Shown here one piece after another: positions 1 through 64,000 of a stretch of 64,000 bases of DNA. Positions within the stretch are counted from its first letter, which is position 1. Every line of letters begins with the position of its first letter. The DNA lies in NCBI GenBank assembly GCA_027492035.1, contig JAOZFT010000020.1, positions 64,001 through 128,000 on the forward strand. Direction: 5' to 3'. The position numbers and the translations under genes are program-made. The notes under the pieces are model-generated. The model worked only from the letters and a program-made list of their open reading frames with translations, had not been told where the DNA came from and did not search any database. The stretch is from Thermoproteota archaeon (lineage in GTDB: Archaea > Korarchaeota > JAOZGF01 > JAOZFZ01).

Positions 1-417
1 TTGGAACCAGTCACTGGAAAGGTTGTAATTAGACCGAAATCTGTTGAACTTGTGGCTTTAATTGAGGAAGGTGGCCTTGATTATGCTTTTGAGTACAGAA
101 GCGTAGCCATTCAACACAAGTTAATGTTTGTGGATTTACCTGATAAAATAGACTTAAGTCAACCAAGCTACACGAATTTTTACGGGAAGGTTAGCCTTAT
201 AAGAGCTGACGGAAAAAAATGTACAGGAAAACCTGTTGTGTATGGGTTAACTGTTCCAAAAAATTCTTTAAGGCCTAGTCTTGGGTTAAAACTTGTAAAA
301 TTTATTTTAAGTAATAAAGGAAGGAAGATACTTGATGACTGCGGCCAACCACCTATTGTTCCTCCAGTTGGGACTGGAAACATACCTGAAGAGTTAAAAC
401 CCTCCTTACAGAAATAA
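1..417 (+). CDS. wtpA: Tungstate/molybdate ABC transporter substrate-binding protein (C-terminal part, truncated by window start)
   Basis: RPKSVEL..LE.G.LDYAFEYRSVA.QH and G.P.VYGLT.P motifs typical of WtpA; first gene of an ABC operon. Confidence 0.9.
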   Translation: MEPVTGKVVIRPKSVELVALIEEGGLDYAFEYRSVAIQHKLMFVDLPDKIDLSQPSYTNFYGKVSLIRADGKKCTGKPVVYGLTVPKNSLRPSLGLKLVKFILSNKGRKILDDCGQPPIVPPVGTGNIPEELKPSLQK

Positions 418-465
418 ATAACAGGAAAACGTGAATTTTTTAAGTTTTTGGAGGGAGGTTTTCTT

Positions 466-1290
466 ATGCGTTTTCCAACTAATGGTTCTTTAAACAGACA
501 AATTAAGAAGTCAAAAATTGAAGCTCTTTTTCTTTTCTTCCTTTCCATAGGTTCTCTTCTTTTATTGTTTGTCTGTGCCACCCTTGGAAACATGTTTTAT
601 GAACAATTAAATGATTTACCGGGCTTAATTAACACTTTAAAAGACCCTGCTGTCTTGCACTCTATTTGGGTCAGCGTATCTGCAACTACAGTATCTACTC
701 TCACAGCTTTCCTTTTCGGTGTCCCTTTAGCTTATTTCTTAGCTAGAAAAGATTTCTTAGGTAAAGGTTTTATTGAAGGGGTTTTAGATGTTCCCTTAAT
801 GATCCCTCACATTGTAGCTGGAATTGCTTTGTACGGAGTTTTTGCACAGTCAGGGTTAATAGGGTCTCCCTTCAGAAAAATAGGAATTATTTTCCAAGAT
901 GCTTTCCCAGGAATAGTTGTTGCCATGCTCTTCATGAGTTTCCCTTACTTAGTTGACAGTGCAAAAGAAGGCTTTAAAACAGTTGATCCAAGGCTTGAAA
1001 ATGTTGCTCGTTCACTGGGGGTTTCTCAGTGGAAAGCATTCACAAAAGTTACTTTCCCGCTTGCGTTCCCATCTATTTTCAACGGTGTACTCCTATGTTG
1101 GGCTAGGGGAATAAGTGAGTTTTCAGCAGTGTTAATCCTTGCTTACTTCCCGAAATCAGCACCTATCCTCATTTATGAAAAATTCACATCTTTCGGTTTA
1201 GCTGTTTCAAGACCAATCTCTGTCTTACTTATTTTGATCTGTCTTTTAATTTTTGTGTTTTTAAGAACATGTAAACGGAGGAAACAATGA
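466..1290 (+). CDS. wtpB: Tungstate/molybdate ABC transporter permease
   Basis: Multi-TM protein with EAA-like loop (LENVARSLG) and WARGISEF motif; ATG 466 follows GGAGG (ORF track starts at 448). Confidence 0.9.
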   Translation: MRFPTNGSLNRQIKKSKIEALFLFFLSIGSLLLLFVCATLGNMFYEQLNDLPGLINTLKDPAVLHSIWVSVSATTVSTLTAFLFGVPLAYFLARKDFLGKGFIEGVLDVPLMIPHIVAGIALYGVFAQSGLIGSPFRKIGIIFQDAFPGIVVAMLFMSFPYLVDSAKEGFKTVDPRLENVARSLGVSQWKAFTKVTFPLAFPSIFNGVLLCWARGISEFSAVLILAYFPKSAPILIYEKFTSFGLAVSRPISVLLILICLLIFVFLRTCKRRKQ

Positions 1291-2321
1291 TAAAAATTAA
1301 GAATTTATACAAGAGTTGGGAAGGGTTCTCCCTTAAAAACATAAATTTAGAAGTTGAAAGAAGGGAGTATTTAGTTATTTTAGGCCCAACAGGAGCCGGA
1401 AAAACACTACTTCTCGAAACAATGGCAGGTTTCCATTTTCCCGACAAAGGAGAAATATGGATAAATAGCAAAAACGTAACCTACACCCCCCCAGAAAAAA
1501 GGGGGATAGGGTTCGTTTACCAAGACTACTTGCTTTTTCCCCACCTTACTGTAGAGGAAAATATTAGGTTTGGACTGGAAAAAAGTGAGGAAAGAGGTAA
1601 AATAAGGGAAGTAATGGAATGGCTTGGGATACTTCATCTTGCTAAAAAATACCCAGAAAAATTAAGTGGCGGTGAACAACAGAAAGTAGCTTTAGCTAGG
1701 GCTTTAGTGAGAAAACCAGGTGTTCTTCTTTTAGATGAACCTTTAGCAGCTGTAGACCAAAAAACAAAGGAGTATTTACGAGAGGAGCTGAAAAGAGTTC
1801 ATAAAGAGGCGGAGATTACAACTGTACATGTAACTCACGATAGAACAGAGGCTATAGTGTTAGCTGACAGAGTAGCTGTGATGATGAATGGGGAAATTAA
1901 GCAAGTAGACAAAACTTCCGATGTCTTCAGTAAACCTTCAAATGAGGAAATAGCAGCCTTTGTTGGGGTGGAGAACATCTTAAAAGGGGAGATATCAAGA
2001 TACAAGGAAGGAGTTGCCCTAATAAACACGGAAGAAATGGAAATTTACGCTGCATCAAAATATCAGGATGGAAAAGTTACTGTGCTTATAAGGCCTGAGG
2101 ACATTCTCCTCTCCAGAAACCGACCAGAAACCAGTGCAAGAAATAACATAAGGGGGACAATTAGTGAAGTAACTTATTTGGGTGCAATTTACCGCATAAA
2201 AATTGATAAAGGGTTAGTTGCATTCATAACAAAAAAATCATGGGAGGAATTAAAGCTCAAAACTGGTGACCAAGTCTATTTCTCCTTTAAAGCCACGGCT
2301 GTCCATACCTTAAAATCTTGA
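1287..2321 (+). CDS. wtpC: Tungstate/molybdate ABC transporter ATPase with C-terminal TOBE domain
   Basis: Walker A GPTGAGKT, LSGGEQQ signature, LLLDEP, TOBE tail (TSARN...FKATAVH); ATGA overlap with wtpB. Confidence 0.92.
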   Translation: MIKIKNLYKSWEGFSLKNINLEVERREYLVILGPTGAGKTLLLETMAGFHFPDKGEIWINSKNVTYTPPEKRGIGFVYQDYLLFPHLTVEENIRFGLEKSEERGKIREVMEWLGILHLAKKYPEKLSGGEQQKVALARALVRKPGVLLLDEPLAAVDQKTKEYLREELKRVHKEAEITTVHVTHDRTEAIVLADRVAVMMNGEIKQVDKTSDVFSKPSNEEIAAFVGVENILKGEISRYKEGVALINTEEMEIYAASKYQDGKVTVLIRPEDILLSRNRPETSARNNIRGTISEVTYLGAIYRIKIDKGLVAFITKKSWEELKLKTGDQVYFSFKATAVHTLKS

Positions 2322-2489
2322 ACAATTGGTAAAAATGTCTTTATTTTAGTTTTTAAAAGTAAGGAAAAGGGTTCATGGTTCAATGAAAATTTTTACTTTC
2401 TTTTTGAAAAAGGTTTGTTTTTAGATTTCGGGGACAAATGCTTTAGCAGCTACCGGCAAAAATTCTTCTTTTAAAAGGGAAACCAAAGA

Positions 2490-2505
2490 AGTGAATGTTT
2501 TCACA
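2490..2505. promoter_or_regulatory. Palindromic site AGTGA-N6-TCACA upstream of the coo operon
   Basis: AGTGAATGTTTTCACA matches TGTGA-N6-TCACA at 9/10 positions; lies ~27 bp upstream of TATA-like TTATAATA (2532-2539). Confidence 0.35.
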
Positions 2506-2618
2506 TTTAATTTGGTTATTTTTAAAAAAAATTATAATATTAAAGAAATATCGAAATTTTTTTAAATAAATTTATCCTATTTAAAACAGAAAATTTCTGG
2601 AAGTGGTGAACTTTACAA

Positions 2619-3239
2619 ATGAAAACGGTTTTCATACGTCCAGAGAGATGTATAGGCTGTAAACATTGCGAAATTGCTTGTGCTATCGAACATTCCAAGT
2701 CCAAGGAACTCTTCACTGCAATTTTGGAGGAACCCACGCCAGCCCCAAGGATACATGTGTTACCAACTATTGGCATAATGACTTTCCCGGATAAATGCCG
2801 ACACTGCAACCCTGCCCCTTGTATGCAGGTCTGTCCAACAGGTGCAATAACTAGAAATAAAGAAATTGACACAGTGTTAATTAATGGAAACAGGTGTATA
2901 GCTTGTGGAATGTGTGGAATCGTTTGTCCCTTTGATGCTATATCCTATAAAAGAAGCTGGGAAATCTCTATCGAACGGGAAGTAGCATTGAAATGTGACA
3001 ACTGTGTGGACAGATTAATGAAAGGCTTTGAACCAGCCTGTGTTGAAGCATGCAAAACAAATGCTTTATCATGGGGTGAAATTGAAGAGGTAATGAGGGA
3101 GGAAAGGAAGAAAATTGCAGAAAAAATCGCGATTGCAACAACATCTGCTGAGGAACTTCTAGAGAAACCTGTGCCTGAAAATATTAAGTTGTGGCGTGAT
3201 TTGGGGCTGGTGATAAAGAAGTTAGGTGAGAAAGGATGA
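2619..3239 (+). CDS. cooF: CO dehydrogenase electron-transfer 4x[4Fe-4S] protein
   Basis: Four Cys clusters (CIGCKHCEIAC, CRHCNPAPC..VC, CIACGMCGIVC, KCDNC..PACVEAC); directly upstream of cooS. Confidence 0.92.
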   Translation: MKTVFIRPERCIGCKHCEIACAIEHSKSKELFTAILEEPTPAPRIHVLPTIGIMTFPDKCRHCNPAPCMQVCPTGAITRNKEIDTVLINGNRCIACGMCGIVCPFDAISYKRSWEISIEREVALKCDNCVDRLMKGFEPACVEACKTNALSWGEIEEVMREERKKIAEKIAIATTSAEELLEKPVPENIKLWRDLGLVIKKLGEKG

Positions 3240-5116
3240 AGGAGTTAAATGTCATTAAAAAAAGGTCAAATGACCCTGCAGCGCAAAAAATGCTCGAAGT
3301 AACTGCGGAAGAGCATATCCAAACTGCCTGGGACAGGTTAGAACTGCAACAGCCTCAATGCGGTTATGGTCAACTGGGAATCTGTTGCAGAAACTGTGGA
3401 ATGGGACCGTGTAGGATTAACCCCTTCGGGGAAGAGCCTCAGAGAGGTGTTTGCGGCGCTACAGCTGATACAATAGTTGCACGTAACTTAGCAAGGATGA
3501 TTGCTGGTGGAGCTGCAGCCCACTCAGACCATGGCAGGGATATAGTTGAAGTACTTCATCTCACAGCCCTTGGGAAAGCTCAAGGGTACAAAATAACTGA
3601 TGTCGAAAAATTGAAAAGAGTAGCTAAGGAGTACGGAGTAGCTGTTGATGGGAGAAAACCTGAAGAAATAGCGAAAGAGTTAGCGGAAGAAGTAATGAAA
3701 GAGTTTGGTATGGTAAAGGGAAGAATCCAATTCGTTGAAAGGGCGCCTGAGAAAAGGAAAGAGGTTTGGAAGAAGCTCGGTGTCTTGCCTAGAGGGGTTG
3801 ATAGGGAAATTGTGGAAATTATGCACAGGACACATATCGGCGTTGACGCTGACTATGTGAATATTCTGCTCCACGGCTTAAGAGCATCTATTTCTGACGG
3901 GTGGGGTGGTTCAATGATTGCTACTGAACTTAGCGACATTCTTTTCGGCACCCCTAAACCAATAGAAAGTGTAATGAATCTAGGGGTTCTGAAAAAAGAT
4001 ATGGTCAACGTCATCGTTCATGGACACAATCCTGTATTGTCTGAAATGGTTGTAAAGGCTTCTAGCGACCCGGAATTAGTTGAATTAGCTAAGAAAAAAG
4101 GTGCAAAGGGAATTAATGTTGTCGGTATATGTTGCACAGCAAATGAGTTGTTGATGCGTCAAGGGATTCCGATTGCGGGTAACTTCTTACATCAAGAACT
4201 AGCAATAGCAACAGGGGCTGTTGAAGCGATAGTGGTTGATTACCAATGCATCATGCCTATACTTCCCCACATTGCTAAGTGTTATCACACTAAAGTTATA
4301 ACAACTGCAGCGAAAGCTAAGATACCGGGTGCTCTGCACATAGAATTTGAACCTGAACACGCATATGAGGTTGCTAAAAAAATCGTTAAAGAAGCTGTTG
4401 AAGCATATGGATCAAGAAACCCAGACAGAGTCAGAATTCCAGATGTTACAATGAAGGTGATGGCTGGTTTTTCAGCTGAAGCTATATTGCAAGCTTTGGG
4501 TGGAACGCCGAAGCCGTTAATTGATGCAATAAAAACTGGTAAAATAAGAGGTATAGCAGCTATTGTGGGCTGTAATAACCCAAAAATTAAACAGGACTAT
4601 AACCACGTAACATTAACAAAACTCCTTATCAAAAACAACATTCTTGTAGTTGAAACAGGGTGTGCAGCCATTGCCAACGGCAAAGCTGGTTTACTCGTTC
4701 CTGAAGCAGCAGATCAAGCTGGAGAAGGACTTAAGGAAGTATGTAAATCATTAGGTATACCTCCAGTACTGCACATGGGTTCATGTGTAGACATTAGCAG
4801 AATCCTTGTTTTAGCTGCAGCTGTTGCAAAAGAGTTAAATGTAGACATCAGCGACTTACCTGTGGCAGGTGCAGCACCTGAATGGATGTCGGAGAAAGCA
4901 GTCAGTATTGGTGCGTACGTTGTTTCTTCCGGTATTTTCACAGTGCTAGGGCCCATTCCTCCAGTGCTTGGAAGCATGAAAGTGGCAACCCTCCTCACTA
5001 AAGATTTAGAGAAAGTAATTGGAGCAGTTTTTGCAGTTGATCCTGACCCTGAAAAAGAGGCTCGACTAATAATAAACCATATAGAAAAGAAAAGGAAAGC
5101 GTTGGGGTTATCTTAA
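3236..5116 (+). CDS. cooS: Anaerobic Ni,Fe carbon-monoxide dehydrogenase catalytic subunit
   Basis: D/B cluster QPQCGYGQLGICCRNCGMGPC; C-cluster ligands HGHNP, GICCT, DYQC, VGCNN, TGCAA, MGSCVD and MSEKA lysine all present. Confidence 0.97.
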   Translation: MKELNVIKKRSNDPAAQKMLEVTAEEHIQTAWDRLELQQPQCGYGQLGICCRNCGMGPCRINPFGEEPQRGVCGATADTIVARNLARMIAGGAAAHSDHGRDIVEVLHLTALGKAQGYKITDVEKLKRVAKEYGVAVDGRKPEEIAKELAEEVMKEFGMVKGRIQFVERAPEKRKEVWKKLGVLPRGVDREIVEIMHRTHIGVDADYVNILLHGLRASISDGWGGSMIATELSDILFGTPKPIESVMNLGVLKKDMVNVIVHGHNPVLSEMVVKASSDPELVELAKKKGAKGINVVGICCTANELLMRQGIPIAGNFLHQELAIATGAVEAIVVDYQCIMPILPHIAKCYHTKVITTAAKAKIPGALHIEFEPEHAYEVAKKIVKEAVEAYGSRNPDRVRIPDVTMKVMAGFSAEAILQALGGTPKPLIDAIKTGKIRGIAAIVGCNNPKIKQDYNHVTLTKLLIKNNILVVETGCAAIANGKAGLLVPEAADQAGEGLKEVCKSLGIPPVLHMGSCVDISRILVLAAAVAKELNVDISDLPVAGAAPEWMSEKAVSIGAYVVSSGIFTVLGPIPPVLGSMKVATLLTKDLEKVIGAVFAVDPDPEKEARLIINHIEKKRKALGLS

Positions 5117-5163
5117 CCCCTAAACTCCTTTTTTTTATTTTTTTTTGAGAAGGAAGATGGGAA

Positions 5164-6414
5164 ATGAGAATTGTTGTTATAGGAACTGGAGGAGCTGGAG
5201 TCAGTGCAGTTGAGGCAATAAGGGAGTATGATAAAGACTCAGAAATATTTATGATATCACGTGAAAACACTCCTCCCTATTCTCCATGTGTTCTTGTAGA
5301 TTACTTTCAGCGAAAAGAAGAAATAGATAAGTTGTTTTGGAAGGGTGAAGATTTCTACAAAAAAATGGATGTTACCCCCCTCTTGGGTAAAGTAGTTAAC
5401 AAAATCAATACAAAAAATAAAAAGATTTCCTTTAACGAAGAAACCCTTGACTACGACAAACTGCTTATTGCTGCAGGAGGTAAAGTAACTCTTCCACCCT
5501 TAAAAGGACTGAACAAAAAAGGGGTCTTCACTTTTAAAACACTTGAAGATGCTGACAAAATCCGGGAATGGATTAAAAAAGGTAAAGTTGAGAAAGGTGT
5601 TGTGATAGGTGGAGGGTTTATAGGTTTAGATGCAGCCATGTGCCTTACAAGTTACGGGGTAAAAGTGACTGTGGTTGAAGCTCTTAACAGGTTGTTACCA
5701 AGGATGCTTGATTACGAAATGGGTACACTCGTGAAAGAAATAGTGGAAAGGAATGGAGTGGCAGTAGTTGTTAATGGCAGAGTTAATGAAATAGTTGGCG
5801 AGGAAAAGGTTGAGAAAGTAAAGTTTGAAAAGGGAGAAGTCTTAGATGCAGAAATAGTAGTAATGGCTACAGGTGTAAAACCAAACACAGAAGTAGTTGA
5901 AGGAACTGATATAAAATTTAATGGCAGGAGGGGAGTGGTTGTAAATGAATACATGGAAACAAGTGTTAAAGACGTTTATGCAGCAGGAGACATTGTTGAA
6001 TCAATTGACATCGTTACAGGGGAGAAAAAACCTATTCTGCTTTGGTCAAACGCTTTGTTGCAGGGTGCAATTGCCGGATATAACCTGATAGGAAGGAAAG
6101 TGAAGTATTTAGGGTCAACAAACCAAACCATAATTAAAGTTTTCAACGTACCCGTTGTTTCAGATGGCAATTATATAGGTGAGGAAATAAAACTTTTCAG
6201 CAGGGACGTGTACAAGAAAATGTACATTAAAAATAACAGGATTTACGGTTACATGTTAATAAACACTAAAAAGAATGCTGGACTTTATAACTCTTTAATG
6301 GTCAGCAAAAAAGACATTTCAGAGTTTAAAGATTTCCTTTTAACTGACGAATTCAATTACGGTAAACTTGTAACTAAAGCAATTACTTTAGAGAAAGAGA
6401 CTTACCAATATTGA
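5164..6414 (+). CDS. FAD-dependent NAD(P)H oxidoreductase (NirB/rubredoxin-reductase-like, CODH-associated FNOR)
   Basis: GxGxxG FAD (IGTGGAG) and NAD (IGGGFIG) motifs, YSPC, TSVKDVYAAGD; inside the coo operon. Confidence 0.9.
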   Translation: MRIVVIGTGGAGVSAVEAIREYDKDSEIFMISRENTPPYSPCVLVDYFQRKEEIDKLFWKGEDFYKKMDVTPLLGKVVNKINTKNKKISFNEETLDYDKLLIAAGGKVTLPPLKGLNKKGVFTFKTLEDADKIREWIKKGKVEKGVVIGGGFIGLDAAMCLTSYGVKVTVVEALNRLLPRMLDYEMGTLVKEIVERNGVAVVVNGRVNEIVGEEKVEKVKFEKGEVLDAEIVVMATGVKPNTEVVEGTDIKFNGRRGVVVNEYMETSVKDVYAAGDIVESIDIVTGEKKPILLWSNALLQGAIAGYNLIGRKVKYLGSTNQTIIKVFNVPVVSDGNYIGEEIKLFSRDVYKKMYIKNNRIYGYMLINTKKNAGLYNSLMVSKKDISEFKDFLLTDEFNYGKLVTKAITLEKETYQY

Positions 6415-6479
6415 TAGGTTTCCTTCTTCACATTAAAACCACTTAAAAAAGAGCCGGTAAAGTTTCAGAAGGGTAAAGC

Positions 6480-7409
6480 ATGAACAAAAATAGCATCTCA
6501 ACCAAGAAAATTCAAAGCTTAAGAAAAGAAACTAAGAAGGTAGTTGAAGCAATAAAGAAAATGGGTGGACAGGGTGCAAAAAAGGATGAAGGGTTTAAAG
6601 TGGTTATAACAGGGAAAGGGGGAGCTGGTAAAACCACAATCACCGCTTTCTTAGCTAGGTTGTTTGCCAAGAAAGGGTATAAAGTGTTAGCTGTAGATGA
6701 AGACCCGCAAATGAACCTACCATTTGCTATAGGCATTTCTCCAGATGAAGCAGCGTCAATAACCCCACTCAGCAGAAACTTGGATTATATAGAAGAGAAA
6801 ACAGGCGCTAAACCAGGTTCAGGCTGGGGACTGCTGTTAAGGCTGAACCCTGACGTGGAAGACGTAGTTGACAGATTCGGAGTTACAGGTCCAGACAATG
6901 TTAATTTACTTGTTATGGGCACTGTGGTGCAAGCCGCAACAGGTTGCCTGTGTCCAGAAAACGCTTTACTTGAAGCTGTAATGAATTATATAGTGCTAAG
7001 GGAGAAAGAAATTGTTTTAATGGATACTCAAGCTGGAATGGAACATTTCGGCAGAGCAATAGCTCGAGGCTTCTCTCAAGCCTTAATAGTCACAGATCCC
7101 TCCTTTAATTCTGTTCAAGTATCTCTAAACCTTGCCAAACTAGCTAAACAACTCAACATAAAAAATATACATTTGGTGATAAATAAGGTAAGGAACCGGA
7201 AAGAGGAGATAAAGGTAAATAAATACTTAAAAACAATGTCTAACATAAGGTTTGATACAGTAACTGTTATACCCTTCGACCCTGTATTGTTGGAGGTAGA
7301 GCCCAGCGTAGAACCCTTTATTACAGAAAAGGAATATTCTTTGGTAACATGGAAAATGATTGATTTAATGGAAACATTAGAGAAATATGCCTTTAAAAAA
7401 GGTAGATAA
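6480..7409 (+). CDS. cooC: CO dehydrogenase nickel-insertion ATPase
   Basis: GKGGAGKTT, D.DP..NL, Ni-binding GCLCPEN, D.QAGMEHFGR. Confidence 0.92.
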   Translation: MNKNSISTKKIQSLRKETKKVVEAIKKMGGQGAKKDEGFKVVITGKGGAGKTTITAFLARLFAKKGYKVLAVDEDPQMNLPFAIGISPDEAASITPLSRNLDYIEEKTGAKPGSGWGLLLRLNPDVEDVVDRFGVTGPDNVNLLVMGTVVQAATGCLCPENALLEAVMNYIVLREKEIVLMDTQAGMEHFGRAIARGFSQALIVTDPSFNSVQVSLNLAKLAKQLNIKNIHLVINKVRNRKEEIKVNKYLKTMSNIRFDTVTVIPFDPVLLEVEPSVEPFITEKEYSLVTWKMIDLMETLEKYAFKKGR

Positions 7410-7414
7410 AAACG

Positions 7415-8485
7415 TTGGAAAGAACAGGTGTAGCTGATTTACCTCTCCATTGGGGGAAAGCCCCTAAATGGTTATTTGAAAGAATGGTTAAGTTAGGAAA
7501 AGGAATAAGTGAAGCAATTATTTTAGAGTATGGGGTAGATGAATTTCTGAAAAGGCTTTCAGACCCTTTCTGGTTTCAGGCATTAGCTTGTGTTTTAGGT
7601 TGGGATTTTCACTCCAGCGGCGCCACAACAGTAACTTGTGCAGCTTTAAAAGAGGCTGTTTCACCTCATGATTTGGGTGTGGCGGTTTTAGGTGGGAAGG
7701 GAAAAACTAGCAGAAGAACACCTGAAGAAATAGAGGAAGTTTCAAAAATATTTTCTTTTTCAACAAATCAAATCAAGGAGTTAAAGTACGCAAGTAAAAT
7801 TTGCTCAAAAATCGACAGCGCAGCTATACAAGACGGTTTCTTTCTTTATCATCACACATTTGTTTTGAACGAAAAAGGAAAATGGGTTGTTATCCAGCAG
7901 GGAATGAGCAGCAAGGCAAGGTTTGCTCGACGTTACCATTGGTTGTCTGAAAAAATAGAATCTTTTGTTGAGGAACCTCATACAGCAATAATTAGTGACT
8001 TAAAGAAGAAACAGGTGTTAAATATGGTGGCTAAAGAAAGCAGAGAAGCTAGAGCTGCATGTGTAGATTTAGTGAAAGAAAAACCTACAAGTTTAAGGGA
8101 ATTCTTTGCTTCTCCATCCAGTTTAGTTAAGTATTTAAAAATGACTCCTAGGCATTGTTTCAATGTTGAAATCTACAAAAAAATTTTGAAACTGCACGAT
8201 TTCCAACCCAGAAACTTTGAAGAATTACTGGCTACAAAAGGGATAGGTCCCTTAACAATTAGGGCCTTAACCTTAATTAGCAAGGTAATTTACGGTGTTG
8301 AACCAAGTTGGAGGGATCCTGTAATGTTTAGTTTTGCGCATGGAGGTAAGGACGGTGTCCCCTACCCTGTTAACCGTGAACTTTATGACAGAAGTACCCA
8401 AATTTTGCAAGAAGCAATTGAAAAAGCTAAAATTGGAGAAAGGGAAAAGCTAAATGCTTTAAAGAAACTAGAAAAATACATGTAA
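7415..8485 (+). CDS. DUF763 family protein
   Basis: ADLPLHWG..P.WL, HSSG.TT and FAHGGKDG.PYPV motifs characteristic of DUF763. Confidence 0.88.
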   Translation: MERTGVADLPLHWGKAPKWLFERMVKLGKGISEAIILEYGVDEFLKRLSDPFWFQALACVLGWDFHSSGATTVTCAALKEAVSPHDLGVAVLGGKGKTSRRTPEEIEEVSKIFSFSTNQIKELKYASKICSKIDSAAIQDGFFLYHHTFVLNEKGKWVVIQQGMSSKARFARRYHWLSEKIESFVEEPHTAIISDLKKKQVLNMVAKESREARAACVDLVKEKPTSLREFFASPSSLVKYLKMTPRHCFNVEIYKKILKLHDFQPRNFEELLATKGIGPLTIRALTLISKVIYGVEPSWRDPVMFSFAHGGKDGVPYPVNRELYDRSTQILQEAIEKAKIGEREKLNALKKLEKYM

Positions 8486-8875
8486 AAAAATACATGTAAA
8501 AAATAACGGGCATGCACAGGTCAGTCAAAGAACTAAGAAGCATAGGGTCTGTATCAGTAGAAATCTTAACGATTACTTTCTTCTCTATAGCCAGTAACTA
8601 CTAAACCAACATTTTTTTCTAGAAGCTCCACTGCATAGGATCTGTGGCTACTTGCGTAAGAAACTATCTAAAAACATTTGTCTCAGCTTCTTAACTAAAT
8701 TGACACTTTAATCAACAAAAATATAAAAAACAACCGTCCAAAATTAAAGAACCCCCTGCCTACTGTTTACTGCTAAGAAGCTGTCTATATTCTCCTTACC
8801 CCACTTTTTAATAAAACACCTGCATCCATCATTGTTTCTATCATTTACCTAGACCCTACACTATGCTTTCTAGGG

Positions 8876-9649
8876 TCATTCATTTATTATTCTTTTTACT
8901 TTTTCTATTTCCTTCTTGAATTCAGCTATTCTTTTTAACTCAACATTTGGTTTAAGTTCTATTGTTAAAGGGCCTTCATATCTTTTTTCTGATAAATATC
9001 TAAGGAAAGATTCAATTTCTTCAGGAATTGGGGTGAGTGGTTCATGGAATTTGGAGCTTACATGTATGTTCTTCACTTCAAAATTTTCAATGTACCGGTA
9101 TGCCTCATTTATTTCTGAAAGATGGGACATGTCAAGTGTTAAACTTAATCTCTTGTTTGTTATTTCCTTCAAGATTTGAGAAACTTCAGTTACTTCTTTT
9201 AAGTTTCTTCCGTAACCTTTAGATCTAGGTGAAAGGTTTTCCAAAGTTAATTCAACACCAGCCTCCTTGCTTGATTTATATAGCTTAGAAAAGATAAAAG
9301 AAACGATCTTTTTCCTCAGTTCCTTATTTGCTTCTTTTGAAACATATGAGTGAACAACTAGGATTGGTGAATCTAGTATGGAGGCTAATTTAATTGATGC
9401 TTCACCATAATAAACTGCTTTCTCAACTTCACTTAATTTCTTAACGTAAAAACCTGCACTGTGAACAGAAGAACAAACCAAATCATTCTTTAAAAGAAGC
9501 CTTCTAAGTTTATGCAGAGATTCATCGGCTTCATTCTCCACACAGAGGGGATTAAATTCAATATGTTTAAAACCTAGTTTTTTTGGTAGGGAGAAATTTT
9601 CTTCTAAGGAATAATTTGAGAAAACCCATGTTGAAATAGAAAGGAACAT
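8876..9649 (-). CDS. Sugar-phosphate isomerase/epimerase (AP-endonuclease-2-type TIM barrel)
   Basis: LVVH, LTLEN, LTLDMSH, IHVS, Y.G.LTIE metal-binding motifs. Confidence 0.8.
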   Translation of the reverse strand: MFLSISTWVFSNYSLEENFSLPKKLGFKHIEFNPLCVENEADESLHKLRRLLLKNDLVCSSVHSAGFYVKKLSEVEKAVYYGEASIKLASILDSPILVVHSYVSKEANKELRKKIVSFIFSKLYKSSKEAGVELTLENLSPRSKGYGRNLKEVTEVSQILKEITNKRLSLTLDMSHLSEINEAYRYIENFEVKNIHVSSKFHEPLTPIPEEIESFLRYLSEKRYEGPLTIELKPNVELKRIAEFKKEIEKVKRIINE

Positions 9650-9815
9650 TTCATCACTTCACAATTTTTCAGGAGCAGTTAATCACCCTCTTACTTACCT
9701 CTCTTGCCCCGAAATTTAAGACAACATTTCCCGGAACAGCTTTGCAAAACAAGTAAATAAATATTTTTTCAATTTTTCTGGTAAGGGACTGAACATGAAC
9801 CGGCGAAAAAAGGCT

Positions 9816-10205
9816 TCATAAGTTTTTTAGTATCCCTAGTAACTCTTTTATTTCATCTTTATCTATTTTTGCAATGAAGCAGGTGCCTAAACTAAAAACA
9901 TCTTTGCCGCCAACATTAAATTCTTGGCTGCACAGGCGCCGCCGTAAAGGTATCTCTTTGATTTTCCCGGGTAGACAACTGTAGCTACTGTTAAAGGAGC
10001 TAAACCTATTTGGGAAAGCCAAAACTTTGTTTCAGAAATTTTCTTTTAATGCTTCTCATCCTTTATTACTATAAACTCCCAAGACCGAGTTTTTTGAACT
10101 TGAGGCTAGTTTTACAGCGTTTAAAATTTCAATTAACATTTCCTCCGGCACATCCTTCATCTAAATACTCCTACATTTTTTTCTAAATCGTTTCGCAACC
10201 TTCAT
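9816..10205 (-). pseudogene. Decayed nitroreductase family gene
   Basis: Hand translation across frameshifts and stops gives KDVPEEMLIEILNAVKLASSSKN / WEFIVIKDE / APLTV..ACAAKNLMLAA / LGTCFIAKIDKDEIKELLGI, the nitroreductase motif series. Confidence 0.75.
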
Positions 10206-10297
10206 CTCTTCCCCCTCTAGAAAAAGGGAAAGTGGCAACATTTATAAAAAATTTTTCGGAAAGTTTTTTGTTTATTGACAAACAGAGGCGTTCTCCT

Positions 10298-10525
10298 TTG
10301 TATAGGGTTGTAATTGACTATGACAAGTGTATAGGCTGCGGTAACTGTGTTAAAGCTTGCGCAATGGGAGTTTTAGAAATGATAGATGACGAACCTTACC
10401 CTGTAAACCCGAAAGATTGCCATGGATGTCAGGAATGTGAAAAAAGCTGTGAGCAAGGAGCAATTAAAGTTATTTATTTAGGCAATAAAAATAATTCATT
10501 TCTTCGGGAAACAGAGAAAGGTTAA
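10298..10525 (+). CDS. 2x[4Fe-4S] ferredoxin
   Basis: CIGCGNCVKAC and CHGCQECEKSC; likely TTG start at 10298 after GAGGCG (ORF track starts at 10232). Confidence 0.85.
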   Translation: MYRVVIDYDKCIGCGNCVKACAMGVLEMIDDEPYPVNPKDCHGCQECEKSCEQGAIKVIYLGNKNNSFLRETEKG

Positions 10526-10894
10526 AACCTTTAGAGAGAAACATAAGAGCTTCTTTCCCATTCTTTCACGCAGCAGCCTTTATTGAAAGATTAAAAGTAG
10601 TAAGGAGGCTCTTTTAAGTTTTAAACGCTTAAACTAAAAATACAAGTTAAAAACAGAACAGAGACCTTACGGTACCTGAAACATTAGGTAAGAGAATTAG
10701 GAAAGGTAAAAATGTGGTTAGTTCCGTTCCCATGTCAAAAAGTTTCTCAATTAAACCAAGGGGAGAAGACCTACGTCACCAATTGCTATCAAATCCCAAA
10801 AAGGTTAGCAAAGTCAAAATACTGAGGGAAGTACTTTAAAGAAAGGAAAAAATTAAATTCTTTTTTTGCCTACACTTCTGAGGGAGGTGTTTTT

Positions 10895-12385
10895 ATGGGT
10901 TTTAAACTTGGAGGTGTAAACCCTGCTTTGGTGACTCCTTTCACTAAAGAAGGGGAACTTGATTTAAAAGCTATGGAGAAACTTTTAAAGTTTGTTATAT
11001 CACAGGGCGTAAACGGGGTTGTTCCATGTGGCTCCACGGGGGAATTTACTTACCTCTCTGTTGAGGAAAGGAAGAAATTATTAGAGTTTGTAATAGAGGA
11101 AACTAAAAAAATTGATTCAAAGGTTAAAGTTATAGCTGGTACAGGAGGAAGCAGTACAAAAGAAGCTTTAGAAATGACTAAATTCGCCGAAAAAAGGGGG
11201 GCTGACGCTGTATTGGTTTGCTCCCCCTACTATTTCAAAGTTTCAAATAGGAACCTGTATAACCACTACTACTGCATAGCCCAAGAAACAAGTATCCCAA
11301 TCATAATTTATAACATTCCTCAACTTACAGGTAACAGCATAGACTGGAGAATAATTGAAGACTTAGCTCAACTAGACAATATTGTGGGTTTAAAGGACAG
11401 CAGTGGGAACATGTCTTACTTAATGACTTGTTTAGAAAAGGCAGGTGACAAAATAAATATTGTATGTGGCTGGGATGAAATAGTTTTCCCAGCCTTAGCT
11501 GCAGGCGCAAGTGGAATGATACTTGCAAGTGCAAACATTCTGCCAGATATTTGGGTTGAAATCTATAACAAAATGAAACAAAGCAAGTTAGAGGAAGCTA
11601 GAAAGCTTCAATTCAAAATACAAAAAATTCTGAGGTTAATTGTTAAAAGCGGTGCAGTTGGGGTTAAATCTGCTTTAAAAATGATGGGTTTAAATGTTGG
11701 AAAAAGCCGCAACCCCTTAGCACTCGGTGGAGAACTGAGTTATGAAGACAAGGAAGAATTAAGGATTGAACTGGAGAAACTTGGAAAAATTGAAAAAGAA
11801 AAAGTTGAAATGGAAATTAAGCCAGGGGCTCCATTGGAAAAAAGGTTTGGTGCAATTGGTATTACTCCGAAAAAAATTAAAGATTTCAGTTTAAAAATAG
11901 GTGAAGCCTTATCAGGTTCAGAACCTGAAGTAGCTCACATAGAGGTTTTAATAGGTGAAAAAAATGGTCCAGTAGGAGAAGCATTCGCTAAGGCGAAAGC
12001 AGCCCCCTCCCCTGGACATGAGCCACTGATAGCTATTCTTGAGCCTAATTTGCCGGTTAAGCCAGCAACCTTAATAATACCCACCGTTAAAATTAAGAAT
12101 TTAAGGTCTGCATCTCTTATTTACGGTGCAGCCCAGGCAGCTGTTGCTAAAGCTGTAGCAGACACTGTTAAAGAAGGTTACATACCTGAAGAAGAAGCAG
12201 ATAATTTACTAATTCTGGCAAGTGTTTTCATTCATCCAGCAGCCGTTAACAGGCAGAGAATATACATTAATAACTACAAAGCAATGAGACATGCGTTGAG
12301 ACGCGCTATAGAAAACAGGCCAAACATAAGCGAAATACTAAATGACAAAGAAAAAGCCAAGCATCCCCTCAAGTATGAACCCTAA
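10895..12385 (+). CDS. Fusion of a DapA/class I aldolase domain with a formaldehyde-activating enzyme (Fae, H4MPT hydro-lyase) domain
   Basis: N-terminal ~300 aa: GSTGEF, IIYNIP, Schiff-base GLKDSSG. C-terminal ~165 aa: IGEAL..EVAHI, GH.P...L.PNL.VKP.T, GAAQAAVAKAVAD, VFIHP.A, NYKA, all Fae motifs. Confidence 0.9.
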   Translation: MGFKLGGVNPALVTPFTKEGELDLKAMEKLLKFVISQGVNGVVPCGSTGEFTYLSVEERKKLLEFVIEETKKIDSKVKVIAGTGGSSTKEALEMTKFAEKRGADAVLVCSPYYFKVSNRNLYNHYYCIAQETSIPIIIYNIPQLTGNSIDWRIIEDLAQLDNIVGLKDSSGNMSYLMTCLEKAGDKINIVCGWDEIVFPALAAGASGMILASANILPDIWVEIYNKMKQSKLEEARKLQFKIQKILRLIVKSGAVGVKSALKMMGLNVGKSRNPLALGGELSYEDKEELRIELEKLGKIEKEKVEMEIKPGAPLEKRFGAIGITPKKIKDFSLKIGEALSGSEPEVAHIEVLIGEKNGPVGEAFAKAKAAPSPGHEPLIAILEPNLPVKPATLIIPTVKIKNLRSASLIYGAAQAAVAKAVADTVKEGYIPEEEADNLLILASVFIHPAAVNRQRIYINNYKAMRHALRRAIENRPNISEILNDKEKAKHPLKYEP

Positions 12386-12759
12386 AACCTTCTTTCTTTT
12401 TTTATTCCTGGTTTCTGTGTTGAAAAGTTTTAACTCACTTACTAAACTGTTCAGCGTCATCCTTAACATTCTAAAACAGAGTAAATACTTCGTGATTTAT
12501 CGAAGAAATCAAAAAACTGTTTTGGTGAGGAAGTGAAGCTTTAAAACTATGATTTTGCGCCTTTTTTGGCAGTTAAGCCTTTGCTTGAAATTCTGGTTCT
12601 TCGCCCTCACTTGTTTTCTTATAAAGATACAAACTTCATCTCCACTTTTCATGTCAACAGAAAGGTGCGCAAGCTTGTCTTTATACTGTTACTAAATAAG
12701 GCCCCTGTATTTGTCAATTATACTTGTGTAGGTTTTGCCTATTCTGTTCTTTAATTGAA

Positions 12760-14298
12760 TTAACTTCTTTTGTTTTGGGCGAGGTGCTTTATTGTTTCAT
12801 AAGTTTGGAATTCTGGCGCGAGTGAGTCGTAAATTTTAAATTTATCGAACGAAAGAATTTTTGCATCTACACCCATTGTGCCTCCGTGGATAGGGTAAAC
12901 AAATGTAACTTCCTTACGTGTAAAGAAATTGTCAGCTAACGTTAAAAACATCCTTTGCTCCTCCTTACTTAAGTTTTGGCTAAATACTCCCAAGGGAGTT
13001 TTTGTTGTTGCAGCCCAATCTATAAACGCAAACACCGGAACGTTGCCTAACTTTTGTTTAACAATATCTAATCTTTTGCTCCATTTCTCTTCATCAAGCT
13101 CCATTTTCTTTACTTCCTTAACTGAAGGGCTTAATGTGACAAAGTCAAGGTTTGGGGGAGAGTAAGGGTACATTGCTGCACTTAACCAACTGCCAACATA
13201 AACATACTTACCTTTTAATTTTCCATAATCGTGGATTTCGTCCACAATTTTACAAGCTGCTTCGTAACTTTCCTTTACTGCAGAGTGGTTAATGTTTTTT
13301 GTGATCTTAAGAAGCAGATTTGCCTGAGCAAAAAGCATGTCAACCCATATAGCATCTGCACCTGCATCAATTTGTTTCTCTGCCCAGCTTATGAGAAGCC
13401 TTTGAAACCTTGGGTTTGTTATGTCTGGAAAATACGCTGCAGCCTCTTCCGGGCTGTAAAGGCTGCAATCTAAATCTTTAGAAACCCATAATTGTTTTTT
13501 GCCGAATTCACATTGAAATTCCTCCTTTGATACATTAACTCCCCATTTTTGAGGGTCTAGAGCAAGATCCCATGTTTGGGGATACCCTATAATTTCTCCT
13601 GTTTCCGGGTTCCAAACAGCCCCTCTATGGATTATTTGCGCTGGAACTGCTCCGCAAATAATCACGTCAGGCATCTCCGCCTTTATTTCAGAAATTGTTT
13701 TTTCAAGTTTTTCGTAGCTGTAACCGCTGAATTCACATCTCCATCTTGCTTTCTGTGAAGAAAGTTCATTACATTTATTTGGGCAGGGGTTCCACCTCCA
13801 AAAAGCCCTGAAAATAAAGTCCGTCCTTGTCTCTTTGAACAAGCTTATCATTTCCTCTGTGCTTCTGTCTACAACTGCACCGTCAGTTATTCTCTCATAC
13901 AGAGAAGCAACCCTAACTCTTCTTAATTTCTCCTTCGCTTTAACTTCTAATTCTTTGTAGCTTTGGTTTTGTTGAGTTTGAGGTAGTTTTTCAATTTTCA
14001 AAATCTCAACAGGTACCCACATTTGAATAGTGACTACGTCTTTCCTCACTTTTGCTTTGAAATTTATTCTTAAACCGTCTTCTCTAAATTCATCTGGTAA
14101 ATTTAAGGGGTAATATTTTTCACCCTTATCTGTTACAACTCCGTAGAATCCTCCCTCTAAAGGAACATATTTTACTGTACCAGTTAATTCAATGATTCCT
14201 TGCCCTCCCTGAAACGTGCAGCCCAGCAACAGTATCGTCAATAGAAAACCTATGGTAGCCAAAGCTCTGTTTTTTATTCCCCTCTCCTCCAAATTCAT
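12760..14298 (-). CDS. Putative lipoprotein: small beta domain plus glycoside-hydrolase-like TIM barrel
   Basis: Hydrophobic signal ending in lipobox-like LLLGC; GTVKYVPLEGGFYG small domain; PDITNP.F..LL..WA.KQIDAGADAIWVD resembles GH-type barrels. Confidence 0.6.
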   Translation of the reverse strand: MNLEERGIKNRALATIGFLLTILLLGCTFQGGQGIIELTGTVKYVPLEGGFYGVVTDKGEKYYPLNLPDEFREDGLRINFKAKVRKDVVTIQMWVPVEILKIEKLPQTQQNQSYKELEVKAKEKLRRVRVASLYERITDGAVVDRSTEEMISLFKETRTDFIFRAFWRWNPCPNKCNELSSQKARWRCEFSGYSYEKLEKTISEIKAEMPDVIICGAVPAQIIHRGAVWNPETGEIIGYPQTWDLALDPQKWGVNVSKEEFQCEFGKKQLWVSKDLDCSLYSPEEAAAYFPDITNPRFQRLLISWAEKQIDAGADAIWVDMLFAQANLLLKITKNINHSAVKESYEAACKIVDEIHDYGKLKGKYVYVGSWLSAAMYPYSPPNLDFVTLSPSVKEVKKMELDEEKWSKRLDIVKQKLGNVPVFAFIDWAATTKTPLGVFSQNLSKEEQRMFLTLADNFFTRKEVTFVYPIHGGTMGVDAKILSFDKFKIYDSLAPEFQTYETIKHLAQNKRS

Positions 14299-14362
14299 TT
14301 AATGTTCTAGTGCTACGCCTTTAATCTCCCTCTTAAACCGCTAGCGGTTTTAAAGTTTTATG

Positions 14363-14378
14363 GATGAATCATTCATTT
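14363..14378. promoter_or_regulatory. Palindromic operator candidate GATGAATCATTCATTT (copy 1)
   Basis: Perfect ATGAAT-C-ATTCAT palindrome 65-80 bp upstream of the lipoprotein gene, next to minus-strand AAAACTTTAAAA; near-identical copy at 18690. Confidence 0.5.
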
Positions 14379-14518
14379 AAGAAGAATCTTCTCAGAAAAT
14401 AAACTTTCTCTCTTGAGGAAAATTTCCAAGCTTTGACGCGGGAAAAGGACTACAAAATTAGTAAAGCCTAAAAATTAGCTAGTTCTGGATTAACGACCTC
14501 AACTTGAAACCTTGTTTT

Positions 14519-15778
14519 TTAGTCTGTATTCACTCCCGTAGCATTTTTTAAGTTTTCTTTCAACTTAAAGGGGACCATACCCTTTCCCACTATTTCTTCC
14601 CTTAGTTTAAGCATCATTTCAGGCACATCTATTTCCATTGGGCAATGTTTCTTGCATCTTCCACATAATGTACATGTATACGCTATTGGAGCTGCTTTTT
14701 CCAGTCCTCCCAGTAAGAATCTGGTAAGAATAGCCCCTATGCCTCCCATGTAAACGTGGCCAAAATACCCTGAAACTAATGAATAAACTGGGCATTCATA
14801 CAGGCATCCTCCACATCTGAGGCAGTAAAGTGCCTGTCTGTAGACGGGGTCTTTAGCCATTTCCTTTCTTCCATTATCGAGAAGCACTAGATGAAATTCT
14901 TTTGGCCCATGTGCACCGTAAACAATTTTTTTCTCTATGTCTCCTGTTTTGCTTGGGCCTGAGACAATGCTAACATAAGTTGGTGCTTTATAGTTTGCGT
15001 ATCTTGTCACTACTTCAACAAGTAACATGGCGTCTGAAAGAGTTGGAATGACCTTCTCTATTCCTGCAACCACGATGTGTTTTTCAGGTAAACCTGAGAC
15101 AAGCCTTGCATTCCCTTCGTTTTCGATTATGAAGACAGACCCTGTTTCAGCTACAACTGCGTTAGCTCCTGTTAATCCCACATCTGCCTCTACAAATTTT
15201 TGTCTAAGGTAATTCCTTACTTCCTTAACAAGTATAGGGATTTCTGCCGGTAACTTTTTTCCTGTGATTTTTGAAAGCAGTTTTGCCACTTTCTCCCTTG
15301 GAATGTGGATGGCTGGTGAAAGTAAGTGCATAGGTTTACTTTTCAGCTGTTGAATTATGAACTCACCAAGATCTGTTTCAAAAACTTTGCAACCTATTCT
15401 CTCTAGTTCACTGTTAATGTTTAGTTCCTCCATGGTTAAGCTTTTAGACTTAACAACAGTTTCAGCCCCTTTAACTACGCTTTTAACATATTCTAAAGCC
15501 TTATAAGCATTTTCAGCCATGTAAAAGTTTCCCTTAAGATCTTCAACAACGTCTCTCGTTTGCTTAATTAATTCCTCAATTCTTAGAAGCGAATTCTTTT
15601 TTATTTTTCTGAGTTTAGAGGCTTTCCTTTCTACGTAAGGGTAAAGTTTGAAGGCTTCGTCTCTGTTTCTTCTATATGACTCAATAGCTCTTTCAAGAGC
15701 TGTTCTAAGTGAACTGTTGCGGGCGGCAGAGCCAAGCTTTCTTAAGTAGGAATTATAAATTTCATCGTTAACAGACAA
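14519..15778 (-). CDS. lutB: Lactate utilisation protein B-like (LUD domain + 2x[4Fe-4S])
   Basis: VKSKS...EE, ETDLGEFI, ENEGNARL, SGPSKTGDIE...GAHGP, CLRCGGCLYECPVY, CTLCGRCKKHCP. Confidence 0.88.
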   Translation of the reverse strand: MSVNDEIYNSYLRKLGSAARNSSLRTALERAIESYRRNRDEAFKLYPYVERKASKLRKIKKNSLLRIEELIKQTRDVVEDLKGNFYMAENAYKALEYVKSVVKGAETVVKSKSLTMEELNINSELERIGCKVFETDLGEFIIQQLKSKPMHLLSPAIHIPREKVAKLLSKITGKKLPAEIPILVKEVRNYLRQKFVEADVGLTGANAVVAETGSVFIIENEGNARLVSGLPEKHIVVAGIEKVIPTLSDAMLLVEVVTRYANYKAPTYVSIVSGPSKTGDIEKKIVYGAHGPKEFHLVLLDNGRKEMAKDPVYRQALYCLRCGGCLYECPVYSLVSGYFGHVYMGGIGAILTRFLLGGLEKAAPIAYTCTLCGRCKKHCPMEIDVPEMMLKLREEIVGKGMVPFKLKENLKNATGVNTD

Positions 15779-15805
15779 AAATGGGCACCTCTTAATTAGA
15801 AAAAA

Positions 15806-16540
15806 TTAGGTGAGGAACCTAATTAAGAGACCGGAAACATTGGTTACTTTCATTTCCCTGTTCAAGAAGATGTCGACAGCCCTCCTAATTGTTAAGATAC
15901 ATTGGGGACAAGCAGTAACAATAAGTTTCAGGTCTTTAGGGATTTCATCCTCAATTATAAGTTTCCTTGCGGCTATTTTAACTGAAAGAGTAGGGAAAAA
16001 AGAAGCTAGAAGTCCTCCTCCACCGCAACAAATAGATTTTTCCTTTGTATATTTAGGTTTGTAAAGCTTTACATTTGGAATTAAAGAAATTATTTTTCTA
16101 GGTTCCTCGTAAACCTCCATGTGTCTACCAAGTTCGCAAGGGTCGTGGTACATTACTTTCTCTTCCTCTAAGTGTTTAAATTTAGGTTTAATTTTCCCCT
16201 TCTTAATCAGCCCCCAAAGAAACTGTGTAACATGAACTACACCAGGTTTAATTTTCAAACCTAACTTTGACATGTAGAATTCTTTAAAGGCTCTTTGACA
16301 GGCGGGGCAAGGAGTAACAACTAAATTAAACCTATTCAGTGTTTCAATAATTTCTTTAGCGTTTTTCTTTGCTTTATTTCTGAAGCCACCTATTATTAAA
16401 GGGAATCCACAGCATAATTCCTCTTCCAAAGTGGTAACTTCAATATTTAGTTTGTTGAAGAGGGTAAAAATGTTATTAAGGTCATTAGGCAAATTTTTTC
16501 TATAATTGCAGCCCTGCCATAAAAGAACCTTTTTAACCAA
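15806..16540 (-). CDS. CCG-domain Fe-S protein (LutA/GlcF/HdrB-like)
   Basis: Two CCG motifs (CCGFP...CPAC; YHDPC.LGR...CCGGGG...CPQC); upstream of lutB on the same strand. Confidence 0.85.
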   Translation of the reverse strand: MVKKVLLWQGCNYRKNLPNDLNNIFTLFNKLNIEVTTLEEELCCGFPLIIGGFRNKAKKNAKEIIETLNRFNLVVTPCPACQRAFKEFYMSKLGLKIKPGVVHVTQFLWGLIKKGKIKPKFKHLEEEKVMYHDPCELGRHMEVYEEPRKIISLIPNVKLYKPKYTKEKSICCGGGGLLASFFPTLSVKIAARKLIIEDEIPKDLKLIVTACPQCILTIRRAVDIFLNREMKVTNVSGLLIRFLT

Positions 16541-16815
16541 GTTTTTTCAACCTTAAAGAAAATTATCTAGACAACTTTGCTAAATTTTTCTTTCTGTTTA
16601 AAAATGTTAACAGTTCTAAAAAAGGAATCCTAAACTTAACACTGGACTCCTTTTAACTTCCTTTAGTTTCCTATATCTCCTCTACATTACTGTAAAATTG
16701 TTGAAAAGAAAGACACAGGTTGAAAAGGAGAAAAAAATAAAAAAATTGTTAGTTGCTGCAGTTTCCTTTGAAACCTTCGAAACTTCCCAGTACTTGAGAA
16801 GAGGGGGGTTCAAAG

Positions 16816-18186
16816 GTGACTGGCACTTTGTCACTGAAGGAAAAAATTCAACGGAAAAAAGCAGTGGTAGCTGTTTATGGATTAGGCTATGTTGGTTTGC
16901 CTCTACTTCTTCAAACAGCAAGTAAAGGGTTTAAAACTGTTGGAGTGGACATAAACAATAAGAAAGTGTTAAAACTTAAGAAAGGCGAAACTGAAGTTTT
17001 AACAAGCCAAGAAAAAAATGTTTTTAAGAAACTAATAGAGGAAGGATTGGTTGAGCTTACGAGTGACGGCAACTATGCTTCAGACAAAGCTGAAGTGCAT
17101 ATTATTTGCGTCCCTACACCTGTGGACGAAGTAGGAATCCCTGACTTAAAATTTGTTGTTGAAGCAGCTGAAACCATAAGCAAGGGTTTAAGGGAGGGTG
17201 AAATTGTTGTTTCTGAAAGTACAAGCTACCCTGGAACTGTAGACTATGTTATTCGCCCTGTACTTGAAAAAACAGGTTTAAAAGCAGGTGAAGATTTCTA
17301 TTTAGCTTTTTCACCGGAAAGGATTTCTCCAGGCGACCCTTACAAGATATCTGAAATCCCCAAAGTTGTCGGTGGAGTGAACAAGGAAAGCACAGACCTA
17401 TCCGCCCTCTTCTACCAGCAAATACTGGATGCCCCAGTGATTCCTGTTTCAGACGCTAAAACAGCTGAAATGACTAAAATGCTGGAAAACATTTACAGAG
17501 TGGTTAACATTGCGTTAATCAATGAGCTTGCAGTGTTTGCAGAGAAACTAGGAATCGACATATGGGAGGTTATAAGGGCAGCTTCAACAAAACCTTTCGG
17601 TTTCCAGTCTTTTCATCCAGGCCCAGGAGTTGGAGGTCACTGCGTACCAGTTGATCCTTTATACTTCTCCTTCCTTGTAAGGAAGATGGGTAAAATTTCC
17701 CATTTCATAGAGTTAGCTACAGAAATAAACAACAAAATGCCTGAGCATGTGGTTGAACTGGTTGAGGCAGCTTTAAACAGCGTCAAAAAAAGCGTTAAAG
17801 GGTCTACCTTATCAATTTACGGTTTAACTTACAAAAAAGATGTCCCAGACCTAAGGAACACTCCTTCAAAAAAAATAATTAAGTTTTTGTTGGAATTAGG
17901 CGCAAAAATAAAGGTTTACGACCCTTACGTAAAAAAAGTAACATTGGGCAATGAAACATTTAAATCAGAAAAGAATGTTTTTGAATGTGCAAAAGGAAGC
18001 GACTGCCTAATTTTCTTAACCGACCACAAAATGTTTAAGTCAATTAACATCGAAGAATTAATTGAAAAAATGAAGGAGAAAATAATTGTAGATGGAAGAA
18101 ACATTTTCGACAGAGAAACATGTGAAAGAAAGGGAATACATTATTTCGCAATCGGGAAACCCATTAAAAAAAGGGGTAGGGTTTGA
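16816..18186 (+). CDS. Nucleotide-sugar dehydrogenase (UDP-N-acetylhexosamine dehydrogenase, WecC/WbpA family)
   Basis: GLGYVGLP, ICVPTP, ESTSYPGT, SPER..PG, catalytic GPGVGGHC, YKKDV.DLR. Confidence 0.92.
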   Translation: MTGTLSLKEKIQRKKAVVAVYGLGYVGLPLLLQTASKGFKTVGVDINNKKVLKLKKGETEVLTSQEKNVFKKLIEEGLVELTSDGNYASDKAEVHIICVPTPVDEVGIPDLKFVVEAAETISKGLREGEIVVSESTSYPGTVDYVIRPVLEKTGLKAGEDFYLAFSPERISPGDPYKISEIPKVVGGVNKESTDLSALFYQQILDAPVIPVSDAKTAEMTKMLENIYRVVNIALINELAVFAEKLGIDIWEVIRAASTKPFGFQSFHPGPGVGGHCVPVDPLYFSFLVRKMGKISHFIELATEINNKMPEHVVELVEAALNSVKKSVKGSTLSIYGLTYKKDVPDLRNTPSKKIIKFLLELGAKIKVYDPYVKKVTLGNETFKSEKNVFECAKGSDCLIFLTDHKMFKSINIEELIEKMKEKIIVDGRNIFDRETCERKGIHYFAIGKPIKKRGRV

Positions 18187-18192
18187 TTCTGG

Positions 18193-18606
18193 TTAAACGT
18201 GCCATGTTTTAAAAACTCCTTCACCTTTCAGACAAACCCATCCTGTACCGTAGGCTAAAACTTTCGAAACAGTGTGCGTAGTTTTTATGTGTACAATCAA
18301 GTTTTCACCTGTAACCTGTGCCATCCCTTCACCTTCATAAACCCAGAAGTTCCCTCTCTGAAAAACATTCCCTGAACCCTTTGTCACAATTTGAGGTTGA
18401 TGCCCACCATAGTTTTCCACTTCAAGAATTCCTCCTCCCTGAATAAAAACAGTTCCTGAACCCTGTATCACTGCTGTACCTATTCCTTTAGCTGCTAAAA
18501 CTCCTTTCCCGCCAGTAAATAAAGCATTGACAGAACTCGTGGATAGCATCAAGGAAACAAGTAGGGCGATAGCTGTTACACTTAAAAAAATTTTTCCTTT
18601 ATTCAT
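18193..18606 (-). CDS. Secreted Gly-rich hypothetical protein
   Basis: N-terminal signal-like stretch followed by repeated GxG beta-strand units. Confidence 0.6.
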   Translation of the reverse strand: MNKGKIFLSVTAIALLVSLMLSTSSVNALFTGGKGVLAAKGIGTAVIQGSGTVFIQGGGILEVENYGGHQPQIVTKGSGNVFQRGNFWVYEGEGMAQVTGENLIVHIKTTHTVSKVLAYGTGWVCLKGEGVFKTWHV

Positions 18607-18689
18607 TCCTTTACATCCCTCACTAAAAGTTTTATTTTTTATGAAGGAAGCTGGTAAACCTTAAATAAACTTTATGAAAGAAGAATATA

Positions 18690-18705
18690 GATGATTCATT
18701 CATTT
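18690..18705. promoter_or_regulatory. Palindromic operator candidate GATGATTCATTCATTT (copy 2)
   Basis: 15/16 identical to 14363-14378; 84-99 bp upstream of the minus-strand secreted-protein gene. Confidence 0.45.
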
Positions 18706-18776
18706 CTTTACTTTTTCCCTTCCTCAACCATAATTTTATTCTCTTCTTTTAGTTTCTTTGCTGAGGGGGTTTAAAG

Positions 18777-19373
18777 TTGTTTGAAATATTCGGTTCAGGG
18801 AAACCTAAGAGACTATTTGTTGGTGGTTTACATGGAAAAGAGGGTTTAGTGACTCAAAAAGTTTTTTCAGAGTTGGTTAAGTCAAACTTCACCGTTAAGG
18901 AAGGGTGCTTAATTATACGTAACTTTTCATTAAAAACAAGGTATGTAAGCACTTTAGAAAGAGAGTTTTACAATACTGAAACAGGGAAGAAGCTTCTTAA
19001 ATTAATAAGAAGCATTAAACCAGAAATATATGTTGAATTCCATTCTTACCCATCGAAAAGTTACCCAAGTTTAACAAGTGAGGAAAGGAGGAAAACTAAG
19101 GGGGTTCCGCCCTTAATAGATTTAAGCAAAGGCTTATTGTTCGGTTCAGTTTCTCCGCTTATACGCAAAACGGAATTTAAGAAAAGAGACTTTTGTGCAT
19201 TACTGGAAATACCTAAAAAGTTCACTGGTTACAATGAAGTGATAAACCTTTGCAAAATATTCATTAAAGCTAGAAATAGAGAAGAAATAGTGGAGGAAAT
19301 GGAGAAAATTTATCCGGAGCAAATGAAACAAGTTCAGAGAAATTACCTTGAATTCTACTCATTAAAAATTTAA
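18777..19373 (+). CDS. DUF2119 family protein (Zn-carboxypeptidase/deacylase-like)
   Basis: LFVGGLHGKEG, YVSTL, YVEFHSY, GVPPLIDL..GLL.GSVSP.IR motifs. Confidence 0.75.
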   Translation: MFEIFGSGKPKRLFVGGLHGKEGLVTQKVFSELVKSNFTVKEGCLIIRNFSLKTRYVSTLEREFYNTETGKKLLKLIRSIKPEIYVEFHSYPSKSYPSLTSEERRKTKGVPPLIDLSKGLLFGSVSPLIRKTEFKKRDFCALLEIPKKFTGYNEVINLCKIFIKARNREEIVEEMEKIYPEQMKQVQRNYLEFYSLKI

Positions 19374-19701
19374 ATTTTTTATTAAAGCAAGAAAAAGGAA
19401 TTTCAGGATTTCTGATACAAGGAATCTGTCAAGATGAAACAGTTAAATTTTTTAATTTTAAGAAATAATTTATATATCGAAAGTGTAATATCAACTTTAT
19501 TTGGGAATTGATTAAATAAGACAAAAATTAAAAAAGTATTTTTTTTCCTTGGTTGAAACATTTCTTCTTTAAGACTCTTTTTTTAGCTAAAAAAGCATTC
19601 TTCATTTAAAGACTCTTTTATTGACAGAATCCCTCCCAAATCTTTCGGAAACCTGATTTATGAAAACTATTTAATTAAGTTCAAGTTTTTCCACATTTTT
19701 A

Positions 19702-21645
19702 GTGGGGGATGTTAGGTGGGTGAGTAGGTTGAAAGCTTTGATACTGGCTGCAGGTAAAGGGACAAGGCTTAGACCATACAGTGAAACCACACCTAAATCC
19801 CTGATGGAGCTTGTTCCTGGTTTAACCATTATTGAATTCATTATAGGTCAGTTAAGGAAAGTAGGTGTCACAGATATAGTGGTAGTTACCAGAAGTGAAC
19901 TTGTTGAAAAGTTCAGAAATAAGTTGGGGGACGAAGTAAGTTATGTTTCAGTGGATGGGGGAAAGGATTTCGGGAACTTGTACACTGTTGAAGAGGCTCT
20001 TAGAAAAGTTGAAGACGACCATGTTTTGCTTGTCATGTCGGATCACATATTTGAAAGGGAGCTTTTGAACAAATTAGTTAATTGTGGAGACAGTAAACCA
20101 GTTATTCTTTGTTTAGACAGGAACCCTAAATGGATGGTTATTAATGAAGGACTTAGAGTAAAAATTAACGGTTCAGGAGTTGAAAAAGTTGGGAAAGATT
20201 TGCCGCCTTACCATGGAGTAGATACCGGTTTATTTCTATTAAGTAATGAAGCCTTCAATTTAGTTTTTGAAACAGTGAAAAAGCTTGGGTGCAGTTCTAA
20301 AATAGCGGATTTAGTTAACGCAGCTGCAGAAAACAGTAAAGTGGGTTATGTTGATGTAACAGGCCATTTATGGATGGACATAGACACACCTAAAGACCTT
20401 TTAAAGGCACGGAAACTTTATTGGAAAATAAAAGGGAAGGATTTGGTTAAACCCAGCGATGGCCCTGTTTCTAAACGTTTAAACAGGCCTATTTCCACCA
20501 AAATTTCTCTTTTCCTGTACCAGAGGAACAGAGTTACTTCAAATCAAGTTTCCTTTTTAGCTTTTCTTCTGGGTTTAGCTTCAGCTTCTCTTTTTCTTTT
20601 GAACAACCTAGTGCTCGGCGGAATACTAACTTACATATCTTCAGTTTTTGATGGGGTGGATGGTGAACTTGCAAGGTTAAGGAGCGAAGAATCTTTTTTT
20701 GGAGGAGTCCTTGACAGTCTGCTTGACAGATTCGTTGATTTATCCTTGATATTATCGATAGGTATAAATTACTTTAGAAACCCTTACCTAAGTCCTTCTT
20801 GGGTTGTTTTCCTGGTTTCCTTAGCATCGTTTGGTGTCATCCTGGTAAGTTACGTTTCAAAACTTTTTGGTTCGAAAGCTGCAAAATTAAGAAGTGGATT
20901 CCCTTGGGCTACAAGAGATGTTAGACTTTTTACTTTCACTATTGGGGGGCTAACCATGTTTCCCTTAATTCCTTTAGTTTTCTGTGCGTTTGCTCCTTTA
21001 ATTTTCTCCGGTAAAGCCTTACTGACCCTCAGCAGAAAATCCAGCCCCGTTAAAGTAAAAAAGGGGAAAGTTGAAACTTTGAGACCTCCCCAGCCTCAAA
21101 TCAAAGTAGTTGAAAACAAGGCTCCTAAGGAGTCACGGCGTCATTTAACAGATTTGTTTTCAAACATCGTTAAACTCACAGTTTCCTTAGCAGTGATCCG
21201 GATACTGCTCTACTCCTTTGGGGGAGTACCTATGATTAACATTTCTTTACTGGAAATAAAGGCTAGTCACGTGTTAAACTTGATAAACCTTGTGGTGATT
21301 GTTTATTTTGGGTATGGGATACTTACCTCCCTGAAATTCTTTCTAGACATTGCTTCAGATATAGTAGTGAGTAAGTTAGAGGTGACCAAAACAGCTTACT
21401 CAAGGGCCACATTAGACATTCTTTACTTAATAGGTTTAGCGCTGATCTGGTTCGCTGTAAGTCCGTTACTGGAGAACGTTCCAGAAATAGGGGAATGGCT
21501 TAGAATGCCTTTAGGACTACTTATTTTGGCTGTCTTCACCTTAATACTTTATGATTTATCAAGAATATTTTACAGAAGCCTTAAAGGAGCTTTAAACAAG
21601 GTTATAGATGCAGTAACAGAAGCAATAGAAAAATGCACTAAATGA
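19702..21645 (+). CDS. Bifunctional inositol-1-phosphate cytidylyltransferase / di-myo-inositol-phosphate-phosphate synthase-like protein with extra C-terminal membrane domain
   Basis: ILAAGKGTRL..PK, MSDH, DTGLF, WMDIDTP..L; KPSDGPVSK.LNRPIS; CDP-alcohol motif DGVDGELAR..G..LD...DR; then ~170 aa hydrophobic extension. Confidence 0.85.
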   Translation: MGDVRWVSRLKALILAAGKGTRLRPYSETTPKSLMELVPGLTIIEFIIGQLRKVGVTDIVVVTRSELVEKFRNKLGDEVSYVSVDGGKDFGNLYTVEEALRKVEDDHVLLVMSDHIFERELLNKLVNCGDSKPVILCLDRNPKWMVINEGLRVKINGSGVEKVGKDLPPYHGVDTGLFLLSNEAFNLVFETVKKLGCSSKIADLVNAAAENSKVGYVDVTGHLWMDIDTPKDLLKARKLYWKIKGKDLVKPSDGPVSKRLNRPISTKISLFLYQRNRVTSNQVSFLAFLLGLASASLFLLNNLVLGGILTYISSVFDGVDGELARLRSEESFFGGVLDSLLDRFVDLSLILSIGINYFRNPYLSPSWVVFLVSLASFGVILVSYVSKLFGSKAAKLRSGFPWATRDVRLFTFTIGGLTMFPLIPLVFCAFAPLIFSGKALLTLSRKSSPVKVKKGKVETLRPPQPQIKVVENKAPKESRRHLTDLFSNIVKLTVSLAVIRILLYSFGGVPMINISLLEIKASHVLNLINLVVIVYFGYGILTSLKFFLDIASDIVVSKLEVTKTAYSRATLDILYLIGLALIWFAVSPLLENVPEIGEWLRMPLGLLILAVFTLILYDLSRIFYRSLKGALNKVIDAVTEAIEKCTK

Positions 21646-21789
21646 GTAAAGGATAACTCTTTACCAGTTTAATTATTCCATATTTTCATCCTGTCTCAAG
21701 AAGAAAATTCAATATTTTTAAATCAAAAACCAACAAAAAGATTAAATTTAAACTTATTTTCAAAAAAATGTTAAAAAAGGTGGTAAGTA

Positions 21790-22734
21790 TTGATTTCTAA
21801 GCTAAGGTTTAAAGGAAAAGATTTTCTCACTTTGATGGATTTTAGCAAAGAGGAAATTGATTTTGTGCTCAAAGTTTCAGAGGAACTGAAAAGTAAATAT
21901 TTGAGAGGAGAAAAACATAACTATCTTGAGGGAAAAACCATTGCAATGATTTTTGAAAAACCTTCTACAAGGACAAGGTTTAGTTTCCAAGCTGCAATTG
22001 CCCATTTAGGTGCTCAAAGCTTTTATGCTATGCGTTCACAGATGCAACTTGCTAGAGGAGAACCTATAAAGGACACCGCGAGAGTTTTAGACAGGTACTG
22101 TGATGGTTTGGTGATAAGAACCTTTGGTCAAGAAGTAGTAGAGGAATATGCTGCATACATGAGCCACCCAGTAGTTAATGCTTTAACTGATTTAACGCAC
22201 CCTTGTCAGGGACTGGCTGATCTTTTAACTATCAAAGAGAAAAAGGGTGATTTCAGCAAGTTAAAATTAGCTTATACCGGGGACATTTGGAATGTTGCAC
22301 AAACTTTAATGGTTGCTGCTGCGATTTATGGGATGAAGGCATACTTTGCAAGACCTAAAGGCTATAACCCGGATAAAAGGATTTGGAAGTTTGTGCAGGA
22401 GAAAATGGAGGAAACTGAAGCTGAAGTAGTTTTAACCAGTGACTTAAGCGAAGCTGTCCAAGGAGCTGACGTGGTTTATGCCAACACTTGGCACAGTATG
22501 GGAGGCCCCGAGAAAGAAAAAGAGAAAAGAATTAAGGACTTTAAACCTTACCAAATAAACAATGAAGTCTTAAAGGAAGCAAAGAAAGATGCAATATTTA
22601 TGCATTGTTTACCGGGTTACAGAGGAGAGGAAATGACTGATGAAGTCATTGAAGGCCCCCACAGTGTAGTTTTCGACCAAGCAGAAAATAGAATGCATAC
22701 AGAAAAGGCAGTCTTATCACTTTTTATCCCCTAA
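21790..22734 (+). CDS. argF: Ornithine carbamoyltransferase family protein
   Basis: FEKPSTRTR, HPCQ.LADL, W.SMG, FMHCLP, FDQAENR. The exact acceptor substrate cannot be established from sequence. Confidence 0.82.
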   Translation: MISKLRFKGKDFLTLMDFSKEEIDFVLKVSEELKSKYLRGEKHNYLEGKTIAMIFEKPSTRTRFSFQAAIAHLGAQSFYAMRSQMQLARGEPIKDTARVLDRYCDGLVIRTFGQEVVEEYAAYMSHPVVNALTDLTHPCQGLADLLTIKEKKGDFSKLKLAYTGDIWNVAQTLMVAAAIYGMKAYFARPKGYNPDKRIWKFVQEKMEETEAEVVLTSDLSEAVQGADVVYANTWHSMGGPEKEKEKRIKDFKPYQINNEVLKEAKKDAIFMHCLPGYRGEEMTDEVIEGPHSVVFDQAENRMHTEKAVLSLFIP

Positions 22735-22876
22735 AATTCTTCGAAATTTTTCTGTTTTTCCGTGATAAAAATAGAATTTTCCTTGATTCTTCCACCCCTC
22801 TTCTTTCTTCAACCTGAATCTCTCTAAACTTTTTAGTAAAGTTCTCAGTCTTTGCTAAGAACTAAATTAAAAGTTT

Positions 22877-24457
22877 TTAAAACAAGTCATAATCTTGCAA
22901 GTAGCTCCTACCTGTTTTTAAAGCTATTTCGGCTTTGTTAAGTTCCTTTCCAAGGTATGCAGCATGAGGAAGGAGGGTAACTAACCCTCTTTTAATTGCT
23001 TCCATATACACATCTACAGACTTTTCTCCCCTGATTATAACATCAGGTTTCTCCCTGTTCCGGAAACTGTAATGTTGCAAAACTATTTCCCTCCTTTCCC
23101 TGTCAACATTTATTTTAAAGAAACCTTTTGGGTCTATGGGTGTCTTATATTGTTTTTCAGCCTTTACAACCTTAACTTCATTCTCTATTGCAGGGTTATA
23201 CAGAAGTTCTTTACTTCTCTTTTCTTTAAAGAAAAGGAGATTTATGGCTAAGTCTTTAGGAAAGGTTCCCCTCTTTCTTGAAATATAAATCATTTTGGAA
23301 GCTTTAATTAATTCCTTCACTGCTCCTTTACATTTATTGCTTTGTTCAGTAGTTAAAACCAAGTTTATACTTAATTCATTCATTATTGCTGCGAGGATAG
23401 CGTTTACACCTATTGAGTCAGCATCTATTGTTTCTGTTATGTTTCCAACTCCGCAAAAGAGCATTTTTTCCGGATGCTTCCTGTGAAAAGTTTTGAATGT
23501 GATTAATGAATCTGTTAAATTCGGCATGTTGACAGGGTTTAAGATTAAGTCGCAAAGGAAATTTTTCACTCCTTCCTCCCTTGCTTTTTCAATGTTTTCC
23601 TCCATAACTTCTATTTTTTCATTTATCTCCACAGGAAAAATCCCTTTTTTGTAATTATACGGTATTATTACAGCAGGTGTTTCCCCTAAGTAACTGGCAA
23701 CCTCTTCTATGTTTCCCCCTTCCAAACTCACCACTAAATCTATACCCTCCTCTACTGCAGCCTTTATTTCCTTAGAAGAAACTGTGTCAATACTTAAGGG
23801 TGCATTACAAACTTTTCTTAAAAAATTAATCAGCTCCTTTACTTTTTCAGGTTTCTCCATGCCTGAAACCATGCCTATATCTATTATGTGGGATCCAGAG
23901 TTTAAGTAATGTTTAACTTTTCTAATTAACTCTTCCTTAGACAATAAGGGGGCGTCAACTATTTCTGCTGCCACCTTAAATGGAAGTCTTTGATCAATGA
24001 CAACTTTACCCCCAATAACAAATGCTTTTTCCTTGTTCAGTAACTCTTTTTCAAGTTTCTTTATTTCATAAAGTTCAGAGGAGGCTTCTTCCTTCCTCTT
24101 TAAATGTAAAATTTCACAGGCTGGAGTTACAGTTGAAAACTTGATTTTCCCCTGTTTAAAAAGGTTAAGAATTTCTCCTAAATCTGTTGATAATTTAGGT
24201 CCCTTAAAAACAGGTAAACCTAGTTTTTCCCCTATCTCCTTTGTGTCTCCCTTAATTAATCCTGGGACCAAAATTAAATCAAAACCACGCCCTCTTAAGT
24301 CCTCCTTCTCCAGTTGTTTAATAATGTTTTTTATGGGAATTAATGAAGCTACGTCAAAAGGCAGAGTTTTAATTTCATAATCTACCTCGCTCCTCTTTAC
24401 ACTTTCATGAACAGACTTCTCGGCCAGTTTACCTGTTACAAGCAACACCTTCAACAT
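22877..24457 (-). CDS. Archaeal dihydropteroate-synthase-like protein with C-terminal DUF4346-like domain
   Basis: VTGKLAE N-terminus, AEIVDAP, IIDIG, SIDT, GVGNITETIDADSIGVNA, HAAYLGKEL.KAEIAL..GRSY.QD; clustered with mptA and dmrX. Confidence 0.85.
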   Translation of the reverse strand: MLKVLLVTGKLAEKSVHESVKRSEVDYEIKTLPFDVASLIPIKNIIKQLEKEDLRGRGFDLILVPGLIKGDTKEIGEKLGLPVFKGPKLSTDLGEILNLFKQGKIKFSTVTPACEILHLKRKEEASSELYEIKKLEKELLNKEKAFVIGGKVVIDQRLPFKVAAEIVDAPLLSKEELIRKVKHYLNSGSHIIDIGMVSGMEKPEKVKELINFLRKVCNAPLSIDTVSSKEIKAAVEEGIDLVVSLEGGNIEEVASYLGETPAVIIPYNYKKGIFPVEINEKIEVMEENIEKAREEGVKNFLCDLILNPVNMPNLTDSLITFKTFHRKHPEKMLFCGVGNITETIDADSIGVNAILAAIMNELSINLVLTTEQSNKCKGAVKELIKASKMIYISRKRGTFPKDLAINLLFFKEKRSKELLYNPAIENEVKVVKAEKQYKTPIDPKGFFKINVDRERREIVLQHYSFRNREKPDVIIRGEKSVDVYMEAIKRGLVTLLPHAAYLGKELNKAEIALKTGRSYLQDYDLF

Positions 24458-24513
24458 TTTCTACCTCTTATTGTTTGTTCTTTACCAATGCTTTCTAAAC
24501 CTTGCCTAAGCCT

Positions 24514-25269
24514 TTACGTCTCCAGTATTTCATTGATTTTAGTTAGCAACCTGGTAGGTTCTTCAACAACCACTACTCCCTTCATTTTTCTTAGTTTATT
24601 AACGTTTTCAACATCTACTTCTCTAGTTTCTATTTTTGCTTTCTCCCAACAAGCTACTGCTTGGAAGGGACATGCTGAAACACATTTTTCGCAGCCTATA
24701 CATTTCAAAAGATTTATTTTTGGGCCTTCCTTGGTTGATTCTATAGCCTCAACCGGACAGTTTGTTAAGGCCGTGCATTCCTTACAGTTTAAACATTTTT
24801 CGCGTTTGATTATGCAAGGAAGCGTAATTTCTGTTTCTCCCAGCTTTGAATCCACAGGTAAAACAATCACTGGAACTTTGCCTTTCAAAGCTTGGGCGAA
24901 AGCATTTGTAACACATGTGTCAGCCACTCCATTAACCATTTTAGCGACGGAGTTTGCTGTAACAGGTGAAACAGCAAAAACTTTGTATTTTCTTAGATTG
25001 AAACGGCCTGAAAAAACTCCACTAGCCCCATCTGTTTCTCTGCTTACCAATTCTTCGTAATAAAGGCCTGGGGAAATTTTCTTAATTTTATCTCTTAAAC
25101 CGTACATTCTGAGAATCTCTAACCCTGCTTCACTAACGAAGGTAGTTACTTTTACACCGTACTTTTGTTTAATCCCCAACATTATTTGGTAGGTTTCGAA
25201 AAGAAAAGTTCCTGAACCTGTAACTCCCCAGGCAAGCTTCAATTCTTCCCTCAATACTTCACCCCTCAA
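24514..25269 (-). CDS. dmrX: Dihydromethanopterin reductase (flavoprotein with 2x[4Fe-4S])
   Basis: AWGVTGSG, SP.TANSVAKMV.GVADT.VTN flavoprotein motifs plus CLNCKEC and CIGCEKCVSACP. Confidence 0.82.
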   Translation of the reverse strand: MRGEVLREELKLAWGVTGSGTFLFETYQIMLGIKQKYGVKVTTFVSEAGLEILRMYGLRDKIKKISPGLYYEELVSRETDGASGVFSGRFNLRKYKVFAVSPVTANSVAKMVNGVADTCVTNAFAQALKGKVPVIVLPVDSKLGETEITLPCIIKREKCLNCKECTALTNCPVEAIESTKEGPKINLLKCIGCEKCVSACPFQAVACWEKAKIETREVDVENVNKLRKMKGVVVVEEPTRLLTKINEILET

Positions 25270-25420
25270 ATTTTAAACCAACAAATGCTTTTAAGACCAT
25301 TTTTAAATCCTTAAATGCTTCAATTGTTCTTCTAAAGGAATAAATAAGGGAGTTAAAAGTCATTACGGAAGTAGCTTATTTCAGGTTTTTAATGGTTTGA
25401 GAGATCACTTCCGAAAAAAA

Positions 25421-26359
25421 TTATTTTAACTCAAATTCCTTTCTCAACTGTTCTAAAGTAGCATGGTACTCAGCCACTAAGTTATGTTCATGAATGCTCT
25501 CTAAGTCTTCTTGAATAAGGGAAACTTCTGTTTCATCAGGTAAATTCGGGAATTTATCAATTACTCCCTTCGCCATGTACCTTATCACATCCTCAGCAAA
25601 CCTTGCTTTCTTCACAGCTTGCTTAACAACTTCAATTTCATCTTTCTTCTTCAATAATTCAAAAGTTGGGGCACTCATTGCATTCCTTGCTATCTCGATC
25701 AGTGTGTAAGCATTAACAGAATAATTCCCTGGAACCTCAACCACTAACGTAGCGTAGCTTCGCTGCATGTGGGTTGCAATAAACAGTTTTTCAACAAGCT
25801 TCTTCACTTTTTCTTCATTCCCTATATCCCTCTTTAAAGAATCCATTGTCTCCAAGAGAATGCTTTTCTGGGCGCTGGGGCAAGCAGTTATCCCGCTTAC
25901 TTTAACCCCTACAGCCTTCTTTATTTTTATTTTCTTTTTTATCCTTTCAGCTTTAGCAGATCCTAGAAGTACAGCTCTTTCAAATGTCTCCTTCCCTGTT
26001 ACAGGTGTTTCAGTAGGATAAACCACATCACCTTGTAAAATAACTTCCGCCTTTCTACAGTAAGGATGCTTCTGCAAAAGCTCCTTTGCCACTCTGCTGC
26101 AGAAAACTTCAATTTTCAATTTTTTCTTTGCATACCTTGAAAGAACCTCAACTATGGCTTCATAATTCCTTGAAGCATGGATTCCGCGGTAGTCAGGAAC
26201 TAAGTCAATGAAAGCAGAGACAGAAGGGACAAAAGCTGCTGTTTTATGGTTTATGTCGATAGAAAAAACAGGCACTCTAATATTTTCAACACCAACCCTT
26301 TTAAGATAAATACGAAACAAAGGTTTCTCAACATTTACGTCTGAAATGAGGGAAGGCAA
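25421..26359 (-). CDS. mptA: GTP cyclohydrolase MptA (FolE2 family)
   Basis: L.RVGV, RGIHASR, GITACP, ATHMQRS, MSAP..ELLK..DE, FAED..R, ESIHEHN. Confidence 0.9.
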   Translation of the reverse strand: MPSLISDVNVEKPLFRIYLKRVGVENIRVPVFSIDINHKTAAFVPSVSAFIDLVPDYRGIHASRNYEAIVEVLSRYAKKKLKIEVFCSRVAKELLQKHPYCRKAEVILQGDVVYPTETPVTGKETFERAVLLGSAKAERIKKKIKIKKAVGVKVSGITACPSAQKSILLETMDSLKRDIGNEEKVKKLVEKLFIATHMQRSYATLVVEVPGNYSVNAYTLIEIARNAMSAPTFELLKKKDEIEVVKQAVKKARFAEDVIRYMAKGVIDKFPNLPDETEVSLIQEDLESIHEHNLVAEYHATLEQLRKEFELK

Positions 26360-26581
26360 CTTTAATCAACTCTAATTTTTAAAAAGGATAAATAGTTCGG
26401 GAATTGAACCTTGAATCCAGTATGAATTCAATCTAAAACCCAAACCCTTCAAGCATCAAATTTAAATTTTTCCAAAAATGAACCGGAACTTCTTCAACAT
26501 TTTTCAGTTAGGATAGAACTAGATACTAAAGGTAAAGAAATTTTTTAGGTTTTGACTGTAGATTTTTTTGGGGGGTTACTT

Positions 26582-27688
26582 ATGGAAAATGAAGCCGTAA
26601 AGTTTTTGATGGAAATCACCCGAGTTAAAAGTTTCTCTGGTGAAGAAGAGGAAGTGGCAGGTATTATCAGGGAGGAAATGGATGAATTAGGGTTTGAAAA
26701 AACAGGTGTGGATGAAGTAGGAAATGTTTGGGGCTTGATAAGGGGTAAAAGTGACAGTTACTTAATGTTTGAAGGACACATGGACACTGTTAAACCAGGT
26801 AGAGTTGAAAACTGGGTTTTTCCACCCTTCTCCGGAAAAGTGGTTGATGGAGAAATTTATGGAAGAGGGGCAGCTGATATGAAGGGATCAATTGCAGCCA
26901 TGATTTATTCTGCTTCTGAAATAAAGGAACCGGAAAAAGGGTTGATCTGTGCTTTCGTGGTGCATGAGGAAGATCAGGAAGGCTTCGGCATCAGGCATTT
27001 TCTCAAAAATACAGGCATTAAACCTGAAATTGTGGTGTTAGGAGAACCGACAAACTTAAATATTGCGATAGGCCACAGGGGAAGAGCGGAAATTGTTGTG
27101 AAAATTAGAGGCAGGACCGGGCACTCAAGCATGCCCCATCTAGGTGAGAATGCCCTCTTAAAAACTTGTTCAAAGATTTTGAAACTTAAAAATATTCCTT
27201 TGCCTGAAAATAAGGAGTTAGGTTCTGCTTCAATAACTCCTGTCTCGGTTAATTGTTCACCCGGTGAAATTCCAATAACTCCAGACTATTGCGAAATTTT
27301 ACTTGATAGAAGAATAGTTCCAGGGGAAAGTAAACAATCCATTATAGATGAACTTGAAAACTTTCTCCAGGTAAAGGCTGAGGTAAGGAAGAAGATCATT
27401 AAATGTTACACAGGCTTCAAAGAAAAAGTTGACTGTTACTTTCCAGCTTTTTATATCCGGAGAAACGAAATAAAAATGTTATCGAAAAAACTGGGTGCTA
27501 AACTAATTACTTGGAAATTTGGAACAGATGGTTCCTACACCGCAGGAGTTAAGGAAATTTTAACCTTTGGATACGGACCAGGCGAAGAAGAAATGGCTCA
27601 CGTCCCAAACGAAAAATTAAACCTTAAAAAATTCATGAAAAGTATTTCAGGGTACAAAAAAATTTTCTCTTTTCTTTCTACCCATTAG
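26582..27688 (+). CDS. M20 family metallohydrolase (YgeY/ArgE-like)
   Basis: GHMDTV, GRGAADMKG, V.EE..EG, LGEPT, GH.S.P.LG.NA, FGTDG, GPG....AH..NE; ATG 26582 preferred over 26552. Confidence 0.88.
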   Translation: MENEAVKFLMEITRVKSFSGEEEEVAGIIREEMDELGFEKTGVDEVGNVWGLIRGKSDSYLMFEGHMDTVKPGRVENWVFPPFSGKVVDGEIYGRGAADMKGSIAAMIYSASEIKEPEKGLICAFVVHEEDQEGFGIRHFLKNTGIKPEIVVLGEPTNLNIAIGHRGRAEIVVKIRGRTGHSSMPHLGENALLKTCSKILKLKNIPLPENKELGSASITPVSVNCSPGEIPITPDYCEILLDRRIVPGESKQSIIDELENFLQVKAEVRKKIIKCYTGFKEKVDCYFPAFYIRRNEIKMLSKKLGAKLITWKFGTDGSYTAGVKEILTFGYGPGEEEMAHVPNEKLNLKKFMKSISGYKKIFSFLSTH

Positions 27689-27742
27689 CAAAACTAAAAA
27701 ATTAAAATAATAGGGGGAGGAAATGTAAAGGAAGGTGTTTTT

Positions 27743-28687
27743 ATGGCTCAAAACATAGACTGGGCAGGAGACGTCTTTATTTCTCATGCCGACGTAAAGA
27801 AAGGGATGTCTGTTTCAAGTTTTGTTAAAGAGTTGGGGAAATGTGGTTTCCAAGCTAGAAAAATAGCTATGGCTGTTAAAGTACTTTCAGATATGGTGTC
27901 AGATAAGGAATGCACTAAGTTTTTAGCTTTAGCAGGAACAATGGTGCCTGGGGGAATGAGGAAAGTCATTTGTGAATTCTTAAGGGAGAAGTTTTTTGAC
28001 GTAGTGGTTTCTACAGGTGCAAACCTTACACATGACCTTATTGAAGCTTTTGGTGAAAAACATAAATTCATGGATTCTGAAGAAACAGATGTTGAACTCC
28101 AAGTGAAAGGAATCAACAGGATCTATAACGTGCTTTTACCTAACAGAGGATATGTTGCGTTAGAGAATGGGCTGCGTAAATTATTTCCTAAGCTTCCTCA
28201 AAAGGAAATGAGTTCTAGAGAATTCCTTTACGAGCTTGGGTTAAAAATAAGAGATAAAAACTCCATACTTAAAGTTGCAGCTGAAAAAAAAATCCCTGTT
28301 TTTGCACCTTCGCTTCCAGATTCAGTTCTAGGTTTCCAGGTTTGGATGTATTCACAGAACCATGACTTAACAGTGAACACAACCATCGACCAAGGTGAAG
28401 TTCTAGACATTGTTTTTGAATCAGAGAAAACTGGTGCATTAGTAGTTGGGGGAGGTGTTCCAAAGCATTACGTGGCAATGGCCGCCCAAATAGCTGACAA
28501 ACCTTTAAAATATGCTGTACAAATTACTTTAGATAGACCTGAAGGTGGAGGTGTTTCAGGCGCTAAATTAGAGGAAGCTAAATCATGGAGAAAAGTTCAT
28601 CCTAAAGCTGAAACTGTTGATTTAGTTTGCGACGCAACTATAGCCTTACCTTTAATTTTAGCAGCTCTAAAAGACAGGTTAAGGTAG
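27743..28687 (+). CDS. dys: Deoxyhypusine synthase family protein
   Basis: GFQA, STGANLTHD, INRIYN, GGGVPKH, SGA..EEA.SW.K active-site lysine motif, CDATIALP. Confidence 0.88.
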   Translation: MAQNIDWAGDVFISHADVKKGMSVSSFVKELGKCGFQARKIAMAVKVLSDMVSDKECTKFLALAGTMVPGGMRKVICEFLREKFFDVVVSTGANLTHDLIEAFGEKHKFMDSEETDVELQVKGINRIYNVLLPNRGYVALENGLRKLFPKLPQKEMSSREFLYELGLKIRDKNSILKVAAEKKIPVFAPSLPDSVLGFQVWMYSQNHDLTVNTTIDQGEVLDIVFESEKTGALVVGGGVPKHYVAMAAQIADKPLKYAVQITLDRPEGGGVSGAKLEEAKSWRKVHPKAETVDLVCDATIALPLILAALKDRLR

Positions 28688-28745
28688 ACCCCTTTCTGGT
28701 TAAGGGATATGTTTCAGGTATTAGGGAAAACATGGAGATAATAAA

Positions 28746-29520
28746 ATGGATTTATTATTTATCGCACCTATGTTGCTCTTTTTCATAGCGTTTATTTTTT
28801 CTATGTTGGGCATGAGCGGATCTCAACTTTCTACTCCTATCCTGTTTTGGTTGGGAACGGATTTTAAAACACAAGTAATTCCGCTTGGGATGCTTTTAAA
28901 TGTTGTTAACAGTGCATCTGCTGCTGGTAGATATGGGAAAAAGAAACTAATTGACTGGAAAGTTGCAGCGCTTTTTAGTTTCGTTATGATGCTGTTTGCT
29001 CCTCTCGATACATGGTTAAATATAAGTTTACCAACAAAACCAGTGATTTTAACCTTCGCAATATTCACTGCTGCAGCTGCGTTGTTAATGCTTAATAATT
29101 TGGAAACCGAGAAAAGAAAGGTCTTGGGAGTTTCTAGTAGTTCAATCCTTGGTTTCTTTGCTGGATTAATAGGAAGAGGCGGAGGTAGCTTTGTTGTGCC
29201 TTTGTTATATATGGTAGGTTTAGGAGTGAAAACAGCAGCACTTCCGCCTTTGTAGTGACATGTTCAGGTGTTTTAAGTTTCGTTTCTCATATTTTCACTG
29301 CTGCACAGCCTAATTGGATTATATGGATCCTTTGCGCGTTTTCAGTTTTAATGGAGGGCAAGTAGGTTCCTATGTAATGGCTACAAAATTAAAACCGAAA
29401 TATACGAAAAAAGTATTTGGAGCAGTGTTGCTTGGAGATGCAGCGATTCTTATTAATCCAAAATTTCTTAATAAATTAGGCAACCAAGGTTTCCCTTTTA
29501 AGAAAATAATTCTTTTATAA
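28746..29520 (+). pseudogene. Frameshifted TauE/SafE (sulfite exporter) family gene
   Basis: FSMLGM.G, GLIGRGGG..VVP; reading continues out of frame as TSAFVVTCSG.. and then GGQVGS..MATKL, so at least two frameshifts (~29240, ~29350). Confidence 0.78.
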
Positions 29521-29932
29521 TGTTAAAAGCATATTTTTACAAAACATTTAGGGACTTCTAATGTTTTAGCTTCACTGCCCAATTTAACTTTTACTTAAGA
29601 AACGCAGCAACAAATAAATGAACTTTTTAAGCTTGTACTGCACACTTAAATCAAGTCTCCGCTTACTTTGTTTATTTTTGATACTTTGAAAAACAACAAA
29701 GTTTAACAAAATTTTTAAAGAAGAACATTTCTAAATTATTTTTTCTACTTAGAACACTTCCTAACTTTTTTCTGGCTTAAAAAATCTTTCACTTGAACCT
29801 TTAACCATTGGAAAAATTCATTTAAACTGAAGTTAACAACAGAAAACAATTCTCTTCGCAGCTGGAAAATATAGGAAGAGAAACTGTGAAACAAGTAAAA
29901 TGTAAATAAATTAGAAGAGGTGATTTTTCACT

Positions 29933-30703
29933 GTGTTTAAGGTACCTATTAAAGAAAACGAGAAATTAAAAACTGTTGTTGACAGAATTAACAGCAACTC
30001 GAAAATTCAAACTCTCTGGAAAAGCGCAAACATTACAGCTATTGATAGACTTAACTTTACAGACCATGGGCCTACACATGCAAAGATTGTTTCAAACATT
30101 GCTTTAAGAATTTTTAGGATATTAAGCAAATACGGAATTGTTTCAAATATTGAAAAAGATTACGAATTAGCGAAGGAAGATGCTGAAATCGTCATTGTAT
30201 TAGCTTCTGCTCTTCATGATATTGGAATGGCTGTACACAGAGTTAAACATTACTTTTTCAGTGTAGTTTTAGCTACTGACCTATTAAATGAAGTTCTTGA
30301 AGGAATTTACAGTGAAGAAGTGAAAACAATAATTTCGACAGAGGTTTTGCACGCAATTGTTTCTCATCACCACGACATTCATCCTCTGACTTTGGAAGCG
30401 GGGATAGTGAGGGTTGCAGATGCTTTAGACATGGCTAAAGGAAGGGCAAGAATCCCTTTTGAAATAGGAAAAATAAGTATACATTCAGTTTCAGCATTAT
30501 CTATTGAAGAAATAAAAATAGAAGAAGGTAAAGAGAAACCTGTAGAAATAAAAATTAAAATGAGCAATTCAAGCGGGATTTTTCAAGTGGATGAATTGTT
30601 AAAAAATAAAATCAGGAATTCAGGGCTTGAAAAATACTTACAAGTAAAGGCTGAAATAACAGCTGAAAAAGAAAAGAAAATAATTGATAAATTCACTCTT
30701 TAA
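29933..30703 (+). CDS. HD-superfamily phosphohydrolase
   Basis: DHGPTH, ALHDIG..VHR..H, EAG.VRVADALDM.KGRARIPF. Confidence 0.88.
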   Translation: MFKVPIKENEKLKTVVDRINSNSKIQTLWKSANITAIDRLNFTDHGPTHAKIVSNIALRIFRILSKYGIVSNIEKDYELAKEDAEIVIVLASALHDIGMAVHRVKHYFFSVVLATDLLNEVLEGIYSEEVKTIISTEVLHAIVSHHHDIHPLTLEAGIVRVADALDMAKGRARIPFEIGKISIHSVSALSIEEIKIEEGKEKPVEIKIKMSNSSGIFQVDELLKNKIRNSGLEKYLQVKAEITAEKEKKIIDKFTL

Positions 30704-30963
30704 CCATGTACAACCAAATAAATTTTTGGAAGAAGGTTTGTGGAAAGTTTAAGTAATAACAGGAATATCTGCTTCCCTCATTGTTTCCCTATTTCAAAAA
30801 AGGCCTTTTTTGGGGAAGGTTAGTTATAGGACTTATGTTTGTGTTAAAAGTTCTTTGTCAAAGAAATGGGATGTTTCTTGACACTTTTTCAAGTTTTGCC
30901 TCCCTTTATACCTTTTCTCACATGGATTAAGGAATGGTTAATGAAGGGGGATATTTTGCTGAG

Positions 30964-32004
30964 CTACTTGCTAATAGCCTCTTTCAGCGATTCAGGAAAA
31001 GGTTTTTTCAGAATTCCTTTTTCAGTAATTATCCCGGTCAATAGAGATGGGGGAGTAATGTCGAAAGCGTAATAAATAGCTTCAACTTTTTCGGGAGTTA
31101 TTCTTTTCCCAAAAATTTCAGTTACTTCTTCGCTTGGCCTCTTTTCTATTTCCACATCCTTTATTTCCGAGCTTAGGTCTATAGTGCTTGTTGGAGCTAC
31201 AGAATAGAAAGGTTTCTTGTTTTCTCTGCAGACTAAAGCTAAAGGGTAAGTTCCTATTTTATTTACAACGTATCCCTCCTTGGTTATTCTGTCAGCACCC
31301 ACTAAAGCTAAATCAACTTTCTCTTTTTCTAAAATTATACCTATTGAGTTGTCAGTTATTACTTTAACGTTTATCCCCGCTTTTTGAAGCTCCCAAGCTG
31401 TTAACCTTGCTCCTTGAAGATACGGCCTTGTTTCCATAACTATAACATTTATTTCCTTTCCTTCTGACTTGGCAGTGTATATAGGTGATAAAACTGTACC
31501 GTAGTAGCTTGTGGCTAATGAACCTGCGTTACATACTGTTATTACTGTGTCTCCATCCCTAAGAATTTTGTTTCCATGTACACCAATCAATTTATTTGTT
31601 TCCTCATCTTCTAAAGTGATTTTTTTAGCCTCTTCAACAATTTTTTGCTTCATTTCCTCAACAGAAGAACAATTTAAGGCTTGGTTATAGATCCTGTTTA
31701 AAGCCCAGAAAAGGTTTACGGCTGTGGGCCTTGTCTTCTCCAAAAACTTTTTGGCATTCTCCAATTCTTTCAAAGCATTTTTTAATTCATCTTCCTTGAT
31801 TTGTAAAGCAGCTAAAGCTAAACCGTAAGCAGCAGCTACACCAAGTGCAGGGGCGCCTCTTATCTCCATTCTTTTTATAGCTTCACCCAACCTCCTATAA
31901 TCTCTAGTTTCTATAAACTCAAGCTTCCAAGGCAGTTTTAACTGGTTAATCAATTTAACTTTACCGTCCAACCACTCAATGGTTCTAGGAATTCCTAAAT
32001 CCAT
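30964..32004 (-). CDS. mtnA: S-methyl-5-thioribose-1-phosphate isomerase (eIF2B family)
   Basis: IRGAPALG, TRPTAVNL, CNAGSLAT, ETRPYLQGARLTAWEL, GADRI..NKIGTY, FDITP; ATG 32004 likely start. Confidence 0.92.
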   Translation of the reverse strand: MDLGIPRTIEWLDGKVKLINQLKLPWKLEFIETRDYRRLGEAIKRMEIRGAPALGVAAAYGLALAALQIKEDELKNALKELENAKKFLEKTRPTAVNLFWALNRIYNQALNCSSVEEMKQKIVEEAKKITLEDEETNKLIGVHGNKILRDGDTVITVCNAGSLATSYYGTVLSPIYTAKSEGKEINVIVMETRPYLQGARLTAWELQKAGINVKVITDNSIGIILEKEKVDLALVGADRITKEGYVVNKIGTYPLALVCRENKKPFYSVAPTSTIDLSSEIKDVEIEKRPSEEVTEIFGKRITPEKVEAIYYAFDITPPSLLTGIITEKGILKKPFPESLKEAISK

Positions 32005-32343
32005 TCCTAAAAACCTCCAAAAATTTTTTGCCAACTCGAAACTTTCCCTTTTACAGTTCCTTCCTTCACACCCTCCACAAAACCTGTGAGATTCTGAAAA
32101 ATAAAAAAATCTGTAGATGGAAAACTTTTAAAAATGAATTTTTAAGTGGATGAAAAAGAAATCTTTAACAGTACATTAAATGTTAATTAAGAAACTGTTT
32201 AAAGTCAGATAAGAAGGAAGAACTTAGTTTAATGACTTAAGCAAATTTTTAGTAGAGTCCAGGCGCCATTTTTTAAAAAAGGTAATTCTTCTCTAAAGCC
32301 CCTATCCCCAGAGAATTTTTCCTGGTGAAAAGGTGAAAAATTT

Positions 32344-33327
32344 TTGAAAGTTTTAGTTACTGGTGCCTCAGGTTTCATAGGTCATTGCCTCAGTGAAAAA
32401 TTGAGGCAAGAAGGCTACAATTTAGTTGCAGCGGTACGTAACGTAAAGAAACTTAAAGACATCAAGAACTTATTTTCAGAAGTTAGAGTTGTTGATTTCA
32501 GGAAAAAGGACACTATAAAAAATGTAACAAGGGATGTGGATTCTGTAATACATTTAGCTGCTCATTTCAAGTTTCACACTGAATGGCGTCTGCTTTACGA
32601 AACAAATTTTTTAGGCACTAAACACTTGGTTGAGGATGCTGCTAAGCATAAAGTGGAGAAATTTATTTATACAAGTTCAACTGAAGCCATTGGCCCAGTA
32701 GAAAACATACCTGCAACTGAAGACACACCATGCAACCCTTCCTACGACTATGGCAAATCAAAACTAATAACTGAACAATACCTTAAAGAAAAAATGAAAG
32801 AGGGGTTCCCTGCAACAATTATTAGACCTACAGGAGTTTATGGACCCCGTGACAAATACGTCTCTTACCAAACAATTAAAGCAATAAACAATGGAAAACT
32901 GAGTTTCCTGCCCGGCAAAGGAGACAAATACATCCAATTCACTTACGTCGAAGACGTGGTTCAAGGTTTTGTCAAAGCTTTAGAAAATGAAAAAAGCACG
33001 GGAGAAACATACATAATTTCCAGTGACGATTACTACACTTACAAAGAGGCTTTTCAAGTGATTGCTTCAATTTTAAAAGTTAAACCACCAGAAAAAACAA
33101 TTCCTGTTTGGCTAGCTACATTTATTGTTGGAATAATAGAGTACATTAACAGGTTGAAAGGAGTTGAAGATTTCGTTATGCACCGTTCCGTTGTCAGAGA
33201 CATGCAAACAAACCGGGTTTACAGTAACGAAAAGGCAAAAAAGGAATTAGGTTACAAACCCCTTTACAACCTTAGAAAGGGAATGCAGAAAACAATCCAA
33301 TGGTACAGACAAAGAAACCTGCTTTAA
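32344..33327 (+). CDS. NAD-dependent epimerase/dehydratase (extended SDR)
   Basis: VTGASGFIG, HLAA, YTSS, YGKSK, IRPT.VYGP. Confidence 0.9.
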   Translation: MKVLVTGASGFIGHCLSEKLRQEGYNLVAAVRNVKKLKDIKNLFSEVRVVDFRKKDTIKNVTRDVDSVIHLAAHFKFHTEWRLLYETNFLGTKHLVEDAAKHKVEKFIYTSSTEAIGPVENIPATEDTPCNPSYDYGKSKLITEQYLKEKMKEGFPATIIRPTGVYGPRDKYVSYQTIKAINNGKLSFLPGKGDKYIQFTYVEDVVQGFVKALENEKSTGETYIISSDDYYTYKEAFQVIASILKVKPPEKTIPVWLATFIVGIIEYINRLKGVEDFVMHRSVVRDMQTNRVYSNEKAKKELGYKPLYNLRKGMQKTIQWYRQRNLL

Positions 33328-33444
33328 TCTATCTCCACAAAGATCAAAGCTTAACTATCCGAGGATTCACAATGAATTTACGGCCAATAGAAAAGAGAAA
33401 ATAAATTTTAAACATAATACGTCATAATTTGAGGTGGTTTTGTA

Positions 33445-33695
33445 GTGAATATGTTAAATGGTGAGTGAGAGAGAAATCCTAAAGACTTACATTTCTATGT
33501 CTTAACATATTGAAATAGTGAGTAGGTTGAAGGTAACTGGGTCAAATATAAATGTAACAGTTAAAAAGGTTAGAAAGAAAAATTCTTAATTTACAGAATG
33601 TTTTGGAGACAGCTGAAGAACTAGGATTAATAAAGGTGCCAGATGGAAAAATGGTGCTAACAGAGGAGGGGAAAAAGTTTTTAAGTTTACATTGA
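33445..33695 (+). pseudogene. Remnant of a small winged-helix regulator
   Basis: GAGGTG RBS then an interrupted frame ending LETAEELGLIKVPDGKMVLTEEGKKFL*, a typical wHTH wing; stops upstream. Confidence 0.45.
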
Positions 33696-34506
33696 AAGGG
33701 TTTAGGATAAGATCGTGATTTAATGACCTTTATTGGACTGTTCATTTTAAATAGCTTGGCATTGATAAGAATCTACTGACATAATCTATTATTCATTTTT
33801 GTTTCTTATTACTATCCTAAAGAAGAGGTATGCATCCCTATCAGCTAAAACCCTGATTGTTTCCTTTATCAAACCTGGAACTTACTCTCTGGGGATTTTA
33901 AAGACTTCTTTCCTTTCCTCTAAATCTTCATGTTTTTCAGGTGTCTTGATTCAGCTCCACCTGGTTTTTCTTCATCTACTATTTTCAATTTCACTAATGT
34001 AGAATTATTTCTGGTCACTTATCAAACTATTTCCTGTTTAAAGGTGAACAACTCTGTTATAAACAAACTTTTCTTGCTCATTTAATTGTAGAGGTTACTT
34101 GAATCCTTATGGTTGTCTCAAGCTCTGGAAGAGTAATAACAGTTGTTGAAGTTGGAGAGTGAGGAGTTAGAGGGAGATGAGATTAAGGCTAGAAACATAC
34201 ATTCATGTTTGTTAGGGTTTTTGTTTATTTTTCTCGAGTAGAGGGGTGAAGCGATGGATTTTTCCAGGCAGGGGTTTGGTGAAGTGAGTTTATGGGTTTA
34301 ATGTGTTGGGAGTTAATTATTTCGGTTTCCTTTTCGGTGCAGGTTAAAAACAGTTTTCTGGTCTTTCTGGCGGGGTTCAGTACCTTTTTTGTGGATGAAT
34401 TTTTCAGGTTTAATTTTTGGAAGGATTGAAAATCCTTACCTTATTTACTGAAAATAAATAATTTTTAAATAAGGGTGAAGACATCATTTAATTCGGGAAA
34501 ACGGAA

Positions 34507-36345
34507 ATGTGTAAAGGATTAAATAAGAGACTTATCAGGATTCTCTATGTTGATGATGAAAAAGATTTTCTTGTCATTGCTAAGCGTTTCTTGGAGAAGA
34601 AGTGGGGAGGCAGGTTCCAAGTTACTTCAGCCTCTTCTGTTGAAGAAGCTTACGAAAAAATCAAGGAGAAAAGATTTGATGTAATAGTTGCCGATTATGT
34701 TATGCCTGGGAAAAGTGGTTTAGATTTTCTGAAAGAATTTAGGGAGAAAGACAAGTTAACCCCTTTCATTCTTTTCACTGGGAGAGGAGGGGAGGAAACT
34801 GTTATAAAAGCTTGGAGATTTGGTGCTGATGGGTATGTTAAAAAGGGAACTGATCTTGAAAACATGTTTTCTGAACTGGTTGACAACATTGAAAGAGCTC
34901 TTGAGAGAAATATTTTGCGTAAATATGTTGATAATGCAGATGTTATTTTAAGTATGATTGGTTCAGACTTTAAAGTATGGTTCATAAATAAGAGGGGCTG
35001 TGAAATTTTAGGCATTGAACCAGAGGAAATAGTGGGTAAAGACCCAACTCTATTTATCCCTGAACAATTTAGGGATGAAGTAGTGAATGTTTTTGAAAGG
35101 TTGTTGGCAGGGGAGGAAGATGAATCTCTGAAGTACAGAGAAAACCCTCTCTTTACAAAGGATGGTGAAGAGAAATGGTTTACTTGGCGTAACATCGTTT
35201 TAAGAGACTCTGAAGGCAGACCTATAGGGATACTAAGTTCAGGCAGGGAAATAACAGAATACAAAAAAGCACAGCGTGAACTTAAGGAATTAATGGAGCA
35301 GTACAGACGCGTTTTTCAAGGTCTCAGGGATGAAATTTATATTGTGGACCAAAACGGCCAAATACTGGAAACAAACGATAAAGCATGTTTGGAAACAGGT
35401 TTCACGGAAAAAGAATTGTTGGACATGAAGATTTGGGAAATAAATGAGGGAATGACTGAAAAAGATTGGTTAGCTTTGAAGAGGAAGATTGATGAAAAAG
35501 ATAAGGATGGGTTTGTTTTTGAAACTAAACATAAAAGGAAGGATGGGTCAATTTATTGGGTGGAGGTAAGTAGTCAACCGATAATTTATAGAGGGAAGAA
35601 AGCTTATTTAGGAGTTAATAGGAACATTTCTGAAAGGAAGGAAGCAGAGGAAAGGTTGGAAGAATTTACTTACATGGTTTCACATGAATTAAACGCTCCT
35701 TTAAGAAGTATAGTGGCTTATGCAACTTTCCTTTTAGAGGATTATAGTGATAAACTGGATGAGCAGGGTAAGAAGTATCTTGAAAGGCTGAAAGAGAACT
35801 CTCTCCGTTTACAAGAAATGATTAAGGATTTGTTAACTTTATCTAGGGTTGGTAGGGGAGCTGTAGAGTTTGAAAAAGTGGATTTAAACCAGTTAGTTGA
35901 TGAAGTGAGGGAGTCACTTGGAGAAAGTAGAGGTGAAGTTATTTACAGCAATTTGCCGACGATAGAGGCTTCAAGGGTTCAAATGAAACAGTTATTTCAG
36001 AACTTGATAGATAACGGTTTAAAATTTAATGAATCAAAAAAACCTGTCGTGAAAATAGAGTGCAAAGTAGAAGGGGAAATGTACCACTTCAAAGTAATAG
36101 ATAACGGCATAGGAATAAGGAAAGAGAATCAGGAAAAGATTTTTAAACCATTTACTAGGTTGCATCCTTTAAAGTATAAAGGAACGGGTATAGGTCTCTC
36201 AATTTGTAAAAAGATAGTTGAAACACTTGGGGGAAAAATATGGGTTGAAAGTGAACCTAACAAGGGGTCTGTTTTCCATTTCACTCTACCTAAGAAGAAA
36301 CATAGTGAAGGAACCCCTCCAAAACTTTTCATCAAAGAGTCTTGA
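34507..36345 (+). CDS. Hybrid sensor histidine kinase (REC-PAS-PAS-HisKA-HATPase)
   Basis: ILYVDDE..VADYVMP..GLDFL..FTGRG receiver; two PAS/PAC domains; SHELNAPLRSI H-box; QNLIDNG, DNGIGI, GTGIGL boxes. Confidence 0.93.
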   Translation: MCKGLNKRLIRILYVDDEKDFLVIAKRFLEKKWGGRFQVTSASSVEEAYEKIKEKRFDVIVADYVMPGKSGLDFLKEFREKDKLTPFILFTGRGGEETVIKAWRFGADGYVKKGTDLENMFSELVDNIERALERNILRKYVDNADVILSMIGSDFKVWFINKRGCEILGIEPEEIVGKDPTLFIPEQFRDEVVNVFERLLAGEEDESLKYRENPLFTKDGEEKWFTWRNIVLRDSEGRPIGILSSGREITEYKKAQRELKELMEQYRRVFQGLRDEIYIVDQNGQILETNDKACLETGFTEKELLDMKIWEINEGMTEKDWLALKRKIDEKDKDGFVFETKHKRKDGSIYWVEVSSQPIIYRGKKAYLGVNRNISERKEAEERLEEFTYMVSHELNAPLRSIVAYATFLLEDYSDKLDEQGKKYLERLKENSLRLQEMIKDLLTLSRVGRGAVEFEKVDLNQLVDEVRESLGESRGEVIYSNLPTIEASRVQMKQLFQNLIDNGLKFNESKKPVVKIECKVEGEMYHFKVIDNGIGIRKENQEKIFKPFTRLHPLKYKGTGIGLSICKKIVETLGGKIWVESEPNKGSVFHFTLPKKKHSEGTPPKLFIKES

Positions 36346-36368
36346 ATTTATTCCTTACCTCTTATTTC

Positions 36369-38396
36369 CTAAACTTTTACGCTTGTGACCTTTAATAATT
36401 CCCTTCTTTGCTCAGCCATCTTTTTCCAAGCTTCGCTTGCAGGCTGAGAAGCTTTTTCAGGGAAAACATCCACTTTTGTTTCAAGTAAGATCGGGAAGGG
36501 GGCTGTTATTCCTAAACCGAAACCTAATGCTTCATGAGTAGCTAAACCTGAAAGGTAACGCTTCATGTAGTTTCCACCATACTCAGTATACCTTATTACA
36601 GCATCTTGATCATTTCCTGATTTTAACCTGAAACACAGCACAGTGTTACATTGCGATATAACTGAGTTATGGACGAGAAAGTATCCTTCACCTGCCAAGT
36701 ACCTGTTTGAGGTTGTTTGCAGGTCGTAAACTATTTTCACTCTTCTTTCATTTATTTTTTCAACCTCTGAAAAAGATACTTCACTATTTTTCAGCCTCAA
36801 AATTTTCATTCCCTTCTTCACATTTGAAGCAAGTGTTTCCTTTACTTGGTTTCTGGACAGTATGTAAAGTTTATGTTTCGGGGTGCATTCTATTCTGAAG
36901 CCATCTTTTGTTTCAATGTCTAAAACCAAGTTTTTCTCCTTCTTTTTCATTAAAGCCTGAACAACAGCCTCTTTTACAGCAAGTTCTTTGTTTATGTAGG
37001 GCAATGTTAATTGACGGCTTGGGAAAAGTATTTCTTCGTTACCAACTTTAACCCTTTCACTATACTGTTTAACTTCCTCAAACAATTCCTTAATTGGAAC
37101 CAGTTTGTCTTGTAAAATTATTTCTGTATGTTCTGGTACACATTTTGAGACATACGCGGGTCTTTGGGTGACAACTACAAAACCTATGTTGTAGCCTCCT
37201 GCTTGGCTGATTGCTTCAATAAAAACTTTATCTACTTTTGTTGCTGAGGGGGAGCCAAGTATGGGGGCTGTTTTTTCAGGTATAAAGTATTGGGCTTCTT
37301 CAACAACCAAAATAACAGCGAAATCTCCCTCTTTCCTTCTTTTGATGCCGTACCTAACTATTTTCTTTATTATTTCACGTGTTGTAATGTATTGGTCGTC
37401 TAAATTTGAGTCTAGAGAGTAATCAATCACTACCACAGGTTCCTTGTAAATCATTTCAATAATGTCTAATTCCTTCTCTTTCTTCTTTTTCAGGAACCCT
37501 CCCTTAACTTTTAAAGTCCACTCTAGGTAATCCAAGTCTTTTTCGCTGTTTCTTTTGCTCATTGAGTAACTTAATTCACTAGCAACTGTTAAAAGGTTTT
37601 TAGGTGTTAACTCCATTTTCCTGTTTAAAACTTCAATCACTGAGTCCCTAACTAACTTACCTACAGAAGTGTTTTTGTTTAAGCCAAGCCTGTCAACTAC
37701 CACGTACGGCTCTAAAACTTCGTTTTTTGGAAGAAAGCACCGGTAAGAAAAAACTTTAGCACCGAACCGGCTTAACACTCCATACTCTCCCCTTCTGTCT
37801 AACACAACAAACCTTGGGGGAGGGTCAAAAGTTTCCATTGAATTTTTTATCATGTTTACGACAAAACTGGATTTTCCTGACCTGGTCATTCCAGCTATGA
37901 ACAAGTGGCCTTTAGCCACAGCTCCCAGGTCCAAGTAAATAGGTATGTCGAAGGAAACGGTTTTCCCAATAGGTAAGTAAACTCCGTCTTTGTTAAGGTT
38001 CCCTTTGCCAAGTAATTTATTTAATAACTCCTTTGAAGGCTCGTAAACTAAAGCCCAGGTGGAAGGCACTGTTTCAAGTGACCTAAACTTTTTGTTTTCG
38101 TTGTCGTAGTAACCTAAAGGTTCAGCTAAGGCTACAAAGTACTCTATGTGTTTTCCATGTATAAAATTTATTCCTCTGCTTCCAGCTAAGGGTCCAGCTG
38201 ACCCTATTTTCATTTCTGGGTTGTAGGGGTAAGAATCAAAAACCCTCAGCAAAACATAGCAGGGGTGAGTTAAGGAGTGTTTAAGGGGATGTTCAATTAA
38301 GTAGTAACCTCCAATTCTTACCTTCTTTCCTTTCAGAACCACAAAGTAAATTTCATCTATTGTGGAGCCTGAAAGGATTCTTCCGATCTGTTTCAT
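36369..38396 (-). CDS. herA: HerA-family ATPase/helicase (HAS barrel + DUF87) containing an intein
   Basis: Walker A AGMTRSGKS, Walker B VVEEAQ, TQRPAYVSK|SVISQCNT motif split by the intein; overlaps the nurA stop. Confidence 0.88.
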   Translation of the reverse strand: MKQIGRILSGSTIDEIYFVVLKGKKVRIGGYYLIEHPLKHSLTHPCYVLLRVFDSYPYNPEMKIGSAGPLAGSRGINFIHGKHIEYFVALAEPLGYYDNENKKFRSLETVPSTWALVYEPSKELLNKLLGKGNLNKDGVYLPIGKTVSFDIPIYLDLGAVAKGHLFIAGMTRSGKSSFVVNMIKNSMETFDPPPRFVVLDRRGEYGVLSRFGAKVFSYRCFLPKNEVLEPYVVVDRLGLNKNTSVGKLVRDSVIEVLNRKMELTPKNLLTVASELSYSMSKRNSEKDLDYLEWTLKVKGGFLKKKKEKELDIIEMIYKEPVVVIDYSLDSNLDDQYITTREIIKKIVRYGIKRRKEGDFAVILVVEEAQYFIPEKTAPILGSPSATKVDKVFIEAISQAGGYNIGFVVVTQRPAYVSKCVPEHTEIILQDKLVPIKELFEEVKQYSERVKVGNEEILFPSRQLTLPYINKELAVKEAVVQALMKKKEKNLVLDIETKDGFRIECTPKHKLYILSRNQVKETLASNVKKGMKILRLKNSEVSFSEVEKINERRVKIVYDLQTTSNRYLAGEGYFLVHNSVISQCNTVLCFRLKSGNDQDAVIRYTEYGGNYMKRYLSGLATHEALGFGLGITAPFPILLETKVDVFPEKASQPASEAWKKMAEQRRELLKVTSVKV
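36666..37142 (-). mobile_element. Mini-intein (159 aa, no homing endonuclease) in herA
   Basis: Starts CVPEHTEI (Cys1); block B CTPKHKL, block F VYDLQT, ends FLVHN followed by Ser+1; removing it restores QRPAYVSKSVISQ. Confidence 0.92.
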
Positions 38397-39558
38397 CTAC
38401 ATTTTCACCCCTCACTTTTTCACCGAAGTGCAAATCAAGCAAATCCAAGTCCTTAAGTGAAAAATTCCCTTCCTCTATTTCGTTAATCAATTCTGAATAC
38501 AGGGATAAGTATCCCGTGGATACTGCTTCGTCTGTGAGTTTAGATAATGCATCTGCTTCATATATTGGATAAGGTAGGCCAGTTAAAGGATCTGATACAC
38601 CTATTAAAGACGAAACTATTTTATTGAAGCTTTTTAAGAGGTAACTGGGAAACTCAACTCTGTAAACTTTGTTCTCAACTGTTTTTATGTAGAAAGCGTA
38701 AATATTTGCGGCCCCTCTTTCCCCAACCGATTTACCTTTGTAAACATTGCTCATTAACCCTCTTACTTTGAAAGGGGGAGTGTACTCCCCTTTCTTTAAA
38801 ACAGGGTTCAACAGGCTCACATCTGGTACAGCAACTCTGTGGAAACCTTTTGAAGTAAACGGAATCTCAGAAAGCAATTTCTTTGAGTAATGTGTACTTC
38901 TACATCTTTTGATGAAACCTATTAAGCCTATGTTTCTTTCTTCGCACTCTTTAATTAAGGAAACAGCTGAAGAAACTGTTTCCTTAAATAATTCAAGGTA
39001 ATCAACTGAAGAATAAATTTTGTTTGGGTAATAAACATTGTTTATCAGTAAAGATCCGTCGAAGAAGAGAATGTCAGGCTTACATTCCTCAATTAACTTT
39101 TTTGCTAATTTAAACTGAAAATAGAAACCCAATAAACCAGCCCTTAACTTAGGAAATTTTTCAGTAACCCATATGTCATTGTTGAGGAATGTAATTACCA
39201 AGGGCTCTCTAATCAGCTTGAAATCTTTAAAAACAACACCTACAGCTTTTATTGAGGGAAGAAAACCTGAAACTAAATTTAAACCACTTACACCAGTATC
39301 AACACCTGCAAAAACCCCTTTAGAATTCTTTCTCTTAACTTTACCAACATTAACTCTCTCCTTCAAAACCTCAATTAAATACTTCCTTTGAGAGGCTAAC
39401 TCCTTCAAACGCAACAAAATTTTCTGGTAATTGTTTACAGGTTCCTCAAGGCTGCTAAACAGTCCTGAAACCTCAATTAAAGGTCTAACTCTGCGCTTAA
39501 CAGAAGTCTCAAAATAGTTCTCGATCACTTCTTTACTTAACGCTGCTTGCGGAATCAT
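38353..39558 (-). CDS. nurA: NurA-family nuclease
   Basis: AGVDTG, LFFDGSL, IGFIKR, RVEFP, GLPYPIYEAD motif series; operonic with herA. Confidence 0.82.
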   Translation of the reverse strand: MIPQAALSKEVIENYFETSVKRRVRPLIEVSGLFSSLEEPVNNYQKILLRLKELASQRKYLIEVLKERVNVGKVKRKNSKGVFAGVDTGVSGLNLVSGFLPSIKAVGVVFKDFKLIREPLVITFLNNDIWVTEKFPKLRAGLLGFYFQFKLAKKLIEECKPDILFFDGSLLINNVYYPNKIYSSVDYLELFKETVSSAVSLIKECEERNIGLIGFIKRCRSTHYSKKLLSEIPFTSKGFHRVAVPDVSLLNPVLKKGEYTPPFKVRGLMSNVYKGKSVGERGAANIYAFYIKTVENKVYRVEFPSYLLKSFNKIVSSLIGVSDPLTGLPYPIYEADALSKLTDEAVSTGYLSLYSELINEIEEGNFSLKDLDLLDLHFGEKVRGENVDETDRKNPFRLHNR

Positions 39559-39589
39559 GAAGAGTACACCAGAAAAGAAGCATATTTTT

Positions 39590-39606
39590 TCATATTTTAA
39601 ATATGA
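39590..39606. promoter_or_regulatory. Perfect 17-bp palindrome over the likely nurA TATA box
   Basis: TCATATTT-T-AAATATGA, 32-48 bp upstream of the nurA ATG, in the region shared with the divergent CARF regulator. Confidence 0.45.
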
Positions 39607-39742
39607 CTTATTAATTGTAGAGAGGGAGTTGTTTAAATTGTTAAAAAAGAAGTATTTAAGCTTTTCTCATTTTTACATGTTTTTTCCAAGAAAAATTTTT
39701 TACCAAGAAAAAAAAGATCTAGAAGAACATTTTTTTGCTTGA

Positions 39743-40612
39743 ATGAAAAAGAAAAAACTTAATCAAGAAAAATTTTTAAGTATAAAAGAAATAAATTTAT
39801 ATATCCAAAAAATTTTCTGGATATTGGCGAAGAAATTGACTAAGCAAGTGTACATGTTTCTTCAGGGGTTAGAGGAGGAGAGAATTTTAGAAGGTTTTAG
39901 GGCTTACCCTTCCAGGAAAGTAATAATTGTGAGAAACAGCAACGTTTCAGACTATAACAGGAAAGTAGAGACTGTAATCGACAAGTTAGTGGCGAGGATA
40001 AAGGAGAAACTTAGATATGTTGTTTCAGATTTTGAGGAAGTTTATATAAATTTTTTTAATTTCATTGAAGCCTTTAAAGGGTTGGAAAGGGTTATATTCA
40101 GGGAAAAAGTGGAGGGAAGAGAAGTTTATGTCAACATTACAGGCGGAACTCGTTTAGTTGCTTCTGCTGCCCTTTTAGCATGTTTTTTACATGGCGCTAA
40201 ACCTATTTATGTCTCCGCCAGTGAATACACAAGGATGGAAGTGATTGCTCAGAAGGCTGGGAAAGTTTTTGAAATACCTTCCATCCCTTTAGATATTCCC
40301 TCCGTTTCTTCTAAATCTAATGAAAAGAAAGCATTGATTCTGAAAACTTTATACTATGAAATGAAGGGGTATTCACCTTCCTTGGAGAAGTTAGCTGAAA
40401 AAATGGGTGAGGCAGCAACTAAAAGAAACCTGGCCTGGATAAGTTATCACGTAAGGCAATTAGAGCAGAAAGGGCTGGTTCAAACAAGGTTTTTGGGCAG
40501 AAAGTTAGCTGTTAAATTAACCAGTGCAGGGGCTTTTTCAGCAATTGCAGCATTCCCCGATTCGCAACCGTACCGAACAAAGGAGAAACCGGAACTAAAA
40601 GTTCATATTTAG
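39743..40612 (+). CDS. CARF-wHTH transcriptional regulator (Csa3-like / DUF6293 type)
   Basis: CARF motif VYVNITGGTR...AA..A...PIYV; C-terminal wHTH (SLEKLAEKMG..ISYHVRQLEQKGLV..VKLTSAG). True start probably TTG 39824 or 39836, after TTTATATA at 39796. Confidence 0.8.
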   Translation: MKKKKLNQEKFLSIKEINLYIQKIFWILAKKLTKQVYMFLQGLEEERILEGFRAYPSRKVIIVRNSNVSDYNRKVETVIDKLVARIKEKLRYVVSDFEEVYINFFNFIEAFKGLERVIFREKVEGREVYVNITGGTRLVASAALLACFLHGAKPIYVSASEYTRMEVIAQKAGKVFEIPSIPLDIPSVSSKSNEKKALILKTLYYEMKGYSPSLEKLAEKMGEAATKRNLAWISYHVRQLEQKGLVQTRFLGRKLAVKLTSAGAFSAIAAFPDSQPYRTKEKPELKVHI

Positions 40613-40625
40613 CTTCTAAAATTTT

Positions 40626-41930
40626 TTAAATGAAGTCGTATTTCTTGCTTTCCTCAACTTTTCCAGCGGCTTTGATAAGGTCCTCAAAGCTTATTTTCCA
40701 TTCTCCATCTTTATAAATTTCATATAGTAACACATTGTTCCAGATTTTTTTGTGGGTGCCGAAATATATGTTACCTGCCTTAATTATTCCTGTTTCAGCC
40801 AGTTGATAAACGAAGTCATGAAAAACACTTAAGTCGTAAACTGGTAAGAAAATTAGGAAGAAAAGCCTGTTTTCATTTTTCACCTTGTCACAAACTGTTC
40901 TGTACGGTACTTCCTTTAAAGCATTCAGGAACTTAAGGAGGAAGTTTTCGTTTGAGAAAACAAAATTAACCATTAGTAGCAAAGTTTGTTTTGCAGAGTA
41001 GGGGAAAATGTAAGGGTGGAACTTCCTTATAATCTTTTCCTCTAAATATGTTTTATACCTCTTAGATAACCATGGAAGAAAATTTGTCGGTTCCTCCTTA
41101 AAGAGCCTTCCCATTTTTTCAGCTATGTCAACAAATTTTTCTCGTGCATTAAGTTCAAGTCTTGAAATAAAGAAGAGATCCTTTAGGTTGAATTTAAAAA
41201 GTTCTTTCTTTCCTTCATCTATTTTGAAAGGTTCAATTTCATCGATTTTCATAATTAGATCTAACCAGTTAAAAACGTTCCCACCTATTCTTGTACGTTC
41301 TTTCAGGTAATAATTTAAGTTTATGTCAGGGTAGATTGGTTGATGGAGAGTGTAAAAATCAAATTCTTCAATAAAAGAGTTTTCTTTGAGGTATTTCAGG
41401 TACTTAATCAATTCATATTTCTTTTTTTCGGGGATACTGTACCTTACGTATCCTCCTCTACCGTTTAAGCCGTCGATTACAGCTAAAAGACGCCAGAAAG
41501 GGAGTGGTGTAAGCAGTTCTTCAGTAACGAGTTGTTTACTTAAATTTATTTTTGTTAAAACCCCCAAATGTTCTAGACCTAGTCTAGTTAAATCAAAAAC
41601 AGCCTTGAAACCTACAAGTTTTTCACTGTCAAACCTCCTAACCCTATAATTAACTGTTTGTTGAGGTTTACCAAGTTTCTCAGCCACAACCGTAAGGTTT
41701 CTAGGGCCTGATTTCAACATCTCCGAAATAATCTGTAAATCAAAAGAGTCAAGCTTATCATGAGTGCCGAAATAATGCTCTAATGTGTAAGGAGGAGCAA
41801 TTACTTCGTAAGGAGGCAAATTAAGACACCATCTCCCTCTTTCTCCTAAATACTTTAAAAACACCTCTACACCAAATAAGGCATTAACCTTATATAAACT
41901 AAACAATTTTTGAATGATAAACTTTTCCAA
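40626..41930 (-). CDS. Large AsnC/Lrp-type HTH regulator with two HTH-containing halves
   Basis: LDSFDLQII..GPRNLTVVAEKLGKPQQTVNYRVRR and second DLFFISRLELNAREKFVDIAEK; likely start TTG 41819. Confidence 0.68.
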   Translation of the reverse strand: MEKFIIQKLFSLYKVNALFGVEVFLKYLGERGRWCLNLPPYEVIAPPYTLEHYFGTHDKLDSFDLQIISEMLKSGPRNLTVVAEKLGKPQQTVNYRVRRFDSEKLVGFKAVFDLTRLGLEHLGVLTKINLSKQLVTEELLTPLPFWRLLAVIDGLNGRGGYVRYSIPEKKKYELIKYLKYLKENSFIEEFDFYTLHQPIYPDINLNYYLKERTRIGGNVFNWLDLIMKIDEIEPFKIDEGKKELFKFNLKDLFFISRLELNAREKFVDIAEKMGRLFKEEPTNFLPWLSKRYKTYLEEKIIRKFHPYIFPYSAKQTLLLMVNFVFSNENFLLKFLNALKEVPYRTVCDKVKNENRLFFLIFLPVYDLSVFHDFVYQLAETGIIKAGNIYFGTHKKIWNNVLLYEIYKDGEWKISFEDLIKAAGKVEESKKYDFI

Positions 41931-42140
41931 TTAATTCATTATAAGTAAACTTATTTTACATATTAGTATCTATTTCTTTTTAAATTCAATGATTTTATCA
42001 CATGTTATGCAATCAATGTTGTAAAGTTTTGAGGTAACTGTTAAGGTAAAAGAAAAATTTCCACGAAGGCTTTTTCAGAGCATAGACTTTTTTGCTAAAC
42101 CTTTTACTGGTTAATTTCTCCGTTCATGTAAGAATTATTT

Positions 42141-43013
42141 TTAACTTTCCCCTTCTACTTTCTCAATTATTTTATCAACTATTTCATTGAAGCTTTTTGT
42201 GGCTTCTGAGTCAGGATCCTCTACAATGAATGGTACACCGGAGTCTGAACACTGAGATATTCTAGGGTCTAAAGGAATGCTTCCCAGGAACGGTACTTTA
42301 AGTTCTTCGGCTATCTTCCTTCCCCCACCTGAACCAAAAATGTCGTATTTAGAACCGCATTTCGGACAAATGAACCCAGCCATGTTCTCTATTACGCCAA
42401 TCACTGATAAATTCAGTCTCTTAGTGAACCCTATAGATCTTTTAACCACTACTTGGGAAACCTCAGAGGGAATTGTTACAATTATAACCCCATCTAACCC
42501 ATGGATTAACTGAGCGATGCTGAGGGGCTCATCGCCAGTACCTGGCGGCAAATCTATCAATAAGTAATCCAGTGAGCCCCACACAATTTGTGAAAGAAGC
42601 TGTCGCAGCGCATTCATTTTCAGGGGGCCTCTCCAAATGAGAGGGGTTTCATCTTGGGGTAAAAGGAAATCAAAAGAAACAATTTTCATGTTCAACGGCC
42701 CTATCACAGGAAAAATGCCTGTAGGACCTGAACTTAACATGTTCCCTCTCACCCCTAAAATTTTAGGAATTGAAGGGCCATGGAAGTCTGCATCCAATAT
42801 ACCTATGAACCTGGCATGTGAAGCAAGTGCTGTTGCTAAATTGGCTGTCACTACGCTTTTACCTACGCCTCCCTTACCACTTAAAACAGCTATTTTATGT
42901 TTCACTTTAGCTAGTTTAGTTTTAATTTTTTCTTTTTCTTCAGTTATCGTTTTAATCTCCATAATTTTCTCTTTCCGCCCTGAATCTAGGCTACTTCCCT
43001 TTTCATGTTCCAT
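42141..43013 (-). CDS. Mrp/NBP35 (ApbC) Fe-S cluster carrier ATPase
   Basis: SGKGGVGKS, DADFHGPS, WRGP, DLPPGTGDE, ENMA.F.CP.C. Confidence 0.93.
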   Translation of the reverse strand: MEHEKGSSLDSGRKEKIMEIKTITEEKEKIKTKLAKVKHKIAVLSGKGGVGKSVVTANLATALASHARFIGILDADFHGPSIPKILGVRGNMLSSGPTGIFPVIGPLNMKIVSFDFLLPQDETPLIWRGPLKMNALRQLLSQIVWGSLDYLLIDLPPGTGDEPLSIAQLIHGLDGVIIVTIPSEVSQVVVKRSIGFTKRLNLSVIGVIENMAGFICPKCGSKYDIFGSGGGRKIAEELKVPFLGSIPLDPRISQCSDSGVPFIVEDPDSEATKSFNEIVDKIIEKVEGES

Positions 43014-43709
43014 ATTTCCTCACTTCTCTCCTTTTTAGGAATTGTTAAATATTAACTGTTTATAAGTTTAAAAAAGTAACCTTTTTTATCATGGAAATAA
43101 AAATTTATTTTTTGAAAACTTAAACGTTAAGTCCACTTCCTTATTAAAAACCATCACTTCACCTGATTCATTGATGTTTCAACATAACTTTCACTGTTCT
43201 TTTTTCAAAAGTTTCAGCTGTTAACACTCCCCTACAGCCTAAAATGGATCAAGTATAAATTTTAGCAGATATCAAAGAAATCTTAAAGGTAAGAAATAGA
43301 GTCCAAATAAGACACAAGCCAACCGTAAATTCATAAGGGATAGCAAAGTCACAGTTGAATTTTAGAAAAAGCTGAAGCAATATAGGATAACAGGGATCAT
43401 GTGGATAAGGATTGTTATTACCCATTTTTAAGACTTTACGTAAATGTCGAAAGAATAGAACTAAACAAAAGAAGGAGTAACTTATTAACAGGTACAGCAA
43501 TGTTTCTAGCTGGAAACTTTTAAAATTTTCTTTTGTTTTTAAAAAGATAAAATATTTAAATATAGAGAAAAATGGGTTGGTGGCGAAAATCTTGAAGAAA
43601 ACACCTGCAAGGTAACAAGGCAATATGTTTTTTGTTGAAGACATTCTGCTTCTTTAGAAAAATGAAGCTGAGTTTCTTCATAAGTTAAAAAACTTGTCAG
43701 GGGGTTGAA

Positions 43710-44612
43710 TTGGGTTACTTTTTTGATGAAGGATGGTTGAACAAAGAAATTCTGATGTTAAGTGTAGACGGTTGGGGTAGGGAGAAGTTTAATTCAGCTT
43801 TCATAATTAGGGGGGAGAGTGTTGCAGTTATTGAGCCGGGACACCGTGTATCGGCGGAAATTATTTTACAGGGATTAAAAAGGTTTGGAGTGCCTTTTAA
43901 GAGCGTGAAATACATATTTGTAACTCATAGGCATCTTGACCATTTAGCCGGCGGTCCCTTACTTCTTAAGAACCTCCCAAACAGTGTTTTAGCTGCGCAC
44001 AAATATTCAATAGAAACATTAAAGAACCCATCCAAAATGAATGAGGCTGCTAAAAAAATTTTTGGTAAATATGCTGGGTTGATAGAGGAAGTTAATGATG
44101 AAAACAGACTTGTTGCTTTAAGTGAGGGTGACACGGTCAAATTTGGCGGAGGCTTAGAAATAGAGGCTTTAGCTACACCTGGCCACACTTCAGGCCATTT
44201 ATCTTTCTATGAAAGAAAAAATAGGTTTGTTTTCACAGGTGATGCTGCAGGGATCCTCTGCAGCCCCAACCCTGTTATTTTACCCACTGCTTTTCACCCC
44301 AGTTTCAAGTACTTAAATTATGTGAGTTCAATAAAGAAAATATTGAAGTATAAACCTGAAATAGTTGGTTTCGCTCATTACGGTGCAGTTGAGGGAAGTG
44401 ATGCATTAAAAACTTTGGAAGTTAGTTTAAAAACCATTGAGGACTGGGTTAAAACAGCTAAGAAATGTTTAGGGGGAGAAATACATAAAAAATTAGTTGA
44501 AAAGATACGGAAGAGGTACAGCTTTTATTTGGAAGGGTTTCCGTTACCTGTAAAAAATTTCTTTTATGAAATGTTCGCTGCAGGCTTAGAAGACGCTATA
44601 AAGAGATATTGA
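43710..44612 (+). CDS. MBL-fold metallo-hydrolase
   Basis: THRHLDHLAG, TPGHTSGH, FTGDAAG, FAHYG. Confidence 0.9.
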   Translation: MGYFFDEGWLNKEILMLSVDGWGREKFNSAFIIRGESVAVIEPGHRVSAEIILQGLKRFGVPFKSVKYIFVTHRHLDHLAGGPLLLKNLPNSVLAAHKYSIETLKNPSKMNEAAKKIFGKYAGLIEEVNDENRLVALSEGDTVKFGGGLEIEALATPGHTSGHLSFYERKNRFVFTGDAAGILCSPNPVILPTAFHPSFKYLNYVSSIKKILKYKPEIVGFAHYGAVEGSDALKTLEVSLKTIEDWVKTAKKCLGGEIHKKLVEKIRKRYSFYLEGFPLPVKNFFYEMFAAGLEDAIKRY

Positions 44613-44823
44613 AGGCAGTTCTAAATTTATTCTTTCTTATTTTTGCGGAAAAAGGGAAAATGACTTGTTTTATGTTTAAACTGATGTGTTACGCCTTGCC
44701 TTTTTCCCCCATTAATTTTCTTCCCTTTTCCTGGAAAGGCAAAGCCCCATGTCGGGGTTGCACATTAATTTTTAAAAACTTCCTTTGTTTTCTAAGAAAG
44801 GGAGTAAAGGAAATAAGTAAATA

Positions 44824-45261
44824 TTGCAGGTGGTTAAGGTGCAAAGTAAGGAAGAGCAAAACCTAATTTTTGTTAGGTTATTTCCGGGTGAAGATATTTA
44901 TGAAGAGTTGGAAAAGGTTTGTAAGAAACATAATGTTGAAACAGCTGTTGTTTTATCTGGCTTGGGGCAACTGAAACAGTTTGAACTTGGTTACTTCAAA
45001 GAAAAAGGAAATTATACGCCTCAAAAATTTGATGAACCCCATGAACTCCTTTCCTTAACAGGCAACGTTTCTAAACAAGACGGGGAATACGTTTTCCATC
45101 TGCATGCAGCTTTGGGCAACCAAGAAAAAAAGGTTGTTGGGGGACATTTAATCAGAGGCAGGGTAAGTGTAACGAATGAAATTGTGTTGTTGAAGACAAG
45201 TTTGAAAGTTAAGAGAAGAGTAACAGAAACTACAGGCTTAAACGAGTTGTTTCTTGAATAA
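44824..45261 (+). CDS. PPC domain (DUF296) protein
   Basis: RL.PGED, ELLSLTGN, HLHAALG, GGHL. Confidence 0.88.
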   Translation: MQVVKVQSKEEQNLIFVRLFPGEDIYEELEKVCKKHNVETAVVLSGLGQLKQFELGYFKEKGNYTPQKFDEPHELLSLTGNVSKQDGEYVFHLHAALGNQEKKVVGGHLIRGRVSVTNEIVLLKTSLKVKRRVTETTGLNELFLE

Positions 45262-45674
45262 CTTTATAAGAATACCTTCTGAACACCCTTTGTTAATAAC
45301 CTACTCCAGTAGTAAATTTCTTAGTTTAAAAGCCAAACAGCTGAATCTTCTCAAAAGCTTTATAGCAACTAAATTCTCAACCAATTTATCAAAAATTTGG
45401 TTTACTCTAAAGCCTATAGTGGCTGTGACGTCGTTATTAACACAATAAGTTTTTGATGCGTATATAGGCTTCTTTTATCTTTAAAAAGGGAACATTTACA
45501 GAAGTAAAAGTGGAAGGATGTTTAGTTTTTGTTAAAGAGGAAATTAACATTAAATTATCTTTCCTCTTTAGTTAGGTAATGAAGTTAAATGTTTAGGTAA
45601 GGATAAATGGAAACCTATGTTTTGAAGCTTTTCTTTAAGGAGGAAATTAAAAGTTTTCTTCTAGAGTATGGCGG

Positions 45675-48095
45675 TTAAAGGATTTTTTCGCAGACAGGAT
45701 GGTTTCTTCCTTCATCAACTTTAACTTCTATTTCATCTGTAACCAAAGTCTCCTTTAAATCCTGTAAACAGTTTTTCATCATGTGGAAGTGTTTTTTAGG
45801 TGTGGAAATAATTACTTTTTTGAGTGGATGTTTAAGTTTAAGGTTGTTTTTTGCTTTGTATTTTCTGACGGTTGAAACTATGTCCATGATTCCTTTCCAA
45901 GTTTCTTCTAACTCTTTGTTTATTAGGGAAATGTCTTGTTCAGGCCACTTTTCTGCATGTACGCTGTCTTCTTTCTTCCCTGGCAAGTATTGATGGAGTT
46001 CTTCACTGAAAAAGGGAGTTATTGGCGCCATCATTTTGGTAAATGTTGAAATTGATTTTTGCAGGGTGTAAACTGCTGATTTTTTCAGTTGTTCCTTTTT
46101 TGAGTAAACTCTCCATTTGACGAGTTCGATGTAGTAGTCACAGAATTCTTCCCAAATGAATTTCCTTAGGATCCGCAGCACATTATCAAACCTGTATTTT
46201 TCATATTCCCATGTCACTTGGGAAATTATGGTTTGTAATCTTGCAAGGAAACATTTATCTATGGTTTCAAGCTTATCTGCCCCTATTTCTCGTTGGTTTT
46301 TAAGGGTTTCAAGGTGAGGATGGACGAACCTGAATGCATTCCAGAATTTTTGGAGGAAATCGCTTGCGTATTTTATGTCTTTCCATTTGAAGGGGAAGTC
46401 AGAGCCTATTGTGAAGGATAGCAAGGTTTGTCTAAGTGAGTCTGCACCGTACTTACCAACCACTTCCTCAGGCATTATGACATTGCCTAAACTGCTTGAC
46501 ATGGCTTTACCGTCTGGGCCGAAAATCATTCCGTTTATTAACAACTCCTTGAAAGGAAGTTTACCTGTCAAGGAAAGAGATCTGAAAATCGTGTAAAAGG
46601 CCCAGGTCCTTATGATTTCAGAACCCTGCTGCCTTAAAGTTGAGGGGTAAGTTTTCTCAAAAAGATCTCTTTTATCAGGCCAACCGCTAATCACTAACGG
46701 AGTTATTGAACTGTCAACCCAGCAGTCACAAACATCCGTCACCCCTTCTATCTCTTCTGAACCGCACCTTGGGCACTTATCAACAGGGGACGGTTGAACA
46801 GCAGGGTACACAGGCAAATCCTCTTTCCTAGCTGGAATCAAGTAATTGCATTTATTACACACCCAGAAGGGGATAGGTGTACCGAAAGTTCTTTGACGAG
46901 AAATCACCCAATCCCACTCTATACTGTCAACCCAACCGAAAAGTTTGTTCAATGATTCTTTAGGCACCCACCTCATTTTAGAAGACTCTTCCTTTATTTT
47001 TTCCTTGTAAGGTTGAGTTTTTATGAAGAACTGCCACGTTAAAAGAAACTCGACAGGTTTTTGGCAAGTTGACCTTTCCTTATGAACCAAGACACTGTGT
47101 GGAATCCTCTCCCGCTTCAGAAGCAAATCCTCCTTCTCCAAATCCTTAACCATTTTTTCTCTAGCTTCAGGGATCCTCAATCCATCATATCTGCCACTAT
47201 TAATCAATTCCCCCCGTTCATTAACAGCCTGAATTATAGGGAGGCTGTGCCTTTTAACCCACTTTATATCTTGCTCGTCTCCAAACGTGCAAATCATAAC
47301 TACACCGCTTCCGAAGTCCATGTCCACTTCTTTATCTGTTAAAACAGGTACTTCACGTTTAAACAAGGGAACTTCAGCTTTTTTACCATGTAAATGAATG
47401 TATCTTTCATCTTGAGGGTGGACAGCTACTGCCACACAGGCATGAAGAAGCTCAGGCCGAGTTGTTGCAACGGTTACAGGCTCCCCCTCAACCTTAAAAA
47501 CTATGTAGTTCAAGAAACCCTCTTCTTGAACATAGCCTATTTCAGCCTGCGCTAAAGCTGTTTTGCAGTAGGGACACCAATGAACAGGATGTTTCCCCCT
47601 GTAAAGCAAGCCCTTCTCAAACATTTCAATCAAAGAAAGTTGAACCTTCCTGTGGTAGCTGGGGTCCATTGTTTTATATTCAAAACTCCAGTCAGGTATG
47701 TAACCTAACCTATGCATGGCGTCTTTCATTTTCTTAATTGCTTTTGCTGTCCAATCCTTGCAGGCCTCCAAGAAAGAATCCATGTCTTTTGGTTTATACT
47801 CTCTCTCCACCTTTAATTCAGTAGGTAGCCCCTGTGTATCCCAGCCTTGGGGCAGTAGGACATTGAACCCTTTCATTCTTTTGTAACGGGCTACTGTATC
47901 GCTGATTATGCAGGCGTAGGACCTTCCTATGTGCAGTTCACCGCTTGTGAAGGGGGGTGGTGTATCAATCACAAAAACTTCTTTGCTGTTTTCTCTTGAA
48001 AATTTGTAAAGGTCCATTTCCTTCCATTTTTCAACCCATTTAGGTTCCTCCTTAACAGGGTTGTAATGCTTCGGAAGCTTCTTCGCCTCAGTCAT
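45675..48095 (-). CDS. valS: Valine--tRNA ligase
   Basis: IDTPPP..SG.LHIG, GWDTQGLPTE, TTRPE, CTFGD..D, DWVISRQR..GTPIP, QG.EIIRTW; KMSKS loop reads AMSSS. Confidence 0.95.
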   Translation of the reverse strand: MTEAKKLPKHYNPVKEEPKWVEKWKEMDLYKFSRENSKEVFVIDTPPPFTSGELHIGRSYACIISDTVARYKRMKGFNVLLPQGWDTQGLPTELKVEREYKPKDMDSFLEACKDWTAKAIKKMKDAMHRLGYIPDWSFEYKTMDPSYHRKVQLSLIEMFEKGLLYRGKHPVHWCPYCKTALAQAEIGYVQEEGFLNYIVFKVEGEPVTVATTRPELLHACVAVAVHPQDERYIHLHGKKAEVPLFKREVPVLTDKEVDMDFGSGVVMICTFGDEQDIKWVKRHSLPIIQAVNERGELINSGRYDGLRIPEAREKMVKDLEKEDLLLKRERIPHSVLVHKERSTCQKPVEFLLTWQFFIKTQPYKEKIKEESSKMRWVPKESLNKLFGWVDSIEWDWVISRQRTFGTPIPFWVCNKCNYLIPARKEDLPVYPAVQPSPVDKCPRCGSEEIEGVTDVCDCWVDSSITPLVISGWPDKRDLFEKTYPSTLRQQGSEIIRTWAFYTIFRSLSLTGKLPFKELLINGMIFGPDGKAMSSSLGNVIMPEEVVGKYGADSLRQTLLSFTIGSDFPFKWKDIKYASDFLQKFWNAFRFVHPHLETLKNQREIGADKLETIDKCFLARLQTIISQVTWEYEKYRFDNVLRILRKFIWEEFCDYYIELVKWRVYSKKEQLKKSAVYTLQKSISTFTKMMAPITPFFSEELHQYLPGKKEDSVHAEKWPEQDISLINKELEETWKGIMDIVSTVRKYKAKNNLKLKHPLKKVIISTPKKHFHMMKNCLQDLKETLVTDEIEVKVDEGRNHPVCEKIL

Positions 48096-48548
48096 AACGT
48101 TTCCCTTCTCCTAACCTTTCTTGAAAATACTTAAATGTTTAAAGTCTAAACGTTTAAAAGTTTAAGGTTTAAACTCATGGATCCTTTATTCAGCACTTAA
48201 CATTCAACCCTTGCTCAGCACTTGATCAATGCCTCAAATTTTTGTCTAACCCCTTTTATTTAAAAACATTCCCCTTTAATTTCAATCAAGAAATCGTCTT
48301 CCTCCATAATCTTTAGGTTCCTGCAACTTTTTGTAAAATAGGAAACAAGAATAATTTGAGTAATAAAGTATTGTTGAAGGAGGGTTTTTCAAGGTTTTCT
48401 CAGTTTTCTTTGACGTGTGAGAAAGTGATGTAACTAATTTTTTGTGGCGGATTTGTGGCTTTGGTAAAGGTTAAATTTAAGTTTTAAAAGGTTTCTTGTT
48501 CGATAGAGGAGCTTTATGTAATAGTTTATGGAGTGGTGGAGGTGACGT

Positions 48549-49415
48549 GTGGTGAAGGTGAAGGTTACTGCCTTGGTTGATTCTGTAACTCATTTTGAGG
48601 GGCCTGTTTTGGCTGAGAATGGTTTAGCTTTGTTTGTTGAGGCCGGTGGCACGGAGCCTATTGTTAAGGTTTTGTTTGACACTGGCATGACCGGTGATGT
48701 ATTAATTAACAATGCTAGGGAGTTGGGTGTGGATTTGGGTTCAGTTGATGCTGTGGTTATTAGCCATAACCATTATGATCATACTGGCGGCCTTGTTAAG
48801 GTTTTAAAGGAAATTAATCATGGAGTCCCAGTGTTAGCTCATCCTGATATTTTTAAGCCTAAATACGCTTTCATGCCTGATTCTGGAAGGAAAAAGTTGA
48901 CGTACGTGGGCCCCTCTTTCCCAGGAAGGGAAGTAGAGGATGCAGGTGGTTTTTTAGTTTTAGCAAGGAACTCTGTTGCTTTGAGTGAAGAGGTTTTAAC
49001 AACAGGTGAAATTCCTCGAACCACTGACTTTGAATCTGTTAAAGGGTATTACACTGTTGAGGAAGGAAATTTTGTTAAGGACCCTTTGGTTGACGACCAA
49101 GCTTTACTTATCAAGGTGTCAAAGGATGACTTGGTGGTTTTGTGTGGTTGCTGCCACACTGGAATAATTAATACCTTAAGGTATTCTTTAAAGTTAACAA
49201 AGGCAAGGAGGGTTAAGGCTGTGATTGGCGGTTTCCACCTTATTGACGCAAGTAAGGAGAGGCTGGATAAGACTTTAAGGGAGTTAAGTGAAATAAAACC
49301 TGAAATTGTTGCGCCTATGCATTGTACAGGCTTTAAGGCGAAGGCTAGAATAGCTGGATTAATGCCTGAAGCGTTTAAAGAATTTTACGCCGGTGACTCG
49401 TTGGAAATCAAGTGA
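48549..49415 (+). CDS. MBL-fold protein of the COG1237 type (family includes the methanopterin-pathway dihydropterin-RFA-P synthase)
   Basis: ENGL, LFDTG, SHNHYDHTGGL, TGEIPR, DDQAL, GCCHTG, GGFHL, PMHCTG. Confidence 0.85.
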   Translation: MVKVKVTALVDSVTHFEGPVLAENGLALFVEAGGTEPIVKVLFDTGMTGDVLINNARELGVDLGSVDAVVISHNHYDHTGGLVKVLKEINHGVPVLAHPDIFKPKYAFMPDSGRKKLTYVGPSFPGREVEDAGGFLVLARNSVALSEEVLTTGEIPRTTDFESVKGYYTVEEGNFVKDPLVDDQALLIKVSKDDLVVLCGCCHTGIINTLRYSLKLTKARRVKAVIGGFHLIDASKERLDKTLRELSEIKPEIVAPMHCTGFKAKARIAGLMPEAFKEFYAGDSLEIK

Positions 49416-49456
49416 AAGAGGTGGGTTGTAAGGAATTGCAGGAGGGGGTTATGATT

Positions 49457-50341
49457 TTAAGTTGCTTCTGCACTGAGTTTCTTCATTATTTTGTTTTTTA
49501 GTTTTTTTGCGTATTTGGGGTCCGTGAAAGCTTTTAAGCGCTGTACTGTCGTGTTGTAGCCGTCTATTTGTTCTTCTTCAAGTTCATTTTGGTTTTCAGC
49601 TATTCGGGGATCTATTTCACCTAATTTCTGGATCAGTAGCTCCCTTTCCTCTTTCGGCATTATTCTGCTGTCTGTCATTGCTGCAGCTCTAGCATAAATT
49701 CCTTCGTCAAGTAAGTATTTTAGGGCTTTGAAGGGTAATGTGTAGTATTTCCCTATTGCACCTGTTCTTTCAGTGAAGCCTTCAGGTGTTGCAGCTTTAA
49801 AGGAAACCCTTACGTAAATTTTTGAGGAGAATTCAGCTAAATCCTTCACATAATTTTTGTCAGCACCTAAGAGGATGCCATTTGTTTCAAGAATGAAGAG
49901 TGAGTATTTAGAGGCTGTGACGTGCTGCAGTAGGGAGAGTAAATGTTTTTTGCCAATGGTTGGTTCGCAGCCTGAAACTCTTAACTTGTCAATTTCAGGT
50001 ATAACTTTCCTCCAATAACTTGAATAGGTGATTCCTCTCCTTGCTGCTTCGAACAGTTTTTCAGCTGCTTCTTTTGGAGAGTAAAATTTCCCAAACAGCT
50101 CCGGAAAGTCTCTTGACCAATTGCTCCAGCAATAGATGCATCGTAGGCAGCAGCCTACTGCATAACCTGTTGCTATTCCTCCATATACAGGTACTGAGTA
50201 GAAGGCGGTGTATTTTCTTTCTTGGCCGTTAACCCCTTCCCTAGTGACTATTTTCTCTGTTTTCTCAGCTAACTCTAAGGGGTTAAACGGTTTAAAACCT
50301 TGAGTCAGAAAACGCGTATATTCTCCATTCATTTGCTTCAA
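49457..50341 (-). CDS. Radical SAM protein
   Basis: YGGIAT..VGCCLRCIYCW (CxxxCxxC), RVSGCEPT, FILETNG. Confidence 0.85.
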   Translation of the reverse strand: MKQMNGEYTRFLTQGFKPFNPLELAEKTEKIVTREGVNGQERKYTAFYSVPVYGGIATGYAVGCCLRCIYCWSNWSRDFPELFGKFYSPKEAAEKLFEAARRGITYSSYWRKVIPEIDKLRVSGCEPTIGKKHLLSLLQHVTASKYSLFILETNGILLGADKNYVKDLAEFSSKIYVRVSFKAATPEGFTERTGAIGKYYTLPFKALKYLLDEGIYARAAAMTDSRIMPKEERELLIQKLGEIDPRIAENQNELEEEQIDGYNTTVQRLKAFTDPKYAKKLKNKIMKKLSAEAT

Positions 50342-50774
50342 TTAAATAATTACACCCCTTTACACTTAAAAAAATGCTGTTAAATAAGGGATATAAAACT
50401 GCCACCTGGTTTCTAATTAAAAGGGGGTTCTTTGCATTTCATGTTTTTTTCGGATGGATTTGATTTGTCTTTATTTTGATTGCAACTGCTTAATTAATTT
50501 TTATTTTCCACTACCTTCCATTCGAGTTTAAACTATTTCAACAGAAATGGTTGCTGGTTCTATGTTCCTTAAATTGGTATTTTTGCATTACTTTTCTTTT
50601 TGTAGCTTTTTAAAGGTAACTAGATGCTTTTGCTACTTACGTAGTTCATTTTTTTGAAGGAACATCTTTTTCTTGAATTTTTAAGTTAAAGCAAAAAATT
50701 TTAAAAAAGGTTACTTCTTATTTTAACGGGGAATGTTTGAATTGTGGATTTATTGTTTTAGGCCGTGAAAGGAG

Positions 50775-51026
50775 TTGTTGGCTCTTATAATGATGAAGGT
50801 TTTGCCTGGGAAGGAGTTCTGGGTTATCAGTAGAGCATCGAAGCAGATAAAGGAGCAATTGGTGGAAATAGATGGAAAACCTTTCATTTACCTTTTCGCT
50901 GGCCCCTACGACGTTATAGCTTGCGTTAAAGCTGAAGACACTGCTCAACTTAAAAAAATAATTGATGAGGTACGTAAGATAAAGGGAGTAGTTGAAACCA
51001 CGACACATGTTGCCATGGAAAGTTAA
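50775..51026 (+). CDS. Stand-alone Lrp/AsnC ligand-binding (RAM) domain protein
   Basis: GPYDVIA, IRKI.GV.ETTT pattern; no HTH. Confidence 0.8.
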   Translation: MLALIMMKVLPGKEFWVISRASKQIKEQLVEIDGKPFIYLFAGPYDVIACVKAEDTAQLKKIIDEVRKIKGVVETTTHVAMES

Positions 51027-51471
51027 AAACGGAGGGTGAATGTTTCTTCCTTAACTCTTTCCTTTTTTATTTTTTAATTTTTCTCTTTCATTTTGAAGAT
51101 TTTTGGTTACGATGTATTCCCACTGGGTTCATCTTTGGAGTTACTTTCTAAAGTGACCTTTTTTTCCTTAAGGTTTGTGTTACGTGAACTTTCAAGTATC
51201 TTTTTGCCGGTGTATTTTTTGGTTTCACTGTTTCTGTACTGAATAATTTAGGGATCAGGCAGGTTTCATCCTTCTTAGTTGTAGAACCATCTTACATGCC
51301 CCAGTTTATAATGCCAGTTTTTTAAAAAAAGGCTACATGTCATTAGAAATATAGTTGGAAGGATGAAAATCTAAAAAATTTATATATGAAAACAAAAAAG
51401 AGACACCTGAATCGAAGCAGCAACTAAGGATTAACTTTGGGAGGATTTTTTTCTTTTTAGGTGTAAGTGAA

Positions 51472-52035
51472 GTGGGTAAAAAGAAGCTGCCCCAGCACAG
51501 GAAAAGTCGAGGTAAAACTGGAATTGGAGAAGAGTCGGGGAAAAATAGGGAAACCAAGTTATTAGTTGCAGTTTTAATGGTTTTGGCAGTTTCTTTTTTT
51601 GTTGTCTTCATTGTTTCAATCCGTTATCCAGAGAATAAACCTTCTTTCTCTCTTTATTCCTTGAAAGATGCTGAGTTTAGTGAGTTCAGGGGTAAGGTAG
51701 TGCTAGTTGATTGTTTTGCAACTTGGTGTGACCCTTGCAAAATAGAAGTTGGCCAACTTGTTAAAATAAGGTCACGATACAGCAAGTCTAAAGTGGTTCT
51801 TGTTTCTGTTGCAAGCAAGAGCGACGATGTGGATGAAATCGAGGCTTTTATGGAGGAGTTTGGTGTAACTTGGAAGGTGGCTAGAGATAATGTAGGTGTG
51901 TTTGACAAATATGATATCATTTATATCCCTACGATCTTGATTTTTGACAGGGAGGGTGTCTTGGTTTATAAGCACGTGGGGTTAACACCTGCCTCAGTTT
52001 TGTCTTCAGAAATAGATTCTTTGCTGGATAGTTGA
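51472..52035 (+). CDS. Membrane-anchored TlpA/ResA-like thiol-disulfide oxidoreductase
   Basis: Single TM, GKVVLVD.FATWCDPC, cis-Pro IPT...D..G. Confidence 0.88.
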   Translation: MGKKKLPQHRKSRGKTGIGEESGKNRETKLLVAVLMVLAVSFFVVFIVSIRYPENKPSFSLYSLKDAEFSEFRGKVVLVDCFATWCDPCKIEVGQLVKIRSRYSKSKVVLVSVASKSDDVDEIEAFMEEFGVTWKVARDNVGVFDKYDIIYIPTILIFDREGVLVYKHVGLTPASVLSSEIDSLLDS

Positions 52036-52066
52036 ATTAGTAAAGGGACTGATTGTTTTGAGCCGC

Positions 52067-52195
52067 ATGTTTAAGTACAGGGTTATTTTATTGGTTTTGT
52101 TTGTTTTAATAACCCTATTAAGTTCAAGAGAGTACTTTAGAATCCTAAATGGTTTCGTTAAACTGATTTGTCCCTCCTGTATGGGGTTGGGTTAG
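52067..52195 (+). CDS. 42-aa membrane microprotein with C-terminal CxxC motif (CD1871A-like); not in the ORF track
   Basis: Hand translation MFKYRVILLVLFVLITLLSSREYFRILNGFVKLICPSCMGLG*; TM helix plus ICxxCxGLG end; fills the gap between tlpA and the 4Fe-4S membrane gene. Confidence 0.78.
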   Translation: MFKYRVILLVLFVLITLLSSREYFRILNGFVKLICPSCMGLG

Positions 52196-52208
52196 GAGGG
52201 GTTTCATT

Positions 52209-52994
52209 GTGAAACTTGGTGTGAAAAGGAAGGTACTGCAAATTACAGCTTTAATTGTTTCGAATTTGGGTTTTTTCCGTATTTTAAAGACAGGACTTGT
52301 TTGTCCCTTTCTTTATTGCCATGGGTGTCCATTTGCTGTTTTTGGGTGTCCAGTAGGAGTTTTGCAACGTTTCATTGCAGAGGCTCATGTGCCTTTCTTC
52401 ACTATAGGTTCATTGGGAGTTTATGGCTTGGTTTTTGGGAGGTTTTTTTGTGGGTGGGCTTGTCCTTTTGGTGCTTTACAGGATTTGCTTAAAGCCTTAA
52501 GGGGAAGGAAAACTTTAGAAACAAGGAGGGTGTGGTACACTAAGTTTATATTTCTTTTTATTGTTCTTGGGTTGGCGTGGTTTTTTTTAGATACTATTTT
52601 TTGCAAGTTTTGTCCTTCAGGTTCCCTTTTTGCTACATTACCAGCTCTTGTACCTCTTCGATTTTTCAATAGAGGTTTTTCACCTTCAGGAATATTTCTT
52701 TATATACATGTGTTGACTCTTGTACTGACGTTGATTTCAGCCTTATTTATTAGCCATTTCTGGTGCCGTTACCTTTGTCCTTTAGGTGCAGTAGTTGGCG
52801 GATTTAACAGAGTAAGTTTTTTGACTATAGGTTTGAGGAGTGAAAAATGTCATAAATGCAATGTTTGCCTCCAAGTCTGTGAAATGGGGATAAAGAGACT
52901 AAGTGATGTGGGGAATTCAACAGATTGTACCCTTTGTGGTAGATGCGTTGAAGCTTGCCCTGAAAAGGCGCTATATTTTATGATAAGAAAGTAA
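52209..52994 (+). CDS. Polyferredoxin membrane protein (NapH/MauN-like 4Fe-4S binding)
   Basis: CPFLYCHGCP..CPVG, GRFFCGWACPFG, FCKFCPSG, WCRYLCPLG, CHKCNVC, CTLCGRCVEACP; several TM helices. Confidence 0.88.
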   Translation: MKLGVKRKVLQITALIVSNLGFFRILKTGLVCPFLYCHGCPFAVFGCPVGVLQRFIAEAHVPFFTIGSLGVYGLVFGRFFCGWACPFGALQDLLKALRGRKTLETRRVWYTKFIFLFIVLGLAWFFLDTIFCKFCPSGSLFATLPALVPLRFFNRGFSPSGIFLYIHVLTLVLTLISALFISHFWCRYLCPLGAVVGGFNRVSFLTIGLRSEKCHKCNVCLQVCEMGIKRLSDVGNSTDCTLCGRCVEACPEKALYFMIRK

Positions 52995-53012
52995 GTTTGT
53001 GGGTGTTTAAAC

Positions 53013-54263
53013 GTGAAACATCCGTCGAAACGAATAATTGGAAGTAAAGGGTCTGAGTTAAGTGGTAAAAAAATAATTTGCTGCATTACTGGCAGCGTTG
53101 CAGCTTTTAAATGTCCTGAAATAGTTAGGGAGTTGATGAGGCACGGAGCTGAAGTTTATGTTTTTATGACGGAAGCTTCGACAAAAATAATTCATCCATA
53201 CTTGATGGAGTGGGCTACAGGGAACCCTGTAGTCACAGAACTCACTGGCAGGATAGAACATGTTTCTTTCTTCAATGAAAAGCTAGGAAGTGTTGACTTA
53301 ATTCTTGTTGCACCTGCTACAGCGAATACAATAAGTAAAGTAGCCTGTGGGATAAGTGACACTCCCGTGACAGCTTTAATATCAGCTGCATTGGGTGCAA
53401 ACGTTCCCGTTGTGATGGTGCCAGCTATGCATACTTTACTGTACAGAAACAAAATCTTTCAAAGGAACATGGAGAAAGTTAGAGGGATGGGTGTGGAATT
53501 CATAAACCCTAGAATGGAGGAAGAAAAGGCTAAGATTGCTGAAACAGAAATTATTGTTGAGAAAGTTATTGGGAAGTTGTCGAAGAAAGATATGGAAAAC
53601 TTGAATCTATTAATAACTGCCGGGCCGACTAGGGAAAAACTAGACTCTGTTAGATTTTTAACTAACCCCAGTTCTGGAAAAATGGGTTTAGCTTTAGCTG
53701 AAGAAGCTATAAACAGAGGAGCCTCTGTAACTCTTGTCTACGGCCCCGGGACGCAAAAACCTCCACCAAACGTGAAAGTTGTGGAAGTAGTTACTACTGA
53801 AGAAATGCTTAACGCTGTAGTTTCAGAGTTAAACTCGAAAAGGTATCACTTAGTTATATTGGCGGCAGCCCCCTTGGACTTCAAGTTTGAAAAGGAGTTC
53901 AGCGGCAAAATCTCCTCTGAAACAGGTTTTCTGGAAGTTAAGCTTGTGCCTTCACCTAAAATTTGGAAGGAAATAAGGAAATATGGTAAAGACTGTTTCT
54001 TTATAGGGTTTAAAGCTGAATATAACGTTTCAAGGGAGAAGTTGATTGAGAAAGCATACAAACGATTGAAAGAGGCAGGAATGAATTTAATAATTGCCAA
54101 TGATGTAGGAAGGAAAGGTATTGGTTTCTCTTCAAACTACAACGAAGTTTTCTTGATAGATGAGGAAGGGAGGGTTAAACATGTGCCTTTTAAACCTAAG
54201 AGGGAAGTAGCGAAGGAAATCCTTGATTTAGCTGTTGAAAAATTAAAACTTAAAAGGGGTTAA
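53013..54263 (+). CDS. coaBC: Phosphopantothenoylcysteine decarboxylase / ligase
   Basis: ITGSVAA.K, APATANT, PAMH, ITAGPT.E.LD.VRF.TN.SSG.MG, GFKAE, IANDV. Confidence 0.95.
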   Translation: MKHPSKRIIGSKGSELSGKKIICCITGSVAAFKCPEIVRELMRHGAEVYVFMTEASTKIIHPYLMEWATGNPVVTELTGRIEHVSFFNEKLGSVDLILVAPATANTISKVACGISDTPVTALISAALGANVPVVMVPAMHTLLYRNKIFQRNMEKVRGMGVEFINPRMEEEKAKIAETEIIVEKVIGKLSKKDMENLNLLITAGPTREKLDSVRFLTNPSSGKMGLALAEEAINRGASVTLVYGPGTQKPPPNVKVVEVVTTEEMLNAVVSELNSKRYHLVILAAAPLDFKFEKEFSGKISSETGFLEVKLVPSPKIWKEIRKYGKDCFFIGFKAEYNVSREKLIEKAYKRLKEAGMNLIIANDVGRKGIGFSSNYNEVFLIDEEGRVKHVPFKPKREVAKEILDLAVEKLKLKRG

Positions 54264-54300
54264 GTAAAAAAGTTAGAGAAGGAACAGTATGGGTAACAAT

Positions 54301-55110
54301 TCAGCTGGGAAATTTTAACAGTGCAGAATAAGTTTTAACGTTTCTCTCAGCCAACCTTTCTTCCCTATACCTTCTCATTTTCTCAACATCTAAACTTTTA
54401 ACGGTAACCCCTGGATGAACAGGCTTCATCACCACGGTAACCGGGTACACTATTTCTTTTTCTTCCTCCACTTCAAGGTTGACAATTAAGCTTTTGCCGT
54501 TGTAGTTAGGTGGAAAAACGGAATTAACACCCACGAAAGGTATCCTGTTTTCCAAAGCTCTGGTTTTTAAGTATAAATGCCAAGGAGGTACTCCTTCCCT
54601 TTTTATCCTGGAGGGGTTGAAAATTAAATCAGCCCCCTTTAAAGCAAGGATTCTTGCAGTTTCAGGGAAAACTAAATCATAACAAATCAAAATCCCTACT
54701 CTAAGGTTTCTAATTTTGAAAGTGTCCAGTTTTAGACCTGGAGTGAACAGTTTCTTTTCCTCTTTAAATAAATGGGTTTTAACTTGTTTAAAAATAACTG
54801 AACCATTGCTCCCCAAGACCGGACATGAAACAATTTTTCTCCCCATTACCTCCTCTACACATCCCCCTAATAAAATAGAAGTACTGTACTCTTCCGCTAA
54901 TAACCTGAATCTATCGATCAGTTGAGGCATTAGTTTAGCCAATTTGTCAACTGCTTTGTAAGGGTTTCTGCTTAACCATTGCTCTGGTAAACAAATAATT
55001 TCAGCGTTTAACTTAGCAGCTTTCTCCGTAAGCTTTAAACAATCTTCAATATTCTTGCGGATTTCCTGTGCAATAAATGTCTGGACGACTCCAACCTTAA
55101 CATTATACAT
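54301..55110 (-). CDS. Carbon-nitrogen hydrolase (nitrilase superfamily)
   Basis: CLPE, K.HLF..E, ICYDLVFPE catalytic triad, RALEN. Confidence 0.9.
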   Translation of the reverse strand: MYNVKVGVVQTFIAQEIRKNIEDCLKLTEKAAKLNAEIICLPEQWLSRNPYKAVDKLAKLMPQLIDRFRLLAEEYSTSILLGGCVEEVMGRKIVSCPVLGSNGSVIFKQVKTHLFKEEKKLFTPGLKLDTFKIRNLRVGILICYDLVFPETARILALKGADLIFNPSRIKREGVPPWHLYLKTRALENRIPFVGVNSVFPPNYNGKSLIVNLEVEEEKEIVYPVTVVMKPVHPGVTVKSLDVEKMRRYREERLAERNVKTYSALLKFPS

Positions 55111-55590
55111 TTCTTAAACCCCCAAAATTTTGGTTATCTTAAAAGGATTAGTTAAGGATTCTTAATTCATTCCTGTTTTATTTATCTCTAATAGCCATTC
55201 ATAGGAGCTTAAAAGTTATTTTCTCCCCTTTAATTTCCCTTTCTTCCTCCAGGTTCCATTATAGACCGTTACCGAAAACATGTTTTTGAAATTTACTAAT
55301 AACCCTATTTTCCTTCTATTAACTCAGGTATTGTTACAAGGCTTCTATTCAGCTGAATCTTTTTCCAAATCTCTTTCTTCTCCATAAAAAAGATGAATTT
55401 TTTACCTGAATAATTTTAAGTGGGTATTGTTTTTCTGGAACAATTTTGCAATTTCCTTCCAAGGAAGGCCTGAGTTAGAAGAATTAGGAGAGTTGAGATA
55501 GGAAACTTTACAAACACTTAGTGTAGGGGGGTTAAGTTGAGGAGGAACAATTAAAGTAATTGAGAAAAAGGTTTGGGGGGTGTTTTGAAG

Positions 55591-56937
55591 TTATTGAACT
55601 ATTTTTGGAATTTTTATTTCTTCAGGCTCCCAATCCTTTAGTTGCCCTGCTAAAAATGCTTCATAAGCTGAGAGGTCAAGCAGTCCATGTCCACAGTTGT
55701 TAAAAACAATTACTTTCTCCTTACCTGTTTTTTTACATCTTAAGGCTTCATCTATTACGTATTTAACGACGTGAGCTGTTTCGGGTGCAGTTATCATTCC
55801 TTCAGTTCTAGCTAGTATTTGGGCAGCTTCAAAAACTTCGGTTTGGTGGTAGGCTACAGATTTCATGTATCCCTCCTTAATCAGTAGACAGAGTGAAGGC
55901 GCTTTCCCGTGGTATCTCAACCCTCCAGCGTGAATTGGGGGAGGGGCGTATCTGTGCCCTAAAGTATACATTTTCAGTAAAGGTGTTTTTTCAGCTGTGT
56001 CCCCGTAATCGTATGTGTAAACTCCTCTAGTTGTCGAAGGAACTGCCTTAGGTTCAACAGCTACGAATTCAGTTTCTGTTTTACCTTTTAATCTATCCAT
56101 CATGAAAGGATAACTGAATCCTGCGTAATTGGATCCTCCTCCTATACATCCAGCGACGATGTCGGGGTATAGATCCATTTTTTCAAATTGTTTTATTGTT
56201 TCAAGGCCTACAATTGTTTGGTGAAGTAAGACATGGTTTAAAACAGAGCCTAGGCAGTAACGTGTGTCTTCATGTGTTAACGTATCCTCTAAAGCTTCAC
56301 TTATAGCTATTCCGAGTGAACCATGGCTCTCAGAATTCTTCTTCAAAATTTTCCTCCCAAACTCTGTCCTTTCACTAGGGGAGGGAAAAACCTCGGCTCC
56401 CCAAACTTGCATCATTGTTTTCCTGTAGGGTTTCTGAAGATAACTTATTTTCACCATGTAGATAGTGCATTTAAGGTCAAAGAATGCACTAGCCATGGCT
56501 AAGGCAGAGCCCCACTGCCCCGCTCCTGTTTCAGTTGTCACTCTCTCAATCCCCTGTTTCATGTTGTAGTATGCTTGAGGAATGGCAGTGTTAGGTTTAT
56601 GGCTGCCTGGTGGATTAACATATTCACACTTGTAGAAAATTTTCGCTGGCGTCTTAAGGAATTTTTCAAGCCTCCTAGCTCTCTTTAAAGGAGTTGGTCT
56701 CGGCATTAATTTATATGCTTCCAACACCTCCTCTGGAATTTTTATGAATCTTTGACTAGAAACTTCCTGTCTAATGAGTTCTTTGGCAAATATCCTTTCA
56801 AGTTTAGCTGGGTTAATTGGTTTCAGGTCTACAGGGTCTAAAGGAGGAGGTAAGGGTTCAGGTAAATCCGGTAAAATATTATACCAGGAAGTTGGCATTT
56901 CATCTTGCTCCAAAAAAACAGCATCTGGTATGGCCAT
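55591..56937 (-). CDS. trpB2: TrpB2-type PLP enzyme (tryptophan synthase beta-2)
   Basis: [63 protein letters not shown]. Confidence 0.95.
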
Positions 56938-57051
56938 CTCTACACAACACCTCCAAATTTTTTAAGAAACAGGTCTCGGGATAACGGAAATTTAAAGTAA
57001 AGAAACGAAGAATTAATGTTCTGTGTTTTTAGCCGGATTGAAGCCTTGATT

Positions 57052-57093
57052 TTACTGTTTAGTTTTGTAAGTTGGCCAAACGTTATCCCTCAT
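57052..57093 (-). CDS. Putative trpB2 leader peptide MRDNVWPTYKTKQ
   Basis: 13-aa ORF with AGGAG ~10 nt upstream and one Trp codon, ending 115 nt before the trpB2 start. Confidence 0.4.
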   Translation of the reverse strand: MRDNVWPTYKTKQ

Positions 57094-57131
57094 TTCTTTC
57101 CAGCTCCTAAATCCTTTTTCGAAGCAGGTAG

Positions 57132-57158
57132 CTATAATGCTCAATCAAGGCATTATAG
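57132..57158. promoter_or_regulatory. Inverted repeat CTATAATGC-N9-GCATTATAG upstream of trpB2
   Basis: Perfect 9-bp arms, adjacent to minus-strand TTTAAATA (57169-57162); could be an operator or an RNA hairpin. Confidence 0.55.
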
Positions 57159-57585
57159 TCATATTTAAATCTTATATGTTAATTTTTGTACTAAAAAGTC
57201 AAATATATAAAAAAAGAAAAATACAATAGGAGGAAAAATAAAAAAATGAAAGTAACGGAAAAATTTTTTAAAAGAAATGAAAAGAGAACAAAGTTTTTCC
57301 CCATACTAAGTAAATTTTTAGTAAACTTAATTTAACAACATTCATCCTTTACTTTAAACTATTCCTCCACTCCTTTTCAATTTCCCCTTCTGATTATTAT
57401 AATTAAGATGTTCTTAGTTAAAATAACCATTTCTCTTATTCTATACTAAAATGTACTTCTGTCTACTCTACAAGCTGTTATTTTGGCAAATAGCCAGAAA
57501 GTCTAATTAAAACTTCGATAATTCCTTTATAATAAATCGACATGACCGCTAATTTTGTTTAGAGTATTCTCTCCATCCTATTGCC

Positions 57586-58100
57586 CTATTCTTTTTTTGA
57601 GGTTTTAAGATGTAGTTTAGCGGCTTCGCTCAATCTACCTCTACCATATTTCTTCGCAAATTCCATTGCAACTTTTTCTACCTTTCCTGATGACCCTTTA
57701 GGAATGTGAAGTTTGTATTTCCTATTCAAGGTTTCTAGCTCTCTTAAAAACACATGCTTAGCAACAATGGAGGCGCTGCAACTGCATAAGTCTTGATTTG
57801 ATCAAGTTCTCATCGCCAAATTAATTTGAGGTAACATAACTGCATTTTACTTCTGAAAGCATGTTCTCTAAAAGTTCCTTGCGTGTCTCTATGCTAGAAG
57901 TTGGTTTAAAGTTTTAATTTGTCCATAAAATTTATTATATTTTTGAGATTTATCTTTAACTATTTTTTACTACCCCTTACCCCTAGCAAAGATAAAAAAC
58001 GTAGTGTACTTTTATTTACATACACAAGCGGCTATGACCAGTGGACAAAATAGCCTCCCTTTCCTGCTTCATCAAGTCTTGTTAGACCTCTCAAAAACAA
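57586..58100 (-). pseudogene. rnhC: Decayed ribonuclease HIII
   Basis: Across frameshifts: LDEAGKGGYF/PLVIAA, LGVRGSKK, KYNKFY..LNQLLA*RHAR, VAA/ASIVAK, IPKGSS.KV..VA..FAKKYG..L..AAKLHLKT, the RNase HIII motif order. Confidence 0.75.
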
Positions 58101-58661
58101 ATTTTGAAAAGAAGTTTGCTTTTAAAGGTGGGAGCAGCCTTAAAGACTCCTCCTTGTTGTCCACCTTAACCCACCCCACTGTCTTTTTAATTTCCCCCTA
58201 AATCTTTTTTAGTTCTACCTCCAATATAAATGCTAGCAATGCTCTAAATAATGAGGAAGAAGAATTGTGCAGTTTATACCAAGTTGGAGATGGTGGAATG
58301 ATTACTCCCCTTAGACTTCAACACCTTTTGAGTATATTCTCCATTCCGTTTTCAAGCATTTTATAAATAACCTTTGGGTTTCAGTGCAGCACCAGCAATG
58401 AACGGCATTTCCTGAGATCTATGGCTTCATTCAAATAATTCCAACAAAAACCTTTAAAAGCCTTTACTGTTACAGGTGTCTTTTCTAACCTTCTTTGCTT
58501 ATTTTTGTTCCAGTCTTTAAATATTGAAAAATTTATGTTTTAATTTCCTAATTATTTTATTCGTTCAAGTTGCTTCATCAATTATTCACAACACATTTTT
58601 TTAAATAAAAGTTTTTCTCAGCGTTTAATATAACGTAGTGGAACAGAGGGAGTCAGGGGCA

Positions 58662-59876
58662 ATGCCGAAAGGAAGCAAGTTTTTAACTTTGTTTAGTTTA
58701 GAGTTTCTTGTTCTGTGGCTAGTTGTTTTTGCAGCTTTTTTCGCTGGTTCTTTGTGCAGCCCAACTGTTCCTTACTTGTTAAAGGAGTTTCTTACACAAG
58801 AAGCTGCTGTTGTAGCCATGATTGGGTATTTATCTTCCCTCCTCACCCTTGCAAGAACAGTAAATAATGTTCTAGGTGCTGTTTTAGCGGACAAAATTGA
58901 AAGGGGAGCTATTATCCTTATTTCTCTTGGCTTACTGCCCCTCTCCTTTTTATTGCTTTGGTTTGCAACCGACACCTGGTGGGTTTTGGCTTCATATCTT
59001 TTTTTTGGTTTCGTCTTCGGTCTTTCTATGCCTTCCTTTAATGCTATAGTCGCTGACTTAGCTAAGAAAAGTAACAGAGCCACTGTTTTCGCCGTGTTTA
59101 ACCTTTCATGGATTATTGCTCAAATATTAGCCCCTGTAATTGGAGGTTTACTTTCAGATAACTTCTTTTTGCGTCTACCTTTCATTGCGGCCTTCTTTGT
59201 TTCAGTAATGACTTTTTTAACTTACACAGTTTACTTCAAGAAAATGCACAGAAACTTTCCTAACCTCTGGCTTAAGCCCTACAAAAACAAAGAATCAATT
59301 AATGAAGTGGGTTACAGTAACTATTTCAGAAAAAACTTGTATTTGCTGTGCAGTGCACAATTTTTTTCAGGTTTCAGCAACGGAGTCTTCTTGTTAGCTG
59401 TAACAGCTTTCCTAATGTACTCCCTAAAAGCTTCCCCCACCGGAATGGGTGTTTCTTTTTCATTAGGTTGGGGTGTAGCGACTGCTCTGGCACAAATCCC
59501 AGGAGGGAAGGTCAGTGACAAATTTGGCTTTAAAACAACTATCATATCTTTTATTTCAGCAGCGACACCTTTCTTCCTTTTACTCCCCTTATCCACCACC
59601 CTCCTCCAATTTACACTTGTGTTCACTCTTTTATGCTTCATCGGAAACCTTTCCACACCTGCTTTATCTGCATGGATTGCAAACTTGTTTTCAGCTAGAG
59701 AAAGGGGTAGAGGGTACGGTTTAACTTCTGCAGCTTGGGGAGTAGGGGCAGTGATTGGCCCCGCAACAGGAAGCATTGTTTGGACATTGTCGAAACCCAA
59801 TTACTTAATTCCGTTCATAGCTGCTGCAGCTTTGCTTCTCTCTCAATTGCCATTAATTGCTTCAATAAGGGATTAA
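58662..59876 (+). CDS. MFS transporter
   Basis: About 12 TM helices; motif A-like GAVLADKIER and GGKVSDKFG; ATG 58662 preferred over 58638. Confidence 0.9.
   Translation: MPKGSKFLTLFSLEFLVLWLVVFAAFFAGSLCSPTVPYLLKEFLTQEAAVVAMIGYLSSLLTLARTVNNVLGAVLADKIERGAIILISLGLLPLSFLLLWFATDTWWVLASYLFFGFVFGLSMPSFNAIVADLAKKSNRATVFAVFNLSWIIAQILAPVIGGLLSDNFFLRLPFIAAFFVSVMTFLTYTVYFKKMHRNFPNLWLKPYKNKESINEVGYSNYFRKNLYLLCSAQFFSGFSNGVFLLAVTAFLMYSLKASPTGMGVSFSLGWGVATALAQIPGGKVSDKFGFKTTIISFISAATPFFLLLPLSTTLLQFTLVFTLLCFIGNLSTPALSAWIANLFSARERGRGYGLTSAAWGVGAVIGPATGSIVWTLSKPNYLIPFIAAAALLLSQLPLIASIRD
58731..58783 (+). repeat. Direct repeat copy 1 (inside the MFS 5' region)
   Basis: GCAGCTTTTTTCGCTGGTTCTTTGTGCAGCCCAACTGTTCCTTACTTGTTAAA; 49/53 identical to 63831-63883. 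Confidence 0.85.
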
Positions 59877-59907
59877 TTTGAGAAGTTTTCAGTTCTTTTA
59901 CAGCCCC

Positions 59908-60330
59908 CTATTTTATTTTCTCTAGAATTATGGCTGGACATATTCTTATAACTCCTTCAATACCTTCTAGTTTTTTCACAAACTTTGAGAGTTCTTCAGA
60001 GTTTCTGAACCAGCATTCAGCCATGATCATATGGTCTCCACTTGAAGAGTATAGACTCACCACTTCCTCCATTTCCTTTAGTTCCTCGAGAACGGAGAGG
60101 TAATTCTCAGGTTTTGTATCTAAACCTATTAAAGAAACAATTTCGAAACCTATTTTTTTAGGATTTATTTCTATTGTATACCTCCTTATTACTCCTTCTT
60201 TCTCTAATTTCTTTATCCTTTTCCTCACTGCTGTTTCAGTAACTCCTAGTTTCTCTGCAATTTTAACCAATGAAGTTCTCGAGTTTTCGCGAAGTATTTT
60301 GAGCAGTTGAAAGTTTGAAAATCGAACCAT
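59908..60330 (-). CDS. LrpA/Ptr2-type Lrp/AsnC regulator
   Basis: IAEKLGVTETAVRKR, GLDTKPE, LYSSSGDHMIMA, ICPAIILEK closely resemble archaeal LrpA/Ptr2. Confidence 0.9.
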   Translation of the reverse strand: MVRFSNFQLLKILRENSRTSLVKIAEKLGVTETAVRKRIKKLEKEGVIRRYTIEINPKKIGFEIVSLIGLDTKPENYLSVLEELKEMEEVVSLYSSSGDHMIMAECWFRNSEELSKFVKKLEGIEGVIRICPAIILEKIK

Positions 60331-60395
60331 AAATTTATAAATAACAAAACTTTATTTAAATTTAACGAACTTTTTAATACGAGAGGGAGGAAAAA

Positions 60396-61043
60396 ATGGA
60401 AGCAACAAATAAGTTTCCTTTAATCGGTGATAAGGCTCCAAGTTTTGAAGCACAAACTACACGTGGAAAAATAAAGTTCCCAGATGACTACAAAGGAAAA
60501 TGGGTTGTACTTTTTTCTCATCCAGCAGACTTCACTCCTGTTTGCACAACAGAGTTTGTAGCGTTCCAGAAAAGATTTGAGGAATTCAAGAAATTAAACT
60601 GTGAATTAGTAGGGTTGAGTATAGACCAAGTTTTCAGCCACATAAAATGGGTTGAATGGATCAAGGAAAACCTAAAAATTGAAATAAAGTTTCCGGTAAT
60701 AGCGGATGACACGGGTAGAATTGCTCATTTATATGGAATGATTCACCCAGGTAAAGGAACCAACACTGTAAGAACAGTTTTTATTATTGATCCTGAAAAC
60801 ACGGTTAGGGCGATACTTTACTATCCGCAAGAATTAGGGAGAAACATGGATGAGATATTGAGAATGATTAAAGCTTTACAGATTTCAGATTCAAACAATG
60901 TGGCGATGCCTGCTAACTGGCCAAACAATGAACTAATAAAGGATGAAGTAATAATACCTCCTGCAAGCACCGAGGAAGAGGCAAAAGAAAGAATTAAAAA
61001 ATACAGTTGCTACGATTGGTGGCTTTGTCACAAAAAACTATAA
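60396..61043 (+). CDS. Peroxiredoxin (archaeal Prx6/Tdx type)
   Basis: [38 protein letters not shown]. Confidence 0.95.
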
Positions 61044-61138
61044 AATTTAATTAATAAGTATAGACTCCACCCTTAAACTTTTTTTAAAAGTTTTTAAAAA
61101 CGTTTATTGTTGACTGGGTTTAAAAGGAGGAGAGGTAG

Positions 61139-62320
61139 TTGTTAAAGGAAGTGAAGCCTGGAATTTATTTTGTGGGTGCAATAGATTGGGATAGGAGACT
61201 TTTTGACGAAGTCATTCCTTTACCTGATGGTACAAGTTATAACGCTTACCTTATAGAGGGAAGTGAAAAAACAGCACTTATAGACACAGTGGACCCAACT
61301 AAGGAGGAGGAGTTCTTGTTAAACCTTAAAAAGTTAGGAGTTAAAAAAATAGACTATATAGTGTCTAATCATGCTGAACAAGATCATTCGGGAGCAATCC
61401 CTGCCGCGTTAAAACGCTACCCGGAAGCTAAAGTAGTAACTAATCAAAGGTGTGCAAGTATGCTTATGGATTTGCTTCCAGTTCCAGAGGATAAGTTTTT
61501 GATCGTGAGAGACAAAGAAACATTGTCACTGGGGAATAAAACATTAAAATTTATTTTAGCTCCTTGGGTTCATTGGCCAGAAACAATGCTTACTTATTTG
61601 AAAGAGGACAAGATACTTTTCACCTGCGACTTTTTCGGTTCACACTTGGCTACAAGTAATTTGTATGCTAGGGATGAAGCAAAAGTTTATGAGTCAGCTA
61701 AAAGGTATTATGCAGAAATAATGATGCCTTTCCGAATAAATATAAAGAAAAACATTGAGAAAATAAAGGATTTAAAGATTGATATGATTGCACCAAGCCA
61801 TGGACCAGTATATATCAACCCTAAATTCATTTTAAACGCTTACAAGGACTGGGTGTCTGATAAAGTGAAAAATGAAGTAATTATACCTTATGTTTCAATG
61901 CACGGAAGCACAGGAAAAATGGTTCATTATTTAACTGACCAACTTATGGAGAAGGGTTTAACTGTGAAACCTTACAATTTAACCAACACAGATATAGGAG
62001 AACTCGCCATTTCACTTGTAGATGCAGCAACTATCGTAATTGCTTCACCCACTGTTTTGTTTGGCCTCCACCCCAGTGTTTTATTTGCAACTTACCTTAC
62101 AAACATTTTAAAACCTAAACTTAAATTTGCAGCAGTTATTGGTTCATATGGTTGGGGAGGAAGGATTGTTGACCAATTAAAGGCAACATTGAACAACTTA
62201 AAGGTTGAATTTCTGGGAACTGTTTTAGTGAGAGGAACCCCTAAAAAGGAAGACCTGGAAAAACTGGATGAGCTTGCAGAGGAGATAGTGAAGGCACATA
62301 ATGAATTAAACTTGTTTTGA
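61139..62320 (+). CDS. fprA: Flavodiiron protein (A-type flavoprotein)
   Basis: [39 protein letters not shown] flavodoxin loop, GSYGWGG. Confidence 0.95.
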
Positions 62321-62337
62321 GGAGGTGTTTTGAAAAT

Positions 62338-62718
62338 ATGGCTGAAAAATTGAAAGTGTACCGGTGCAATATTTGCGGAAACGTGGTTGAAGTCCTGCAT
62401 TCAGGTGTAGGAGTTCTTGTTTGCTGCGGTAAACCGATGGATTCGTTGAAAGAGAAAACAAAAGGAGATGAAGGAAAAGAAAAACATGTACCAGTTATTG
62501 AAAGAACAGGGAGAACTGTTAAAGTAAAAATCGGTTCGATTCCTCACCCTATGGAAGAAAAACATTACATCGAGTGGATAAGTATAACTGTCAACGGTAA
62601 AGTTTACAGGAAATTCCTGAACCCTGGAGATAAACCTGAAGCAGAATTTGAAGTTGAAACCGGCGAGGTTGAAGCTAAAGCTTACTGCAACATTCATGGA
62701 CTGTGGTCATCTGCCTAA
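62338..62718 (+). CDS. dfx: Desulfoferrodoxin (2Fe superoxide reductase)
   Basis: [11 protein letters not shown] desulforedoxin site; EKHVP, HPM...[13 protein letters not shown]; ATG 62338. Confidence 0.95.
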
Positions 62719-62827
62719 AATGTTTTTCAACAGCAAACCGAAAAATTTTCTCAGAAATAGAGAAGGTTAAGAAACCATAAACATTTAACTCTCCTTTCTT
62801 TTTTAGGCATTGATGTAGGGTTTAATA

Positions 62828-63102
62828 ATGGATTCGAACCATTACAACATTAAAACAAAAGTGCTTAAAGCTATTGAAGAGTTTAACCAGTACAGGTCCC
62901 CTGAAGCCAAGGCTGAACTTGTATTCTCTAAAAAAGGACTTAATTGAAGTTAACTTTTCTGGGTATTTCTGTTACACCTGTGGTTTCTACTATTATTTTT
63001 GACGATTTAAAATATGTATTTGAGGATTTCTCTCTAAAAGCCTCAATTGTGGAAGCGAAGGAAAGGGGAAGCGGAGTAATTGTTAAATTCAAAATTAAAT
63101 AG
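62828..63102 (+). pseudogene. Small CxxC protein interrupted by two frameshifts; not in the ORF track
   Basis: KAIEEFNQYRSPEAKAEL / IEVNFSGYFCYTCGFYYYF / DDLKYVFED..VIVKFKIK*; needs two +1 shifts (~62927 and the T-run ~62996-63000). Confidence 0.62.
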
Positions 63103-63778
63103 AGAGAGAAGAAAAAAGGAGTTGAATTATACTGTACAGGAAATAAGTGAGCCTCAGAAGCTACTTAAGAAAATCGAGGAATTGAAAAGAAGCAAAATAA
63201 AAAATTTAGTCAAGGAAAGACTGGAAGAGTTTAAGTTAAACAGCAGAAAATCAAGTGATGAAATATTTAGTGAGCTTTGTTTCTGTATTTTAACAGCTAA
63301 CTTCAACGCTGAAAAAACGATAAAAATTCAAACTGAAATCGGGAACGGTTTTTCAAACTTACCCTTGACAGATTTAATCAATAAATTGAGGCTTCTCAGT
63401 TACAGATACCCTGAAACAAGGGCTAAATATATACTAGAAGCTAGAAAACACAAAGACTTACTGAAAGAAACAATAAAAAACTTCAAATGCAGCAATAAAT
63501 TGAGGGAATGGTTAGTGAAAAACGTGAAAGGGTTAGGTTACAAAGAAGCCAGCCACTTCCTCCGGAACATTGGATGTTTCAACTTCGCCATTATAGACTT
63601 CCATATAATCAATGTTTTAACTGAATACAAATTGATTAAGAAACCCAAGTCCCTCACAAAGAGAAAGTATTTGGAAATTGAAAAAGTTTTGTCAAAAATA
63701 GCTAAGGAATTAAACCTGAAACTTGGTGAACTTGACCTTTACTTATGGTATCTAGAAACCGGAAAAATCCTAAAATAA
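63080..63778 (+). CDS. ogg: 8-oxoguanine DNA glycosylase/AP lyase
   Basis: FSELCFCILTAN, HhH REWLVKNVKGLGYKEASHFLRNIG, AIIDFH, DLYLWY..TGKILK; true start uncertain. Confidence 0.93.
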   Translation: MLNSKLNRERRKKELNYTVQEISEPQKLLKKIEELKRSKIKNLVKERLEEFKLNSRKSSDEIFSELCFCILTANFNAEKTIKIQTEIGNGFSNLPLTDLINKLRLLSYRYPETRAKYILEARKHKDLLKETIKNFKCSNKLREWLVKNVKGLGYKEASHFLRNIGCFNFAIIDFHIINVLTEYKLIKKPKSLTKRKYLEIEKVLSKIAKELNLKLGELDLYLWYLETGKILK

Positions 63779-63830
63779 ACAGGAAAGAATCAGAAAAATT
63801 CTGAGAGTTCATCCCCTCACCTCAAATATA

Positions 63831-63883
63831 GCAGCTTTTTTCACCAGTTCTTTGTGCAGCCCAACTGTTCCTTACCTGTTAAA
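63831..63883 (+). repeat. Direct repeat copy 2 (orphan fragment of the MFS 5' coding sequence)
   Basis: GCAGCTTTTTTCACCAGTTCTTTGTGCAGCCCAACTGTTCCTTACCTGTTAAA; exactly 5100 bp downstream of copy 1. Confidence 0.85.
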
Positions 63884-64000
63884 TAAGTTCAAGAAAAATA
63901 GATAACTATGTACCCGGAAGGATCTAAGCTGATATTAAACGAGGATGAGGTAAGAAGACACGTAGATACATGTGAAGGAACATATAGTCCTATATATTAC

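What the first reader, a model, noticed from the sequence alone, without database searches (positions are those of the whole stretch)
10895..12385. DapA-family aldolase fused to formaldehyde-activating enzyme: possible natural pyruvate-formaldehyde aldol link to H4MPT C1 metabolism
Seen: one ORF with an intact pyruvate-Schiff-base aldolase barrel and a complete Fae domain (catalytic His in EVAHI), with no dapB/asd neighbours; methanopterin biosynthesis genes lie 10-14 kb downstream. Established: Fae condenses formaldehyde with H4MPT, and the known Fae fusion partner in methanogens (hexulose-6-phosphate synthase) is itself a formaldehyde-releasing aldolase. Inference: this aldolase may cleave or form a formaldehyde adduct such as 4-hydroxy-2-oxobutanoate (pyruvate + HCHO) and channel formaldehyde to methylene-H4MPT. 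That would be an uncharacterised C1 entry route.
Basis: partly seen in the sequence, partly recalled or inferred. Interest (0 to 1): 0.75.

Follow-up and report, generated by a model that had tools for sequence, protein, structure and literature searches.

The report
Pyruvate aldolase fused to formaldehyde-activating enzyme
This archaeal gene, which databases name as a lysine-pathway enzyme, is more likely a conserved two-part enzyme joining a pyruvate aldolase to a module that loads formaldehyde onto the one-carbon carrier tetrahydromethanopterin; its substrate has not been tested.

Summary
Window 10895-12385 (+) is one clean 496-aa ORF with a DHDPS-family barrel (residues 5-291) and a complete Fae domain (335-492).

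It is not an assembly artefact. All 120 listed database relatives carry both domains. 526 of 599 candidate stretches in species-representative genomes encode relatives, including on complete chromosomes. Most are Bathyarchaeia and a few are Asgard archaea.

It is not DapA, although it passes NCBI's dapA model:
- The aspartate-semialdehyde-binding Arg138 of DapA is Leu/Cys/Val here, as in the true aldolases NanA and YagE.
- This genome lacks dapB and lysA and has LysW.
- In a sample of 151 Bathyarchaeia, only 1 of 42 fusion-bearing genomes has dapB, against 40 of 109 others.

The Fae domain keeps its histidine and scores well above the Fae cut-off. Three complete genomes carry this fusion alongside the known Fae-Hps fusion.

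Best reading (inferred, about 45%): a class I pyruvate aldolase that forms or cleaves 4-hydroxy-2-oxobutanoate, exchanging the formaldehyde with H4MPT through its own Fae domain.

A ketopantoate-synthase reading was tested and rejected. Gene neighbourhoods gave no clue, and no paper on the fusion was found. I rate it a new variant of a known kind, of moderate to high interest.

The parts
10880..10889 (+). Purine-rich Shine-Dalgarno-like stretch GAGGGAGGTG, 5 nt before the ATG
   Evidence: Read directly from the sequence
10895..12385 (+). Whole ORF of 496 aa plus stop: the DHDPS-family::Fae fusion protein
   Evidence: ORF list; Pfam; NCBIfam
10907..11767 (+). DHDPS/NAL-family class I (Schiff-base) aldolase TIM barrel, residues 5-291
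   Evidence: PF00701, E 1e-79. AF2 pLDDT is mostly above 90. Foldseek best hit is 2yxg, TM 0.95 normalised to the target
11309..11311 (+). Tyr139, equivalent to DapA Tyr133 and NanA Tyr137
   Evidence: Alignment with E. coli DapA, NanA and YagE
11324..11326 (+). Leu144, at the position of DapA Arg138 (the aspartate-semialdehyde anchor). It is Leu in NanA and YagE, and L/C/V/T/A in all 30 fused sequences examined
11393..11395 (+). Lys167, the Schiff-base lysine (DapA Lys161)
   Evidence: invariant in alignments A1 and A2
11768..11896 (+). Interdomain segment, residues 292-334. Several positions are nearly invariant (R317, F318, A320, I328, D330, F331), but the model has low confidence here
   Evidence: Alignment A2; AF2 pLDDT below 50 for residues 304-333
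11897..12370 (+). Formaldehyde-activating enzyme (Fae) domain, residues 335-492
   Evidence: PF08714, E 2.1e-60. TIGR03126, 203 bits against a cut-off of 118. PDB 1y5y, E 8e-33
11936..11938 (+). His348 in EVAHI, the conserved Fae histidine
   Evidence: Aligned to the same His in 1y5y. Kept in 26 of 26 main fused sequences and 15 of 15 canonical Fae. Its catalytic role is recalled, not tested here
22877..26359 (-). Context only: three tetrahydromethanopterin biosynthesis genes (dihydropteroate-synthase-like protein, dihydromethanopterin-reductase-like protein, MptA). They show that the carrier used by Fae is made by this organism
   Evidence: Methenyl-H4MPT cyclohydrolase is found elsewhere in the genome

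Best explanation
The gene encodes a self-contained bifunctional enzyme. The N-terminal domain is a class I pyruvate aldolase. It descends from the DapA lineage but has lost the arginine that holds aspartate semialdehyde, so it behaves like the NanA/YagE type of lyase. Lys167 forms a Schiff base with pyruvate, and the resulting enamine adds to, or is released from, a small aldehyde. The C-terminal domain is a working formaldehyde-activating enzyme that interconverts free formaldehyde plus H4MPT with methylene-H4MPT. Together they would catalyse 4-hydroxy-2-oxobutanoate + H4MPT <=> pyruvate + methylene-H4MPT, with formaldehyde handed between the two sites rather than released into the cell. This is the same logic as the known Fae-Hps fusion. 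Shown here: the architecture, its conservation, that it is not DapA, and that the H4MPT pathway is present. Inferred: that formaldehyde is the aldol partner, the identity of the C4 substrate, and the direction in vivo. Capture of released formaldehyde is my favoured direction, because the ordinary aspartate route to homoserine is present.
For: Architecture and conservation:
- Both domains are intact and lie in one frame.
- All 120 of 120 listed homologues are fused.
- 526 of 599 candidate stretches in genome contigs encode relatives. Of the best 80, 76 are titled Bathyarchaeota or Bathyarchaeia and 4 are Asgard.
- Full-length copies occur in 42 of 151 sampled Bathyarchaeia genomes.
- In quick trees the fused aldolase halves (30 rows) and the fused Fae halves (30 rows) each fall on one side of a single branch, with SH-aLRT 98 and 100. 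This fits one old fusion whose halves have been kept together.

Not DapA:
- The Arg138 position is L/C/V/T/A in 30 of 30 fused sequences, and Leu in E. coli NanA and YagE.
- dapB (best 36 bits, cut-off 122) and lysA are absent from this 93%-complete genome, and LysW is present.
- dapB is over its cut-off in 0 of 5 other fusion genomes, including 3 complete chromosomes.
- dapB is present in 1 of 42 fusion genomes against 40 of 109 others.

Aldolase chemistry is kept: K167, Y139, Y113 and GxTGE.

The Fae half looks competent:
- 203 bits against a cut-off of 118.
- The conserved histidine is kept in 26 of 26.
- It is 54% identical to this genome's own stand-alone Fae.

H4MPT is made and used: MptA and partner genes lie in the window, and Mch is in the genome.

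Parallel with Fae-Hps: three complete chromosomes carry Fae-Hps and DHDPS-Fae side by side, so each aldolase-type partner has a private Fae. For Fae-Hps the literature proposes immediate capture of released formaldehyde (PMC5241800, passages read).

No operon partner recurs across lineages, as expected if the fusion already holds both functions.
Against: - No result touches the substrate directly.
- 4-hydroxy-2-oxobutanoate is described as a non-native metabolite whose aldolase reaction is known only as a side activity (PMC8879981, passages read). No source or sink for it was identified in this genome.
- The invariant G-x-D194-E195 matches NanA's G-Y-D-E. By recollection these residues bind sugar hydroxyls in NanA, which would suit a larger polyhydroxy aldehyde rather than formaldehyde.
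- In one relative (G001) a PfkB sugar kinase lies directly upstream, which hints at a sugar-acid substrate.
- AF2 places the linker at pLDDT below 50 and only one of five models is confident, so no defined interface or channel is supported.
- Only 32 of 64 columns invariant in 15 canonical Fae are kept in at least 90% of 26 fused domains. There are fixed changes T->E and K->T (26 of 26 each) and L->H (23 of 26), whose effect is unknown.
- The anticorrelation with dapB may partly reflect shared ancestry rather than function.
Confidence: 0.45

Rival explanations
1. The aldolase domain acts on a larger substrate, such as a 2-keto-3-deoxy sugar acid or its phosphate giving glycolaldehyde or glyceraldehyde, or uses a 2-oxoacid donor other than pyruvate. 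The Fae domain then works in the same pathway or complex without receiving formaldehyde from the aldolase.
For: The invariant G-x-D-E motif and Leu at the Arg138 position are shared with NanA and YagE, which cleave sugar acids. A PfkB kinase lies directly upstream in G001, with a weak match to KDG kinases at 39.6 bits against a cut-off of 400. No confident interdomain interface was predicted.
Against: NCBIfam scores for KDG aldolase (153 bits, cut-off 390), NanA (180, cut-off 382) and HpaI-type aldolase (205, cut-off 397) are all far below their cut-offs. The kinase neighbour is seen in one genome only, and 65 of 81 loci have a tRNA methyltransferase downstream instead. This reading gives no reason for a second, private Fae in genomes that already have Fae-Hps.
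Confidence: 0.25
2. The Fae-like domain is not catalytic here. It would serve as an oligomerisation scaffold (Fae is a pentamer, by recollection) or as a pterin-sensing regulatory domain for an aldolase of unrelated function.
For: There are fixed family-specific substitutions in otherwise invariant Fae columns: T->E and K->T in 26 of 26, L->H in 23 of 26. Only 32 of 64 canonical invariant columns are kept. In G003 and G004 one tandem copy has a truncated Fae domain (profile positions 13-135), and in G003 the corresponding copy has Tyr instead of the histidine.
Against: In the main family the histidine is kept in 26 of 26. The domain scores 203 bits against the Fae equivalog-domain cut-off of 118 and is 54% identical to the genome's own Fae. 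G001, 94% complete, has no other Fae-family match, so there the fused domain would be the only Fae.
Confidence: 0.12
3. It is a genuine 4-hydroxy-tetrahydrodipicolinate synthase (DapA) that merely carries an extra Fae domain, as public annotation says.
For: TIGR00674 dapA scores 243.8 bits, above its cut-off of 206.15. The best sequence and fold matches in the PDB are DHDPS entries: 2yxg at E 2.7e-53 and TM 0.95. Sources name the homologues 4-hydroxy-tetrahydrodipicolinate synthase.
Against: Arg138 is replaced in 30 of 30 fused sequences. No dapB or lysA is found and LysW is present in this genome. dapB is over its cut-off in 0 of 5 further fusion genomes and in 1 of 42 fusion-bearing Bathyarchaeia. 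The genome's other DHDPS-family paralogue scores just as high on the dapA model (242 bits) and also lacks the arginine, so the model over-calls in this lineage.
Confidence: 0.03
4. It replaces ketopantoate hydroxymethyltransferase (PanB) by transferring the methylene group of methylene-H4MPT to 2-oxoisovalerate for pantoate and coenzyme A synthesis.
For: PanB was not found in this genome. The overall chemistry (2-oxoacid + carrier-bound C1) is the same as PanB's.
Against: There is no complementary distribution. In the window's phylum PanB occurs in 1 of 43 genomes, and that one (G001) also has the fusion, while 38 genomes lack both. In the Bathyarchaeia sample PanB is present in 21 of 42 fusion genomes against 31 of 109 others. 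The pyruvate-type active-site motifs are kept.
Confidence: 0.03

Closest known systems
Fae-Hps (bifunctional formaldehyde-activating enzyme / 3-hexulose-6-phosphate synthase) of methanogens and other archaea
   Same: A Fae domain is covalently joined to an aldolase-type enzyme. Hps releases formaldehyde, and the literature proposes that the fused Fae captures it at once as methylene-H4MPT (PMC5241800). Both fusions occur in the same genomes.
   Different: The partner domain is unrelated: a DHDPS/NAL Schiff-base barrel here against the metal-dependent OMP-decarboxylase-like Hps. The domain order is reversed (Fae is C-terminal here, N-terminal in Fae-Hps). The fused Fae forms its own clade with fixed substitutions. 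No activity has been measured for this fusion.
DapA, 4-hydroxy-tetrahydrodipicolinate synthase (E. coli b2478; M. jannaschii structure 2yxg)
   Same: It is the closest by sequence and fold (37% identity, TM 0.95). The Schiff-base Lys, Tyr133, Tyr107 and GxTGE motif are the same, and it passes the TIGR00674 cut-off.
   Different: It lacks Arg138. The pathway partners dapB and lysA are absent. It carries an extra 200 residues.
NanA (N-acetylneuraminate lyase) and YagE (2-keto-3-deoxy sugar acid aldolase) of E. coli
   Same: Leu stands at the DapA Arg138 position. G-x-D-E/D follows strand 7. It has the same Schiff-base machinery. These are reversible pyruvate lyases rather than synthases.
   Different: Both sit on long separate branches in the tree. 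NCBIfam scores lie far below the nanA cut-offs. Their aldehyde products are C6 or C2-C3 sugars, not formaldehyde.
Promiscuous 4-hydroxy-2-oxobutanoate aldolase activity of E. coli RhmA, used in the synthetic homoserine cycle
   Same: It carries out the reaction proposed here, pyruvate + formaldehyde <=> 4-hydroxy-2-oxobutanoate (PMC8879981).
   Different: By recollection RhmA is a class II metal aldolase of another fold. Its activity is a side reaction in an engineered pathway and uses free formaldehyde with no carrier.
PanB and GlyA type hydroxymethyltransferases
   Same: The net reaction would be transfer of a carrier-bound C1 unit at the formaldehyde oxidation level to or from a carbon nucleophile.
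   Different: Those enzymes bind the pterin carrier in the same active site. Here two separate catalytic modules are fused. There is no sequence relation, and the phyletic test for PanB replacement failed.

Membership tests
DapA (4-hydroxy-tetrahydrodipicolinate synthase, TIGR00674) | Profile score above the curated cut-off | tested here: met
   243.8 bits against 206.15. The Arg-less stand-alone paralogue also scores 242.1, so the model does not discriminate in this lineage
DapA (4-hydroxy-tetrahydrodipicolinate synthase, TIGR00674) | Schiff-base Lys161 and the Tyr133/Thr44/Tyr107 set | tested here: met
   K167, Y139, S47/T48 and Y113 align with them
DapA (4-hydroxy-tetrahydrodipicolinate synthase, TIGR00674) | Arg138, which binds the carboxylate of aspartate semialdehyde (role recalled from the literature) | tested here: not met
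   Leu144 here, and L/C/V/T/A in 30 of 30 fused sequences. E. coli DapA and M. jannaschii 2yxg have Arg
DapA (4-hydroxy-tetrahydrodipicolinate synthase, TIGR00674) | Diaminopimelate pathway partners (dapB, lysA) in the same genome | tested here: not met
   dapB best 36 bits against cut-off 122. lysA has no match. LysW is present. The genome is 93% complete. dapB is present in 1 of 42 fusion-bearing Bathyarchaeia
DapA (4-hydroxy-tetrahydrodipicolinate synthase, TIGR00674) | HTPA synthase activity or complementation of a dapA mutant | not testable with these tools
   Needs a bench assay
DHDPS/NAL superfamily of class I pyruvate aldolases (PF00701) | TIM-barrel fold with the Schiff-base lysine on strand 6 and the pyruvate-binding GxTGE motif | tested here: met
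   PF00701, E 1e-79. AF2 N-domain pLDDT mostly above 90. Foldseek TM 0.95 to 2yxg. Motifs confirmed
Fae (formaldehyde-activating enzyme, PF08714 / TIGR03126) | Full-length domain above the curated cut-offs | tested here: met
   PF08714 203.8 bits (cut-off 27), profile positions 1-158 of 159. TIGR03126 203.1 bits (cut-off 118)
Fae (formaldehyde-activating enzyme, PF08714 / TIGR03126) | Conserved histidine in the N-terminal EVAHID motif (catalytic role recalled) | tested here: met
   H348 aligns with the His of 1y5y. Kept in 26 of 26 main fused sequences
Fae (formaldehyde-activating enzyme, PF08714 / TIGR03126) | Retention of the columns that are invariant in canonical Fae | tested here: inconclusive
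   32 of 64 are kept in at least 90% of the fused set. There are three fixed family-specific changes. The structural roles of these columns could not be looked up because the Fae structure paper is not held
Fae (formaldehyde-activating enzyme, PF08714 / TIGR03126) | The organism makes and uses H4MPT | tested here: met
   MptA and the dihydropteroate-synthase-like gene lie in the window. Mch is in the genome at 368 bits
Fae (formaldehyde-activating enzyme, PF08714 / TIGR03126) | Homopentameric assembly and rate enhancement of formaldehyde + H4MPT condensation | not testable with these tools
The activity needs an assay
Fae-Hps bifunctional enzyme (NF009833) | Hps (OMP-decarboxylase-like) domain fused to Fae | tested here: not met
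   Only the Fae part matches (187.9 bits against cut-off 274; profile positions 2-161 of 392). Hps is a separate gene on contig C1
PanB-like ketopantoate hydroxymethyltransferase (functional analogue only) | Complementary distribution with PanB | tested here: not met
   PanB occurs in 21 of 42 fusion genomes against 31 of 109 others. G001 has both

The most novel reading that the evidence does not exclude
Many Bathyarchaeia, several Asgard lineages and this archaeon would possess a natural, dedicated methylene-H4MPT:pyruvate hydroxymethyl-transfer enzyme that makes 4-hydroxy-2-oxobutanoate. This would be a direct C1 + C3 -> C4 link from the archaeal Wood-Ljungdahl pathway to homoserine-family metabolites. 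It would be the natural counterpart of the engineered homoserine cycle, and it would make 4-hydroxy-2-oxobutanoate a true metabolite. Because a five-fold Fae module is joined to a two- or four-fold aldolase module, the enzyme could also form an unusually large symmetric assembly.
Probability: 0.2. Interest if true: 0.85.

Novelty: new variant of a known kind. Interest (0 to 1): 0.62.

Why it matters
There are three reasons.

1. Annotation. Hundreds of archaeal genomes carry this gene under the name 4-hydroxy-tetrahydrodipicolinate synthase. The evidence here says that name is wrong, which distorts reconstructions of lysine biosynthesis in Bathyarchaeia and Asgard archaea. A second, stand-alone Arg-less paralogue is mislabelled in the same way.

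2. C1 metabolism. Fae was known fused only to Hps. A second fusion to an unrelated aldolase, coexisting with Fae-Hps, points to another formaldehyde-producing or formaldehyde-consuming carbon-carbon reaction in anaerobic archaea that are among the most abundant sediment organisms.

3. Biotechnology. If the reaction is pyruvate + formaldehyde, nature already has the carrier-coupled version of a step that synthetic methylotrophy builds from promiscuous enzymes. A thermostable, formaldehyde-channelling aldolase would be directly useful.

Tried and rejected
Conserved gene neighbourhood. I clustered ORFs from 80 related loci plus the window.
- The recurring neighbours are a TrmI/GCD14 tRNA methyltransferase (65 of 81 loci, downstream, same strand), two proteins with no family (58 and 50 of 81), malate/lactate dehydrogenase, an ADP-forming CoA ligase and others.
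- This is lineage synteny, not a pathway.
- The window's own neighbours fall in none of these clusters.
- Contexts in G001 (PfkB kinase) and G004 (radical SAM/SPASM, MoaA) differ again.

PanB replacement: rejected.

Anabolic bypass of the aspartate route to homoserine: not needed, because asd and homoserine dehydrogenase are present.

Riboswitch or other RNA upstream: 0 Rfam matches in the window.

Structure.
- AF2 gave a good N-domain but no confident domain arrangement.
- Foldseek found no entry spanning both domains.

Literature.
- Four searches for the fusion found nothing. One search found 10 papers pairing Bathyarchaeota with Fae, of which I read passages of one, PMC10321748. That paper counts fae as a generic formaldehyde-detoxifying gene and mentions neither dapA nor a fusion.
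- One search for missing archaeal ketopantoate synthesis found nothing.
- The Fae structure paper was not held, so residue roles in Fae and the pentamer are recalled.
- Subscription journals and all supplements were not searchable and may hold relevant tables.

Tree caveats. The careful tree search did not finish in the time allowed, so both trees are quick IQ-TREE runs with SH-aLRT support only. The E. coli references sit on long branches, so the sister group of the fused clade is unresolved.

Counting caveats. The counts of 42 full-length and 6 partial copies were made by hand from the rows. That call listed 150 match rows and left 223 weaker ones unlisted. Kinship among genomes means the cross-tabulations are not independent samples.
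Full report
**What is there.** Window 10895-12385 (+) is one uninterrupted ORF of 496 codons. It starts with ATG, five bases after GAGGGAGGTG.
- Pfam finds a DHDPS-family domain at residues 5-291 (E 1e-79) and a full-length Fae domain at residues 335-492 (E 2.1e-60).
- NCBIfam puts the first half above the dapA cut-off (243.8 bits against 206.15) and the second above the Fae domain cut-off (203.1 against 118).
- The best solved relatives are DHDPS 2yxg for the first half (E 2.7e-53) and Fae 1y5y for the second (E 8e-33).
So is its note on methanopterin genes 10.5-14 kb downstream: a dihydropteroate-synthase-like gene, a dihydromethanopterin-reductase-like gene that scores just under its cut-off, and MptA.

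**It is not an artefact.**
- All 120 of 120 listed homologues (58-99% identity, about 492 aa) carry both Pfam domains.
Of these, 526 encode relatives. Among the best 80, 76 are titled Bathyarchaeota or Bathyarchaeia and 4 are Asgard archaea (Atabeyarchaeia, Hermodarchaeota, 'Promethearchaeati'). Three lie on complete chromosomes.
- An ESM Atlas look-up with homologue P0063 also lists fused clusters labelled Thorarchaeota.
- In an even sample of 151 genomes of the class of locus L066 (at least 85% complete), I counted full-length copies in 42, partial or broken copies in 6, and a tandem pair in one.
- The window's own genome belongs to a small phylum of 43 species genomes. There the full fusion occurs in G000 and G001, a fragment occurs in the 71%-complete G002, and two diverged tandem copies occur in G003 and G004. 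None was found in the other 38.

**It is not DapA.** I aligned the protein with E. coli DapA, NanA and YagE taken from the K-12 record.
- The Schiff-base lysine (K167), Tyr139, Tyr113 and the GxTGE motif are kept.
- DapA Arg138 is Leu here. It is Leu in NanA and YagE too, and L/C/V/T/A in all 30 fused sequences examined. The M. jannaschii DHDPS alignment shows the same R-to-L difference. By recollection Arg138 anchors aspartate semialdehyde.
- The genome (93% complete) has no dapB above 36 bits (cut-off 122) and no lysA. It does have LysW next to a LysY/ArgC-like gene, so lysine is made by the aminoadipate carrier-protein route.
- Five other fusion-bearing genomes, three of them complete, also lack dapB (0 of 5).
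- Across the 151-genome sample dapB is present in 41 genomes, but in only 1 of the 42 with a full-length fusion.
- A second, stand-alone DHDPS-family gene in this genome (contig C20) scores 242 bits on the dapA model and has Phe at the Arg position. The curated model clearly over-calls DapA in these lineages.

**Evolution of the two halves.** A quick maximum-likelihood tree used 52 aldolase domains.
- The 30 fused sequences fall on one side of a branch (SH-aLRT 98).
- 16 stand-alone 'YNVPKFTG' paralogues form another clade (SH-aLRT 99).
- The E. coli references lie outside on long branches.
- A tree of 30 fused and 15 canonical Fae domains likewise splits the two sets with support 100.

This fits a single old fusion whose halves have stayed together and later spread between Bathyarchaeia, Asgard archaea and this phylum. 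The trees are unrooted quick searches and do not prove that history.

**State of the Fae half.**
- It is 54% identical to the genome's stand-alone Fae.
- It keeps the EVAHI histidine in 26 of 26 main-family sequences.
- Of 64 columns invariant in 15 canonical Fae, 32 are kept in at least 90% of the fused set.
- Three changes are fixed: T->E and K->T in 26 of 26, and L->H in 23 of 26. I could not look up the structural roles of these columns.
- The organism has the H4MPT C1 pathway marker Mch.

**Why a formaldehyde-handling aldolase is the best reading.**
- The known Fae fusion is Fae-Hps. There an aldolase-type enzyme releases formaldehyde during ribulose-5-phosphate synthesis, and the fused Fae is thought to capture it at once (PMC5241800, passages).
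- Three complete chromosomes (two Bathyarchaeia, one Atabeyarchaeum) encode Fae-Hps and DHDPS-Fae together. The cell therefore keeps a second, private Fae on a second aldolase. That is hard to explain unless this aldolase also makes or uses formaldehyde.
- With pyruvate as the Schiff-base partner, the only formaldehyde adduct is 4-hydroxy-2-oxobutanoate.
- The lack of any partner gene conserved across lineages fits a self-contained module.

I put this reading at about 45%. It rests on analogy and architecture, not on any substrate evidence.

**What speaks against it.**
- 4-hydroxy-2-oxobutanoate is described as a non-native metabolite. Its aldolase reaction is known as a side activity used in the engineered homoserine cycle (PMC8879981, passages).
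- I found no source or sink for it here. The normal route to homoserine is present.
- The invariant G-x-D-E motif is shared with NanA and may point to a hydroxylated, larger aldehyde.
- A sugar-kinase gene precedes the fusion in G001.
- The AlphaFold model (pLDDT 80.3, pTM 0.75) is confident for the barrel. It is below 50 across residues 304-333 and only moderate for the Fae domain, so no interface or channel is supported.
- Foldseek found no solved structure covering both domains.

**Rivals tested.**
- Replacement of PanB was attractive because PanB is missing here, but the distributions are not complementary. PanB occurs in 21 of 42 fusion genomes against 31 of 109 others, and the nearest relative G001 has both.
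- A true DapA role is rejected as set out above.
- Two rivals remain open: a non-catalytic Fae domain (about 12%) and a larger-substrate aldolase with an independent Fae (about 25%).

**Novelty and verdict.**
- Searches of the held literature for the fusion found nothing. One Bathyarchaeia survey read in passages treats fae as a generic gene. Subscription journals and supplements were not searchable.
- The family is present in databases under a misleading name, and its function is untested.
- I class it as a new variant of a known kind: a second Fae-aldolase fusion. Interest is 0.62.

**Tools unavailable.** Cluster-level counts, earlier notes, interface prediction and expression evidence are therefore missing.

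Noticed in passing
G000 contig C20:38752-39618 (locus L005:5744-6637, protein P0121): A second, stand-alone DHDPS-family gene scores 242 bits on the dapA model but has Phe at the Arg138 position (YNVPKFTG). It belongs to a separate clade of 16 such paralogues in Bathyarchaeia and this phylum. It is probably another mislabelled aldolase of unknown substrate. It lies 9.5 kb from the genome's stand-alone Fae, with 2-oxoacid:ferredoxin oxidoreductase and Hdr-like genes between them.
   Followed up: partly
L104:7002-9685 (G004 contig C44), L125 (G003 contig C158) and L110 (G062 contig C13): Tandem pairs of diverged DHDPS-Fae genes. In G003 and G004 one copy has a truncated Fae domain (profile positions 13-135), and in G003 that copy has Tyr in place of the conserved His. 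This suggests hetero-oligomers or sub-functionalisation. In G004 a radical SAM/SPASM gene and MoaA lie next to the pair.
   Followed up: partly
L140 (G190), L141 (G124), L142 (G148): Three copies in the 151-genome sample look broken: a frameshift between the two halves, an internal gap of about 85 residues, and a frameshift with stop codons.
   Followed up: partly
window 3236-7409 (+): An anaerobic CO dehydrogenase catalytic subunit CooS (TIGR01702, 750 bits) is followed by a pyridine-nucleotide-disulphide oxidoreductase and a CooC-like P-loop ATPase. Together they form a CO-oxidation module upstream of the fusion.
   Followed up: partly
window 12760-14298 (-): A 512-aa ORF lies directly downstream on the opposite strand, with an N-terminal hydrophobic stretch. 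It has no Pfam or NCBIfam match, and no counterpart was found next to the fusion in the 80 other loci.
   Followed up: partly
window 14519-16540 (-): A LUD-domain/4Fe-4S protein (LutB-like) and a CCG-domain protein (LutA-like) together resemble a lactate-utilisation pair that would yield pyruvate. They are seen only in this genome's version of the locus.
   Followed up: no
window 10526-10894: A 370-nt non-coding gap separates a small ferredoxin gene from the fusion. No Rfam family matches it.
   Followed up: partly
window 10895-12385: By recollection Fae is a homopentamer and DHDPS-family enzymes are dimers or tetramers. A covalent fusion of five-fold and two-fold modules implies an unusual, possibly cage-like or very large assembly.
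   Followed up: no
G001 (whole genome, 94% complete): The only Fae-family match in this closest relative is the fused one, whereas G000 and three complete genomes have an additional canonical Fae or Fae-Hps.
   Followed up: partly

Follow-up and report, generated by a model that had tools for sequence, protein, structure and literature searches.

What is a nurA–herA gene pair doing away from mre11 and rad50, and head-to-head with a CARF–winged-helix (wHTH) regulator, in the chromosome of a korarchaeal Thermoproteota archaeon? Such a trio could belong to a defence system or to the DNA housekeeping of the host. We analysed a 64,000-nucleotide stretch of contig JAOZFT010000020.1 (hereafter, the window) from this genome (G000), together with its relatives.

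A vertically inherited trio

The three genes are real. The herA gene (36,369–38,396, minus strand) matches DUF87 and the PADLOC HerA profiles, and encodes a 675-amino-acid precursor (516 amino acids once spliced) of a HerA subfamily that lacks the arginine finger. The nurA paralogue (38,353–39,558, minus strand; 401 amino acids; Pfam NurA, 58 bits against a cut-off of 21) overlaps herA by 44 bp, in agreement with an earlier note on this DNA. Divergent from nurA is the open reading frame of a regulator of the HFX_2341/CARF3 type (39,743–40,612, plus strand), and the VNITGGTR motif (40,130–40,153) and wHTH claimed for it are borne out by sequence, profile matches and a fold model. Among the ORFs scanned (48 of the 50 of at least 100 amino acids, compared against Pfam or PADLOC), the window has no mre11, rad50 or cas genes, also as claimed, and a genome-wide 24-mer scan returned no array-like repeats. 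The earlier note had overlooked an intein, the lost arginine finger, the altered NurA site and the probable TTG start of the regulator.

The proposal that the pair is paralogous holds, as G000 carries a separate nurA–herA–mre11–rad50 operon on contig C12; relatives, too, have nurA–herA–mre11 clusters. Linkage to mre11 or rad50, present for the C12 pair, is missing from the window and from the CARF-linked loci that we read. In a FastTree phylogeny, the finger-less HerA proteins do not group with repair HerA and form a separate clade (support, 1.0). This tree follows genera, every genus being monophyletic in the CARF-linked clade, and distances within the clade resemble those for repair HerA (0.35 versus 0.36, 0.52 versus 0.64 and 1.32 versus 1.17). 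The regulator was found as a single copy in 37 of the 43 genomes of the phylum (23 of 25 good genomes) and is head-to-head with nurA in 35 of those 37, while the remaining neighbours of the trio differ between genera. Two of the refuting conditions that the earlier note had set, a sole herA/nurA copy grouping with repair orthologues and a lack of synteny in relatives, were thereby checked, and neither came out against it. Within the window, the neighbours scanned against Pfam and PADLOC are housekeeping genes of host-like GC content, with no defence or mobile genes. Given these neighbours and the vertical descent, the suggested defence-island character is not supported: on the sequence record, the trio is a chromosomal unit that was already present in the ancestor of the phylum, rather than a defence island of sporadic occurrence.

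The same HerA also occurs in Bathyarchaeia-labelled genomes, in which no regulator adjoins it (0 of 7 and 0 of 14 loci, several of which end short upstream), and genus g9 has a second copy of the pair without a regulator.

Both active sites are altered

We modelled an intein-free HerA orthologue from G001 (68% identical; pLDDT, 91.5). Its best fold matches are the HerA structures 9x1m and 4d2i, and the features of the family are in place: an N-terminal barrel, a RecA-like core, Walker A and B motifs and a sensor glutamine. The Walker A motif of the window's HerA (GMTRSGKS; 37,869–37,892, minus strand) contains, in the subfamily alignment, a subfamily-specific P-loop arginine, Arg172. This position is Arg in all 17 readable subfamily representatives and Gly in 66 of 74 other HerA proteins. 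The Walker B pair Glu366–Glu367 (37,296–37,301, minus strand) is retained in every complete CARF-linked row, and the sensor Gln411 is kept.

Ring motors of the HerA/FtsK type are generally considered to require an arginine finger, acting in trans, for coupling ATP hydrolysis round the ring. In an ungapped register to the sensor glutamine against 4d2i, Gly400–Gly401 (37,194–37,199, minus strand) replace the R381–K382 of the Sulfolobus enzyme, and both residues are Gly throughout the subfamily. Arg occupies the finger position in 0 of 25 subfamily representatives versus 98 of 101 others, and is kept in all 12 mre11-linked HerA proteins examined. Because R381K abolishes the ATPase of Sulfolobus islandicus HerA (PMC4351679) and DUF4297–HerA requires its R–K finger (PMC11291478), the finger-less motor may be weak or even inactive. 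That the two changes occur together within a single clade suggests only that Arg172 may replace the finger.

NurA, an RNase H-fold enzyme (PMC3326311), has changed as well. When 30 orthologues are aligned with 6 canonical repair NurA proteins, D87, D167 and K217 are seen to be kept in the orthologues (30/30, 29/30 with one row masked, and 30/30, respectively); motif alignment to the repair NurA of the phylum equates them with D58, D133 and K202. The catalytic E116 and conserved Y298 defined previously (PMC3326311) are present in all six repair proteins and in none of the 30 orthologues. In the window's protein, the canonical Glu, Tyr and His are Gln148, Leu328 and Asp336, so that a D-E-D-H site has become D-D-D. 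Asp336 is new and invariant, and invariant arginines (R218 and R220) lie next to K217. As aligned, the active sites of both enzymes are altered in a conserved manner.

The HerA precursor also contains a mini-intein of 159 amino acids (residues 419–577; 36,666–37,142, minus strand) that exceeds the cut-offs of Pfam Intein_splicing and TIGR01445. It lacks an endonuclease domain, is inserted 7 residues past Gln411 and is predicted to splice, with all of the hallmarks in its sequence (Cys1, block B Thr-x-x-His, block F Asp, terminal His-Asn and Ser+1). A 1,318-amino-acid relative (P0004) has an intein at the same site; across the subfamily, inteins occur at four ATP-pocket sites, and in 27 of the 29 CARF-clade copies examined.

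The trio shares with the archaeal HerA–NurA resection machine (Sulfolobus 4d2i; Thermococcus 9x1l/9x1m) its gene overlap, full HerA fold, Walker A and B, sensor Gln and the Asp-Asp-Lys core of NurA, but differs in its lack of mre11/rad50 linkage, the Gly-Gly in place of R381–K382, the extra P-loop Arg, the altered Glu, Tyr and His of NurA, its own divergent regulator and the intein.

These changes could mean that the pair is a brake or scaffold. Finger-less HerA would bind ATP, hydrolyse it poorly alone, and join mixed rings with finger-bearing HerA or cap ends with a weakened NurA, thereby tuning or stopping repair resection; within a mixed ring, it could be activated by its neighbour but could not activate the next subunit. 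The subfamily-wide Gly-Gly, the loss of Glu and Tyr from NurA and the intact finger of the mre11-linked enzymes are consistent with such a role, as are Bathyarchaeia-class loci in which the pair lies directly behind a finger-bearing herA–nurA pair (3 of 14) or, in one further locus, between another HerA-like gene and mre11. However, the invariant P-loop Arg, Arg201 and the invariant Asp336 resemble replacement rather than loss, that neighbouring HerA family occurs in only 12 of the 43 genomes of the phylum and was not found in G000, and, with finger-less and repair HerA about 20–25% identical, mixed rings become less probable. We consider a brake unlikely.

A CARF regulator without a CRISPR neighbour

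The top family matches of the regulator in Pfam and PADLOC are HFX_2341_N and CARF3, above Csa3: PF19810 scores 64.5 bits (cut-off, 30), whereas TIGR01884 (Csa3) scores 48.4 bits, below its cut-off of 60.2. The regulator model has the CARF and wHTH fold of Csa3; its best match is Csa3 2wte, and the top four Foldseek matches are all Csa3, including the cA4-bound form. Csa3 pockets carry the motifs T-h-G-F-(N/D)-E-x4-R and L-x2-G-h-R (PMC8699464). The second is present in the regulator as ITGGTR; the first is partial, as QGLEEER (39,863–39,883, plus strand) has the Gly and Glu but lacks the Phe and the spaced Arg. Motif 2 is retained in 2 of 22 aligned regulators. Judged from these alignments, the CARF pocket is well conserved solely in the order of G000, within which the CARF domain is 64–69% identical (versus 43–45% for the wHTH and 36–49% for NurA), and is eroded elsewhere in the phylum.

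Like HFX_2341/DUF6293 (CARF3) proteins, the regulator is vertically inherited and not CRISPR-linked. The available part of PMC11434293 describes HFX_2341 as a vertically inherited global regulator that also occurs in CRISPR-less species and mentions no link to nurA–herA, whereas the factor of the trio adjoins nurA. A functional precedent is S. islandicus, in which, according to the available portions of two reports, a nurA–herA operon that stands alone has a promoter to which Csa3a binds (PMC5587795), and Csa3a and Csa3b raise nurA–herA expression (PMC5587795, PMC7480081). Both cases pair a CARF–wHTH factor of the same fold with stand-alone nurA–herA. Csa3, as those portions present it, sits at CRISPR loci and acts remotely on many promoters; the factor of the trio is a dedicated neighbour, falls below the Csa3 cut-off, has a different palindrome and, in most of the phylum, has an eroded pocket.

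Anti-phage Sir2–HerA and DUF4297–HerA (PMC11514289, PMC11291478) also combine a HerA motor with an effector gene, but their motors use a trans R–K finger, whereas the trio is finger-less and vertical, with NurA as effector; the anti-phage profile NF042943 gives 55.6 bits on its HerA against a cut-off of 800, and its NurA has no PADLOC match. HerA–NurA pairs away from mre11–rad50 are found in type III cassettes, as described in the accessible parts of PMC3973734 and PMC6546367, but among the loci that we read the trio is in no cas cassette; PADLOC model PDLC01055 matches only a P-loop stretch (40 bits).

The earlier note proposed a DNA-degrading machine held off by the CARF dimer and induced by a nucleotide alarm signal. 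On this view, type III CRISPR would make a cyclic oligoadenylate that the CARF dimer binds, freeing nurA–herA to break down invading DNA or to supply spacer acquisition. G000 does have a type III module on contig C37, with a GGDD-bearing Cas10, a Csx1-like gene, Csx3 and Cas6, and the Csa3-like fold model, the high identity of the CARF domain within the order, the induction by Csa3a/Csa3b and the type III cassettes would all suit this idea. However, the module is on another contig, and in the loci that we read the vertical, near-universal, single-copy trio never adjoins cas genes. Across the phylum, type III CRISPR has a patchy distribution: neither Cas10 nor RAMP genes were found in G001 (94% complete and with an intact pocket), G002 (71%), G023 (91%) or G003 (99%), and no Cas1 was found in G000. 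With motif 2 in so few regulators and no Cas10 or RAMP found in these four genomes, cyclic oligoadenylate is not supported as a general signal. The half-matched motif 1 and the character of HFX_2341, the studied member of the family, also count against the idea. Defence triggered in this way is possible but less likely than an autoregulated stress module, and we regard it as quite doubtful.

A candidate operator on the regulator's own promoter

On the basis of orthologue N termini, the regulator probably starts at TTG 39,824 or 39,836, not at ATG 39,743. A probable TATA box (TTTATATA; 39,796–39,803, plus strand) lies 28 nt ahead of TTG 39,824, in a position relative to the operator that matches the TATA-like boxes of relatives. 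Between this box and the start codon is a candidate operator, the 16-bp palindrome CCAAAAAATTTTCTGG (39,805–39,820), which fits a consensus learned without G000 (TCAAAAT-N2-ATTTTGA) and is the core of a 24-bp near-palindrome (39,801–39,824; 11 of 12 pairs, equalled in 0.75% of shuffles). The motif was found again in 8 of 10 held-out genomes (P ≤ 0.008); the best site in G002 was not significant, and the G000 site scores only about 7 bits and ranks 57th in the window. A second, weaker operator-like site (39,763–39,778; 7.3–7.6 bits) lies 42 bp upstream of the first, and such a site recurs about 38–44 bp upstream in several relatives. Near nurA, operator-like sites are weak and differ in position.

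The earlier note had instead pointed to a perfect 17-bp palindrome over the nurA TATA box. The palindrome exists (TCATATTTTAAATATGA; 39,590–39,606), but its placement over the TATA box is probably wrong: by eye, a probable BRE and TATA box (GAAAAGCTTAAATA; 39,653–39,666, minus strand) is predicted elsewhere, which would put the palindrome within the nurA 5′ leader. By the same reading, AAAGCTTAAATA also occurs upstream of nurA in G001 and, similar but less exact, in G002. We rejected the palindrome as an operator; it is not conserved, is one of nine such in the window, arises in 6% of 2,000 shuffles of the 21% GC spacer and scores −7 bits when compared with the motif that relatives conserve. 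By sequence conservation, the candidate operator is the 16-bp site on the regulator's own promoter.

Because the sole well-conserved site is at its own start, the regulator could be a general transcription factor of the HFX_2341 kind that controls its own gene and simply happens to share the divergent spacer, with nurA–herA expressed independently. The pairs that lack a regulator in Bathyarchaeia-labelled genomes and genus g9 would agree with this, but the head-to-head arrangement persists in almost all regulator-bearing genomes while other neighbours vary, and we find it very unlikely. It is similarly improbable that the rewired pair acts not on double-strand ends but on a different substrate, for example RNA:DNA hybrids or single-stranded DNA that enters the cell. 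Three simultaneous changes in the site of an RNase H-fold nuclease and the two invariant arginines beside K217 would fit, and other RNase H-fold enzymes use Asp at the His position, but the HerA model retains the whole HerA fold and no RNA-related neighbours are conserved.

A possible stress-switched module for DNA ends

We tentatively favour, at somewhat less than even confidence, a module that regulates itself, is switched by stress and processes DNA ends with a non-canonical ATPase, and that has a housekeeping or stress role in the host and is not a dedicated anti-virus weapon. The regulator dimer would occupy the site that separates its TATA box from its start codon, and the second site about 40 bp upstream, limiting its own level and, from the short shared spacer, gating the divergent nurA promoter. 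Stress would alter operator occupancy and turn on nurA–herA through a cue that, in the order of G000, may be a nucleotide or a nucleic-acid end sensed by the CARF pocket; where the pocket is eroded, the regulator perhaps needs no small ligand. After the intein splices out, the mature HerA ring would use Arg172 and/or Arg201 instead of the lost trans finger to pump DNA ends into the NurA ring, which would cut with its three-aspartate site. The likely job would be to clear or trim DNA ends without Mre11/Rad50 when the cell meets damage or replication stress. The retained Walker A, Walker B, sensor Gln and D87/D167/K217 count for this module, as do the separate repair operon, the conserved head-to-head arrangement, the genus-by-genus HerA tree, the ATP-pocket inteins, the operator in held-out genomes, the lack of defence or mobile neighbours and the Csa3a precedent at the S. 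islandicus promoter (from the part of that report available). The conserved operator being on the regulator's side, with weak sites near nurA, its low score in G000 and the non-significant site in G002, the same HerA without an adjoining regulator in Bathyarchaeia-labelled genomes, the loss of a finger that other HerA enzymes need and the absence of the catalytic Glu and Tyr from NurA count against it.

A bolder version, which we hold to be rather unlikely, is that an old HerA subfamily relocated its catalytic Arg, which the adjacent subunit used to supply, to the P-loop of the same subunit, each subunit firing without a ring-coupling finger, and co-evolved with a three-aspartate NurA. In this phylum, the pair would be the output of a dedicated CARF stress switch with a ligand that does not come from Cas10, and the ATP-pocket inteins may be a second, post-translational gate.

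The trio represents a lineage-wide, slowly evolving HerA subfamily without a trans finger, and residue swaps at Arg172 and Arg201 would test the need for them. It also appears to link a CARF3/HFX_2341-type regulator, otherwise an orphan, with a specific target and a candidate operator. Within the order of G000, the CARF pocket is well conserved in genomes in which no Cas10 was found, and the ligand of CARF regulators outside CRISPR can thus be put to the test. If the enzymes are weak, the trio would be a natural brake on resection, unreported in the literature that we searched. If the finger has indeed relocated, this would be a new way of running a HerA/FtsK motor, and would make the trio a candidate for a DNA-stress regulon in a deep-branching lineage of archaea.

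Gene content and setting

We found herA (36369–38396, minus strand) overlapping nurA (38353–39558, minus strand) by 44 bp, with the CARF–wHTH regulator gene (39743–40612, plus strand) divergent from nurA. HerA reaches 675 amino acids because of an inserted 159-residue mini-intein (amino acids 419–577; nucleotides 37142–36666), which has the full set of splicing residues. The regulator fits the HFX_2341/CARF3 family better than Csa3: HFX_2341_N (64.5 bits, cut-off 30) and PADLOC CARF3 are its best matches, and the Csa3 model scores 48.4 bits, under its cut-off of 60.2. Its predicted structure is a Csa3-like CARF domain plus wHTH. Housekeeping genes surround the trio, the GC and GC3 values of its genes are host-like, and PADLOC gave a single match, to an ABC ATPase, among 44 further open reading frames of the window.

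Convergent with the regulator lies a gene (40626–41930, minus) encoding a 434-residue protein whose only family match is an AsnC-type HTH close to the N terminus; relatives do not keep this gene next to the trio. Elsewhere in the window, 10895–12385 (plus) encodes a DHDPS-family domain fused to a formaldehyde-activating enzyme domain, and a TauE/SafE exporter frame (28746–29255, plus) matches roughly two thirds of the length of its family model and is perhaps truncated.

A HerA without an arginine finger

HerA retains its Walker A (GMTRSGKS), Walker B (EEAQ) and sensor (TQRP) motifs, and the EGRKFG motif of other HerA proteins reads QAGGYN. In an ungapped register to the sensor Gln, Gly400–Gly401 occupy the positions of Sulfolobus R381–K382, the trans arginine finger. 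Gly-Gly stands there in 28/28 complete CARF-linked rows, and the Arg is retained in 12/12 mre11-linked rows. Among 150 library matches, the finger Arg occurs in none of the 25 readable subfamily members versus 98 of 101 readable others (5 subfamily and 19 other matches were unreadable). The three exceptions outside the subfamily belong to a sister group with the Arg displaced by one; this group (L075, L076, L077, L087; P0034, P0128, P0143) has a normal P-loop, its finger reads TTGPRNG or NGGRNG, and it is possibly an intermediate. All 17 readable subfamily members carry an Arg in the P-loop, at a position that is Gly in 66 of 74 other HerA proteins and Arg or Lys in eight, all with the finger retained; residue 201 is basic in 94% of the subfamily. 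A model of the orthologue from G001, a relative in the same order, has a complete HerA fold (pLDDT 91.5; TM 0.74 to 9x1m).

Inteins persist mainly at sites under selection, and conditional splicing has reportedly been seen in RadA. Subfamily HerA has four insertion sites, before T171, S173, S176 and S419. Of the CARF-clade copies examined, 27/29 carry an intein (26 at S176, the window copy at S419); G001 HerA has none, and the partial HerA of G002, also of this order, has none at the P-loop. The window's genome (G000) holds two related mini-inteins, in host proteins recognised by eye: a MoxR-like AAA ATPase (C34:3409–4881, minus) and an SMC protein, where the P-loop carries the insertion (C9:62994–65849, minus).

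R381K abolishes the ATPase activity of S. islandicus HerA (PMC4351679) and DUF4297–HerA requires a trans R–K pair (PMC11291478). Given these precedents, a finger-less HerA would either activate hydrolysis in a new way or be a poor ATPase alone. We favour new activation: the site does not vary within the subfamily, inteins have entered it at four places, and it evolves at the rate of the essential copy (distances of CARF-linked versus orthologous repair HerA, 0.35 v 0.36, 0.52 v 0.64 and 1.32 v 1.17; the repair HerA proteins of G026/G027 and of G000/G020 are members of other lineages). A HerA that is a poor ATPase alone would suit a trio that brakes resection, the most probable of the alternatives and still an unlikely one.

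The rewiring extends to NurA. Residues D87, D167 and K217 are counterparts of Sulfolobus D58, D133 and K202 (PMC3326311). In the orthologues, the catalytic Glu position is Gln or Met (Glu, 0/30), the conserved Tyr position is aliphatic or Phe (Tyr, 0/30) and the C-terminal His position is Asp (30/30); the canonical Glu, Tyr and His are present in 6/6 repair NurA proteins. The invariance of the third Asp suggests a site that is working but different.

The CARF domain and its possible signal

The window's genome encodes a type III module (C37; L117:5138–19396) with a GGDD Cas10, III-D-like RAMPs, a Csx1-like gene, Csx3 and Cas6; neither Cas1 nor array-like repeats were found in this genome. The Cas10 of another phylum genome, G026, is 41% identical. 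Between G000 and G001/G002, the CARF domain is 64–69% identical, the wHTH 43–45% and NurA 36–49%, and QGLEEER and NxTGGTR are kept in all three. This greater conservation, together with the kept pocket motifs, is good evidence that within this order the CARF domain binds a ligand or partner.

Elsewhere in the phylum, regulators keep the recognition helix but have an eroded pocket; of 22 that were aligned, 2 have motif 2. The G000 regulator matches only half of Csa3 motif 1 (pocket motifs from PMC8699464). Cas10 and RAMP genes were not found in G001 (94% complete), G002 (71%), G023 (91%) or G003 (99%), and assemblies in general often lack CRISPR loci; the TIGR02577 tally of Cas10, 19/43 phylum genomes, is a lower bound because that model missed the Cas10 of G026. 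No DAC was found in G000, and SMODS gave one sub-threshold match there. HFX_2341, the studied member of the best-matching family, is described as a vertical global regulator present also in CRISPR-less species (PMC11434293). Patchy Cas10, the eroded pocket, the half-matched motif 1 and kinship with HFX_2341 make cyclic oligoadenylate a possible input in G000 and an unlikely general one.

The earlier note had proposed a nucleotide alarm signal; in the form of cyclic oligoadenylate this is possible for G000, with its GGDD Cas10 and the pocket kept in its order, and unlikely for the relatives with eroded pockets or those in which Cas10 was not found. That the trio is a defence induced by cyclic oligoadenylate is improbable: it appears to be inherited vertically and sits among housekeeping genes.

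Paralogy and inheritance

As the earlier note suspected, the pair is a paralogue and not the only herA/nurA. G000 (93% complete) has three NurA genes (window, C12 and C31), and C12 carries its own repair operon in the order nurA, a 216-residue gene, herA, mre11 (sbcD) and rad50 (sbcC) (L002:2716–10026). Most relatives' loci fetched for that question also have a separate nurA–herA–mre11 cluster. The C12-type operon, common to G000, G020 and G023, differs in its HerA from the repair copies that most phylum genomes carry, which points to replacement of the repair operon.

Further copies and candidates were noted. The stand-alone C31 pair (L012:8294–11918) encodes a 606-residue NurA-like protein and a 618-residue HerA with an intact finger, and on C9 (L001:3895–11192) the gene for a CedD/VirB4-like ATPase lies two genes away from one for an arcadin-4/SMC-like coiled-coil protein. 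The genus g9 (L050, L051, L052, L053) has a second finger-less nurA–herA copy, without intein or regulator, behind genes for an M28 peptidase and a CofE-like ligase; the ligase association was set aside, being absent as a link in Bathyarchaeia-labelled loci. We also rejected the idea that a finger-bearing HerA of the LGRK family serves as an obligate partner, as only 12/43 phylum genomes have that family.

The N-terminal HerA extein has matches in 36/42 other phylum genomes (G022 solely via its second finger-less copy) and in 0/18 sampled other archaea (E 1e-10). Profile searches placed the regulator in 37/43 phylum genomes (23 of 25 good ones), and it is syntenic, head-to-head with nurA in 35/37. 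These comprise 27 genomes from a set of 31 loci, 3 of them cut by contig ends, and 8 from a set of 10 in which the contigs of G035 and G038 end upstream; the contigs of G028 and G017 hold no more of NurA than its N terminus, and the regulator is split in the assemblies of G024 and G037. In G024 (L079, C55), a truncated herA and the 3′ part of the regulator share one reading frame, an arrangement that resembles an inversion or assembly fault. Neighbours outside the trio differ from genus to genus. In a FastTree phylogeny of 88 HerA sequences without inteins, CARF-linked copies form one clade (support 0.94) with every genus monophyletic and G000 and G001 branching first; the partial G002 HerA groups with Bathyarchaeia-like rows in another part of the subfamily. 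Word-index protein searches yielded nearest kin only. The trio appears to be old and vertically inherited, and its kin are not independent.

In the class to which a Bathyarchaeota-labelled record belongs, 20/201 sampled genomes also have finger-less HerA, and at 50% identity the subfamily falls into about 30 clusters above the drop in scores (29 at E 1e-30). Bathyarchaeia-labelled loci have a CARF neighbour in 0/7 and 0/14 cases (two sets; some loci end early upstream) and often a small metallophosphoesterase gene after herA; the finger-less pair lies directly behind a finger-bearing herA–nurA pair in 3/14. Four loci of this class (L153, L154, L159, L163) have two tandem nurA–herA pairs, the run in L159 terminating in mre11, and five have herA followed by the small metallophosphoesterase and an FKBP gene. 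The CARF-free loci would suit a regulator that is an unrelated neighbour of nurA–herA, but its place opposite nurA in 35/37 genomes while other neighbours vary makes this quite improbable.

Promoter region and candidate operators

The earlier note read a 17-bp palindrome over the nurA TATA box as an operator. The palindrome exists, but it is one of nine in the window, 6% of shuffles give one, and it scores −7 bits against the motif conserved in relatives. The likely nurA TATA box, common to G001, is at 39653–39659, so the palindrome would fall in the 5′ leader. A sigma-70 promoter scan, with a model unsuited to archaea, gave counts at chance level.

An initial motif search converged on GC-rich coding stretches. 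With the lowest-GC 200 nt of each locus and per-sequence backgrounds (26 loci, excluding G000 and G001), we obtained the palindromic motif TCAAAAT-N2-ATTTTGA between a TATA-like box and the regulator start codon. A one-per-genus control gave 87.5 v a maximum of 82.1 in 30 resamplings; because these controls had fewer restarts, we relied on a held-out test, in which the motif was the best site in 8 of 10 genomes at P ≤ 0.008. Training-set and held-out genomes are related, G002 gave no significant site, and in G008 the search window was off-centre.

In G000, the two best sites in the spacer, candidate operators at 39805–39820 (which forms the core of a 24-bp near-palindrome that 0.75% of shuffles match) and 39763–39778, flank the probable regulator TATA box TTTATATA (39796–39803). 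Each scores only about 7 bits; shuffles contain an equally good near-start site in 4% of cases and two at the observed spacing in 0.2%, with thresholds picked post hoc. The layout is one that an autorepressor would have. We infer that the regulator controls nurA, by repression or by activation, because the head-to-head layout is fixed over 170–270 bp and Csa3a offers a precedent at nurA–herA (PMC5587795). In EMSA, Csa3a bound DNA non-specifically (PMC8699464).

Relation to known systems

Csa3a/Csa3b of S. islandicus are a precedent for CARF–wHTH control of nurA–herA (PMC5587795, PMC7480081), and type III cassettes have HerA–NurA pairs away from mre11 (PMC3973734, PMC6546367). In our literature searches, which covered the main texts of accessible papers, neither the trio nor a finger-less HerA was described. 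That the rewired pair acts on another substrate seems to us improbable. The most probable of the readings, though a tentative one, is that the trio is an autoregulated, stress-switched module for DNA-end processing with a non-canonical ATPase. To what was known, the analysis adds rewired HerA and NurA active sites, four intein sites, a candidate operator and a CARF pocket that appears intact in this order.
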